DNA from: Malacoraja senta
Lineage: Eukaryota
Reading direction: 5' to 3'
NCBI GenBank assembly: GCA_038087875.1
Contig: CM075991.1
Location: 9,736,001 to 9,799,882, forward strand
DNA length: 63,882 nt
Program-made: the position numbers and the translations under genes
Part shown: piece after piece, positions 1 to 63,882 of the stretch
Position numbering within the stretch: the stretch's first letter is position 1
How the letters are laid out: the number at the start of each line of letters is the position of its first letter
Notes under the pieces: model-generated
The model's input: the letters and a program-made list of their open reading frames with translations, nothing else
Databases searched by the model: none
What the model was told of the DNA's origin: nothing

Positions 1-575
1 TTGAATAGCAGGAATGTCCAATCAGCTGATTGTCAAACCTACAATCGTAATCCCTGACCATTGAGTACTTAAGCGTCGATTAGGTTCACACCAAGTTCAA
101 AACCTCATTACAGTGCAATACTTAGTTTGAGAAGCTTATCAGGCTACTAGCAGAGCAGATTGAATGGCTGCCACACAACAGCCACTTTCCAAATAAAACG
201 TCACCATCATGCAAAGACTGATGATCCAATAAGAAACATTTACAAGCTTTATTCATGCCTACTCCCCTGTGAGATATGCATTTTGGAGAACTGCGGTCAT
301 CAGTCACATTCAACAGGCTCCTCCAATAAACCGCCAATTACTAAGCATCCAGATAGATAACAGAAGGCGCCAATATTTGCTCAGTGTGACTGCTAAACCA
401 GAGGCAGGTTAAAACTATCCCCCTCGAAGTTTTTTGTTTAAACATAAAACTAGCATGTCTTATTCATTTTCCCTTTCCCATGAACACACCCACGCACATT
501 TAAAAAAAATTAACTGTTCATTGAATCTGAGAAAAACTGTTTTACCCCCAAGTCCAGAAATAGAGTTTGAAGTAA

Positions 576-779
576 AGGGTCTGTCCCACCTGGCCGTCAT
601 TTGCGCGTAATTTACGTGACATCATTTACGCGTCACGACGCACGTGATGCGCGCATGGTGCGTGGTGACATAGGCAGTGACGCGCGGTCGCGCGCGCCCC
701 CACCAGGATTTTGGAATGTACAAAATCTTCGCACGCCATCTGCGGGACGCACAAATGACGGCCAAGTGGGACAGGCCCT
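576..779. mobile_element. PIF/Harbinger-type MITE (GTCCCAC family, subfamily A)
   Basis: ~33-bp TIRs AGGGTCTGTCCCACCTGGCCGTCATTTGCGCGT / ACGCACAAATGACGGCCAAGTGGGACAGGCCCT, flanked by a TAA duplication (573-575, 780-782). CpG-rich and non-coding. Confidence 0.8.
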
Positions 780-1033
780 TAAGGATCCTCAATTGTTGGT
801 ACTTCCAGCTGGTGATGAGTGTTGTGTGCACTAGATGGCTCAGTGTAATATTAACACTACAGACTGCATCGCTTGCCAATCATGTCCCCATTGCTCCTAA
901 ACGTGGAAATCTCACTTATTGCAAACACACAAAGGCAAATGACCTAAAACAGAATCCCTTTACATAGTACAATGTGTCATGCCAAAATGTTTAATATTTT
1001 TACAGAATTAGGAATTTTATAAATGTTGTAAAG

Positions 1034-1419
1034 CAAAGATCCTATAGCGAGCAAGATAGACCACTCGATGAAAAAAACATAGTACAGTCATGGGCAGATT
1101 TATGGGTAATTTTCGGCCCCATTTCCGTAACCGGCTTCCGTCTCCACACCCAAGATCCCATAGGATAATAGTGCGGAGACGGAAGCCGGTTACGGAAACA
1201 TCCTCATAAAAATAAAAGTTATTTGGTAAAAATCTTCTCCTTATTTTCAGAACCATAATTTTTTTAACACAAACTGTTCCCCCGCAACGTTGATTACACT
1301 GCGAGTCGGGTTACTGAAATGGATGAAAAAAAGGCCCACGTTCTGCTCCGTTGCGTACTACACGTCAGCCCATTGCATTTAGAAGGAGTGGTCTATCTTG
1401 TTTGCTATAGGATCTTATG
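1034..1419. mobile_element. Non-autonomous TIR element (MITE) with an internal hairpin, superfamily unassigned
   Basis: ~31-bp TIRs AAGATCCTATAGCGAGCAAGATAGACCACTC / GAGTGGTCTATCTTGTTTGCTATAGGATCTT. Internal ~28-bp inverted repeat at ~1122-1198. No clear TSD. Confidence 0.7.
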
Positions 1420-1460
1420 CAAATGTTATACAAGTGGTATCTAAAAATGACTAAGAATGG

Positions 1461-1598
1461 AGATAGACATAAAATGCTGGAATAACTCAATGGGTGACAT
1501 CACCTATTCCTTCTCTCCGGTGATGCTGCCTGTCCCGTTGAGTTCCTCCAGCACTTTGTGTCTATCTTCCATGTAAACCAGCACCTGCAGTTCCTTTC
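1461..1598. mobile_element. Penelope-end foldback, centre deleted
   Basis: AGATAGACATAAAATGCTGG... inverted against ...CCAGCACTTTGTGTCTATCT; same family as 30603-31262. Confidence 0.7.
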
Positions 1599-2829
1599 AA
1601 CACATTACTAACAATGGCGTCAGGCAGATTCCCAACCTTCCCTAGAACAGATCCCCACATCACATTACCATCAACTGTAGTCCCCACGTCTCCATTTCTC
1701 CCACATGGCCACCAACCCCAACCCCCGAGCACAACCCCAGATACCAAGCCAATGTCCCAAATTGTAAAGCTCCTCAATCCTCTTTCGCCAATATCAAAGC
1801 GTGTCCACCACCCTGACTAGTGGCCTTAAACCAGATTAATTCCTTGCACCCGATCTGCAGCCCAATATACAGGCAAATGTGTCCATAGGGATACCAAATT
1901 TTAGGAAAAGGTCCACCAGAAAATCCCAATTAAATACAAAATTCTCAGGTTGTACAGCATCTATGGAATGAGAAACAGAGGGACTTCTTCGTTAAAGATC
2001 CTTCATCGCACTGATTCAACTTATACCCCAGTCAGGGTGTTGGCATTTTGTTTAGCCCACATACATAAAGCCAAATGATTAGCAATGAGAAAACACAGCC
2101 TACATGTGATGGCAGAATAGAAAAGTGCAATGAGAAAATTGTCCTGAATATCAATTTTACTTTCATATCAACAACTTTGACGAAAAGTTATTTCAATCAA
2201 ACATTTGGAACAGTATATACGGAGGCTCAATGACAGTGAAGCAAATACATCTTCTGTACTTTTGATGTGATAATGTTTCGAATCGCTCCCACCAGGACTA
2301 ATTCATCTTACGGCTAAATAGTTCAAAATACCGTAGAAATTGATGTTGAGGAGAATCTAGGATTTGAATACTGGGCAGGTTTCACTATTTTAGTGTACAC
2401 AGTTACCAATATTCAAACCCACACAGCAATTGACATCATTAGTTAAACACGAGTTGTCACTGAAGATATTAATAACTTAAATCCCAAGAGAGGGCAGGAT
2501 TTTTCTTTTCAACCTTCTTGAAATAATATTTGAAATATTCTGTGATGAAAGCGATGAAATATATTCCTCCTCTCTTCCCCACCCCCTACCCCATTCTCCA
2601 ATTCAAATGAAAGGCTTGGATTCCCAAAGTCAATGTGTATCTCTGTGCAGCCCAGGGGAAAATACGATGAAAACAAAGTGCACGTCATCCATTCACCTAA
2701 ATATTGATTAAGTGATGCGTTTGTAACAAGTCATGCGTCTCTTCACTTTTCATAAGCCCTGGACGACAACTCAGGGTAGCAGTTTGCCTCATTCACAGGA
2801 CAGTCCACTGACAACCAGCCACACTAATA

Positions 2830-3128
2830 AGGTCATAGGGAATAGGAGTAGAATTGGGCCATTCAGCCCATGAAGTCTACTCGGCCATTCTATCTCTCCC
2901 TCCTAACCCCATTCTCCTGCCTCATCCCAATAATCTCTGACACCTGTACCAATCAAGAATCTATCTATCTCTGCCTTTAAAATATCCACTGACTTGGTCT
3001 CCACAGCCTTCTGTGGCAAAGAATTCCATAGATTCACCACCGTCTGACTAAAGACATTTCTCCTCATCTCCTTTCTAAAAGAACGTCCTTTAGTTCTGAG
3101 GCTTTGACCTCTAGTCCTAGACTCCCAA
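2830..3128 (-). mobile_element. CR1/HER1-type LINE 3' fragment
   Basis: Reverse complement matches the ORF2 end (RVVNLWNSLPQ-like) and the GGGCYGAATGGCC tail seen in other copies. Confidence 0.85.
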
Positions 3129-3269
3129 TAATCAGTGCAAGACTGTTCATTCAGCTAACTAACAAAACATGTTGAGTGGCAGTTTGCTTGCAACAGAAGA
3201 CATGCACAATAGATGTTACATTGTCAAAATAAAACCCACATCTTAACAAAAAAAATGAACATCCCATAC

Positions 3270-3360
3270 CTTGGTTATAGGGTGAAGTGGACATCAGCGC
3301 ATTTAGGCCAGAGAATGATGATTTAATTGAATAGAAGAAATGACAGTGAAAGCATTTCAT
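3270..3360 (-). CDS. PPP2R2A: Alternative first coding exon of a PP2A B55 regulatory subunit, B-beta2-like leader MKCFHCHFFYSIKSSFSGLNALMSTSPYNQ(A); probably PPP2R2A
   Basis: aagATG start, 30 codons + 1 nt, then a CAAG|gtatgg donor in phase 1, as needed to join the common ADIISTVEF exon. Resembles the recalled PPP2R2B B-beta2 leader MKCFSRYLPYIFRPPNTILSSSCHTE(A). Paralogue assigned only from EBF2-PPP2R2A divergent synteny. Confidence 0.65.
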
Positions 3361-3877
3361 CTTCTGCAGTATACTGATATGCTGCCGGAGTTTCATTTAT
3401 TTACACCACAGCCCAAAACAAGAAAGGAGTAAACCCTTCTATCTATTTATACTGTTTCAATTAATAACGGAAATTGTAGACTCTTGTCCTGCAATGGGAG
3501 AACGTGTGGCCTAAATGCATACAAAACAACCTCTGTCCCTCTTTTCATCTCCTGCCTAGTTTGCTTTTTCTTTAAAAAACTGCAACCCTTTGACTGGAGG
3601 AGCCTTTTGGAAGAGGGGGGGGGGGGGAGGAAATCAGCTAACCGCACTGTAAAGAATTATCTGTAAAATGCGGAATTCAGCTGCCTGTATCTGCAGCACC
3701 AGTATTCAAACCCGATGCTGTTTAACTCTGACATTGAGCTCCTTCCCTAGATACAGCAGCAATCCAAAATTAAAAGAGACAACGGCTTCCTGCAAAAAGT
3801 CGATGGTTTTCCCCATCCCTAGAAGTGCCAGCCTTTATGGCATTAAACACTGAAAGAGCATAATCCTGCTGTGCTTA

Positions 3878-3897
3878 CCAAGGTCAAAGTGACGTCA
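3878..3897. promoter_or_regulatory. Compact motif cluster: SF-1/ERR-type CCAAGGTCA, DR1-like AGGTCAAAGTGA and full CRE TGACGTCA
   Basis: Sequence CCAAGGTCAAAGTGACGTCA lies ~520 bp upstream (on the - strand) of the MKCF exon, in unique DNA. Confidence 0.35.
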
Positions 3898-4469
3898 GCT
3901 CTATTCTCAGACCTCAGCCATTCCCTGCATTTCCTTAGCATCCTCACCTGCACTATAAAGTTCAATATAATTGAAGGAACATATTGCAGTTAAGCCAAAT
4001 AGGATGGTACACCTCTGTAATGTACCCTAATCATTAATGAACAAATCTTAGACCTTTTTTGCCCTTGTCACCTTTCAAGTGATAAAACATGAAAACATAT
4101 GATTAGCTTTAAACGGGTCAAACTATCAAAGTCAATTTAAGATTCAAATAAGCTTTGAAACATTTGACTATTTCATTAGCAGGGCTGCATCTTGCTGAAT
4201 GCATTTCTAACATTTGGGAACTTAAGGCTCCAGTGAATCAGGCTCCTTTTCGAAACCATTTCCAGGCCTTGCAAATTAAGTAATTCTATTTGCTCAGTTA
4301 CTTCAACAACAGAATCAGTACTACAATGTGTATTTGATTTTCTGATGTAAACGGAGCTGTGTCAGCAAACTAAAGTACTACAAGAACACACTTCACAGAC
4401 AGCAATTTTGCTTCCTGACACCCATATGCAAAAAAAGAAACAAACTCCTGGTTGATCGCATGTTCTAGT

Positions 4470-4742
4470 AACAGAATTAGGCCATTCGGCTCATCAAGTC
4501 TACTCCGCCATTCAATGATGGCTGATCTATCTTTCCCCTCTCAACCCCATTCTCCTGCCTTCACCCCATAACACCCGACACCCTTACAAATCAAGAATCT
4601 GTCAATCTCCGCCTTAAAAATATCCATTGACGGTCTCCACAGCTATCTGTGGCGGTGAATTCCACAGATTCACCTTTTATTCTGGTCCTAGACTCTCCCA
4701 CCAGTGGAAACATCCTCTCCACATTCACTCTATCCAGACCTT
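4470..4742 (-). mobile_element. CR1 LINE 3' fragment, internally deleted
   Basis: Same 3' end as 2830-3128. Confidence 0.8.
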
Positions 4743-4885
4743 TTGTATAGCGTGTTTTACCTCAAGATGCTCTACAGCCAATGAAATACTTCCAGAATGC
4801 TTTCAATGTTACAGTGAAGGAACTTTGAAGAGCAATTTCTGTCAACAACGGTGAAGTAATGATACATTTCAGTGTTATTAAATTT

Positions 4886-5018
4886 AATGTGTAGGAAGGA
4901 CCTGCAGATGCTGTTTTAAATCGAAGATAGACAAAATGCTGGAGTAACTCAGCAGGACAGGCAACATCTCCGGAGAGAAGGAATGGGTGACGTTTCGGGT
5001 CAAGACCCTTCTTCAGAC
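4886..5018 (-). mobile_element. Penelope-like element end with hammerhead-like motif
   Basis: Reverse complement reads GTCTGAAGAAGGGTCTTGACCCGAAACGTCACCC...CAGCATCTGCAG. Confidence 0.8.
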
Positions 5019-5453
5019 AAAATTAAACAATCTTCATTAAATGTAATGACTGCTTGAATTATGAAACAAATAAAAATGGCAATAATATTCAGACTCAATA
5101 TGTGGAGAGAGAAACAGTTGGCATTTCATCAATGACTTCTCTTCAGCAATGGAAAAAGTAGACATGCAATTTTTTTCCAGAGGCACTAAAGGTCAATCCA
5201 ATAAGTTAACCGTTTCTCATCCCACAGACATTGCCTCGCCTAGAGAGCATCTCCAGAATGTTTTGCTTTTACAACAACGGACAGTGCATCAAAATTAGAG
5301 ATGATTCACAAGTTACCGCAATCAAAGATAACTCTCAAATTCAAAATTCCTCATTTCTAACCGCTAGAATAATCCAGGTAAGGAGTTACAAATATACATT
5401 CAACTTGGTCTACAATACAAGTGTAACACTGCCAAAAAACTAAACCAGGGCAT

Positions 5454-5728
5454 CTAGGACACAGGTTTACAGTGAGGGGCAAAAAATTCAATAGGTACCT
5501 GAAGGGTAACTTTTTCTTTTACACGAAGGGTGGAGGGCGTATGGAATGAGTTGGCAGAGGAGGTAGTTAAGGGTTTCTGGGAGATGAAGAGACATTTGAA
5601 CAGGTACATGGATAGGATAGGTTCAGAGGGATATGAACCAAGTGCGGGCAGGTGGGACTAGAGCAGATAGGGCATATTGGTCAGCAAGTTGGGCCAAAGG
5701 GGCTTGTTTCCACACTGTATGACTATGA
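5454..5728 (+). mobile_element. CR1/HER1 LINE 3' fragment
   Basis: GHRFTVRG/RVEGVWNEL-like remnants; tail GGGCCAAAGGGGCTTGTTTCCACACTGTATGACTATGA. Confidence 0.75.
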
Positions 5729-5747
5729 TAAAACAAGTATTAATAAC

Positions 5748-6312
5748 ATAGCACATCAGCGCCTCTACTTCCTGAGAAGACTAAGGAGAGTTGGTATGTC
5801 AAAGAAGACTCTCTCGAACTTCTACAGGTGCACAGTAAAGAGCATGCTGACTGGTTGCATCGTGGCTTGGTTCAGAAACCTGAGCGTCCAGGAACGGAAA
5901 AGGCTGCAGAAAGTTGTAACCACTGCCCAGTCCATCATCGGCTCTGACCTCCCCACCATCGAAGGGATCTATCGCAGTGGCTGCCTCAAAAAGGCTGCCA
6001 ACATCATCAAGGACCCACACCATCCTGGCCACACACTCATCTCTCCGCTGCCATTGGGCAGAAGGTACAGGAGCCTGAAATCTGTTACATCCAGGTTCAG
6101 GAACAGCTTCTTTTCCACAGACATCAGGCTATTAAACTCGCCAACAAACACTCTGAACTGTAACAGCCGATTGCACTTTATCTGCTTATTTATGTGTATA
6201 TTGAATTGAACTGTTCTGTATTTTTGCTTACAATATTCTGTTGCGCTGCAGCAAGCAAGGATTTCATCATCCTATCTGGGACACATGACAATAAACTCTC
6301 ATGACTTGACTA
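5748..6312 (+). mobile_element. Rex1/Babar-type LINE 3' fragment (RT C-terminus plus 3' UTR)
   Basis: AHQRLYFLRRLRR...FYRCTVKSMLTGCIVAWF...DPHHPGH...GRRYRS...RFRNSFF, followed by an AATAAA tail. Confidence 0.85.
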
Positions 6313-8021
6313 TCTTTTTATTATTTAATGCAGAAATTAGGGGGGGGGGGGGTCATATGGTTACTTCTGAACAAAACATACATTGAAATCCCATGTTCTT
6401 TCAGATGGACATAAAACTCAGCCAACATTAACCACATTTCTATCACAGGTCCACTGAAAGTGAATTCAGTTGCAGAACAGAAATGATGAAAAACTTCAAT
6501 GTTAAGCCAACAAGCCAGAGGAGAAGGGTCTCAACCCGAAACGGAGTCTGAAGGGTCTCAACCCAAAATGTCACCCATTCCTTCTATCCAGAGATGCTGC
6601 CTGCCTCAGAGTTATTGCAGCATTTTGTGTATAAGCAGATTGTCCTACAGCAACCTTCTTCAAAAGTTCTGACTGAACAAGGATCATGATAGGAAACCGG
6701 TTGTAGCTAATTTTTTTCCCCTATTCCAATCCAAAGAATTGGACAGAGATCAGCTTGCCTCCCAGGACTGAACATAGGGGCATCACATTTTTATTAGCAT
6801 ATTTTTATTTTTATTAGCATATTACCATTCCAGGCCACCCACATCAGCATTATTGCCTTAAAAATCATTGTAGCTCATATCTTTTGGAGCAGACTAATAA
6901 AGGTTACTTTCTTGTAGCAAAGTTTGATTTGCAACTAAATTATGAATGTTCAAATTATTATTAGTCATGGCATTAGTGGGGGTTTTTTAAACAGTGTTAA
7001 TGAAGGGTGTTAGACCCAACATATTCTTCATACTTTCTTTCTAGGGATATGTAGTTTGCTAAGAAAGGTGACTTTACTTTGAAAGTAATTCCATTCTGCC
7101 AAATACTTTAAGATGAGAATGTTATTGCAGTTGTTTCTTTCCACTATATAGTACCAGGGACAATGTAGTAGCAGTTTTCTTTTACTACAGATATGTGCAG
7201 TGTTAATAGATGCAACAACAAACTTTCAAAGGGCAACGACATGAAGGTGGGTTGCTATCAAGTATAAAGATTTGAAATCCTTTAAATGGACATAAATTCC
7301 AGGTACCAATCACTTAATTCCCTCCCTGATAATGAAATGTCTTGCCTACACATATTCCAAAAATGTCCCTTATCCCACAGTGTTTCTCCAGAAGAAAGAT
7401 CTACAATTAGAGATCATTCTCATATAGGGAAAATAATCTTCTTCAGGCAGTGATAACACATGCGTCACTGGTACACTATGAATGTTTGCATCCAATATAT
7501 TCATCTAGTCTCAGAATGCTCTAGAGCACCCACTTCTTTATTTATAGACAAATGCAGTAACTATTTTGATCCAATCAGGATCACAAACTGGAAATTGCCT
7601 AGTTAAATTCCTGGATTTCAAAGAAGAATGCTTGAAAGGCACACCATTCTGCTGTTTTTTCAAAACACACCACAAGATCTTTTACATCCCACTCACAATG
7701 CAGATGGCACGTTACTTAATGCCCCATCTGCAAGACAATACAGCATGCCAAGTCAATAATGACAATACAGCACTTGCTTTACATCAGTCATTTTATTACA
7801 TTTGCTCATGTCCTTGCCCCATCTTCTCCCGTGTGTGCCGTGAAGGCGATCGCCATGGGCAAAATAGCCTCTGGTATCATCATGCTTTCCATTTTTGTAC
7901 ATATCTAGACAGAGTGTGGCATCCACTGCTAGCAAAGGGCATGCCACACCAAATCCAGCCCCGAACCCCACATGACCCCCCCCCCCCCACCCAAAAGTAA
8001 TTTTCAAACAGGGATTAATGA

Positions 8022-8225
8022 AAGGGTCGGCACAGTGGTAGTTATTGCCTTAGTGCCAGAGAGCAGAGCTCGATTCCTGACTCTGGGTATTGTCTGTATG
8101 GAGTTTGTAGGTTAATTGGTTTCAGAAAAATTGTAAATTGTCCCTAGTGCATAGCATAGTGCTAGTGGATGGAGTGATCACTGGTCGGCGCAGTCCCGGT
8201 GAGCCAAAGGGCCTGTTCCTGCAAT
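8022..8225 (+). mobile_element. HE1/V-SINE, internally deleted
   Basis: tRNA-like head GGCACAGTGG...TCGATTCCTGAC; tail CCAAAGGGCCTGTTCC. Confidence 0.7.
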
Positions 8226-9288
8226 TGCAACGATTGCAAGTTTTGTGTCCGGAATTAACAAATGCCATTGATCACAAAACAAACCCTGTGAAGTCTGCAT
8301 ATTTCAGTATTGCAAACATGGGAATTGTAATTAATTTGTGAGGTAAGCTTAGAATAAAATGACATTGTCACATGAAGAGGACTTTACCCTGCCCCACCCT
8401 GAACCAGAATGAACAGTAAATTCTGAATGGAGAATGCCATTTTCTTTTCCAGGCTGAAAGTAAATATACAAACAGCTTGGCAACGAAAGGTATCTGGGCA
8501 ACCACTGAAGCATTTTTACAGAATTAGGTCCCAGCAGAGCATTACCAGGCCAGTCCAAATTTGTATCCTCTTAAAACAAGCACAGGCATTCCAGAGTAGA
8601 GATCAACTCTTCTCTGATAGAGTCTCAAAATGGCGAATCTACTCTAGTACAGGAAAGATTTAATAAATACGATGGAGCAATTTTTACAGATAAATCAGAC
8701 AGCTGCCCTTTAAAGTTTTACTTGGCAATTTCTTCAGTCATCAGATGCTTAACAGCAGCAGAATCCTCCAAGGAGATTTACAATTAAATCAAACAATGAC
8801 TTTGTAATAATCACAAACTAGAAGAAATGTAAACACAATTCTAAATATCAGACAATAAAACAAACAAAAATGTTGGTCTTAGTAATGCAGGACTCAAAAT
8901 TCAGAGCTCACGGTACCAAAACACACATATCACATCTGTCTTGTCCTACGACAAAATACATCCTTCAGCTGCACGCAAGACATCATTTGTTGCAGTTACG
9001 GACAAATCCATTTTAGACTTTGTGATCAGGAGGGAGGACATTACAAGGAAGGTTTTGTTAAGCAGAGATAAGAGGAATGAGAAAATAGAATGGTCAATAA
9101 AAGAACAAGTCAGTGAGCATGAATGAACATCAGTATTCAACACAAACATACACACATGTTGACCTACTTTGGAGAACATCAACAACTTCTTGTTAACCCT
9201 ACAAGTGAAACCTGTAATTACACATAGGCATGGGTTTGCTTTCAGATAGTGGAGGCACTTATTTTCAACACGTTTTCAATTCCATTAC

Positions 9289-9328
9289 CTTTGTATTTTG
9301 GCCATCTTTTATCAAAGACGGATTGCAT
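9289..9328 (-). other. Candidate 40-bp exon of the minus-strand host gene
   Basis: ttttctgtttag|ATGCAATCC...TACAAAG|gtaatg; reads MQSVFDKRWPKYK + 1 nt (phase 1). No recognised homologue. Confidence 0.3.
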
Positions 9329-9423
9329 CTAAACAGAAAATATTTTGAAACAAGCACGTGCCACCATAGTGCTTTGGAGAACATCAACGCAGTAGGTTAA
9401 CAGGCCACACCAGCATCAATTGA

Positions 9424-9520
9424 TGCGTCTGAAGAAGGGTTTTGGCCCGAAACGTTGCCTATTCCCTTCGCTCCATAGATGCTGCAGCACCCGCTGAGTT
9501 TCTCCAGCACTTTTGCCTAC
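9424..9520 (+). mobile_element. Minimal Penelope end (~97 bp) with 10-bp TSD
   Basis: CATCAATTGA at 9414-9423 and 9521-9530; begins a few bases before CTGAAGAAGGG...CCCGAAACGTT. Confidence 0.85.
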
Positions 9521-12151
9521 CATCAATTGACTTGATGTGGATTTCTTCAAGGTTTTGCTATTCTATCAAAGAAATATTGAATATTTAATGGTTCAATGAT
9601 TCTTTTATTGTCAAGGTACAGTGAAATACATGAAAGACTATACGCTTGGTAGCCATCACCTTCTTTGGAGTTAAATGCCTTTTGAGAAAAATAATAATTT
9701 TCCAACTGCTGAAACTTAGTACATTTTCTTGATGATCAATGTATTTTATGCAATTGATTTCCAATAAAGCTTCAAGGAAGCTCAGAATGGAAGCAGTGAC
9801 TTAATCCTGTTGTTTGCCTTTACTTTGATTCAATACCTAATGAGCTACATTTCGAGGCTGCGAGGATCTTTTATTGGCCATGTATACTAGATCTTTGAAG
9901 AATGGATTTAGCCAAGAGACTGACCCAATGGCACAACAGATAGATAAGCAACCTGATGTCATAGAACAGGAAGGGATCCTAGGTGTGCAGGCATGATCCC
10001 AAGTTGGCTGCAGTACACACACTGGGACTGATGCAAATCACCCAAGCTTAGACTAAGGGCAGGACAGTGGAACAAATTGACATTTGGCCGAGTCATGATG
10101 AAAAGAAACATCAGGATTCCCAGCATTGAACATCAGCCAGCAATGTTTTCTGCAGTACAACCCATATTAAAAATCAAAGGAGCACAGGACCAGGCTTGCT
10201 ACTGAGGTAGCTGGACCGACTAACCTTGAGCCAAGCATGGGAAATACCATAATGTAATTATGGCACCAGTAATCTAATTTAAAATCTTTAAAATGCCTTA
10301 TACTCATAAAGTTTGATATCTTTGATCGAAAAGTGCAGAAACTTACTGCTTTGGCAATGACCTCCCGTAGTTAAGGAAGAGATCTGATGAGTGGGAAGAC
10401 ACAGGCTGAGTAATAATGAGTGTGTGGAAATATAAAAGTTTTAGGACGTAGGCACCCTTCCGGTTCTACTTAGCTTTTGGAGCAACATCTGTCAAATTAG
10501 CCCACATTACACAAGCTTTACAAGCACATTGCTATCAAAATACCATCAGGGAAATCTATTTAACTGATGCCAATATGTTTTAATGTTCTGCCATGTGCTT
10601 AAACAATGTGATCTTTTCTACTCATTATCATGCAGTGTCTCAAACTACTGCTTCCACAACCACCTCCCACCAGCCTGAGTGAAAAAAAATGACCTCCGTA
10701 GTCCTGACCCAAAGTTCAAGTTTAAATGATTGCACTTCCATTCAGGTTCGATTATAAAAATGTTTCGCTGAAATCATCAAGTTTCAGCAATGGAAACACG
10801 ATGTAATGCCCCCTCGGCTGCAACTGGTTATAAAATAGAAATTATTCCGTAGGTAGTTGTTGATATTATTGCCAGAAAGGCAGGCTTTTCTAACAATTAC
10901 TTTCTAAAGGCAAGTGCTTAGTTTATTGAACAGCTGTAGCGCCATGATAAAATGTATACACTAGGACTGCATATGGGACTGTTCAACAAACCAGAGGCAG
11001 GCGGATTGATAGAAAGATGAGTAGCCTGCCACTCACACAATGTCCAAGTATAACCAGTGTATGTGGGCAACCTGACAATAAAAGCAACTGGTAGCACGTA
11101 CATGAAAATCACAAAGCCGCCGATTTGATTTTGCAAGTATCGCCAAGCACCCGTACCCAATAACAAGCAATCACACAGTTTGCAGAACCTCACAGCCTTT
11201 GCTTCGGATCGGTAATGATCCGTACTGCCATCCATACTCATTAATAAAGTGGTCACAAGTGGTCCAGGGAAAGCCAACAAAATTGCATCGCAATCCAACA
11301 ATTTAAGACAAAGCATGAATCTGGGATTTAATCTACTGTAGCTTGAAGCAAGAGGTAGAAAATAAAATTGGTAATTTAGAATTAAATTGTCAGTAAAAAC
11401 ATTGACTGGGTAGTTATTGGTGATGCAGAAAGCTCGAGCCTTCTGGAAACTATCAGAAAAATGGGGCAAGGGAATGTACATCAAATGGAAGGATTCCAAA
11501 TGAATGGAGCATTGAGGGATCTTAAAGTGCACAAGAATAGATTCCAGAAGGCAGGAAAGATAGATAAGATGATTAAGGCAACACAGAACACACTCTGTTT
11601 TATTAGCAAAAGAGTGGGTCGGAACCAAGTGATTTGTATCTGATTGGAATTTAGTGCACCACTAGAGTGCCACATGTAATGCTGATCATCACCATACATG
11701 AAGGGTGTGATTGCACTGAAAGGTAGAGGAGATTGCAGAAATGAAGAATATTGGATGAATTGGGATTGCTAAATTAGAACGGTGATAAGAGGGGAGACCA
11801 AGCATAGACTACAGGCCACTTCGCCGAACACTATTTCTCTGTCCAACATAAGAGGGGAAATTTAGTTGGGCTCAATAAATTTTCAGGCACCTAAGTTACA
11901 GTCAATCCCCTGAGAGGTTACTAAGAAGATAACATTTGAAGTAACCTGGGAACTATCGTAGAAAAACATTTCACCTCTAGGCGGCTCTGGAACCCTGCCT
12001 GAATAGCTGCAAGGAAAAAAAAACACTTTTAAAGAAATGAAAATAGTTAGATGTACCTTTGCCATTCCACAAATTGCAAGCTGACTCACCATGGGCTGGG
12101 CACTGGGATGAGGCAGGCAGATCTTCAGCCAGCACATATGTCAGTTTATAG

Positions 12152-12671
12152 GTTCACCTGCATCTCCTCCAACCTCATCTATTGCATTCGCTGCTCTAGA
12201 TGCCAGCTGATCTACATCGGTGAGACCAAGCGGAGGCTTGGCGATCGTTTCGCCGAACACCTCCGGTCGGTCCGCAATAACCAACCTGAACTCCCGGTGG
12301 CTCAGCACTTCAACTCCCCCTCCCATTCCGTATCTGACCTCTCTGTCCTGGGTCTCCTCCATGGCCACAGCGAGCAACACCGTAAATTGGAGGAAATGCA
12401 CCTACCGCTTGGGCAGTCTACATCCTGGTGGCCTGAACGTTGAATTCTCCCAATTCTGCTAGCCCTGGCTGTCCCCTCCCCTTCACCAGCCATCTGGTTG
12501 CCTCCGCCCCTCCCCCAGCCCTCGGGCTCCTCCTCCTCCTTTTCCTTTTTTCCTTTCTTCTCCCCACCCCCTATCAGTCTGAAGAAGGGTTTCGGCCCGA
12601 AACGTTACCTATTTCCTTTGCTCCATAGATGCTGCTGCACCCGCTGAGTTTCTCCAGCATTTTTGTGTACC
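12152..12671 (+). mobile_element. Penelope-like element 3' fragment: GIY-YIG endonuclease plus hammerhead-bearing end
   Basis: FTCISSNLIYCIRCSRCQLIYIGETKRRLGDRFAEH...VAQHFN...RKLEE; 13-bp TSD TGTCAGTTTATAG (12139-12151, 12672-12684). Confidence 0.92.
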
Positions 12672-13204
12672 TGTCAGTTTATAGTCTCATTCTGTTTGAA
12701 GGTTTGGGATGTTCAGTATGATGAGATTACTGCTATTTGAAACCCAGTTGGAATGGTACTTGGGAGCCTGATATCCCACTTATTAAACCGCATTAATGGT
12801 CGTTTAGAAAGTGTCCTTACTACCCAATGGCTGAGATAATGCTTACCATGGCAGATGGCTGCCCCTGTGTAAAATGCACATGTCCACCAGTTTTAAAAAA
12901 CACTACCGCACAAATCTCAATCATCTGTAGATATCCATCACTCTATCCAGACTAGATAAAGTCTCGTCAGTCCAGTCTCATGGCGGCCATGACCCAAACA
13001 TTACTCAATCCCTGACCAAGTCACATCCACAGAAGCATCCTTAACGAGTATTGTCAATCTCTCTAGGAAGCATATTCGAAAAGGCTTTGGTACAGCAATT
13101 TGGACCATTCCTGTTTTGCACTCGTATTAATTGTTGTATTTATTTTTTCAATATGTATACTGTTTCGTCTGAACTGAGAATTTCATTGCACCCTGGTATT
13201 GAAT

Positions 13205-13510
13205 TGAAAGATACAGCAATGGGACAGCCCCTTCGACCCAACGAGTGCACGCCTTACATCGATCACCCGTTCACACCAGTTGTATGTTATCTCACTTCCG
13301 CATCCACTCCCAACACATCAGAGGACATTTATAGAGGCCACTTAACCAACAAACCCACATGTCTTTGGGATGTCGGGGGGAAATCAGTCTAACTGATGGA
13401 AACCCAGAGTCACAGGAAGAACGAGCAAACTCCACACAGACAGTCAGGGTCAGCATTGAACATGGTCTCTGGTGCCGTGAGGCAGCAGCTCTATCAGCTG
13501 TACCACCCAT
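13205..13510 (-). mobile_element. HE1/V-SINE
   Basis: Reverse complement shows the tRNA head, the V-domain (CCCAAAGACATGTG...GG) and the HER1 tail. Confidence 0.75.
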
Positions 13511-16377
13511 ATATATGACAATAATCTGACCCCAAATCTGAATCTGATCTGGAGCAACATGCAGTTCTTACTAAGAACCAAAGTGCAGGCAAATCATCAC
13601 AGAATCAAGTGCAGCAAATCATCACAAGTTCTCTGTTCTGGTTTCGGTGCTAACCATATAGATCAAAAACAATATTTTTTTCTCCTGCTGGATGAAGTTA
13701 CAGCAGGCCTCAGCAATGTCTCAAAATACCAAGCAAAGAGAACAGCTAAGTGTATACCAAAAAGGCAGCAGAGCAATGCAGAGATATTACAATGAAAACT
13801 GAAAATGCTGTAAATTATAGATAACATCACCAACATTTTCTATTACAACACTTACATCTCTCAAATATAGATGGTCAAATTTCACTCCATGGCAAATAAA
13901 ATCTCAGCAGCAAACCCACAGCAACTGGAACCAAAAATTCAATGGCCATTTCAACAAATGCAGTGTTAATTCAATTCAAGGGAATGACAACTCTAAATTA
14001 TACTGCACATGCCTGCTGCTTTACAATGCAGGCCCTGCTGCTTAAACTGCCTATGGTTCAAATGGAGTAATCATGCTCAATTACTAACCATTTTCCATTA
14101 CAGTCAATTGTAAAGTTGCCACTTAGTGCTTCAACAGCCTTCCACATTTCTGGCATAAACAGCTGTTTACTCAGTAGAACTCAACTTGTTAATACAACTT
14201 TGTTAAGGTGTAAACAGTTTGGGTGCAGCATCTGTTCTGGTCACCAATGCATTGTAAAATAGATGCCATTTCACCAGAAGGGATGCAAAAGATATGATTG
14301 GAAAACTGTAGAAATGAGAAAAGATTGGATAAGCTCAGGTTGTACTCATTGGTACCAGGAACCAATTAAGAGACTGAATTGAGAGCCATAAAAAATTATG
14401 AATGGCCCAGACAAGAAGCAATCTTAGCACGCCATAAAAGCAGAAGACACAGATTTTCAAGTAATTGATAGAATAATTAAACAGCAAAAACAGAGGATTT
14501 TTTCCCCCTTTTAGACTGTGGAAAAAGTTTGACATTCATACCCAAATGTGAATATTTCAGTGCGAAACACCCTTAAGTAGTACTGACTTAGTAGTACATG
14601 ATCTGTAGGGCCAAAGACCTAGCTCTGGAAAGCAGAGGCAAATGGTATCCTGAGTAGTAAATTTTTATCAAATTCTATGATACCAGTATATTTTCTCCAA
14701 AATCTGCTGTATTGTTTTTCAGCAGTTGATCTCGTGTCTTCAAATATACTCGAAACATGGTAGATGTGCTTTCACCAAGTTCCCAGCTCCAGGCCATCAT
14801 CTTCAGACCAGATTTACAGGCATGGTGATTATTTATCAACCAACTATAAGTGGTATCATGAGGCATGTCAGCTTTGAGTTTTACTCTTTTCCATGGCATT
14901 AGTTTCCCTTCATCTCTCCAGTGCAGTTCAAGATTTCACCACATCAGACAAAGAATACTAACATGAAATAAACTGGAACACCAAAATGGCCTGTTGTCAT
15001 TTTAGTCCCTTCTGATCCCACCATTCTATCGTAACCCTCCAAAATACTACGAGGCTGGTTAAGAACTACATTCAGTGTTGCCTACCCTACCTGATTCAAG
15101 GAGCTGACATGCCCAGCATCACATTCCAACCCATGAACATAGCAACTGGATTTCCGCGTGCAGGAACTAGCACTCAATGTTAATCTGGCAAGTTATAACA
15201 CAGAAAAGTCATCCCATGAGCTCTGCAGTGCTAATATATCCAATCAAGACCATTGGTGAACAATATGAACTGCATACGTAGGAGGTTCCAAGAACATACC
15301 ATTCACCACCTCATATCCCAAATCGTACGACTACAAAAATGGAAAAGAAGTGTACGGTATCAATATATTAGAATGTGTCAGTCCGATGAATGGTCCCAAC
15401 CTGAAATGTCACCTATCCACATACTCCAGGGGCGCTGCCTGACCTGCTGAGTTACTCCAGCATTTTGTCTTTGATTTTAGTGTAAATAAAAACTTTTTTT
15501 ATAGCCCAGAAGAGTACACCCCTGACAACACAAGCAACTCCACACTATCCAGGGCAATGCAATTCATTTTGGTGACCACCATTGCCATACACAGCCAGTG
15601 GACTGTGCCTGCAATGTTTACTATCTACAAACTGGTTTGCTGTGATTACCAAGCACGCCCCAAGCCCATGACCTCTACTATTTTGAAGGACAAGTGCAGC
15701 AGCTGCAACAGAACACCAGACTGTTGCAGTCTTTGATTTGGAAACATATCACAGTCGTTCTTCCTGCATTGCTGGATTAACCTGCAGAAAATTCCACCAT
15801 CATTGTCGGAAATGCAATGGATGTGGTTCAAGGTGGTACATAACCACCTTGGAGAACAATTAATATCAACCTTGCCTATCATCCTACACGCAAAAAGCTG
15901 GAACAACTCTACAGGTAACTGTAGAATAACAATTCTACAGTTAATCTACATGTCCATTCTTGATAAAGGGCAAGGATATTCATGTCCTTGACCACTCGTC
16001 TCAACCTCTAACAAGCAAGGAGGGGGAGGTGAGATGGAAAGAAGATCAGGCTCAGCTGTGCTCCTACAACCTTTTGCTTTCCCCTTTCCCTACCTATCCT
16101 GTCAACACAGCCACGATGGCTCATTGCCTAAGTACACTACATAGCGTGGCAACAAGCCACGCATATCAGGAAGATCCCTGACCTGGGCCAAGCCAGAAAG
16201 GCTCAGCTCAAGTAACAGTTTGAGTGTTAACAGCAAGTGGACTGCTTGGATTGGGGTAGTGGAGGCACAGTGGAGCAACAGGAAGTAAGTCATCCAGGAC
16301 GTCCAATATTTCTTGCTAACCAGAAGCTTGCTGCTGCTGTGACAGGTGACTTGCAAAGGCCCAAAATGAACGATCAT

Positions 16378-16920
16378 CAGATCATAAGTTAGAGCAGGAT
16401 TAGGACATTCGGCCCATCTAGTCAGCTCTGCCATTCGATCATAACTGGCCTATTTTTCCTTCTCAACTCCATGCTCCTGCCTTTTCCCCGTAACACCCTT
16501 ACTATTCAAAACCCTATCAAACTCCACTGTAAAAATATCCAATGATGGCCTTTACTGCCGTCTGTGGCAATAAATTCCAGATTCACCACCCTCCGGCTAA
16601 AAAAAAAAAAATCCTCATCTCCATTCTAAAATTACGTCCTTTTTAATTCTGAGGCTGTGCCCTTGGTCAGTCTCCCACTACTTGGAAACATCATCTCCAC
16701 AACTACTATATCTAGGCCTTACATTATTCGACACGTTTCAATGATCCTACCACATCCTCATAAACTCCAGCAGGCACAGGCCCAAAGACATCCGATGCTC
16801 CTCATACTTAACCCAAACATCCCTGGGATCAGTCTCGTAAATTTTCCCTGGACCCCCTCCAACAGCAGCACATGCTTCGTCAGATATGCGACCCAAAACG
16901 GTTAACAATATTCCAAATAT
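16378..16920 (-). mobile_element. CR1 LINE 3' fragment
   Basis: Degenerate RT C-terminus and tail on the - strand. Confidence 0.75.
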
Positions 16921-17916
16921 AAGACACATGGGTATCACCTCGGAATTTTCGGGGGCAAAGGTGGACGAAATTAGAGTGACTGGGAAAAAGAGAATAACTT
17001 TAAGCTTTCATCTTCGTCACCCCCCCCCCCCCCTCACCAAACAAAAGTGCCTTCATCATTAACTCGCAAGTGTACCCACATCTCCTGGTGAGTGAGAGTA
17101 ATAAGAGTCCAATAACATTTCCCAAGCTTACAAGGAAAACATAATAGACAATAAAACAAAGTGCTGGAGTAACTCAGCGGGTCAGGCAGCATCTGTAGAG
17201 GGAATAGACAGATGGTGTTTCGAGTCAGACCTGTATTCGGTCTGTAGATGCTGCCAGATCCACTGGATTACACCAGCACTGTATTCTATTCAAGATTCAA
17301 GCATCAGCAGTTTCTTGTGACTCCAAACATTATAGCTAATTGCCTTAAATTTCCTTCTAGAAAAGCAAAAAATGAGACGACTAACTTAAACTACATCAAC
17401 ATGAAACAAACTCCTATTCTCTCTCCACAAACGCTGCTTGCCCTTTGAGAATTGCCAAAATTATTTGCATTTCATGTCAGATTTCCAGCATCTGCAGCTC
17501 CTTATTTATTTTGCTTGTTACTATAACAACAGATCCACATGATGGCACAGATTAAATATCTGGCTGAGTTTCCAAAGGCAAACCATTAGCTGGATCTTTT
17601 CCTGCATGGATTAGGAAGCCACGTTTTCCCCAGTGCAGAAATGAATGACTCAATGCTACCCAAGATTTTCCCACCACATATTCTTTGCTTTCTTTCCCTT
17701 ATTATACGGATATTAACAGCTGTGCGGCACACTACCTGTTCTTGCCAAAACAAAGTGTTCTAAACCGCTTCACAGGAACACGAGCAGAATAACCCTAATC
17801 AATGTTTCTAGCCAAGTCTAGGTGTGATCAAAATCATGGTCCATAAGATATGTCCCTTTTGAGGAAAACCATCAGCACTGCAATGAAACCTAGGATTCAA
17901 AGGGGATTGAACCTAG

Positions 17917-18381
17917 GATTCACATGCCCTGTCATATGAGGACAGATTGAAAAGACTAGGCTTGTATTCACTGGAGTTTAGAAGGATGAGGGGGATCTTA
18001 TAGAAGCATATAAAATTATAAAAGGACTGGACAAGCTAGATGCAGGAAAAATGTTCCCAATGTTGGGCGAGTCCAGAACCAGGGGCCACAGTCTTAGAAT
18101 AAAGGGGAGGTCATTTAAGACTGAGGTGAGAAACAACTTTTTCACCCAGAGAGTTGTGAATTTATGGAATTCCCTGCCACAGAGGGCAGTGGAGGCCAAG
18201 TCACGGGATGGATTTAAGAGAGAGTTAGATAGAGCTCGAGGGGCTAGTGGGGTCAAGGGATATGGGGAGAAGGCAGGCACGGGTATTTGATAGGGGACGA
18301 TCAGCCATGATCACAATGAATGGCGGTGCTGGCTCGAAGGGCCGAATGGCCTCCTCCTGCACCTATTATCTATGTTTCTAT
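17917..18381 (+). mobile_element. CR1 LINE 3' fragment (young)
   Basis: MFPMLGESRTRGHSLRIKGRSFKTEVRNNFFTQRVVNLWNSLPQ; tail TCTATGTTTCTATG. Confidence 0.92.
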
Positions 18382-18759
18382 GGGACAGAAGTAGTCGGGA
18401 GTTTGTGGAGGGTTTATAAGATTGCAATGATCATAGGTGAAGATTGGCTGGGGATAGGATCACGGATGAAAATGTCAAAATCCAAGCATAGCCAAGCATT
18501 ATTTTTCCTGCCATTATTGCCAGGAGCAATAATGTCAGGAAAAAAATCCACAACAATGGAAATGCACTATTTATGGGTTTTACTTCCTAGGACAGTAGGA
18601 CAAAACACAATAAATGACAAACATTTACACACAAGCTCCCACAATAGCATATTTTAGCCCACCATGGTATCCATTTCCCTGCAAACTTCCAGTAATTTGA
18701 TGTGCAAGCCAGCAAGGTCCAATAGTTTTAATAATATATTTTCACTACCTTCTGTACCT

Positions 18760-18897
18760 TTTCACGCCTCTAGTTTCCCTCTCCCCCGATTCTCAGTCTG
18801 AAGAAGGATCTCGACCTGAAACGTCACCTATTCCTTTTCTCCAGAGATACTGCCCGACCCACTGAGTTACTCCAGCATTGTGCGTCTATCTTCGGTA
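18760..18897 (+). mobile_element. Penelope end with hammerhead-like motif
   Basis: CAGTCTGAAGAAGGATCTCGACCTGAAACGTCACC... Confidence 0.75.
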
Positions 18898-20059
18898 CAG
18901 CTGCAAATCTCTGCTCCAATATTCTTCACTCAGACTTAGATCTTAAGAATGAAAGCAATGTAGATGGCTACGAACACCTGTGTTGCAGTAATACCAAGCC
19001 ACATCTCACTGAATATCACTGGAAAACAACACACTGACCGAATACTCTTCCTGCAGCTTCAAGTGACAGGAAAATACTGTTTGTTTTTGCTATTCTGAAT
19101 AATTCAGCTTCATTGTTTGAGAACAGAATGCTTCTGGAACAATGCCTATTTCACACAATGAGTATCAATACTGTTTTTATGTTTTTTGTGGCAAACATTT
19201 GTTTCCTGCCTTAAATCTCAAAAATAGAAAATAAAATCCAACAGATTACACAAAATACTTCTACAGGGAGAATGGCTAAAGACAAATCTTACATACAAGA
19301 TTTTAAACTAACAAATTTCTCATGGGAAAGAAAAATACTGAATGCCTGAAAAGTTATATGATGCAAAGTTCAGATCTTTCGACCTTTCCATTCCACCAAG
19401 TATCCTTGTATTTGGAGCGAGATTTTCAACTTAGCTACTGTTCTTGCACACAGACCACATTCAAATCTCAGCCGTCAGGTGTCCCTGACAGGCATTTGGA
19501 ATTGTGTTCAAACCCAAATCCCACACATCAAAGCAGATCCTCAAGAGCCAGTGGGGACACTGGCGTCGCAAAGTGGACGAGGAGCATTCTGGAAGATGCA
19601 GGTTACAATTGGCTGACTAATGAATAACCCGCCTACAAACAAGCATTTGAGAGTCCGACTGGGTGAATGTGCTAGCTGCTCTGGGACTGTAGGCATTTTT
19701 TGCCGAGAAAACTCTGTTCCCACCCACATTGCCGACATGCGAACTGTTCGGGTTCGGCATCAGGGTCACACTACATCAACATCTACTTACCTGCCAGCCC
19801 TGGTAGCCACCACATGCCCTATCTGTGGAAGTCTAGAGTTTCCTGATAGGCCTCATCAGCCAGATCACATCCCGCAAAACCAGTGACCAGGAAATAAGTC
19901 ATCCACATTCCCGCGGGAGTGCCAAGAAGAAAGTCATCCACACCCAAAGCAAGGTAACTAAAAAATAGGTCATAGTTTCTAAGATTCCAATAGCTTAAAA
20001 GATTTAGAGTCAAATAGTCATATGGCAGGAACATTGGCCCTTATTCCTCTCAACCTTTT

Positions 20060-20905
20060 CAAGTGTCTTTAAAACATTATTGTACATGCCTCAACAGCTT
20101 CCTCTGGCAGTTTGTTCCATCTATCCACCATGAAAACGTTGACCCTCGGGTCTCTATTAAATCTTTCCCATCTCACCTTAAACCAACGATTCTCCTACTC
20201 TGGGAACAAGACCGTGCATTAACCCTATCTATTCCCCTCGTGATTTTATACACCTCTGTAAAATCAACCTTCAGCCTCCTGTACTGCAAGAAATAAACTC
20301 CACGCCTGCTCAACCTCTCACTATAACTCAGGCCATCGAGTCCAAGCAAAATCCTCATAAATCTTCTCTACACTCTTCCCAGCTTAATGGCATCTGTCCT
20401 ATGGCAGGGCAATCAATACTCCAAGTGCAGCCACACAACATCTTAACTGCAACATAATGTCCCAACTTCTGTCCTCAATTGGCTGACGAACAAAGGGGCA
20501 GCATGCCAAAAACCTTCTTCACGACCCTGTCTACTTGTGACACCACTTTCAGGGAACAATGTACCTGCACTCCTTCATATCTCTGCTCTATAACACTCCC
20601 CAGGGCACTACCATTCACTGTGAAGATTTTGCCTTGGTTCGACTTCCCAAAATGCATACCTCACACTTATATGAATTAAACTCCACTTCCTCTGTCCACC
20701 TGCCCAGATAATTAAGATCTCACTGCAATTCTTAACCTTCATCACTGTCTATAATCTCACAGATTTCAGTATTATTTGCAAACTTCATCGTGCCTTGTAC
20801 ATTCTCAACCAGATCATTCATATAAATAACAAACAGCAATGAGCCCAACACTGATCCCCAAATCACAACACTAGTCAGCAGCCTCCAGTCCAAAAACCAA
20901 CCTTC
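20060..20905 (-). mobile_element. CR1 LINE RT fragment
   Basis: GSVLGSLLFVIYMNDL, MKFANNTEI, MHFGKSNQG, VSQVDRVVKK motifs on the - strand. Confidence 0.88.
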
Positions 20906-21844
20906 TAGGCTTAATTGCAGCAACAACTCCACTTGTGCAATGTGTATCACCAAGGGTCTCTGTGTAGAGATACGCAGATCCAGTGTGCAATGTCTATCAC
21001 CAAGGAAAGAGCATGATAATCCAAAGGGCAAAATCACTTCCAAATTACTCAATCCTAGTTGGCATATTTGTTGATTGCCCAGGTCAAAATCCAGGCATCC
21101 ACAAACACTATTATTGATGCATTATCAACTCAATGAATCCATCAAGGAGGAAGAACACTTCAAGGGGAAGTAGGAATAGAGAATGAGCATGACCTTCCTA
21201 AATCCATCTCACGAATGATATCAACTTGACAGGTGCTTAATGCAACTTTGGCCTATTTATGTATGAGTGTATATCAATGTTGTTACCAACTCTAGTATGA
21301 CAAAAGAAAAACACTGACATGTAAATGGGACTATCTTAGATTGGGCACCTTGGTCAACAAGGTCAAGTTTGGTCGAAATGGCCCATTTCCATGCTGTATG
21401 ACATAACCTAAACTCTGCACCACTAATTTCTCACTACGCTTTTCACTAGCTCACGGGTTCTTGACCTCCTAATGCAACAGATTTTGCAGAACAAGATCTG
21501 TGGGCGTCTCATTCACTTTTCTTTACAGCGGCAGCTCATGTGGGAAATAAGCTGTTCACATTCTCTTTTGCACTTTGCCTAAATTCCTGTAGCAACATGC
21601 CAAAAGATCAACAACACTGAAAAGCAAGCACTGGGCAGGAAAAATAAATTCAACATTACAAGGTGTGGATTGCAGGTCTACAGGCACTGAGCAATTGGCA
21701 ACACTGTGCTAAAAGGTTTTTGCTTTTGCCTATTTGAGGTAACAGTTGACCAACAACTTAGCACATTCCTGCCAGGGAGTCCACAAGAATATTATTTCAG
21801 CTCCTCAGCCAGAAGACTGTAACACCCAAACTACTTAACTTATC

Positions 21845-22172
21845 TGATCTCCTTGTGGCCCAGCACTTCAACCCCCCCCCCCCCCCCCCCCAATTTCCAA
21901 ACTGACCTTACTGTCCTGGGCCTCCTCCATTTTCAGAGTGATTCCCAGCGCAAATTGGAGGAACAGCACCTCATATTGCACTTGGGTAGTTTACACCCCA
22001 GCAGTATGAACATTGATTTCTCTAACTTCAGATAGTCCTTGCTTTCTCTCTCCTTCCCCTTCCCAGTTCTCCCACTGGTCTGAAGAAGGGTCTCGACCTG
22101 AAACGTCACCCATTCCTTCTCTCCATAGATGCTGCCTCACCTGCTGAGTTACTCCAGCATTTTGTGTCTACA
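21845..22172 (+). mobile_element. Penelope-like 3' fragment (GIY-YIG C-terminus plus end)
   Basis: DLTVLGLLH...RKLEEQHLILHLGSLHP; GGTCTGAAGAAGGGTCTCGACCTGAAACGTCACC. Confidence 0.85.
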
Positions 22173-23054
22173 CCCAAACTACTGGTCCACAATCAGGCAA
22201 TGCAATCACAGTACTAAATCTGGGCTTTGTGGCCTCAATCTCTCACTGAGCATGACATGTGCCTACCATGCTAAAAATTGGAAATTATCCATAAATGCTC
22301 CAACTGAAACCACATTCACAGTGCTGCCCCAACACTGGATACTACAGCCACACATTTCAATGCAAGACAACCAGAGACAAAGATGATGGCATGCAACTAG
22401 CCAGAATTATTGACATCAAAACAGCTTGGTATGTGGTCAATGCTATTTCAGTAAGCAGCTGCTGAACAATCAGAGTGGGGATAGAAAAATAGATGTCCTT
22501 GCTTTACATCTGGCCCACCCAATCCATTTCCTGGTCTTCCAATTATCAAATTAAACCAATAGCTCAATTCGTGCATCATACTCTTCTGTTATGGGATTCT
22601 ACCCCCATTCCAAAACCCAATAACACAGGCACTAACAGTCCTGCTGCTCAGTCCACATCACAACATACGTTACTCCTTTAACTCCAAAGCATAAATAAAG
22701 CCTTCCAGGGCTGAATGTCAGCAGGGATGACATGGCACCCAAATCATATCCTAGTTTCACCCAAACTCTATACAGGTCATTGGATAGTGAACATGAGTAA
22801 ACATTTATAGGACAGCACAGGCCCTTTGGCCCACCATGGTTGTGCCAGTCATCATTCCATGTCAACTAATCCCATATGCATCCCCCCTCTCCCCACCTGG
22901 ACTCGCTCCAATTTCTCTAATCCCCCACCTCCTACATTCATTCACTTCACAAATAGCAACTTTTCAATTTGTTTGTCTCGCACCTTCCACTCTAATCCCC
23001 ATCCATCTGCCTACCAAAAACCTCCCTTTTCATGTCCACGAGTATTACCTCAAG

Positions 23055-23198
23055 AGTTAAGTGTGTTTTATTGTCATGATAGAACAATGAAATTCTTACC
23101 TCTGCAGCACAACAGAATGTAAACATAGTACACTGTAAACAATACAAAGAGGAAAAAAAGTTCAGTGTGTATATATACACACACACATATATCTATCC

Positions 23199-23253
<55 letters not shown>

Positions 23254-23420
23254 CGTGTGTATATATTTATGTGTGTGTGTGTGTGTGTATATATGTGTGT
23301 GTGATTACTTGTGTATATATATATATACACACATATATATACACGTAAATATGTATGTATGTGTGCACTTGTAAGTATGTATGTGTATACACACTGAACT
23401 TTTTCCCCCCTCTCTTTTGT
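23055..23420 (-). repeat. Rex-type tail with a (TA)n/(TG)n microsatellite bracketed by inverted repeats
   Basis: TTTATTGTCATG...AATTCTTAC; AAAAAAGTTCAGTGTGTATA inverted against TATACACACTGAACTTTTT. Confidence 0.7.
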
Positions 23421-24156
23421 ACATATTTATTCCTCACATAATCTTGTATAACCAAAACAGATTACTTGATTCCAAACCAAAGATCAAATACCCAAAGAGA
23501 AACTTGGACAAAATAGTTCATTCATCCATGGGCCTTATTGGTCTGCATTGTTAAACCCCACCCTGCAATTAACACACGAGGTATTGATGAAGCCCGTCAT
23601 CAGAGGCTTGTCAGAGCATGCATTTAAACTCCACCTAAAACAATCTTGTAAAGTTTTACTGACAAGCTTGTGTGCATTCTTTAGTCCTGATCTACACCCA
23701 TACACCAACGTGATATTTCACCCACTTTCTGTAATGTAGTGTAAATGTTTAACTTTGGAAAATATGAAGATCAACATTTCAAACATCCGAAAGTAATAAT
23801 GGCAAGAGTACAGATTACTTCAAAAGTTCTCACACTGACTGCAGGGCTAAGGTAAGCCCTCGTTTTTAGGGACCACTATAGATTTCTGTTATAGCGAACG
23901 GATCTACTGAACTTCACCACAAGGATGGACTGCCGACGCCACCCGTGGGCTCCATCGTCTACCTGGCATTGCTGCCCCCACCCACACTGCCCTACCCAGT
24001 CGCTTCCTGGCTGGGCTGCCGACACCAACCCTGTCACACCCCCCCCCCCCCCCCCACCAACCCCCGGCAGCCTCCAGGCCAGACTGCCAACACCATCGCC
24101 AGCCCACACAGCTTCCTCAGCTTGCATTACTGTATTGAGTCCATGGAGCTTTGTGA

Positions 24157-24340
24157 TTAAGAAGGAACTGCAGATGCTGGAAAATCGAAGGTAGACAAAA
24201 ATGTTGGAGAAACTCAGCGGGTGCAGCAGCATCTATGGAGCGAAGGAAATAGGCAACGTTTCGGGCCGAAACGTTGCCTATTTCCTTCGCTCCATAGATG
24301 CTGCTGCACCCGCTGAGTTTCTCCAGCATTTTTGTCTACC
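24157..24340. mobile_element. Near-perfect Penelope-end foldback with 16-bp TSD
   Basis: ~75-bp arms (24190-24340) with 1 mismatch; CCATGGAGCTTTGTGA at 24141-24156 and 24339-24354. Confidence 0.9.
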
Positions 24341-25296
24341 ATGGAGCTTTGTGAGTTAGGGCAGGTAAAGCTTTGCTTTAATGTTTCAGCTGGAAAAAAA
24401 AGGCACCTCTGTCCGTGCAGTTCTTCTCCCAGTCCCACAACAGAATTAAAGTCAATTCACCAATTGCCCATTTGAATGAATGATTTCATGGTAGGACACA
24501 AAACTGAAAGTCTAATAAAAATAGTAAGCACTCAGTAGGTTAGGTGACCTGTGGAAAGAGAATATACAGTACATGAACAGGTCTTTCAACCCACAATATC
24601 TACGGTGATGACAATTTAAACTAAGCCCAGCTGCCTACATATGATCTATGTCGCTCCATTTCCTGGCTGTTCACAAGCCTGTCTAAATGTCTCTTATACA
24701 GTAGTAGCTCCATCGCCTTCTCATCAGTGCATTCCAGTCACCTATTACTCGCTGAATAAAAACATGCCTTGTAAATCTCCTTTATACTCTCCCTCTCTTA
24801 CCTTAAGCCTATGCCCTTGAGTGTTGACATTTAATCACAGCAAACCCCTTAGATTCGCTCTTGTATGTGAATGGTAAAAGCACAGAACATATTGCAGCAT
24901 GCCTACGCAGACACATTTCCTTAAATCCGGTAATAAAATTTAGGAGTATGATTCTGTGCAAGAACCGGCAACTCTAATCATCAGTCCTGACTAACCCTTA
25001 GCTTTAATATACTGAAGGGTCTCAACCATCTGTCCATTCCCTCCACAGATCCTGCCTGGTGTGTTATGTTTCTCCAGCACTTTATGTTTAGACTTTATAT
25101 ACTGTTCAATGCTAATATTTAAACATATTCCACAACTTATGAAACATCTGCCAAATGTTTTAATATTCTCTGGGCAAAGGGGATGTATTTCAGGAAAGGA
25201 TTCTTTGTGTGCTCTTCTGTTGTTTCACAATAGGGAACAGCACCTCTCACCTACTGCAGTTCTACCCTATCCTTAAGAGCAAGAAGGTCCTACTGC

Positions 25297-25473
25297 AGGT
25301 AGACACAAAATGCGGGAGTACCACAGCAGAATTGGCAGCAACTTTGGAGAGAATGAATGGGTGCTGTTTCAGGTCGAGACCCTTCTTCAGACTTCTTCAG
25401 TCTCGACCCGAAACGTCATCCATTCATTCTCTCCAGAGATGCTGCCTATCCTGCTGATGTACTCCAGCATTTT
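25297..25473. mobile_element. Penelope-end foldback
   Basis: GGTAGACACAAAATG...TCTCGACCCGAAACGTC...CCAGCATTTTG. Confidence 0.75.
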
Positions 25474-25641
25474 GCTGAATCTAGTTATTTTTGAGGTGTT
25501 ACAAATCGGGGAATAGACGGGGGCAAAAGAATGGTTGATAAACTCGTGTGTTGAGAATGGTCAGTTTTAAGGATGAAATTTTAATTTTGCCCCAGTCTAT
25601 CCCCCGATTTGCAACACCTCAAAAATAACTAGATTCAGCAA
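25472..25641. mobile_element. 170-bp hairpin/MITE-like element
   Basis: ~57-bp inverted repeats TTGCTGAATCTAGTTATTTTTGAGGTGTT...GGGGCAAAA / TTTTGCCCC...AACACCTCAAAAATAACTAGATTCAGCAA. Confidence 0.7.
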
Positions 25642-25828
25642 GTTAATGCTATACAACACAACCCATCCCTTGGTGCTTGTGACTTGCTGTGCAGGGCAAC
25701 TTGTACTCTCTCATACTCCCGAATGTGGGCAGGCAGCAGCTTTCAATGGCAGGTTCAATCATCTTAAACTGGTGCAAAGAGGAGGACCATGATGAAGCAG
25801 GCACCATGGTCCTCCAAGTGGAGAGTTA

Positions 25829-26497
25829 AGGGCCTGTCCCACTTACGTGTCCTTGGCATGCAAATTACGCGACCTCATCGTTGCATTGAGGCGCATGGGC
25901 ATCGTATGGCCGCGCGGGGCCGGTCCCACAGAGAAGCGCGGAGGGGTATGTAGTTGTGCGCGACATCTCGCGGGGCTCCGAAATTTTTGTAGCGAATGAA
26001 ATCTTCGCACGGCAACGGCCTGTCACGTAACTGACGGCCAAAGTGGGACAGGCCCAAGACCCAACGCAATGTCTCACCTCCAACAGCAGCAGAAGCAGGC
26101 AAACGATCGCCAAGCTCGGCCTGGGGCTCACAGCTGTTGCGGTCCGGATCCGCCCCCACTTCCACTCCCAGAGCGGGGCCAAGAAAAATGAAGATAGACA
26201 CAAAATGCTGGAGCAACTCAGCGGGACCGGCAGCATCTCTGGAGAGAAGCAATGGGTGACGTTTCGGGTCAAGACCCTTCTTTCAGACTGAAGAAGAGTC
26301 TCGACCCGAAACCTTCTCTCCAAAGATGCTGCCGGTCCCGCTGAGTTACTCCTGCATTTTGTGTCCATCTTCAAATGATGTCACGCGCTCCAGACGGCTG
26401 TGCGGGCGCATGAAATCGCGCGCGACCTTCGCGGGCGGCTCAACGCGACGAGGTTGCGTAATTAGCGTGCCAAGGACACGTAAGTGGGACAGGGCCT
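25829..26497. mobile_element. Composite Harbinger-type MITE carrying an internal TIR end and a Penelope foldback
   Basis: ~47-bp outer TIRs AGGGCCTGTCCCACTTACGTGTCCTTGGCA.../...TGCCAAGGACACGTAAGTGGGACAGGGCCT with TTA/TAA flanks; internal GTGGGACAGGCCC at ~26043-26055; foldback at 26190-26373. Confidence 0.8.
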
Positions 26498-27476
26498 TAA
26501 GCCAGAAAGGCTAAAATGTTACGGAAAGACGGGTAATACCAACTGGACTGCATGAGTGGACTTTCTTATCGTAAACAAATGGGCGGAAGCACGTCGCTGA
26601 CCTAAATACCAGAAGTGACATGGATCGTAAGGAAGCAAGCCGATCACAAGTTTAACTCTACCCAAGAAGAACTGTGAAACCAATAAGCACACTCAATTTT
26701 TGTTGCACCAGAAACTAAGTGATTGTGAAAACTGATGATCGGGTAAGCATTGGCTGAATATGGAATCACGAGGAAAAGGAACCTGCCACTGCTATCTCAT
26801 TTAAACATGCAGCTTGACCTCCACACTAGGCTTGGCCCAGTTCTAAACCTGGCAGTGTCAGAACCCTGTGAGCCCATCAGGGCAGTCGAGGCAGTATTTG
26901 ATCAAAAGGATAGTCTGGAACTTTCACCATCACATCTAATCTTCATGTCCACCACTTCCCTCACAAAACATTTTCCAAATACATAATAAAATGTTTACAA
27001 AATAAATATCCAACTCTATCTCTCCATTATTCCAGGGACAGGTTATTAATCCCACGACTTTAAAAAAAATCAAAATATTCAGGGTTGGGTCACAGGGATG
27101 ACACATCTGCTGATGCACAATACCTTTTTCCATCACGCAATTCACATATTTTTAAAAAAAATGAAGGCACTCCTCAGCCAAGGTGTTATGTCAATGTCCT
27201 ACAAGTGATGAAACTGCTCAGAAAATACTTTTTTTTACAATTTCTGTAAGTACAGGTAACCTTAGCATTACCTCATTGCATAGAACAGAAGAAACTGGAC
27301 CAGTTGTGGAACCAGATCAGAAACAGTGACACACCTCTGTATAATTCTCACAATGAAATTGAGTCACAAGATGCAGATCCAATGTTCAATTCCTGGCATA
27401 TACTCAGCTGGAACTGTGGACAGGGGGCTTCTCAATTGCCTTAAGCATATGTATCTAGGGTTTTCTCCCAAAGACA

Positions 27477-27736
27477 GGTGGCACAGCAGTGGCGTTGCTG
27501 CCTTACAGCGCCGGAGACCCGGGTTCGTTCCTGACCACGGGCGCTTGTCTGTATGGAGTCCGTATGTTCTCCCCGTGTGTTTTATTCAGGATCTCTGGTT
27601 TCCTCCCATACTCCAAAGAAATACAGGTTTGTAGGTTAATTGGTTTGGCATAATTATAAATTGTCTCTAGTGTGTGTTGGATAGTGTTAGTGTGTGGCCG
27701 AAGGGCCTGTTTCCGCACTGTATCTCGAAACTAAAT
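27477..27736 (+). mobile_element. HE1/V-SINE
   Basis: tRNA head, V-domain GGTTTCCTCCCATACTCCAAAGA, tail GGCCGAAGGGCCTGTTTCCGCACTGTATCTC. Confidence 0.85.
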
Positions 27737-28195
27737 CACACACCGACTATTCGTGAAACATCAGGTGAAATCAGGGCCTGACTAAGCGAGTTCAGTATTC
27801 CGAAAAATGAAAGGAATCATGGGATTTGTCAAAGGTCATTTGTGATACAGAAAAAGGGAACGAAGCGATGGCTGTATAAACAGTGTATACATTTTTAACT
27901 ATTCTACCAATGAATTTATCTAGAATTCTGTCAACTCAATTGCTTCCTTTCTTGTTCTGCTGTTCACACACTACTCACACAGTCCCAGTTCTAGTTCACT
28001 TCATTAATCTGCAATTATGAGATATTCAAAAAGTTAAAGAATTTATTATTTTCATTTAATCCTTAATGTGTTTGCTACTGGAATAAGAAAATATTACTTG
28101 TGTTTGAAACATTTTCTTATCTTTATTCATAATTTATGTGTAAAAATATTTAATCTGAGGAACGGGGGAGGGGTGCCAGGTAGCGGGAGAGCGGA

Positions 28196-29159
28196 GTGTA
28201 CAGACCTGCGTTTCATCCGTAGTCAGGATCAAACACGGTTTTCCGGCGCTGCAAGCACTACTGGACCGTCCCAGTCCCCTCCCGAGTGCCCCACCCCTGT
28301 CCGTGGTGACCCTGGACCAACGGGACACCGGCCCGGAGCAGTGGTGGCCCCAGGCTTGCAGCCAGCGTGGAGAAGAAGCGCCAACTCCAGCTCAACTTTG
28401 CTCCAACTCCCGAGGAACTCGTTCCCCGACGGGTCGGGGACCGTCAGCTGCACCTCTCGCCTTATCCAGTGGCTGTCGGTTAACCCCCTCGGTGCCGGCG
28501 AAAGCCGAGCATCAGTCATCAACGGGGATACCCACAAAATGCTGGAGTAACTCAGCAAGTCAGGCAACATCTCTGGAGAAGGGTCTCGACCCATAACGTC
28601 ACCTATTCCTTTTCTCCAGAGATGTTGCCTGCCCCGCTGAGTTACTCCAGCATTTTGTGGATATCCCCATTGATGACTAGTCCCCGGCCCGTTGGGGAAC
28701 GGGTTCACCGGGAGTTGGAGCAGAGTTGAGCTGGAGTTAGCGATTCTTCTTCACGCTGGCTGTAAGCCTGGGGCCGCCATTGCTCCGGGCCGGTGTCCCG
28801 TCAGTCCAGGGTCACCCAGGACATCTCCGGTCACCCCCGGACAGGGATGGGACACTCGGGAGGGGACGGTAGTGACACTCCGCTCACAAATATGCCTCAT
28901 GGGGGTTTGCGGGAGAGGGGTGCATAGTTCGCCCCTGTATAATAACCCCGGGAGGGCCGCCCAAGTGAGAATGGAACCCATACATCCAGGCTGTGGGGGA
29001 CCGGACTGTGATTCATTAGATTGTCACTGCTGAGATTTCTGCATGGACCAGTGGAGAAGGCGGAAATAGTGTCGTTAACTCCAGTAGCAATTCAACAATG
29101 CTTGCAGCGCCGGAGACCCAGTTCGATCCTGACTACAGATGAAACGCAGGTCTGTACAC
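28196..29159. mobile_element. ~1-kb GC-rich chimeric foldback element
   Basis: Three nested inverted arm pairs: 28196-28257/29099-29159, 28274-28441/28680-28867 and 28514-28580/28612-28678. Confidence 0.75.
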
Positions 29160-29600
29160 ACGCAGCAGCTCTGCTGCCGAGAATGTTTTTCTCGAGTGAC
29201 CCATAACCTGGGCATGTGCAGTCAGAATATCGAACTCACTTATTATGCTGTTGCCCTTTCCTTTTAAGTTTGAACAGATTCCTAATGACTACCGAAAAAA
29301 GTATCAACAAAACCCTGCCGCAATGAAATCACAAGTGAGGCAGGAGCATTCAAAAACAATTGTAAAAAGAAAACCCATGATTGTGATACCTTCATTCTGC
29401 AACAGGGGTTTATAATGCATACGTCCACTAATGATCACATAACCTTCTGCAGATACATTTACCAGGCCACACGACTTTTTTTACTAGTCTTGGAAGCAAT
29501 TCAGGGGTGCAATCAATTTCCAATGCCTGCGTATTGCGTAGAATTCTTTTTTAATAATTTTACTTGGCAGCTAATGCATTAGAACCACCCTGGTTTACAG

Positions 29601-29800
29601 NNNNNNNNNNNNNNNNNNNNNNNNNNNNNNNNNNNNNNNNNNNNNNNNNNNNNNNNNNNNNNNNNNNNNNNNNNNNNNNNNNNNNNNNNNNNNNNNNNNN
29701 NNNNNNNNNNNNNNNNNNNNNNNNNNNNNNNNNNNNNNNNNNNNNNNNNNNNNNNNNNNNNNNNNNNNNNNNNNNNNNNNNNNNNNNNNNNNNNNNNNNN
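29601..29800. other. Assembly gap (200 N)
   Basis: Run of N of round length, typical of a placeholder; true size unknown. Confidence 1.
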
Positions 29801-30275
29801 ATCCCATTCTCCTGCCTTCTCCCCGTAACCTCTGACACCCGTACTAATCAAGAATTTGGCAATCTCCACCTAAATGACTTAGACTTAGATAGATTCCTTT
29901 ATTATCATTCAGACCTTTCGGTCTGAACGAAATTCCGTTGCCTGCAGTCATACATATAATAAATAACAAAACACACAATAAACACAAATTAACATCCACC
30001 ACAGTGAGTTCACCAGGCACCTCCTCACTGTGATGGAGGCAAAAGTCTTAAAGTCTCTGTCTCTTCCCTCTTTGTTCTCCCTCTGCGCTGAGGCGATCCA
30101 GGCTTCTGACGTTGTGACCCCGCCGGGTGATGGTAAGTCAGTCCCTGGTAAATAAATGGTAAATAGATGGTAAATAAATCCATTGACAGCCTCCACAGTC
30201 ATCTGTGGCGATGAATTCCACAGATTTACCACCCTCTGACTAAAGCAATTCCTCCTCGTCTCCTTTCCAAAGGTA
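29801..30275 (-). mobile_element. CR1 3' fragment interrupted by a Rex-type tail insertion (~29875-30160)
   Basis: CR1 sequence resumes at ~30175 (AATCCATTGACAGCCTCCACAG). Confidence 0.7.
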
Positions 30276-30602
30276 TATGTGTACGGTCACAAATAAAAAT
30301 CACTGTGTTCTAGAGGGGAGCTTCACACCGCCACCTTGACTAATACAAAATCCACCAAAAAGTCAAAGCAATTTGGCGAAAAATCAGAAAAGACCAGTTA
30401 TTAATGGCTTTGTCAGTCAGAACATTGATGTTAACGATTGTGTGATTGAATCCAAATTGAGACAAAAAATACGTACAGAAGATTAAAGTTGTAGAAAATT
30501 ATTTGGGTCATATTGTCACCGTGACATGAGAAGCGAGCACCGCAAAGATCACGTGGTCCAGGAATGTAAATGGATCTCAGCTGTACAACCAGGTTGGTAG
30601 AT

Positions 30603-31262
30603 AGTGTAGGAAGGAACTGCAGATGCTGGTTTAAACCGAAGATAGACACAAAAAGCTGGAGTGACTCAGCGGGACAGGCAGCATCTCTGGAGAGAAGGAA
30701 TGGGTGACGTTTTGGGTTGAGACCCTTCTTCAGACTGGTTAGGGATATGGGAAACGAGAGATATGTAAACGAGCTATGATGTAGAGAGATAAAGGACAAT
30801 GAATGAAAGATATGCAAAAAAGTAATGATGATAAAGGAAACAGGCCGTTGTTAGCTGTTGGTACACAAAAATGCTGGAGAAACTCAACGGGTGCAGCAGC
30901 ATCTATGGAGCGAAGGAAATAGGCAACATTTCGGGTCGAAACCCTTCTTCATTGTTAGCTGTTTGTTGGGTGAAAACGAGAAGCTAGTGAAAGTTGGGTG
31001 GGGGAGGGATAGAGAGAGAGGGAATGCTGGGGTTACTTGAAGTTAGAGGAATCAATATTCATACCACTGGGCCGTAAGCTGTCCAAGCGAAATAAGAGGT
31101 GCTGTTCCTCCAATTTGCGTTTAGCCTCACTCTGACAATGGAGGAGACCTAGGACAGGAAGGTCTGTGCGGGAATGGGAAGGAGAATTAAAGTGTTTAGC
31201 GACCGGGAGATCAGGTAGGCTCAGGCAGAACGAGCGAAGGTGTTCAGTGAAACGATCGGCCA
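30603..31262 (-). mobile_element. Penelope-like 3' fragment with a nested 92-bp Penelope end (30860-30951)
   Basis: GIY-YIG C-terminus (RKLEEQHL-like) on the - strand; nested copy flanked by TSD TTGTTAGCTGTT (30848-30859, 30952-30963). Confidence 0.88.
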
Positions 31263-31535
31263 GTTATCCCCAGTTCCCCCATATTCCTTTGTTGCTGTTT
31301 CAATGGCTGTATCCATGCAATATTAAATAAACATCACATTCATTGTTGCGGAAATAAACCATGTGCAGAGCAAGCTTTCCTGGTGTTATTCCAATAAGAA
31401 GATGATTTGGCTTGAGGATAATAAAGGCAGTCATCACTTTGATGTGTTGCTGAGCTGGGAGTCTAATTCGAGTCGTCAGGATGTCCGTAGTTTTGTTTGT
31501 GGGATTCTCACTGGGTTTACATACGGGGAAATATT

Positions 31536-31850
31536 TTAGAGTCATCCAGCATGGAAACAGGCCCTTCGGCCCAACTCCTCCATTCCAACTAAGATGCCCC
31601 ATCCAAGCTAATCTTCTGTGCCCGCATTTGATTCATATTTCTCTAAACTTTTCCTATTCATGTATCTGTCTCAGTGTCTTTCAATTGTTGTTATAGTACC
31701 TGCCTCAGCTACCTCCTCCAGCAGCTCATTCCTTAAACACACCACCCTCTGGGTGGAAAGGTTGTCCCTCAGGTCCCTATTAAATCTTTCCCCGCTCACC
31801 TTAAACCCATGTATCTTTATTCTTGATTCCCCTACCTTGGGTAAAAAAAT
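31536..31850 (-). mobile_element. CR1/HER1 3' fragment
   Basis: HGFKVSGERFNRDLRDNLSTQRVV in the ORF track. Confidence 0.8.
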
Positions 31851-31879
31851 GGATGCATTCAATAAAATTCTGTGCATTT

Positions 31880-32338
31880 CTAGTTTGGAGATACAGCGCG
31901 GAAACAGGCCCATCGCGCCAACCAACGATCCCAGTACACAAACACTACCCTGCACATTAGGGACAATTTTACAATTTTGACCAAAAACAATTAACCTACA
32001 AACCTGTACGTCTTTGGAGTGTGGGAAAAAATGCTGAGCGCCCGGAGAAAAACCCACGCGGTCACGGGGAGAACGTACAAGAAACAAGATACATTTATTA
32101 GTCACATGTGCCAGATGGAAATGAATCCCCATACAGCCATACACTAAAATACAGAACACAACACACAATAGAGTTCAACATAAAACATCCCCACGCAGCA
32201 GAATCAAACGTTTCCCACTGTGAGGGAAGGCACCAAAGTCAGTCTAACGTGCAAACTCCTTACAGACAGCACCCGTGGTCAGGATGGAACCTGGGTCTCT
32301 AGTTTCTGTAAGGCAGCAACTCTACCACTACGCCACGT
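31880..32338 (-). mobile_element. HE1/V-SINE split by a Rex-type tail (~32085-32245)
   Basis: SINE halves join at AACGT(A/G)CAA. Confidence 0.75.
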
Positions 32339-32777
32339 AATTTTTAATTGTCTTTAAAATGTTATTTTTATAAAGAATATTTAAAATTAATATTTTCTTT
32401 CAAAATATTCAGAAGGGGCTTCACTTTAAGGAGGTAATTTGGTCGCCCAGGTGCATAGAGAGGTCTGATTTAAGGGAGTTGCACAGTGGCACAGGTATTG
32501 GAGGTAGCTCCAGAGGTACTGGTTCAATCCTGACCATGTACGCTGTGTGGACTTTGCACATTCTTCCCGCAACCACCAGTGTATCTATCCACTTCCCAAA
32601 GAGGTGCAAGTTAGCAGGTTAATTGAGCGCTGTAAACAGTCCCTAGTGTGTAGGTTAGTGGTAGACTCTGAGGGGAGTGATGGGAATGGTGTTAGTGTGA
32701 TGAAGTGAACCCGAGGTGTAGACCATGGGGCATTGTGAGCAAGGCAGCAGCTGGATTGCACACCCGAGCAATTCAGA

Positions 32778-33380
32778 GTTTAGAGATACAGTGTGGAAAC
32801 AGGCCCTTCGGTCCACGACGACCAACAAGTGCAATTAGGCCATTCGACCCATCAAGCCTACTCCATTCAATCATGGCTGATTTATCTTTCCCTCTCAAAC
32901 ACATTCTCCTGCCTTCTCCCCATAACCCCTGACACCCGTAACAGTCAAAAGTCCGTCTATCTCTGCCTTAAAAATATCCATTGACTTGGCCTCCACAGCC
33001 TTCTGTGGCAATGAATTCCACAGATTCACCACCCTCTGACTAAAGAATTTGCTCCTCATCTCGTTTCTAAAGGTCATAAGGCCATAAGCGATAGGAGTAG
33101 AATTAGGCCATTCGGCCCATCAAGTCTAGTCCACCATCCGATATAACTCTTAGTGCTAACAGAATCAAGGGATATGGGGAAAAAGCAGGAACGGGGTACT
33201 GATTTTGGATGATCAGCCATGATCATATTGAATGGCGGTTCTGCCTCGAAGGGCCGAATGGCCTACTCCTGCATCTATGTTTCTATGTTTCTATTCAATC
33301 ATTCATGATCTATCTCTCCCTCCTAACTCATTTCTCCTGCCTTATCCCCATAACCTCTGACACCTGTATTAATCAAGAAA
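32778..33380. mobile_element. Cluster of nested CR1 3' fragments in both orientations plus a SINE tail
   Basis: Repeated RVVNLWNSLPQ and GGCCGAATGGCC tail segments. Confidence 0.75.
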
Positions 33381-33472
33381 AGGAATGTCCTTTGATCCTG
33401 GGGATGTGACCTCTGGTGCTAGACTCTGTTGTAGTGTTGTTTGTTCTAACTGTTCTCTCTGCTTCCTTGCAG

Positions 33473-33541
33473 CCGCTGCTGTGAAAAGAAGAGCTGTGGC
33501 AACAGGAACGAAACTCCATCGGACCCCGTCATCATTGACAG
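33473..33541 (+). CDS. EBF2: COE/EBF transcription factor exon 6 (zinc knuckle of the DNA-binding domain), (S)[22 protein letters not shown](R)
   Basis: Branch point TTCTAAC, polypyrimidine tract and TTGCAG acceptor; 69-bp exon; CAG|GTAAGG donor. Matches the conserved COE sequence; CCEKK rather than CCDKK favours EBF2 over EBF1/3. Confidence 0.93.
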
Positions 33542-33815
33542 GTAAGGAACAGTGTCTCACAGTCCTGCCGAGGTGAAGTGTTTGGAGCCTTGCCTGGGAA
33601 AGGTGAGGGTCGGGGTGGGGCGAGATGCTTTGACCTGCTTCCCCCTCCCGAGATTTTCCGCCCTGTGTTCAACATGGTGCGTGGAGTCTCGTCATCTCTC
33701 TCAGATGGAAGTGGGGAGGGCGAGTTGGCTGTGAGGAGTTGATGGTAAGATTGGCACAGAGTGCAGCAATGGTCCTGTATAACTGGTGTCTGTATCAGTG
33801 ATCCAAGGTTAAGGC

Positions 33816-34130
33816 TTACCTACTTACTTACTTACTGCCTTTTATTCCTCCTGCCATGTAGGGCAGCAACGAAGGTACTCCACTCAGTAGTGTTGATTCC
33901 TTCAGTTGCTGTTTCCGTAACATATTTGTTTTACGAGACAGGGTTGTTAGCCCCGTGCTCAACCTCCAACCTGGAGGACCAGTGGATCGCTCTTCGTCTC
34001 GCCTCTACCCTTCCACCTGTCCAGCATGGGAGACCCTAACAGGAGACGAATCTCCCGCTGGCATAGCTCTAGGGGTCACTGAGACACACAAGTTCCCCGA
34101 ACACGACAAGGTTGCAATCTAACGGGGAAC
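33816..34130 (-). mobile_element. Bipartite non-autonomous RTE-type element (5' UTR plus 3' tail), 315 bp
   Basis: TSD AGGTTAAGGC (33806-33815, 34131-34140); RTE-like head ACCTTGTCGTG...GAGCTATGCC...CTGGTCCTCCAGGTTG; (TAAG)n tail. Confidence 0.8.
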
Positions 34131-34451
34131 AGGTTAAGGCATGACGATGCAACTTGGGTTACAGGTTTACACACAGATTAAGGAAGCACAGTGAAAGATA
34201 TGGTTAAAATACAGAACACGGCATGGGCTGGAAATCTGAGATAAAGGCTGAGGCACAAAACTAAGTGCCGGAGGAACTCAGTGGGTCGAGCAGCATCTGT
34301 GTAAGTGGAACTCATTGTCAATCTAAAAAAATTGAGACTCTGCATTATTCCTGGTGCAGGCCTCGACTCAAAACATAGACAGAAGACAGACACAAATGGC
34401 TGGTGTAATTCAGCGGGTCAGGCAGCATCTCTGGAGAAAAGGAATCGTCGA

Positions 34452-34810
34452 TGGTACAGAGGTGTATAAAATCATAAGAGGAACAGGTCGGGTAGATGCA
34501 CAGAGTCTCTTGCCCAGAGTCGGGTAATCGAGGACCAGAGGACGTAGGTTTAAGGTGAAGAGGAAAAGATTTGATAGGAATCTGAGGGGTAACATTTTCA
34601 CACAAAGGTGTGGTGGGTGTATGGAACGAGCTGCCAGAGGAGGTAGTTGAGGCTGGGACATTTAAGAAACAGTTAGACAGGTACATTGATGAGACAGGTA
34701 TGGAGGGATATGGGCCAAATGCAGGCAGGTGGGACTAGTGTAGCTGGGACATGTTGGCCGGTGTGGTCAAGCTGGGCGGAAGGGCCTGTTTCCACACTGT
34801 AGGACTCTGT
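34452..34810 (+). mobile_element. CR1/HER1 3' fragment
   Basis: EVYKIIRG...RTRGRRFKV...VWNELPEEVVEAG; SINE-shared tail. Confidence 0.85.
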
Positions 34811-35756
34811 GAGCCTATTCTTCAAAACGGACAATTCTTTTCCACTCACAGATGCTGCTTGACCCACTGAGTTCCTCCTGCAATTTGTTCTTTTGCTCCA
34901 GATTCCAGCATCTGCAGTCTCTTATGTCTCTGATAAAGTCAACACACTCTGTAAATACTCACCAGGCCTGTCAGCATCTGTGAAGACAGAAACGGTGAAT
35001 GTATCTGGGTTTTTTCTTTGTCTCTTGCCGGTAGCTTTGGCGACGTCTGAATCGTTTGGTTAGAATGGTTCGACTTTGTGAAGGTTCTCCAAAGCAGAAC
35101 ATTGTAGTTTGAGACCATTGATCGCAAACAAGCAACAGGTTATGAGATGAACATCACACAATCCCTTTGCAAACGAGAGTGAATGCCAAGTCAACTATTT
35201 GGTATCTATATAAATTTAACAAGAAAAATTGGATGCCTTTAGCCATGGGATTAAAAAAAATATTGTTATGTTTATACATGTGACAAGTCTTCTTGGATTG
35301 CTCATTGAACTTGTGTTTCATCAAATAAGCCTTCCAAGTTTGTTTTGCCCCAAGCCATTGAAACATATTGAAGGGAGCAGCTTGCTGGCTAGTCATTGCT
35401 TATTGGAACAGCCTCCTATGTTGTTGGTGCTAATCTGCTCATTACATTGTAACCTGCCCCAAAGCAGATGACTCAGGGCTCTTGGTCCCCTGAACGAGGT
35501 AATGTAATCAACTTGCTTGCTGTTGCTCTCTGGATTCCTTTAGCTGGAAGGTCCCCCAAAGGTAATGGTTGTCTTGCTGTGCATAACTGTGGTTGAAAGA
35601 GCTAAATGCAAGAGGAAAGCTGTGTGTGTGTGACTCGTTATGGATGTGTTGGTTTAATGGGTTATGTTGATGAACAGTTATTCCACAGTAAATTAAACCT
35701 TAAACCAAAACTACACAGGTTGGTAATATGAAACAAGACCAGAAAATGCTTGAAAC

Positions 35757-35913
35757 ACCCCAAAGGCGTACAGGTTTGTTGGTTAATTGGCTTTTGGTAA
35801 AAATTGTAAATTGTCCCTAGCGTGTAGGATGGTGTTAGTGTGCAGGCATCGCTGATCGGTGCGGACTCGGTGGACCGAAGAGCCTGTTTCCATGCTGAAT
35901 CTCTAAACTAAAC
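35757..35913 (+). mobile_element. HE1/V-SINE 3' half
   Basis: TTGTCCCTAG...GGACCGAAGAGCCTGTTTCC...CTAAACTAAAC. Confidence 0.75.
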
Positions 35914-36476
35914 TCTGCTGGTCAGGCAGCATCTGTGGAAGGGGAAATAATGAAAGTTTTAGGTTTGGGACCCTTCATCAGAACTGGGAAAGGGAGGGAA
36001 AAAAAGTTGTTTAGAGATAAAGTATAAAAACAGGGCTTTTAACCCAATGAGTCCCCACCGACCAACTCTCACTCATTCACCAAGATAGACACAATGTGAT
36101 TGAATAACTCAGCGGGTCAGGCAGCATCTCCTGCCTGACTCGCTGAGTTACTCCAACGTTTTGTGTCTACCATTGGTATAAACCAGCATCTGCAGTTCTT
36201 TGTTTCCATATTCTATCACCCAGTCACACCTATCTCTATGTTTTCCCACATTTCCCATCCACTCCCTACACTGGAGGTAATGTATAGAGGCCAATAACCT
36301 GCAAACCCACAAGTCTTTCCTCTATAGGTTTGGACTAAAGATTTAAAGATGTCAGTTCAATGACCAAGTGACAGCAAACTAAAAGTGTACACCAAGTAAC
36401 TGTGACCTTGAAGCCACCACAGTGCCACAAAGCCCATCTGACTTCATCAGAGTTCCTTGGGGAACAAAATTGGTTA

Positions 36477-37005
36477 TCAAGATTCAAGATTCAAGCGAGT
36501 TTATTGTCATGTGTCCCAGATAGGACAATGAAATTCTTGCTTTGCTTCAGCACAACAGAACATAGTAGGCATGAATACAGAACAGATCAGTGTGTCCATA
36601 TACCATTATATAAATATATACACACATGAATAAATAAGCAGATAAAGTGCAAATAAACAGATAATGGTCTATTAATGTTCAGAGTTTTGTTTCAGTTGAG
36701 TTTAATAGCCTGTTGGCTGTGGGGAAGTAGCTATTCCTGAACCTGGTCGTTGCAGTCTTCAGGCTCCTGTACCTTCTACCTGAAGGTAGCGGGGAGATGA
36801 GTGCGTGGCCAGGATGGTGTGGGTCCTTGATGATGCTGCCAGCCTTTTTGAGGCAGCAACTATGATAGATCCCCTCGATGGTAGGGAGGTCAGAGCCGAT
36901 GATGGACTGGGCAGTGTTTACTACTTTTTGTAGTCTTTTCCGCTCCAAGGCGCTCAAGTGGCCGAACCAAGCCACGATGCAACCGGTCAGCATGCTCTCT
37001 ACTGT
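36477..37005 (-). mobile_element. Rex1/Babar LINE 3' fragment
   Basis: MLTGCIVAWFG...DPHHPGH...RFRNSYFP; highly similar to 5748-6312. Confidence 0.88.
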
Positions 37006-37350
37006 CTTTCTCCTATATGTAACTCCAAACCCACAGCTCTTAGATACAGCCCAGCAAACTGCAGGGTTAGTTAGGGATGGACAATATACTGTATGGATGG
37101 ACCACTGTACTCTGTAAATGAATGAATCGTAATGTTAAGGAAGGACTCAATCAGAGTTGAATCTGAATTGGCCATTCACCAACACCCATCCAGATGATCA
37201 CGATCTTTGTGCCTTTCATGGCTTGCATGTTTTCCATGGAATTCCCCAAATTTGTGAGACGTTTGGATACTTGTTGAATGCATAGACGTTCTGCTCAGTA
37301 AGTCCAGCCTACGTTGGATCTCCAATGGTACGAGACCTAGTGGAACCCCT

Positions 37351-37490
37351 TCATCTTCTTCTTTCGTGTGGCGTGCACAGCCTAAAGTTGTTGGACAACT
37401 TGTTCTATTTGATCTTCCGTTTGTGCACGTCGAGTTGATTGCATTAGTCGAAACAGGGCAGACCACGTGAAGGTTGCAATCTTCCACCCC
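37351..37490 (-). mobile_element. 140-bp bipartite retroelement: HDV-like ribozyme head plus Vingi/Ingi-like tail
   Basis: TSD AGTGGAACCCCT (37339-37350, 37491-37502); tail ...CACGCCACACGAAAGAAGAAG. Confidence 0.8.
37437..37490 (-). ncRNA. Minimal HDV-like (double-pseudoknot) self-cleaving ribozyme, 54 nt
   Basis: P1 GGGGUGG/CUGCCCU with a G1-U wobble; P2 GAUUGCA/UGCAAUC (7 of 7); P3 ACC/GGU; 7-nt L3 UUCACGU (U20, G25); J4/2 CUAA with a putative catalytic C; P4 reduced to a UUCG loop. Confidence 0.75.
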
Positions 37491-37602
37491 AGTGGAACCC
37501 CTCATCGGCATGGATATGTTAACTCCACACGGACAACAACCAAAGTCAAGAGTGAACGCAGGTGGATGGAGCTATCAGGTAGCTGCACTAACCGCTGCAC
37601 CC

Positions 37603-37856
37603 TTTTTAGTTAGAGGGTGGTGAATCTGTGGAATTCTTTGCCACAGAAGGCTATGGAGGGCAAGTCAGTGGATATTTTTAAGGCAGAGATTGATAGATTC
37701 TTGATTAGTACAGGTGTCAGAGATTATGGGGAGAAGGCAGGAGAATGGGGTTAGGAGGGAGAGATTGATCAGCCATGATTGAATGGTGGAGTAGACTTGA
37801 TGGGCCGAATGGCCTAATTCTACTCCTATCACGTATGGCCTTATGACCTTATGACC
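37603..37856 (+). mobile_element. CR1 3' fragment
   Basis: RVVNLWNSLPQ; tail TATGACCTTATGACC. Confidence 0.85.
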
Positions 37857-37899
37857 CAATCTGTCATCCTCGTAAGCGGAGACTTGCCTTTATATTATC

Positions 37900-38595
37900 A
37901 CTTGTTATATAGTCATTGAAATAGTTATACTGCCATGTCAGAAATGTATGCTGCAAGTTCCTATAAACAGGAGCACGATAACGATCAAATAGCCTGCTTG
38001 TGCTAAGGATGTTCAATGAGGAACATATGTTGGACAGGTCACCATGAATCACTCCGCGATCTTTAACAAAATCCTTACATGTATGCTGAGAGAATGGAGC
38101 GGCTGGGCTTGTACACTCTGGAGTTTAGAAGGATGAGAGGGAATCTTATTGAAACATATAAGATTGTTAAGGGCTTGGACACGCTAGAGGCAGGAAACAT
38201 GTTCCCGATGTTGGGGGAGTCCAGAACTAGGGGCTACAGTTTAAGAATAAGGGGTAAGCCATTTAGAACGGAGACGAGGAAACACTTTATCTCACAGAGA
38301 GTGGTGAGTCTGTGGAATTCTCTGCCTCAGAGGGCTGTGGAGCCCGGTTCTCTGGATGCTTTCAAGAGAGAGCGAGATAGGGCTCTTAAAGATAGCGGAG
38401 TCGGAGGATATGGGGAGAAGGGAAGAACGGGGTACTGATTGGGGATGATCAGCCATGATCACATTGAATGGCGGTGCTGGCTCGAAGGGCCGAATGGCCT
38501 ACTCCTGCACCTATTGTCTATTGTCTATCAAGCAGGTTGTCAGTGGAAAGGATGTAATTCTGGCTGTGTAGCCTACCCTCAGTACCGCACTGTTG
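37900..38595 (-). mobile_element. Old Deu-domain SINE (SacSINE1-like) relic split by a young + strand CR1 (38079-38528)
   Basis: Degenerate match to the recalled Deu domain (...CCCTCAGTACCGCACTG); the CR1 has an intact 119-aa ORF end and an ATTGTCT tail. Confidence 0.55.
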
Positions 38596-39146
38596 CAGAA
38601 ACATAGAAAGTTAAGTTTAGTAAAGTTTAGTTTAGTTAAGGTTAGTTTAGTTTAGTTTAGTTAAGTTAAGTTAGGTTAAGTTTGGTTTATTGTCACATCT
38701 ACTGTCGTACAGTGAAAAGCTTTTGTTGCGTGCTAACCAGTCAGCGGAAAGACTATACTTGATCACAATCGGGCCAGATACATGATAAAGAGAATAACAT
38801 TAAGTGCAAGATCATGTAGCATAGTTAGAAATGCTATTGTTGGAGTAGAGATGGGATGGGCAGGTGGGACTACTGTAGCTGGGACATGTTGGCCGGTGAG
38901 GACTAGTTGGGCTGAAGGGCCTGTTTCCACACTGTATGACTCTAAAGTTTTTAAAGAGTGGAGCGATTGATTGTAATGCGTGATTGCGGATTCACTTCTG
39001 GGACCAGCACTCAGAGAACCGCCTGGTTTTGGGAGCTATCTTGGTATACGGTGCACTATAGGGCCAGGATGGTTTCAAAATAGAGTCACCAAGCCGACCG
39101 AGCCTCCAGTGCCAGATGCACGCATTAGGCTCCAGAAGGAGTCTTA

Positions 39147-39481
39147 TGGCCCTGTCCCACGGTACGAGTTCATTCCAAGAGTTCTCCCGAGTAAAAAAAA
39201 AAATCAAACTCGTGGTAAGCACGGAGAATGAACGTAGCGGGTACGTCGGAGCTCGGGGACGTCTCTTAGCGGCTCGTAACGCTAACGGCAGGTACTCGGG
39301 AAGACTCGGTAAGACGGCAGGTAAGCTCGGGAAGACTCGTGAAGATTTTTCAACATGTTGAAAAAAGTCCACGAGAGCCCCGAGTACCGACGAGCGGCCA
39401 TTACCGTAAATCTCCGAGTTCGAATCAGGGGCAAACTCAGGAGAACTCTTGGAATGAACTCGTACCGTGGGACAGGGGCCA
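39147..39481. mobile_element. Harbinger-type MITE (GTCCCAC family, subfamily B)
   Basis: ~45-bp TIRs GGCCCTGTCCCACGGTACGAGTTCATTCCAAGAGTTCTCC; related to 43858-44164 and 45619-45927. Confidence 0.85.
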
Positions 39482-40058
39482 TGAGAAGTGAGTGATATCA
39501 CAATGCCCGACTACAAATTGTCGAGAACAGTCAGCGATGCAGAAAACTACGGGAGTGTCTGCAAGCCATTAGCAAGTGCATCCTGCGAGGGGTGTTTTGG
39601 TAAGTAATGGGTTTCTGGTTAGGGAAGTAAGTAAACTTAGTGAGGGCAAAGGGTTAATGCAACATGGTAACTCATGTGGTTTTAGCAATTAGCAAACCAA
39701 ACCCTTATTACGCAAAGCTACCATTAGCTCAGAGAGTTTAAAAAACAGTGTTCGCCGTGACGATCCTTGATATTTTCTGCTTAAGCATCTTAACTGAAAA
39801 CACATTGTTCGTCCTGCGGAACTCAATGATCGTGTTTCAAGCTTACATTTTTGTACATGAGGAAACTTTCTTGGACAAGCCAGAAGCCAAACCCTGTTTC
39901 CCTGTAGCTGGATTTGAGATTAGCCAACGCTGCCATTAAGGCAAGAGTCAAACCCAAACTCTTCGCAGTTGGGAAATGTAATAACCAGATGTCCCCGTGC
40001 TCCGAGTGAACACTGGGAAATGCCTGAAATAAAGTTTTCTCGAATATTTCTCCGGGCA

Positions 40059-40068
40059 TCCCCCGGGA
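40059..40068. promoter_or_regulatory. Palindromic EBF-binding consensus TCCCNNGGGA in unique intronic DNA
   Basis: ATCCCCCGGGAAT. Confidence 0.3.
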
Positions 40069-40292
40069 ATTACTGTCAACAAGAAAATCTGACCCAACAC
40101 AATACATCATTTAAGAAAAACAAGGAACACTGTTTGACTTTCTACCAGCCCATTAACTGCCTGACTGCAGAACCTGGGAATGCCAGGAGTGTTCGAAGCT
40201 CGCCCAAGTATGTTTCTGCAAAAGATTGTTGCAGTGCAAAGCCACCACAGGACTGGGTTTTAACTGGATGAATGCCGTTTAACATGATCAAT

Positions 40293-40822
40293 GGTAGACA
40301 AAAGTGCTGGAGAAACTCAGCGGGTGCAGCAGCATCTATGGAGCGAAGGAAATAGGCGACGTTTCGGGCCGAAACCCTTCAGGTTGTTCCCGATGTTGGG
40401 GAAGTCCAGAACAAGGGGTCACCGTTTAAGGATAAAGGGGAAATCTTTTAGGACTGAGATGAGAAAAACATTTTTTACACAGAGAGTAGTGAATCTCTGG
40501 AATTTTTTGCCACAGAATGTAGTTGAGGCCAGTTCATTGGCTATATTTAAGAGGGAGTTAGATGTGGCCCTTGTGGCTAAAGGGATCAGGGGGTATGGAG
40601 AGAAAGCAGGTACAGGATACTGTTGGATGATCAGCCATGATCATATTGAATGGCGGTGCAGTCTCGAAGGGCCGAATGGCCTACTCCTGCACCTATTTTT
40701 CTATGTTTCTATGTTTCTAGGTTGCCTATTTCCTTCGCTCCATAGATGCTGCTGCACCTGCTGAGTTTCTCCAGCACTTTTGTCTACCTTCGATTTTCCA
40801 GCATCTGCAGTTCCTTCTTAAA
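40293..40822. mobile_element. Penelope foldback with a CR1 (40387-40718) inserted at its apex
   Basis: CR1 TSD AGGTTG (40381-40386, 40719-40724); outer imperfect TSD TAACATGATCAATG/TAACATGGACAATG. Confidence 0.85.
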
Positions 40823-40984
40823 TAACATGGACAATGTTTTGCCAGTTTACATCTATAAAACACCATTAGAACACTTGTTCCTGTCAGCTTTACTTGGACT
40901 GTCCCCCCCATGGTCCCACTTGGAGTTGAGAGGTTAATCAACACTTCATTCACTTCTCCTGCATGGTATTGCCTCCAGTTCTCT

Positions 40985-41160
40985 CATTGTCCGAGTCTTG
41001 GTTCTTGGTTCAATTCCCACTCCGGACACTGAGGGGAGTGCTGCATCATCCTTGAGAGGATATATTAATCAGAGAGGCCCTGTCTGTTCTCTCAGGAAGG
41101 TATGCTGTCACCATCTTAAAGAGCAAGGGAGGAATCTAGGGTATTGTAAAGCCTATATAA
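40985..41160 (+). mobile_element. Deu-domain SINE relic
   Basis: GGTTCAATTCCCACTCC...CTGAGGGGAGTGCTGCA...GAGGCCCTGTCTG..CTCTCAGG. Confidence 0.55.
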
Positions 41161-41214
41161 TAAAGCCTGTGTGTCTATGTAAACTATTCCAACAGTACCT
41201 TCCAAACCCATGAC

Positions 41215-41488
41215 ATCTGCCAGTAAAAAGGACGAGGACATTCGATCCAATTTGAGATTCCAGCTACCAAGACAGATGTGTACAGCAATTCATTCTTCCC
41301 CCGCACAATTAAAGCATGGAATAATCTTCACCCTACCATAGTTGCCCAACCAGATGCAACTAAATTTAAGGTAGCTCTTTCTTCCCAAAAACCCTTTCTG
41401 GCTTAAGTCCTCCCTCCACCACCTCCAGTTTAAATTCCATTTGGAATATTTTGGAGGACCAAGAAACCAAGAACCAAGAACCAAGACC
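41215..41488 (+). mobile_element. CR1-group LINE 3' end of a different family, with a (CCAAGAA)n tail
   Basis: GHSIQFEIPATKTDVYSNSFFPRTIKAWNNLHP...KPFLA*. Confidence 0.7.
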
Positions 41489-42159
41489 AGAGGAACTTGG
41501 GAGCACCGTCACCTACAGGCTCCCCTCCCAAGTCTTGGAAAAAATATCCATGCTCTTATATTGTCACCGGGTCTGGATGCTTTCAAGAGAGAGTGAGATA
41601 GGGCTCTTAAAAATAGCGGAGTCAGGGGATATGGGGAGAAGGCAGGAACGGGGTACTGATTGGGGATGATCAGCCATCATCACATTGAATGGCGGTACTG
41701 GCTCGAAGGGCCGAATGGCCTACTCCTGCACCTATTGTCTATTGTCTATTGTCTAATTTCTGGAACTTGCTTCACAACGCTTCTAGTTTAGTTTACTTTA
41801 GTTAAGCTAAGTTGAGTTAAGTTGAGTTAAGTTTAGTTTAGGTTAGGTTAGTTTAGTTAAGTTTAGTTAAGTTTAGTTTTGTTTGGCTTATTGTCACGTG
41901 GACTGAAGTGCAGTGAAAAGCTTTTTGTTGCATGCCAACCAGTCAGCGGAAAGACAATACATGATTACATTCGAGCCATCCACAGTGTACAGATATATAT
42001 ATTAAAGGAAATAATGTTCAATGCAATAAAGTCCTGTCACCACTTCACTCTATGTTATCAGACTGCGGTGAATGCTCTGCACCTGTGCTGCTGTTTTTCT
42101 AAGTGTAGAAAGGGACTGCAAAAACACTTTATTCAGATGTCAGAGGTTCTGGTAGAATG

Positions 42160-42926
42160 TGGTTAGGAGGGAGATATAGATCAGCCATGACACTTAGTCA
42201 GAGGGTAGTTAATTTGTGAAAATTAATTGCCTCAGAGGGCTGTGGAGGCCAAGTCAGTGGATATTTTTAAGGCAGAGATAGACAGATTGTTGATTAGAAC
42301 GGGCGTCAAGGGTCATGGGGAGAAGGCAGGAAAATGGGGTTAGGAGGCACAGATCAGCCATGATTAGAAACATAGAAACATAGAAAATAGGTGCAGGAGG
42401 AGGCCATTCGGCCCTTCGAGCCAGCACCGCCATTCATTGTGATCATGGCTGTTCGTCCCCTATCAATAACACGTGCCTGCCTTCTCCCCATATCCCTTGA
42501 CTCCACTAGCCCCTAGAGCTCTATCAAACTCTTTCTTAAATCCATCCAGCGTCTTGGCCTCCACTGCCATCTGTGGCAGGGAATTCCACAAACTCACAAC
42601 TCTCTGGGTGAAAATGTTTTATCTCACCTCAGTCTTAAATGGCCTCCGCTTTATTCTAAGACTGTGGCCCCTGGCTCTGGACTCGCCCAACATTGGGAAC
42701 ATTTTTCCTGCATCTAGTTTGTCCAGTCCTTTTATATTGAATGGCAGAGTAGACTCGATGGGCCGAATGGCCTAATTCTACTCCTATAACTTGTGAACGT
42801 GAATGGCAGAGTAGACTCGATGGGCTGAATGGCCTCATTCTACTCCTATAACTTGTGAATGTGAATGGCAGAGTAGACTTGATGGGCTGAATGGCCTCAT
42901 TCTACTCCATCACTTATGATCTTATG
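42160..42926. mobile_element. CR1 (+) with a nested CR1 (-) at ~42366-42735 and a 3 x 62-bp tandem repeat of its 3' terminus
   Basis: Units start at 42738, 42800 and 42862 (TGAATGGCAGAGTAGACT...). Confidence 0.85.
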
Positions 42927-43769
42927 ATGTTTCGCAGAGAGACACTGCGAAGACAGGACTTTTCTATGTTCTACGTCCTAATGGCACTTGGGAAGCACCT
43001 CCATTGGAAGGTCCAGCGGTTTAAGAAGGCGGATCATCACCACCTTCTCAAGGGCAGGCAGGGATGGGTAATAAATACTGGGCCTCGCTAGCTGTGTCCA
43101 AAGCAAATTAATAATGGAAGAAAGAACCTTCCCTTATCCCGGAAGGCCCTCCCTCCTGCAGTCTGCCTTTCAAGCCCTAGGCTGGCACTTAACCCCATGA
43201 GTTCTCTCCACTTTGGTCTCTTGCACTCGGAGCCTCAATGGTATCATGTGTGGTTGGCCCCTCAGGCCTTCACCTGTGTTTCTGCATAAACCAATCCCTG
43301 TGGGCATTGCCAGGGAGAATAACATGTACCAGATCAGATTGGCACGCATTGGCAAGCGATTTATCACTGTAGCTCAAAACGCTCTGAACAGGATAAAATT
43401 CATAGTGGCAATGATTAATGAAAACAAATTCCTGTGTTTCTGGGGCCAAGTGGCTTAAATTTCTCTCTTCCGAAATATGGCTTGAATCACTAAACATCTG
43501 ACTGTTATAAAGTGGAACGAGAATATTGGGTATAACATTCAGAATCCAGTTTTCAACAACACATTATCCCTTGTACAAACATTAAAATATTAAAGTGTAG
43601 ATATATTATGTGCTGGTTCACACTGTTGAAGCTTTGATTCCTAGCGTGTAATTTCCTTCAAGGCTGTTTGTTTCAGTTTCCAAGTTGGCTCAAGCCTTAA
43701 AGACCACTTGTTGGAGATTTTGGACCTACAGGCAAATAGGTCGCTACTTATAGAATGTATACGTCTATA

Positions 43770-44350
43770 AAGTATACGTCTTGTTGAGTCTCATTGTCTG
43801 TAACTCGCTTTCCCCTAGCCCACAGCCAACAATGGCCTGTTTCCTTTATCATCGTTAAGGGCCTGTCCCACTGTACGAGGTAATTCAAGAGCTCTCCTGA
43901 GTTTAAAAAAAATCAAACTCGTGGTAAGCACGTAGAATGTACGTAGCGGGTAGGTCGGAGCTCGGGGACGTCTCTTAGCGGCTCGTAACGCTAACGGCAG
44001 GTACTCGGGAAACGCGGTAAGCTCGTGAAGATTTTTCAACATGTTGAAAAATGTCCACGAGAGCCCCGAGTACCCACGAGCGGCTATTACCGTAATTCTC
44101 CGAGTTCGAATCAGGGGGAAATCGGGAGAACTCTTGAATTAGCTCGTACAGTGGGACAGGGCCTTTACTTTTTTGCATATCTTTCGTTCATTTGTTCCAT
44201 ATCTCTCTATACCACCGTCTATATCTCTCATTTCTCTTTCACCTGACTCTCAGTCTGAAGAAGAGTCTCGACCGGAAACGTCACCTATTCCTTTCCACCA
44301 GAGATGCTGCCTGACCCACTGAGTTACTCCAAGTTTTTGTGTCCATCTTC
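43770..44350 (+). mobile_element. Penelope 3' fragment hosting a MITE
   Basis: Matches the reverse complement of 30640-30980 once the MITE is removed. Confidence 0.8.
43858..44164. mobile_element. Harbinger-type MITE (subfamily B) with a TTA TSD confirmed by an empty site
   Basis: TTA at 43855-43857 and 44165-44167; the paralogous empty site near 30823 has a single TTA. Confidence 0.9.
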
Positions 44351-44464
44351 TAAAAAATATATACTTTTAGAATATATTATGTTGATTGGCACTAATATGC
44401 AGGGAATGGAGGAATAGGGATTACGTGCAGGTAGAATCTGACATCATGGTTGTACAAACTGTGA

Positions 44465-44826
44465 GGGTTTTGGGGCCTGGATAGAGTGGATGTGGGGAGG
44501 ATGCTTCCACTAGTGGGAGAGTCTAGGGCCAGAGACCACAGCCTCAGAATTAAAGGATGTTCTTTTAGGAAGGAAATGAGGAGGAATTTCTTTAGTCAGA
44601 GGGTGGTGAATCTGTGGAATTCTTTGCCACAGAAGGCTGTGGAGGCCAAGTCAGTCGATATTTTTAAGGCGGAGATAGATAGAATCTTCATAAGTACGGG
44701 TGTCAGAGGTGATGTGGAGAAGGCAGGAGAATGGGTTTAAGAGGGAAAGATAGATCAGCCATGATTGAATGACGGAGTAGACTTGTTGGGCCGAATGGCC
44801 TAATCCTGCTCTTATCACTTATGAAC
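44465..44826 (+). mobile_element. CR1 3' fragment
   Basis: RNFFSQRVVNLWNSLPQKAVEAKS. Confidence 0.88.
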
Positions 44827-44919
44827 AAGTACTATTCCTGTAGAAACAAACAGCTGCTAATCAATGTGATTACTATCGATGGGTACTCGATGCTTGGATT
44901 GGATATTTGTAGGGTAGAT

Positions 44920-45385
44920 TTTGATTGTCATGTGTACCGAGGTAGAGTGAAAAGCTTTTGCTTGTGTGATATCATGTCAAAGAAAAGATTATACATGATT
45001 ACAATCAAACTGTCCACAATGTACAGATAAGGGGTTCAACATTTTGTGCGAGACAATGTCCAATTAAAGATAGTTCAAAGATCTTGTGGAGGTAGATGGG
45101 AGGTCATTGCTCTGGCTGATGAGAGGTCCATTCAGTTGCTGGGAAGTAACTGCCCCTGAATGCGGAGGTGTGCGTTTTCAAGCTTCTCTACCTCTTGCTC
45201 GATGGGAGAGGGGAGAAGTGGGAGTGACCGGGGTGAGACTGGTCCTTGATTATGCTGCTGGCCTTGCCGAGGCAGCATGAGGTGTAGATGGAGTCAATGG
45301 AAGGGAGGTTGGTTTGCTTGACAGTTTGAGCTACCTCCACAACTTTCTAGACTTTCTTGCGGTCTTGGATGGAGCTGTTCCCGTA
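44920..45385 (-). mobile_element. Rex1/Babar 3' fragment
   Basis: Reverse complement encodes IIKDQSHPGHSHFSPLPSSKR-like sequence. Confidence 0.7.
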
Positions 45386-45618
45386 ATGTGGGCTGAAGGG
45401 CCCGCAACTGTGCTTATGATTCTATGACATTTGCAAACCACTGCTACTAATAAAATTCACAACTACTTCTCCGCAATTCTGTACGCAGCCCTGTTCATCC
45501 TTCAGTTTAAATAGGGCCTTGATTTGACCACGGAATACATGTTTATTTGACGAAAGAACCAGAGGTGAAATGAGAAGAAAACTTACAAGCAGTAAATTGC
45601 CTTGGTCTGGCAGTGTAA

Positions 45619-45927
45619 ACCCCCCGTCCCACGGTACGAGTTCATTCCAAGAGCTCTCCCAAGTTTGCCCTGATTCGAACTCGGAGATTTACGGTAATGG
45701 CCACTCGTCGGTACTCCGGGCTCTCGTGGACATTTTTCATCATGTTGAAAAATCTTCATGAATCTTCCCGTGCTTACCTGCCGTTAGCGAGTCTTCCCGA
45801 GTACCTGCCGTTAGCGCTAAGAGACGTCCCCGAGCTCCGACGTACCCGCTACGTTCATTCTCCGAGTTTGATTTTTTTTTAACTCGGGAGAGCTCTTGGA
45901 ATGAACTCGTACCGTGGGACAGGGCTA
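45619..45927. mobile_element. Harbinger-type MITE (subfamily B, opposite orientation)
   Basis: TIRs GTCCCACGGTACGAGTTCATTCCAAGAGCTCTCCC / GGGAGAGCTCTTGGAATGAACTCGTACCGTGGGAC. Confidence 0.85.
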
Positions 45928-46199
45928 TTACAAACAGATTCAGTAGACGTTTTCTAAATAGATTTGGAAGCGGAGAGTAAGATGAATTGCATTGTTCTTT
46001 CAAAGAGCTGGCACAGCCAGGATGGACCAAATGGTCTTAAAAACAAAGGACATTTATTATCACATGTAGTGTGTAGTGAAATTTGACTTGCTATTGCAGC
46101 ACACAAATAAAGGTAAGACACAACATCAAGAGAATTTAACAGTAAACATAAAAAACATCCCCCCAAAATGGTTCCCACTGCAGGGGAAGGCAACAAAAT

Positions 46200-46343
46200 G
46201 AATGAACTCGTACTGTGGGACAGGGTTTTTTACACTGCCAGACCAAGGCAATTTACTGCTTGAAAGTTTTCTTCTCATTTCACCTCTGGTTCCTCCGTCA
46301 AATAAATGGGTGTTCTGTGGTCAAATCAAGGCCCTGTTTTAAA
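46200..46343 (-). repeat. Inverted duplicate of 45506-45647 (MITE end plus ~110 bp of flank)
   Basis: GAATGAACTCGTACTGTGGGAC...TTTACACTGCCAGACCAAGGCAATTTACTGCTTG...GGTCAAATCAAGGCCCT. Confidence 0.85.
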
Positions 46344-47149
46344 ACAACTTCCTGTGTGGGAAGGCAGCTTAGACTTAGAGCAACCAGTCTTCACAGTTCC
46401 TATGAGATTGAGCTATTGCATAGAATCTGTACCACAGCCTGCAGAGTGTTCGTGAGCAGAGACACCAGGGAGGACTGTATCTCAAAGCAAGGTAAAGGAG
46501 CCAGATCCTACAGTGTCAGTTCGCAAACAAAGAACTCAGTAGATGAAGGCAAATTGCGGCAAATTATCAGTTTTGGTGCCCACTGGGAGATGTGCAGGAT
46601 GGAGTTCAGTTGAAGGGAGTGCCTAACACGGAGGGAGGAAATTAAACACAAAACCCACACAAGACCGATCAAGCACTCTGCACAAATATTCCCGGAGAAA
46701 AAGATTGAAGTGTGGGGATTTGCCCGACGCTCAGTCTGATAGGTGGTAATAACCCCGTATAATTACTCAGGTACAAAACTAATTGGAAATATTGCAAATG
46801 TCAAGCAAAACTGGCATTTAAGCACAAATTCTGCGATGTTAATTGCTGAACAGGTGCGAGTTCGAATCTAAATGAGGGACATGATTAGACGAGCCCACAG
46901 AACAAATGTGGCCTGTGATTGAGTCAACTACATAAATTATTTAGCAATCTAGGCGACCAGTAAAGGTCATGTTGATTTAACCTTTTGTTTGTGACAGGAA
47001 GTAAAATATAAATATGTCACCTCCCCGAGCACCGCCACCCGACACCCCGTCCCTCCTCCCGCCTCCCCGCACCCCCACCCTCCCTCCATCCCCATCTCCC
47101 TCCCTCCCCAAAGTAGCCAACACATTCACGGGCGCAGCGGTACAGCTGC

Positions 47150-47423
47150 TGCCTTGCAGCGCTTACAGCGCCAGAGACCCGGGTTCGATCCTGGCTACGG
47201 TGCTGTCTGTACGGAGTTTGTACGTTCTCCCCGTGGGTTTTCTCCGAGAACTTGGGTTTCCTCCCACACTCCAAAGGCTTACAGGTTTGTAGGTTAATTG
47301 GCTTGATATAAATGTAAAAATTGTCAGATAGTGTTATTGTGCGGGGGATCACTGGTCAGTGCAGACTCGTTGGGTCGAAGGGCCTGTTTCTGCGTTGTAT
47401 CTCCAAACTAAACTAAACTAAAC
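47150..47423 (+). mobile_element. HE1/V-SINE, near full length
   Basis: GGCGCAGCGGTA...GGGTTCGATCCTG...V-domain...(CTAAA)n tail. Confidence 0.9.
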
Positions 47424-47623
47424 AACTTTACTGTTAAGTAGCACCAGCACATCTGTTGTGTTTCAGATCGGGACCCTTCTTCAGACCGATCAGCGTGAAG
47501 AAGGGTCGCGACCCGAAAGGTTACCCATCCATGTTCTCCGGGGATGCTGCCTGACCCGCTGAGTCCAACACTTTGTGTCCTTTTTTGTCAATGGGAGGCA
47601 TATTTATAGTCTTAAATCCCTCC

Positions 47624-47711
<88 letters not shown>
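47624..47711. repeat. (CT)n microsatellite
   Basis: Perfect dinucleotide run. Confidence 0.98.
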
Positions 47712-47713
<2 letters not shown>

Positions 47714-48145
47714 CCCACCAAGAACTTTACTTCCAAGTACAAGTACGTTCTGCTGTAATGTGTGCTTTCACAACATGAATTGGATGTAACGAGAATTATG
47801 AATTGGAGAGCACTATTTGTATTTTTTGGGCATAATTGCTTATCATGCAATGTCGATCTGAGCTTGGCCACCATTTAAAAGTTACCTGGGAAATTGGCAA
47901 GCAGAGAAAAAGCTGTCTTGGTAAAAAATATTTCCATGTAACATCCCCGCAGTACACACCGTTGTCTCTTACAAACACAGCTGCTGCTTTCACCACGGGT
48001 GGCCATTGAAATTGACAAGTGATCACTTCTTTTGTTGAGCAATGATACTCTATTTGGCAACATAGCATATAGTCATCAGTATTTTCCATTTGCCATAACA
48101 AAAATAATCTTAGAGCTTTTAAAAATACCTTTATTTTTTTAAATC

Positions 48146-48508
48146 TTTTTTTTTGTTGAAAATATTTTTTATTGGAGATAAGTACATAACATATTAACAT
48201 CATTACCAGTCTTGCATTTTTAAATTGATAATATTGTCAATTATTATTACACTGTCTCCAATACCTTTTGCCTTTTTTTGTTTTTTTTAAACTAGATAGA
48301 ACTAAAAATATAGATGAAGTAAAGAAAGAATAGAGAGAGAAGAAAAGAGAGAGAAAGACAAAAAAAAAAAAAAAAAGAAAAAGATAGTTAAAGATGAATG
48401 GAAACATTTATTAAGATAAAAAACTTCGTTCGAGATATATTCGTACATTTCAGAGTATAACATTTCATCCATTCTTTAGCCCGAGTGTTAGTCAGGTTCC
48501 TGTGCTGA
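48146..48508 (-). mobile_element. L1-type 3' UTR insertion
   Basis: Reverse complement ends AATAAA...poly(A); TTTTTTAAA(A)TCT on both flanks; T-rich L1-type target. Confidence 0.55.
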
Positions 48509-48675
48509 TTTTTTAAAATCTTGCAGGAAATAAAACTCTCTTTCCCCATACTTCCTTTGCCCCATCGACACCAGTGCCTTCATAACATACACAAGGTTTC
48601 TCAGGAATACTTCTATCATGTTAAGGCAGAACTACCTGTAAATAACTACTGTAAATCTTTCTCAGTCAGTAATAA

Positions 48676-48980
48676 TTTAGTTTGGTTTAGTTTAGAGATT
48701 CCGTGTGGAAACAGGCCCTTCGGCCCACCGAGTCCGTGCCCACCAGCAATCCCCGCACATTTACACCATCCTACTCACACTTGGGACAATTTACAATTAT
48801 ACAACGCCATTTAACCTACAAACATGCACGTCCTTGGAGTGTGGGAGGAAACCGGAGATCCCGGAGAAAACCCACGCAGGCCACGGGGAGAACGTGCAAA
48901 CTCCGTACAGACAGCACCCATAGTCAGGATCGAACCCGGGTTTCTGGCGCTATTAGGCAGCAAATCTACCGCTGCCCACT
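48676..48980 (-). mobile_element. HE1/V-SINE
   Basis: Full SINE on the - strand. Confidence 0.88.
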
Positions 48981-49059
48981 ACCCATCCGCCCGCTTCTAT
49001 CATGTTAAGGCAGAACTACCTGTAATAACTATTCTTCCTCGATCAGTGATGTCGATTGG

Positions 49060-49212
49060 GGGAGTCGGTTCTAGGCAGAATACTGGGTATTTTTTACATG
49101 TGGTCCTCTTAAAAAATAATGCCCGGGAGCTTTGCTGTGCACTTGAAAGGGCTGAAAAGGGTTGAGTTTAACATCTCATCAGAGAGCTGACACCTCTGAC
49201 ACTGCAGCACTG
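49060..49212 (-). mobile_element. Deu-domain SINE relic
   Basis: GTTTAACATCTCATC...CACCTCTGACACTGCAGCACT is close to the reverse complement of the Deu core as recalled. Confidence 0.6.
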
Positions 49213-49333
49213 TAGGTAGCTGGCAATATATTTGTTCACCATTATGATTCAGTAACTTCCAGCTCAGCTGGCGATAGCAGGAGGCATCGACTGAGAAATG
49301 GATTCAGCCCACATTGCGATACCTTTCAGAATA

Positions 49334-49770
49334 ACATAGAAACATTGAAAATAGGTGCAGGAGTAGGCCATTCAACCCTTCGAGCCAGCACCGCCATTCA
49401 ATATGATCATGGCTGATCATCCAAAATCAGTACCCAGTTCCTGCTTTCTCCCCATATCCCTTGATTCCGTTAGCCCGAAAAGCTAAATCTAACTCTCGCT
49501 TGAAAACATCCAGTGAATTGGCCTCCACTGCCTTCTGTGGCAGAGAATTCCTCAGATTCACAACTCTCTGGGTGAAAAGTTTTTTCCTCATCTCAGTCCT
49601 AAATGGCCTACCCCTTATTCTTAACCTGTGACCCCTGGTTCTAGACTCTTCCAAGATGGGGAACATTTCTCCTGCATCTAGCCTGTCCAATCCCTTAAGA
49701 ATTTAATATATTTTTTATAAGATCCCCTCTCTTCCTTCTAAATTCTTGTGAATATGAGCCCAGTCGATAT
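49334..49770 (-). mobile_element. CR1 3' fragment
   Basis: RTRGHRLRIRGRPFRTEMRKKLFTQRVVNL. Confidence 0.88.
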
Positions 49771-49944
49771 CCAAACAAATTAGGGTAGAGATTTAAAAGG
49801 GACCTCAGGTTCATCCGTAACTGGAACGACTGCCAAAGAAACCTATAGAGGTGGATATAATGATGACTTTCAGAAGACATGTTCGACAGGTATATGGATA
49901 AGAAGGCTTTAGAGGGATGTGGGCCAAATGCAGGCAAAAGATCA

Positions 49945-50235
49945 GGTGCGGTAGAGTTACCACCTTACAGCGCCTGAGTCCAGGGTTCGATCCTGACTAC
50001 GGGTGCTGTCTGTACGGAGTTTGTACGTTCTCCTCGTGACCGAGTGGGTTTTCTCTGGGTGCTCCGGTTTCTTCCCACACTCAAAAGACGTACAGGTTTG
50101 CAGGTTAATTGGCTTTGGTAAAAATAATATGTTGTCCCTAGTGTGTGTAGGATGGTGCTAGTGTATGAGCATCGCTGGTCGCCGTGGACTAGGTGGGCCG
50201 AAGGGCCTGTTTCCACGCTGTATCTCCAAACTAAA
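49945..50235 (+). mobile_element. HE1/V-SINE
   Basis: Head, V-domain and tail all present. Confidence 0.88.
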
Positions 50236-51157
50236 CGGGACTAGCCCAGAATGCCAACTTGGTTTGCATGGACAAGGTGGGCCGAAGGGTCTGTTTGCTG
50301 CTTTGCAGCTCGATACCTCTCTAAGTTGCTGTCACTTCTCAACTCAGCTTACACACGAAGGGGGAGAAAAAAGTATGGGTTGTTGAAGGGTGGTGCGGAG
50401 GTCGGTCAGAGCGAGACGGACCTTGGAATTCCTCTCTGCCTCAAGGATTGGAAAGGGATCAATCCAAGATGAAATCTTTTTAGTTCTTTTTTCCAAACTC
50501 GGGAAGAGCAAAAGAGGAAAAATGTGGGAGCCAGAACTGCAAAGACGAAAGAAAAAGAAGCAGGAGCTGCAATAACTCTGCAAGAGTTGTAATAATTCTT
50601 CTTATGGAAGGAAGCAATTGTTTTTGAGATAGCAAGAAAGAAGACTTTTGAGAAGTTGCCAAGGCTGGGGAAGTTTTATTTTGAGCAGAGATTGGCCGCA
50701 ACTGGGGCTTGTTTGTTTTCTTTGGAGCAGAGGAAATGGAGGGGAGATTTTATTGAGTAATAAATTATAAGGGGTATGAAAAGAGAGGATTCCTTGGTTT
50801 CCCCTGGAGATCACTAACAAGAGGGCACAGATTTAAAATAATTGGTCGGAGGATTAGATGGGATGTGGAGAGAAATGTTTGCAGCCAGGGGGAGGTTGGG
50901 GGCTGGAACTCACTGTCTGAAAGGGTGGTGGAGGCAGGAATGTCCGTCTCATTTTTAAAGGGGCTCTTGGACAGCTGTAAGCTGCAAGGGTGGGGAACGG
51001 CGGCTGGGAAACGGGATGAGGGTGGATTGCTCTTTATCAGCGTGGACATGATGGGCCGAATGGCCTCCCCCGTGTGTGGTCCATTTCTTGGAAGGGTCCC
51101 CAACCCGAAACGTCGCCTATCCATGTCCTCCAGAGAAGCTGCCTGACCCACGGAGTT

Positions 51158-51586
51158 ACATAGAAAATAGAGAAAATAGGTGCAGGAGGAGGCCATTCGG
51201 CCCTTCGAGCCAGTACCGCCATTCATTGGGATCATGGCTGATCGTCCCCTATCAATAACCCGTGCCTGCCTTCTCCCCATATCCCTTGACTCCTCTAGCC
51301 CCTAGAGCTCTATCTAACTCTCTCTTAAATCCATCCAGTGACTTGGCCTCCACTGCCCTCTGTGGCAGGGAATTCCATAAATTCACAACTCTCTGGGTGA
51401 AAAAGTTTTTTCTCACCTCAGTCTTAAATTACCTCCCCTTTATTCTATGACTGTGGCCCCTGGTTCTGGACTCGCCCAACATTGGGAACATTTTTCCTGC
51501 ATCTAGCTTGCCCAGTCCTTTTATAATTTTATATGTTTCTATAAGAATCCCCCTCATCCTTCTAAACTCCAGTGAATACAAGCCTA
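51158..51586 (-). mobile_element. CR1 3' fragment inserted in a Penelope end (51085-51157 / 51587-51640)
   Basis: Nearly identical to the reverse complement of 17917-18381. Confidence 0.88.
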
Positions 51587-51829
51587 TTCCTCCAGCACTT
51601 TGCGTTTTTACTAAAGATTCCAGCATCTACAGTTCCTGTGCCTTCATTTCTAAGACCCTTTGGACCATGTTGTGAATGAGGATGAGTCTATTGGGATGAT
51701 ACATGACTTTGTCTACATAGCCCATGCGATGAAATACTTTGGTGATGATAATTGAGTGTACTGACTTGGAGAAGGGTTTCCTCTGGAGGGGGGTGGGGGG
51801 GGGAGGGGGCAGGGGGGATGTGTCATAAG

Positions 51830-52581
51830 TTGGCCGATTAGGAAAAGGGGAGATGCAACGAGACCTGGGTGTCATGGTACACCAGTCATTAAAAGTAGGC
51901 AAGCAGGTGCAGCAGGCAGTGAAGAAGGCGAATGGTATGTTAGCATTCATAGCAAAAAGATTTGAGTATAGGAGCAGGGAGGTTCTACTGCAGTTGTACA
52001 GGGTCTTGGTGAGACCACACCTGGAGTATTGCGTACAGTTTTGGTCTCCTAATCTGAGGAAAGACATTCTTGCCATAGAGGGAGTACAGAGAAGGTTCAC
52101 CAGACTGATTCCTGGGATGTCAGGACTTTCATATGAAGAAAGACTGGATAGACTCGGTTTGTACTCGCTAGAATTTAGAAGATTGAGGGGGGATCTTATA
52201 GAAACGTACAAAATTCTTAAGGGGTTGGACAGGCTAGATGCAGGAAGATTGTTCCCGATGTTGGGGAAGTCCAGAACAAGGGGTCACAGTTTAAGGATAA
52301 GGGGGAAATCTTTTAGGACCGAGATGAGGAAAACATTTTTCACACAGAGAGTGGTGAATCTGTGGAAATCACAGAAGGTGGTTGAGGCCAGTTCATTGGC
52401 TATATTTAAGAGGGAGTTAGATGTGGCCCTTTTGGCTAAAGGGATCAGGGGGTATGGAGAGAAAGCAGGTACAGGATACTGAGTTGGATGATCAGCCATG
52501 ATCATATTGAATGGCGGTGCAGGCTCGACGGGCCGAATAGCCTACTCCTGCAGCTATTTTCTATGTTTCTATGTTTCTATG
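51830..52581 (+). mobile_element. CR1 LINE, longest fragment (209-aa RT C-terminus)
   Basis: RDLGVMVHQSLK...[19 protein letters not shown]...RRLRGDLIETYKIL; (CTATGTTT)n tail. Confidence 0.95.
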
Positions 52582-52924
52582 TAAGTTTTCATGGAAGAAA
52601 CTATTAAATTGTTATCCTTTATATGTGACTCCGGGCTTCCCAATGTCATTTACTCCTAACTGTCTCCTAAATCAAGTGGCAGCGACAATAAATAGTGGTC
52701 TTGCCACCAATCCTATGAGCAGTGATGAAAAGAAAATGTCTCCAGAGCGTGATAACGTTGTCTGTTGTCCTGGTCTATCAGTTCTCGTTCCGGGAACTCC
52801 AGAACCTTATATATCCCCATCACCACAGTGCCCGGAGGAACCGCACAATATGGAAATCCTTCCCTACCACCTCACACTTCGTCTGCCTCGATTTTTGCCC
52901 CCCGATGAGAATCTTTTTTTTTTT

Positions 52925-53200
52925 TAAGAGATACAACGCAGAAGCAGGCCTTTTCGGCCCACCAGCAATCCCCGCACATTAACACTATCCTACACACACA
53001 CTAGGGGCGATTTTACATTTACGCAGCCAATTAACCAACAAGTCTTTGGAGTGCGGGAAGAACCTGAAGATCTCTGAGAAAACCCACGCAGGTCACGGGG
53101 AGAGCGTGCAAACTCCGTACAGACAGCACCCGTAGTCAGCATCGAACCCGGGACTCTGGCGCTGCAAGGGCAGCAAAACGACCGCTGTTCCATCGTGCAC
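52925..53200 (-). mobile_element. HE1/V-SINE
   Basis: SINE on the - strand. Confidence 0.85.
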
Positions 53201-53448
53201 CCTCACCCTAGTCTTAAATTTGCTCCCAACATTCCTCAGCGTCCATTCCTGATAGTTCCCATCACTGACATCATCCCTGTTCTTCCTTCAATGTGTAATA
53301 AATATTTGTTGCTCACTTGAATACAAAGCAGTGAACAACAGTCAGACAACACAATGTAAAAAAAAATGGCTGTGTATTAAGGACTGTTATTGTCAATACC
53401 TGAATGATACAAATGTCTTTGTTGCTTTTCACTCAATGGATCTCTAGT

Positions 53449-53651
53449 GTAGGAACTGCGCATGCAGGTTTATACCGAAGATGGACATAAAATGCTGGAA
53501 CGATTCAGCGGGACAGGCAGCATCTCTGGATAGAAGGAATAGGTGACGTTTCCGGTCGGGGCCCTTCTTCAGACTTGAAACATCACCCATTCCTTCTATC
53601 CACAGATGCTGCATGTCCCGCTGAGTTACTCCAGCAATTTTGTGTCGATCT
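53449..53651. mobile_element. Penelope-end foldback with 16-bp TSD
   Basis: TCAATGGATCTCTAGT (53433-53448) / TCAATGGATTTCTAGT (53652-53667). Confidence 0.85.
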
Positions 53652-53799
53652 TCAATGGATTTCTAGTTCCTTGTTCAATTACATTTTTTTCTTAGTTTTT
53701 GCATAGTTATCCACATTATATTGCCTAGTTTTAGTGAGGATGGTTAGAATGGGGTTGGATTTGAGAGCCCCACCTTCACTGTTCACTGGGACTAAATCT

Positions 53800-54080
53800 T
53801 TGCAGATACAGCGTGGAAACAGGCCATTCGGCCCACCCAGTCCACTCCGACCAGCGACCACCTTGTACACTAGCAGTATCCTACACACTAGGGACAATGT
53901 TACAATTTACTGAAACTGTAGACCTGCACGTCTTTGAAATGGGGGAGGAAACCAGAGCACCCGGAGAAAACCCACAAGGTCGCAGGGAGAACGTACAAAC
54001 TCCGTACAGACAGCACCCGTAGTCAGGATCGAACCAGGGTCTTTGGTGCTGTAAGGCAGTAACTCTACCGCTGCGCCATT
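53800..54080 (-). mobile_element. HE1/V-SINE
   Basis: SINE on the - strand. Confidence 0.85.
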
Positions 54081-54824
54081 CATAAGTTATAGGAGCAGTG
54101 TAAGACCATTCGGCCCATCAAGTCTACTCCGCCATTCATTCATGGCTGATCTATCTATCCCTCGGCCACCGTGCTAGAATTCGCGCCTCAGTTGCTCTGC
54201 GGGAGCAGCTTCTCCAAGGAGGGCTAAAGTGGCTCAAGAAGAAGCCTCACCATCTTCTCACGGGCAACTACAGGGCGCGCAGTAAATCTGGCTTTGCCTC
54301 TAACATCCCCATCCAGCAAATTAATTTACAAAGAAGAACAAAACCTCCAAAGTGCTTCGTCGCGTCCTGGGATGTCCTGAGGTTTCGTATGTTGAGATGT
54401 AAATTCAACACTTGCTTTATCGGGAGCGTATCAGTGGTGGGGCTTGCTGTCAGTGCAATGACTCGCTGGAGGAGTGAGATGAAGAGGCTGTCAGGAGTGA
54501 TCGTGTTTGATGTTCAGGCTCTCTGCCTCTCTTTCTCTCGCTGTCTGTCAGCCTCCCTGCAGCCACCAGGGAGCTGTTGAAGCTCAGGTTTCAGTGTCTC
54601 TGCATTAACCAGTCCCTTCGTGACTCACTCTCACAAGGCTGCCTGCAAAATGAAAGGCTTGCAGAGAATCTTCACCCAGCTAACAGTTTTGCACAGTTTA
54701 CGGCTCTTTATTTCAGGCATGGGTTCCCATCCTCATTGCTCACACGTTACATAAAATGTTACAGTGGCTGCGACGTACTCACACCGAAAAACAGAGGCCT
54801 TCTTGCCAGTGTCATGGGCCCATA

Positions 54825-55453
54825 CTACACCCACATACAATCACAAATACACACGCATGCTCACACGCATACATGCACACGCACACATGCACACACAATC
54901 GCAGACACACACGCACAATCACAGATTCACACGCACAAACACAGATACACATACGTACACGCATGCACACACGCACATGCACACATTTACAATCACAGAT
55001 ACACATATGCACACACACACGCACGCACAATCACAGATACACGCACACATGTACACACAATCACAAATACACACGCACAATCAGATTGACACGCACAAAC
55101 ACAGATACACATACGTACACGCATGCACACACGCACATGCACACATTTACAATCACAGATACACATATGCAAACACGCGCACCCGCACAATCACAGATAT
55201 ACACGCACACACATACGCGCTATCACAGATACACACACACACACGCGCACAATCACAGATACACATACGTACACACACGCACATATTTGCAATCACAGAT
55301 ACACATATGCACACACATGTACACACACATGCACACCCACACATGCTCAAGCACACAATCGCGCACACACTCACAGCCACACACACAGATGCACAGATGC
55401 ACATATACACACACACACACACAGAGATGCACAAACGCACACAAACACACACA

Positions 55454-55521
<68 letters not shown>

Positions 55522-55545
55522 TGCACACACGCACACAAACACACA

Positions 55546-55627
<82 letters not shown>

Positions 55628-55643
55628 GATGCACACACGCACA

Positions 55644-55694
<51 letters not shown>

Positions 55695-55820
55695 ACACAC
55701 ACATACACACACATACACACACATAAACATATAAAAACACATGTAGACATGCATACAGACTTGCGAATAGACACACCAAAAACACATGCACACACTTACA
55801 AAAATACACACATACACACA
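54825..55820. repeat. CA-rich micro/minisatellite with a recurring ACAATCACAGATAC unit
   Basis: Direct reading; source of the His/Thr and Val/Cys ORFs. Confidence 0.95.
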
Positions 55821-56218
55821 TAAAAAATCCACATGATTTCCCTCGACAATCACTCCCCTCCGTCTGGGCGGAATTGTCCTCACCCTCAGCATCATCTGTT
55901 TCGACTCCCCTGACTTTATCCAAGATAGTCACCTGTCCATTGTTCTCCAGGGATGCTGCCTGACCCACTGAGTCGCTCTGGCACTTGGTGTCTTTCCTTG
56001 GTAAACCGGCATCTGCAGTTCCTTGTTTCTACACCTCCTGCTATATACGTAGGGCCCACAGGACAATGCCGGTGTATGGAGCTTGATCAAGTGACCAGGC
56101 TGGCACCTGGAGAAAACCCACGCAGGTCACGGGGAGAACGTACAAACTCCATACAAACAGCACCCCTAGTTAGAATCGAACCCAGGTCTCTGGCTCTGTA
56201 AGGCAGCAACTCGACCGG

Positions 56219-56627
56219 TTGTTAAGGGCTTGGACACGCTAGAGGCAGGAAACATGTTCCCGATGTTGGGGAATTCCAGAACCAGGGGCCACAGTTTAAG
56301 AATAAGGAGTAAGCCATTTAGAACGGAGACGAGGAAACACTTTTTCTCACAGAGAGTGGTGAGTCTGTGGAATTCTCTGCCTCAGAGGGCGGTGGAGGCC
56401 GGTTCTCTGGATACTTTCAAGAGAGAGCTAGATAGGGCTCTTAAAAATAGCGGAGTCAGGGGATATGGGGAGAAGGCAGGAACGGGGTACTGATTGGGGA
56501 TGATCAGCCATGATCACATTGAATGGCGGTGCTGGCTCGAATGGCCAAATGGCCTACTCCTGCACCTATTGTCTATTGTCTATTGTCTATTGTCTATTGT
56601 CTATTGTCTATTGTCTATTGTCTATTG
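56219..56627 (+). mobile_element. CR1 3' fragment with an (ATTGTCT)n tail
   Basis: 87-aa ORF2 end; heptamer tail at ~56567-56627. Confidence 0.92.
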
Positions 56628-57434
56628 CCACTGTGCCACCCTGGAATGGCAGCGTGCCGTGTACCCCTTGCAGGAGAGGAAGGAGGACAACGAGTTGCCA
56701 AATTTCTACTGTGCATTTCTAGGCAGCACTGCACCAAAAAGGGCATCGTCGTGATTAAACAAGGCACCTCGCCATTTGTTTAAAGACAGCCAGCAATGGC
56801 CATGCACTAGGATTTCACGCTGCATCGTGCTGGATCTAATTGAATCCTGCTTGCCAAACTGGAGACTGACCAGGATTAGTAGAAGCTGCCTGAGTGCCAG
56901 TCACATTGTTTTGACGCCTCAAACTGGAGAGCAGAGGGAGCCAAGCTTGTTGATAACTGGAGGCCGATTGTAGCAATCACATTTGTTGCATATTAGGCAG
57001 GGGATGTAAATCAAAGAGGTTGGAGGTCCTTCACCGAATCCCTGCCCTTTACTTTTACTAGCTACATTCCACTGCTGCTGGGTCTCCCTTCCCGCTGTGA
57101 TCTCCCCACCTCCCCCCCTGCTCGCCCCCTCCCCACTCTTCGTGAGCCCCTCCTGAGTGCACCCAGTCTCCATAGCCCAGGGCTCTCTGAGGTGGGTCGG
57201 GGTGGGGGAGGACTTGGCAGGGCTGCGATTTGTAGCGCTAGGGGGTCAGAGGTGACAGGTCAAAGAGATTGACACCACTGGCTACCTCTCCTACTCCTTC
57301 CCCACCCCCCCCCCCCCCCTTCCACCACCACGACTTAAAAGCCAGCAGCATTTTACCGCTCGAGTTGCACGGAAGTTGTTGACTGACCTCCACTCTGCCC
57401 CGGTTCACAGCACCCAAAGGGAGCAACGTTGATT

Positions 57435-57950
57435 CGTTTAGTTTGGAGATACAGTGCGGAAACAGGCCCTTGGGCCCACCGAATCTTCACCCAACCAGCG
57501 ACCCCTGTACTATCCAACACACTATGTTCCCCATGTTGGGGGAGGCCAGACACAGGGGCCACAGTTTAAGAAAAAGGAGTAAGCCATTTAGAACGGAGAC
57601 GAGGAAACACTTTTTTCTCACAGAGAGTGGTGAGTCTGTGGAATCCTCTGCCTCAGAGGGCGGTGGAGGCCGGTTCTCTGGATGCTTTCAAGAGAGAGCT
57701 AGATAGGGCTCTTAAAAATAGCGGAGTCAGGGGATATGGGGAGAAGGCAGGGACGGGGTACTGATTTGGGAAGATCAGCCATGATCACATTGAATGGTGG
57801 TGCTGGCTCGAATGGCCAAATGGCCTACTCCTGCACCTTTTGTCTATTGTCTATTGACAATTTACAATTTTTACCGCAATTTTTACACGTCATAGGAGTG
57901 TGGGAGGAAACCGGAGCACCCGGAGAAAAACCCTATGCAGGTCACGGGCA
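57435..57950. mobile_element. HE1/V-SINE (-) split by a CR1 (+, ~57522-57856)
   Basis: SINE halves flank a CR1 3' fragment. Confidence 0.8.
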
Positions 57951-58611
57951 AATATATGTGAAGCCCTCAGTGTTAGACGTCTCTGAGGGAAGCCTCTCAT
58001 AAACATGGTTCTACATCAGCACCACTGTATTTTATTAGATTAGATGCTTTCTCATGTTTAACTGCTAACAGACACTATTCATCATGTATATATATATATA
58101 TAAATATATTTTAATAAGCAGACTTAATTGCAACACATTCTCTTTATGATCCATAGTTTACATCTAGTAGCTGAAAGGCTTCCTGAAAAACACACTCGAA
58201 TGGCAGTATTGATCCCAGTTTAACTTCAAGACTATGTATTGATCAGCGGAGATTACCAACTGAGAAACTCTCGATCAATTTCCTTTCTGAGGATGTGACG
58301 CTCCCGAGTTGTTCTCTGTCATTAAACTGAGGGGATCCGGGAGCTCGGAGACAGGATTCCCAGGATTAGGGAAAACCTGCTGCCGATTGGTTGAGCCACA
58401 TAGCAACAAGGGCAGATTTGGTCTTTGTCACCCATTTGGGACTCTCTTTGTCCACCGGGGACACCAGGAACTGCAGATGGTGGTTTACAAAGAAAGTCAC
58501 ACAGTGCTGGAGGAACTCAGCGGGTCAGGCAGCATCTCTGGAGAACATGGATAGGTGACGTTTTGAGTCAAGACCATTCTTCAGACTTAGTTTAGTTGGT
58601 TACTGTCACAT

Positions 58612-59430
58612 CATAAGGAACAGGAGTAGAATTAGGTCATTCGGCCCATCAAGTCTACTCCACCATTCAATCATGGCTGATCTATCTCTCCCTCTTAACC
58701 CCATTCTCCTGCCTTCTCCCCATAACCTCTGACATCCGTACTAATCAAGAATCTATCTATCTCTGCCTTCAAAATATCCACTGACGGCCTTCTGTGGCAA
58801 ATAATTCCACAGATTCACCACCCTCTGACTAAAGAAATTTCTCCTAATCTCCTTCGTAAAAGAACATCCTTTAATTCTGAGCTATGACCTCTAGTCCTGG
58901 ACTCTCCCACTAGTGGAAATATCCTCTCCACATCCACTCCTATCCAAGGTACACAAAAATGCTGGAGAAACTCAGCGGGTGCAGCAGCATCTATGGAGCG
59001 AAGAAAATAGGCAACGTTTCGGGCCGAAACCCTTCTTCAGACTGATAGGGGGGGGGGAGAAGAGAAGGAAAAAGGAGGAGGAGGAGCCCGAGGGCTGAGG
59101 GAGAGATAGGAAGGGGAGGAGACAGCAGGGGCTAACAAAATTGGGAGAATTCAATGTTCATGCCCACAGGATGCAGACTCCCCAAGCGGAATATGAGGTG
59201 CTGTTCCTCCAATTTCCGGTGTTGCTCGCTCTGGCCACGGAGGAGACCCAGGACAGAGTCTATCCAAGTCTTTCACTATTCTGCAATGTTTCAATGAGGT
59301 CCCCCCACATTCTTCCGAACTCCAGCGAGTACATGCCCAGTGCCGACAAATGCTCATCATGGGTTAACCATTCCTGGGATCATTCTTGTAATCCTCCTCT
59401 GGACCCTCTCCAGAGCCAGCACATCCTTGA
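58612..59430 (-). mobile_element. CR1 fragment with a nested Penelope (58949-59259)
   Basis: TSD CTATCCAAG (58940-58948, 59260-59268). Confidence 0.85.
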
Positions 59431-59441
59431 CATACACAGAT

Positions 59442-59705
59442 GCAAGGTTTGCACCCTAGTGACATAAACATTGAATTCTCCCATTTCCGGTAGCACTTGC
59501 TGTCTCCTCCACTTCTCAGCTCTCCCTAAGCCCTCGGGCTCCTCCTCTTCCTTTTTCCTTTCTTCTCCCTGCCCCCCCCCCCCCCCCCCCCCCCCACCTC
59601 CCACCCTCCATCAGTCTGAAGAAGGGTTTCGGCCCGAAACGTTGCCTATTTCCCTCGCTCCATAGATGCTGCTGCACCCGCTGAGTTTCTCCAGCATTTT
59701 TGTCT
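59442..59705 (+). mobile_element. Penelope 3' fragment with 21-bp TSD
   Basis: ACATCCTTGACATACACAGAT at 59421-59441 and 59706-59726. Confidence 0.88.
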
Positions 59706-59744
59706 ACATCCTTGACATACACAGATTGAATTAATTTAGCTGCT

Positions 59745-59965
59745 GGTGTGAGTCTGTGGAATTCTCTGCCTCAGAGGGTGGTGGAGGCCGGTTCTCTGGA
59801 TACTTTCAAGAGAGAGCTAGATAGGGGTTTTAAAGCTAGCGGAGTCAGGGTATATGGGGAGTAGGCTGGAACGGGGTACTGATTGGGGATGATCAGCCAT
59901 GATAACAGTGAATGGCGGTGCTGGCTCGAAGGGCCGAATGGCCTACTCCTGCACCTATTGTCTTT
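59745..59965 (+). mobile_element. CR1 3' fragment
   Basis: VSLWNSLPQRVVEAG and tail. Confidence 0.85.
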
Positions 59966-60414
59966 GTATATTGGTGTTGGGACAAACCCCAGAGCAGTAC
60001 TTTGACGGAATCGCAAGTGTCAGGAGTGGGGCTTGAACCCACCACCTCCTGGTTCAGACTCCTCCATTGCATGGGATGTTGCAGATCAGCCAATGCTCGA
60101 GTACCTGTAACCTGAGAAACCTGAGGGCGATCTTGAGCCAGCCCATCTTTTGTTTTGAAACCTACCCCCTCTCCTCCCTTCCTGGTGATCCAGAGATCGG
60201 ATGCAGCAGGGAACACGAGATCCTAAAACAAACACCGTCAGTCCAAATTCAGAAATTGACAAGTTCCATCTGGAACCGTCCTTGTGAGAATACAGAGATT
60301 GATCCTCCGTTATCAAAGGTGACACCAGTGACTACCCCGGAAACTCCAGCCAACACGTCACACATGGCCAGTAGAAATGGTTCTGTATCTGGAGCAGAGT
60401 TATGGCATTATGTG

Positions 60415-60692
60415 GGTGTCAGGGTGGCGCAGCGGTAGAGTTGCTGCCTCACAGCGCCAAAGACCCAGGTTAGATCCTGACTATGGGTGCTGTCCGTGCA
60501 GAGTTGATGCGGTGACCCCGTGGGTTTTCTCCGGGTGCTCCGGCCTTCTCCCCACACTCCAAAGACACACAGGTTTGTAGGTTGGCTTCGGTAAAGATTG
60601 CAAATTGGTCCTAGTATGTAGGTTAGTGCTAGTCGGCGAGGACTCGGTGGGCCGAAGGGCCTGTTTCCCAGCTGTATATCGAAATTAAACTA
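60415..60692 (+). mobile_element. HE1/V-SINE
   Basis: GGGTGGCGCAGCGGTAGAGTTGCTGCC head; tail present. Confidence 0.85.
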
Positions 60693-61084
60693 TAGCATCA
60701 AAGAGCCATTCAGCATGGAAACAGGCCCTTCAGCCCAACTCATCCATCCCAACCAAGATGCCCTGTCTATGCTAGTCCTATTTGCCCGTGTTTGGCCTGT
60801 TGTGAAGGTTGTGACCTAGAGGCACCAATCATCGTGTCATGGAGTACAAAATGGGCCCTTCAGCCCACTGAGTCCATGCTAACCATCATTCACCCATTTA
60901 CACCCAATGTTATTATTCCCAGCGAATCCACTCGCTCACACACTGGGGGTCCGCAGACACAGAGTCTGAAGAAGAGTCCTGACTTGTTGGCCATTCCCCT
61001 CCACTGCATCTGTCCATTTCTGTCTGCGGATGGTGCCTGACTTGCCGAGTTCCTCCAGCAGTTTGTTTTTCAGCATCCGGTGGT

Positions 61085-61630
61085 ACTTTCAAGGTTTTGT
61101 ATCTTCTACTCAATGGGAGAGGGGGAAAAGACGGGATGATTGGGGCGTAGGTGGTCCCTTGATTATGCTGGCTACTAGGCAGCGTGAGGTGCAGATGGAG
61201 TCAGCGGTGGGGCGGGAGAGGGTGCGGGGGGTTGGGGGGGACTGGTACGTGTGATAGACTGGGCTACATTCACGATCTCCGCGGTTTCTTGCGGAGCAGT
61301 TGTGAAACCAAACTGCGATCCTTCAAACAGGATGATTTCTACGATGCAACTGCAGAAATTCCTCAGTCATGGGAGAAATGCTGAATTTCCTTGGCCTTCT
61401 GAGAAAGTGGAGGCGTTGGTATGCGTTCATGACTTTTTGTGTCAATGTGGTTGGACGAGAACAGATTGTTGGAGGGGGGGGGGGGGAGGTTGATTTTTAC
61501 TCCTTGGAACTTGAAGCACTTGGTCATCTCAAGTATAGCACCATTGGTGCATGTACATCACCCCATTTCCTGAAGTCAATGACGTGCTCCTTTGTCATGC
61601 TGACATTGCAGGAGAGGTTGTTGTCTTGAC
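61085..61630 (-). mobile_element. Degenerate Rex1/Babar RT fragment
   Basis: Reverse complement encodes NNLSCNVSMTKEHVIDFRK and QRLHFLRR remnants. Confidence 0.65.
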
Positions 61631-61759
61631 AAGATTCCAGCATCTGCAGTCTCTCGTGTCTCCTGTCCCTTTAATTTGATTGGTGGTCGACAAGCAGTTT
61701 CACAGGCTTCAGAGTATGAAGAATTTTTAACCTGCATTTTATTTGTTTCCTCTCCTTTT

Positions 61760-61971
61760 AGCTTAGTTTAATGTGGAGATACAGCGCGGAAACAGGCCCT
61801 TCGGCCCACCGAATCCGCGCCGACCAGCGATCCCTGCACAACTAACACTATCCTTTACAATTTACAATTGTACCAGGCCAATTAGCCTACAAACCCTTAC
61901 AAAACGGAGATCGCAGAGAAAATCCACGCAGGTCACGGGGAGAGCGTACAAACTCCATACAGACAGCACCC
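61760..61971 (-). mobile_element. HE1/V-SINE fragment
   Basis: Tail and partial body. Confidence 0.8.
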
Positions 61972-63264
61972 TCGTTTTCTTTTACCACGTCATTGGGCGG
62001 AGGAGTGTGGGCACTGAGGAAGGTTCGTTCCCACCGAGCCCCTCTGAGCCCCAGAGGAGTCGGGGCTAATCTTGAGTACCTGCCCTCGGTCACAGGAAGG
62101 GGCCCAGTCTACCCCAACTGTGTAACTGGAGCAGGGCTGCAGTGTAAAATATGTGCGGCACAGTCCGCAGCCTAACTTGTAAACGCTCATGATTACAAAA
62201 GAAGATCGGCCCATTGACATGTGTGGAAGATAGACAATAGACAATAGGTGCAGGGGTAGGCCATTCAGCCTTCGAGCCAGCACCGCCATTCTCTGTGATC
62301 ATTACTGATCATCCACAATCAGTACCCCGTTCCTGCCTTCTCCCCATTTCCCCTGACTCCGCTATCTTTAAGAGCTCTATCTGACTCAAGATAGCAGAGA
62401 GTCCCATGGACTCAGTAGGGAGCTACTCACAAACCTTGGTCCAATCAAACTGTGTCCTGGCAACAATTGATACGGTTTGGGCTCGTGACGTGCTCATTGA
62501 CGCGCCCCTTCATCTCTCATTCTTTCTCCCACTCTTTCTCTTTCTCTCTCTATCTCTCTCACTCCCTTTCTCCTTCACACTCTCACTCACACGATCTCAC
62601 TCACACTTAGCCTTTCGAACTCTCTCACTCTCGCACCCTCTCTCTCTCATTCACTGGCTCTCTCACTCATTCTCTCTCACACACGCACACTTTCTTTGTC
62701 ACACCCACATGCGTTCTCAATCCCGAGCACTCGTTCACACTTACACTGTTTCACGAGCACACTCGCACTACCAAGCTCACACCTACACGTATGTACTCTC
62801 TCACTGAGAGTCACACACCACACACACACACTGAACTTCACGCTCATTCACACTCACTTCTATTCTCTCCCCCCCCCATAACACCCCTCCTCACCCACAT
62901 ACATTTGACTCCGGTCTCATTTATAGAGGCATTATCTCCCAAGAATCCATGCCTCTTGGGGGGAGGGGGGGGGGGGTTGGAAAGGGTTGGGGGGATGGGG
63001 TGTTAGTGGAAGTAGTAGTGGTGGGGATGGGGGGGGGGGAGGGCAGGGATCGGAGGGGAAACAACAAATGTAATCAGAATTAGTTGGATTTCTTGACTTT
63101 CTGCCCAATTAAAAATCTGCACATTAAATTTGGAGGGATCAGCTGGCAGCGACACTCACCCCCCCCCCCGGGGATTTTGCTGACCGCAGAGCATTGCCTT
63201 TAACATGTTCCGTGCACTTAACCCCTTGCTGGTATGGGCTATGGATATTTATGTGGAGGGATAT

Positions 63265-63398
63265 GTCTGAAGAAGGGTCTCGACCCGAAAGGTCACCCAT
63301 TCCTTCTCTCCAGAGATGCTGCCTGTCCCGCTGAGATACTCCAGCTTTTTGTGTCCATCTTCGGTTTAAACCAGCATCTGCGGTTCCTTCCTACACAG
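63265..63398 (+). mobile_element. Penelope end with hammerhead-like motif
   Basis: GTCTGAAGAAGGGTCTCGACCCGAAAGGTCACCC... Confidence 0.8.
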
Positions 63399-63564
63399 AT
63401 ATAGATCCAGGTTCTCTCCGCTATAACTTACTATTGATTCTTTTCAAGAGCCCACATGCCAGCACGTTGCGCCTGTGTACATCAATATCGCCTGCGATCT
63501 GTCCTAACTGTTCTGCTGATCTTGTCATTCTGTTCTTGCCCTGTTGCTGTGGTGTATTGGACTT

Positions 63565-63882
63565 TAGACATAGGAGATACAGTGCGGAAACAGGCCCTTC
63601 GGCCCACCGATTCTGCGCCGACCCAGTGATCACCCGTACACTTAGTTCTATCCACACACTAGGGGCAATTCACGTAAGCCAATTAACCTACAAACCTGCA
63701 TGGTAAGAAATCAGAGCACCAGGAGAAAACCCACGCAGTCACGTAGCAATAGGATTTGAGTATAGGACAGGGCGGTTCTACTGCAGTTGTACAGGGTCTT
63801 GGTGAGACCACACCTGGAGTATTGCGTACAGTTTTGGTCTCCTAATCTGAGGAAAGACATTCTTGCCATAGAGGGAGTACAG
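63565..63882. mobile_element. V-SINE fragment (-) followed by a CR1 RT fragment (+, from ~63752, runs off the window)
   Basis: [19 protein letters not shown], near-identical to 51960-52090. Confidence 0.85.

Follow-up and report, generated by a model that had tools for sequence, protein, structure and literature searches.

An alternative first exon of PPP2R2A in Malacoraja senta, conserved to birds, probably related to the B-beta2 leader exon and possibly encoding a membrane anchor

Introduction

Can a leader of the kind known from B-beta2, a neuron-specific splice form of PPP2R2B, stand at the head of another B55 gene, and what would it do there? The question is raised by a stretch of Malacoraja senta DNA of 63,882 nucleotides (the window; C15:9736001-9799882 of assembly G000), in which a first-pass annotation had marked an ATG exon as a mitochondrial leader of B-beta2 type belonging to PPP2R2A.

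The exon and its gene

The coding part of the exon lies at 3270..3360 on the minus strand and comprises 30 codons and one base (phase 1). It ends in CAAG|GTATGG, with the splice donor GTATGG at 3264..3269 (minus strand) and the intron running from 3269. Translation of this interval gives the annotated 30 residues, and the 91-bp exon is single-copy in the assembly, in agreement with its reported position in unique DNA. From the B55 core to the assembly gap at 29601..29800 it is the sole MKCF start among 927 minus-strand ATGs. An in-frame upstream ATG at 3396, immediately 3' of a stop codon, precedes the main ATG by 12 basic codons (3361..3396, minus strand) and could open a 42-residue long form. 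The exon would very probably be transcribed from its own TATA promoter and spliced onto the ADxIST exon in place of the ordinary first exon; the candidate TATA box, TATAAATA at 3444..3451 (minus strand), stands 84 bases upstream of the main ATG and is a putative element whose motif is common elsewhere within the window. Six matching sequence runs are contigs that continue through the donor as DNA does and are uninformative on expression. About 440 bases upstream of the TATA candidate a CRE palindrome (TGACGTCA, 3890-3897) is present at chance level (38 of 100 shuffles), and a nuclear-receptor-like site, CCAAGGTCA, adjoins it within 3878-3897.

In the 200 kb examined beyond position 1, eight minus-strand B55 exons were found between C15:9721777 and 9710194. 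Among them is the ADxIST-type exon that the first-pass annotation had proposed to look for, 17.5 kb below the donor, and the phase-1 GT donor is compatible with this second (shared) B55 exon. The split G together with CT of the next exon (C15:9721777) gives Ala, so that the junction reads Gln-Ala-Asp-Val-Ile-Ser-Thr, the Q-ADxIST junction of bird and snake proteins. In B55 trees without an invertebrate outgroup, the core protein clusters with named B-alpha (support 100/98 with 28 rows and 100/99 with 19 rows); under LG+G4, placement with B-beta is rejected at p-AU 0.0012 and with B-delta at p-AU 0.0038. A separate B-beta gene lies on C2689 of the same genome and a gamma gene on C1. The downstream gene is thus PPP2R2A and not PPP2R2B, as had been proposed.

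The neighbourhood agrees with this. A BNIP3L-like gene of three exons occupies C15:9681206-9688843 on the minus strand, 21 kb past the PPP2R2A stop. At 33473..33541 on the plus strand lies an internal EBF/COE exon (23 of 24 residues identical to COE1 structures, E replacing D), whose gene runs divergently from PPP2R2A and has later exons at C15:9862471 and 9866675. The opposite-strand EBF exon had been annotated correctly. PPP2R2A is here flanked by the divergent EBF gene and the same-strand BNIP3L-like gene, as in human; the paralogue labels EBF2 and BNIP3L are putative. Downstream of the BNIP3L-like gene, identical translated stretches occur at C15:9540219-9540451 and 9612483-9612715 (L021, L014), about 72 kb apart, and at other offsets too; this repeat is a local duplication or an assembly duplicate.

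The ordinary B-alpha first exon (QWCFSQVKG type) was not found in the window or the genome, nor were EBF exons upstream of 33473 found on C15. An assembly gap of 200 N at 29601..29800 is a candidate hiding place for missing 5' exons, and it probably conceals both the ordinary PPP2R2A first exons and the 5' EBF exons. Elsewhere in the window, 54700-55900 is a long CA-rich microsatellite array that creates spurious long open frames, and 560-790 and 25830-26500 are CpG-rich elements with inverted ends and CCTGTCCCACTT-like termini, the second split by SINE-like pieces; they probably represent a small DNA transposon family and not a promoter.

Three B55 loci were found in the assembly (alpha on C15, beta on C2689, gamma on C1). 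B-delta and all QWCFxQVKG exons were not found in the whole assembly, gamma locus included, which suggests that 5' ends are absent from it. Identity to P0083, from a cluster that also contains a named Scyliorhinus protein, is 86-98% for most of the gamma-type exons. The first coding exon of gamma, of MGEDID type and followed by a GT donor, lies at C1:246298545 (L047), 66 kb upstream of the shared exon; an MKCF-type leader was not found in the 400 kb upstream of gamma, a region with five gaps in which the control exon was recovered (score 98). In other species the QWCFxQVKG first exon is carried also by gamma-type proteins of cartilaginous fish and by B-beta of birds and mammals (P0083, P0181, P0186, P0188, P0192; P0032, P0066, P0087, P0218), and this spread makes it likely that several first exons were present in the ancestral B55 gene and were kept unevenly by its paralogues.

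The leader in other vertebrates

Stored proteins that share the junction were sampled as the best 120 of 638 matches plus at most 15 members per cluster. Of the alpha-type records 10 of 87 have an M[KE]CF.C leader, of the beta/gamma/other records 1 of 129, and of the delta-type records 0 of 22; the B-beta2 leader occurs in 14 of the 129 beta/gamma/other records of the same sample. The named carriers are Callipepla, Colinus, Bambusicola, Columba and Naja, and others are P0125 (three RefSeq accessions), P0131 and P0230/P0234/P0237, with P0125 and P0230 being RefSeq predicted isoform models. All amniote leader proteins are predicted gene models, which come from several independent annotation sources and share the same junction. 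Predicted PPP2R2A isoforms such as XP_009915624.2, XP_068776739.1, KAF7242113.1 and KAG8141335.1 carry the orthologous leader with the same length and junction, some of them with the same 12-codon upstream extension; they are unnamed automatic models without an attached function. In P0038 21 additional residues follow the leader. P0234 and P0237 place the ordinary exon upstream of the leader exon, which fixes the exon order.

The window leader is identical to the bird, snake and P0131 leaders at 13-15 of 30 positions, a fish-amniote identity of about 50%. A profile made from 5 amniote B-alpha leaders gives the window exon a score of 72.6 and rank 1 of 527,586 six-frame windows (the next scores 33.4), and in pairwise comparison with the amniote leaders it outscores 5000 of 5000 shuffles, also when the first four residues are kept constant. 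The window leader and 8 amniote leaders have 12 invariant positions (MKCF.C.F....KS......ALM......Q), and Cys3 and Cys6 are present in the window, in 10 of 10 B-alpha leader records and in P0153. The cross-species conservation that had been asked of such an exon therefore exists, on B-alpha of birds and a snake. From the profile rank and the presence of the leader in amniote B-alpha records it follows that, judged by sequence comparison, the exon is a real, ancient and orthologous first exon of PPP2R2A. Tyr10 and the Asn, residues that the first-pass annotation listed as kept, are not conserved among B-alpha leaders.

The 12-codon extension has the same length in P0131 and P0230, with 5-6 of 12 residues identical, and ranks 1 of 263,844 minus-strand windows. 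When the 42-residue leader was compared with proteins in a word-indexed search, no match at E<=10 was obtained; a single match among 50% representatives was a repeat-rich unrelated peptide and was rejected, and in the Atlas the best score was an uninformative 0.76, with no family. No leader was found in records with a visible mammal name within this sample (best 120 of 638 and at most 15 per cluster); loss in mammals is weakly suggested. No description of a B-alpha leader isoform was found in the literature searched, most subscription journals being outside its coverage, and the leader, already present in automatic bird and reptile annotation, is apparently undescribed.

Variation in two close relatives was also compared. 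In organism B the exon has 0 of 91 listed differences and its flanks 13 of 341 (p 0.044), and in organism C 1 of 91 and 11 of 341 (p 0.24), the sole exon change altering a residue (Asn20His); the relatives' sequence runs were found through this very stretch, which biases the test, and constraint on the exon DNA is only weakly indicated. The donor GT is unchanged in both organisms, with +4 changed in B, and the TATA candidate at 3444-3451 has no listed change in either. In 3361-3396 each of the 3 listed changes in B and C is an amino-acid change, and a 3-base insertion is present in C, for which reason the use of the 12-codon extension is uncertain.

Kinship with the B-beta2 leader

Both leaders are alternative first coding exons joining in phase 1 to the ADxIST exon, here by fit, the junction itself being present only in other species' models. 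In common they have the K-MKCF start, a basic residue 13 and a hydrophobic-hydrophobic-Ser block that is equally far from the donor in both. A Lys codon precedes MKCF in the window and in 9 of 9 records whose frame extends upstream; MKCF follows 4 of 24,939 ATGs in 664 kb, and K-MKCF only one, that of the 3270-3360 exon. With the alignment fixed at the donor, the final 11 columns resemble B-beta2 to a degree reached by 17 of 20,000 shuffles (all leaders) and 35 of 20,000 (amniotes alone), this block having been picked after inspection; if gaps are allowed freely, the figures are 225 for the window, 550 for all leaders and 1640 for amniotes only, each of 20,000. Of 13 B55 N-termini compared with the 3' block, that of B-beta2 scores highest (10.0, the next 2.5). 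When the first four residues are kept constant, the similarity of the whole leaders is within chance (336, 860 and 2714 of 5000 shuffles). No likeness to B-beta2 is apparent in residues 5-13, and with a B-beta2 profile alone the exon falls outside the top five windows of 264 kb. Common ancestry of the two exons is quite probable, the likeness being confined to two anchors, K-MKCF at the start and the last 11 residues at the end.

There are clear differences as well. The leader described here stands on PPP2R2A and has 30, not 26, residues, and 7 distinct B-beta2 leaders differ from one another at few positions, as against the roughly half-identical alpha leaders of fish and amniotes. It could be argued that a conserved regulatory or non-coding element was mis-called as an exon, or that the likeness to B-beta2 is convergent, since MKCF also arises by chance or in repeats and the middle of the leader is unlike B-beta2. 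Such a reading is quite improbable, as it has to face the exact length of 30 codons, the phase and 12 invariant residues between cartilaginous fish and amniotes, a junction shared by several independent annotation sources, and two anchors in common with B-beta2.

P0153 (XP_061412570.1), probably a lamprey protein by its tree position, has a leader that resembles the alpha leaders more closely (17 of 5000 shuffles) than it does B-beta2 (340 of 5000). It keeps Cys3 and Cys6 with Glu2 and has a net charge of 0 over 18 residues, and its core falls outside the four paralogue clades, alpha and beta placement both being unrejected (p-AU 0.116 and 0.184). This pattern is compatible with, but no proof of, an old exon that had the cysteine pair in its ancestral state. 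It is conceivable, though rather unlikely as a complete scenario, that the pre-duplication vertebrate B55 ancestor had a cysteine-pair membrane-anchor exon, that B-alpha kept it in sharks and rays, reptiles and birds while it was apparently lost in mammals, and that B-beta swapped Cys6 for Arg and so turned it into a mitochondrial import signal. The B-beta2 exon was not found in this genome, which does not show its absence, as C2689 starts 11.6 kb before the ADIIST exon. One candidate for it proved to be a chance match that contains a stop.

Possible function of the leader

The function first proposed for the leader was mitochondrial. As a cryptic import signal like that of B-beta2, it would let the propeller stall at TOM and hold PP2A-B-alpha on the outer membrane, with Drp1-dependent fission as the outcome and the Ser/Thr block as an off-switch. 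For B-beta2, PMC11780858 describes arrival at the outer membrane through TOM, counteracted by phosphorylation of Ser20-22. The likely common ancestry, with MKCF and basic residue 13 kept, speaks for the same route here, as do the absence of acidic residues up to position 28 (net charge +2 to +3), the charge of the 42-residue forms (net +4 to +6 over 18 residues) and STS at the same splice-site distance as Ser20-22. Against it, the helical moment (Eisenberg scale, first 13 residues, 2000 shuffles) is 0.35-0.48 versus 0.78 in B-beta2 and not or barely above shuffles (343, 64 and 388 of 2000, versus 0 of 2000 for B-beta2). The amphipathic pattern of B-alpha leaders generally is reached by 64-1730 of 2000 shuffles, again versus none for B-beta2, and the long forms are also not amphipathic beyond shuffles. 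The first 18 residues hold 0 hydrophobic-x-x-hydrophobic-hydrophobic motifs, versus three in B-beta2. Arg6 of B-beta2, which judging from an R6A mutant is reportedly needed for mitochondrial targeting, is replaced by Cys. The regulatory serines, annotated as kept, are so only in part: STS stands here, while birds have SVS, P0131 SAC and the cobra AAG, without the serines; P0153, moreover, has Glu2. So far, then, a mitochondrial role is not supported by these features, and it is best regarded as a doubtful though substantial possibility.

The missing amphipathic pattern, Cys in place of Arg6, the variable serines and the fixed cysteines lead to a different proposal, an S-acylated membrane anchor, which is ranked slightly above mitochondrial targeting and would itself fall somewhat short of an even chance. 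Fixed residues in the alpha leaders are Cys3, Phe4, Cys6, Phe8 and Lys13; since Cys3 is also invariant in mitochondrial B-beta2, only Cys6 is specific to them. A DHHC acyltransferase might, as one tentative step, acylate Cys3 and Cys6, helped by Phe4, Phe8 and Lys2; in the long form the 12 further basic residues would aid membrane attachment, and release may be adjusted through the Ser/Thr block at 24-26, in the manner of Ser20-22 of B-beta2. PSD-95 (Cys3/Cys5) and GAP-43 (Cys3/Cys4) are comparable in having an N-terminal cysteine pair among hydrophobic residues and no myristoyl glycine, and PMC2156213 reports that such pairs direct palmitoylation in both, even when moved inward by 6 residues. 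The leader differs from them in its CxxC spacing and in the absence of homology; it lacks the five consecutive hydrophobic residues that the rule for those proteins requires, position 5 being His, Pro or Arg, and its acylation is putative.

Use of the leader exon would also remove the blade-closing N-terminal strand, leaving a 'notched' B-alpha like a published deletion mutant. According to PMC12675759, deletion of B-alpha residues 1-26 opens the propeller and relocalises B-alpha, with enrichment gained at the axon initial segment of mouse neurons, and the blade-closing strand is likewise absent from B-beta1 and B-gamma; the present case is unlike these in being a natural isoform with a hydrophobic, acid-free leader versus the acidic B-beta1/B-gamma tail. 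The leader might accordingly have no address of its own and simply let notched B-alpha join the B-beta1/B-gamma sites, such as the axon initial segment, or other partners. It takes the place of the same 27 residues without supplying the WCFSQVKG strand, which suits this explanation; the 12 invariant residues, most of them far N-terminal, are left unexplained by it, and B-beta2 is also without the strand yet mitochondrial (same source). This explanation is improbable. AlphaFold2 models of the bird isoform P0125 (pLDDT 30 and 36.5) are too poor to show the notch. The best explanation overall, to be held tentatively and at a little under even confidence, is a conserved alternative N-terminus of B-alpha, likely the same ancestral exon as in B-beta2, tied to membranes by S-acylation of Cys3/Cys6.

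Significance

In the usual view B-alpha is the B55 subunit that occurs everywhere and diffusely, and N-terminal targeting belongs to B-beta. That B-alpha has kept a leader between cartilaginous fish and birds probably points to a second targeted B55 holoenzyme in non-mammalian vertebrates, one that would be invisible to mammal-centred work. For B-beta2, a product of the SCA12 gene, the alpha leader offers a natural comparison from which it may be learned what makes B-beta2 mitochondrial and how targeting arose. If the proposed anchor is true, membrane-bound PP2A-B-alpha would be a form as yet unstudied, and an ancestral anchor exon would allow an import signal to be traced back to a lipid anchor.
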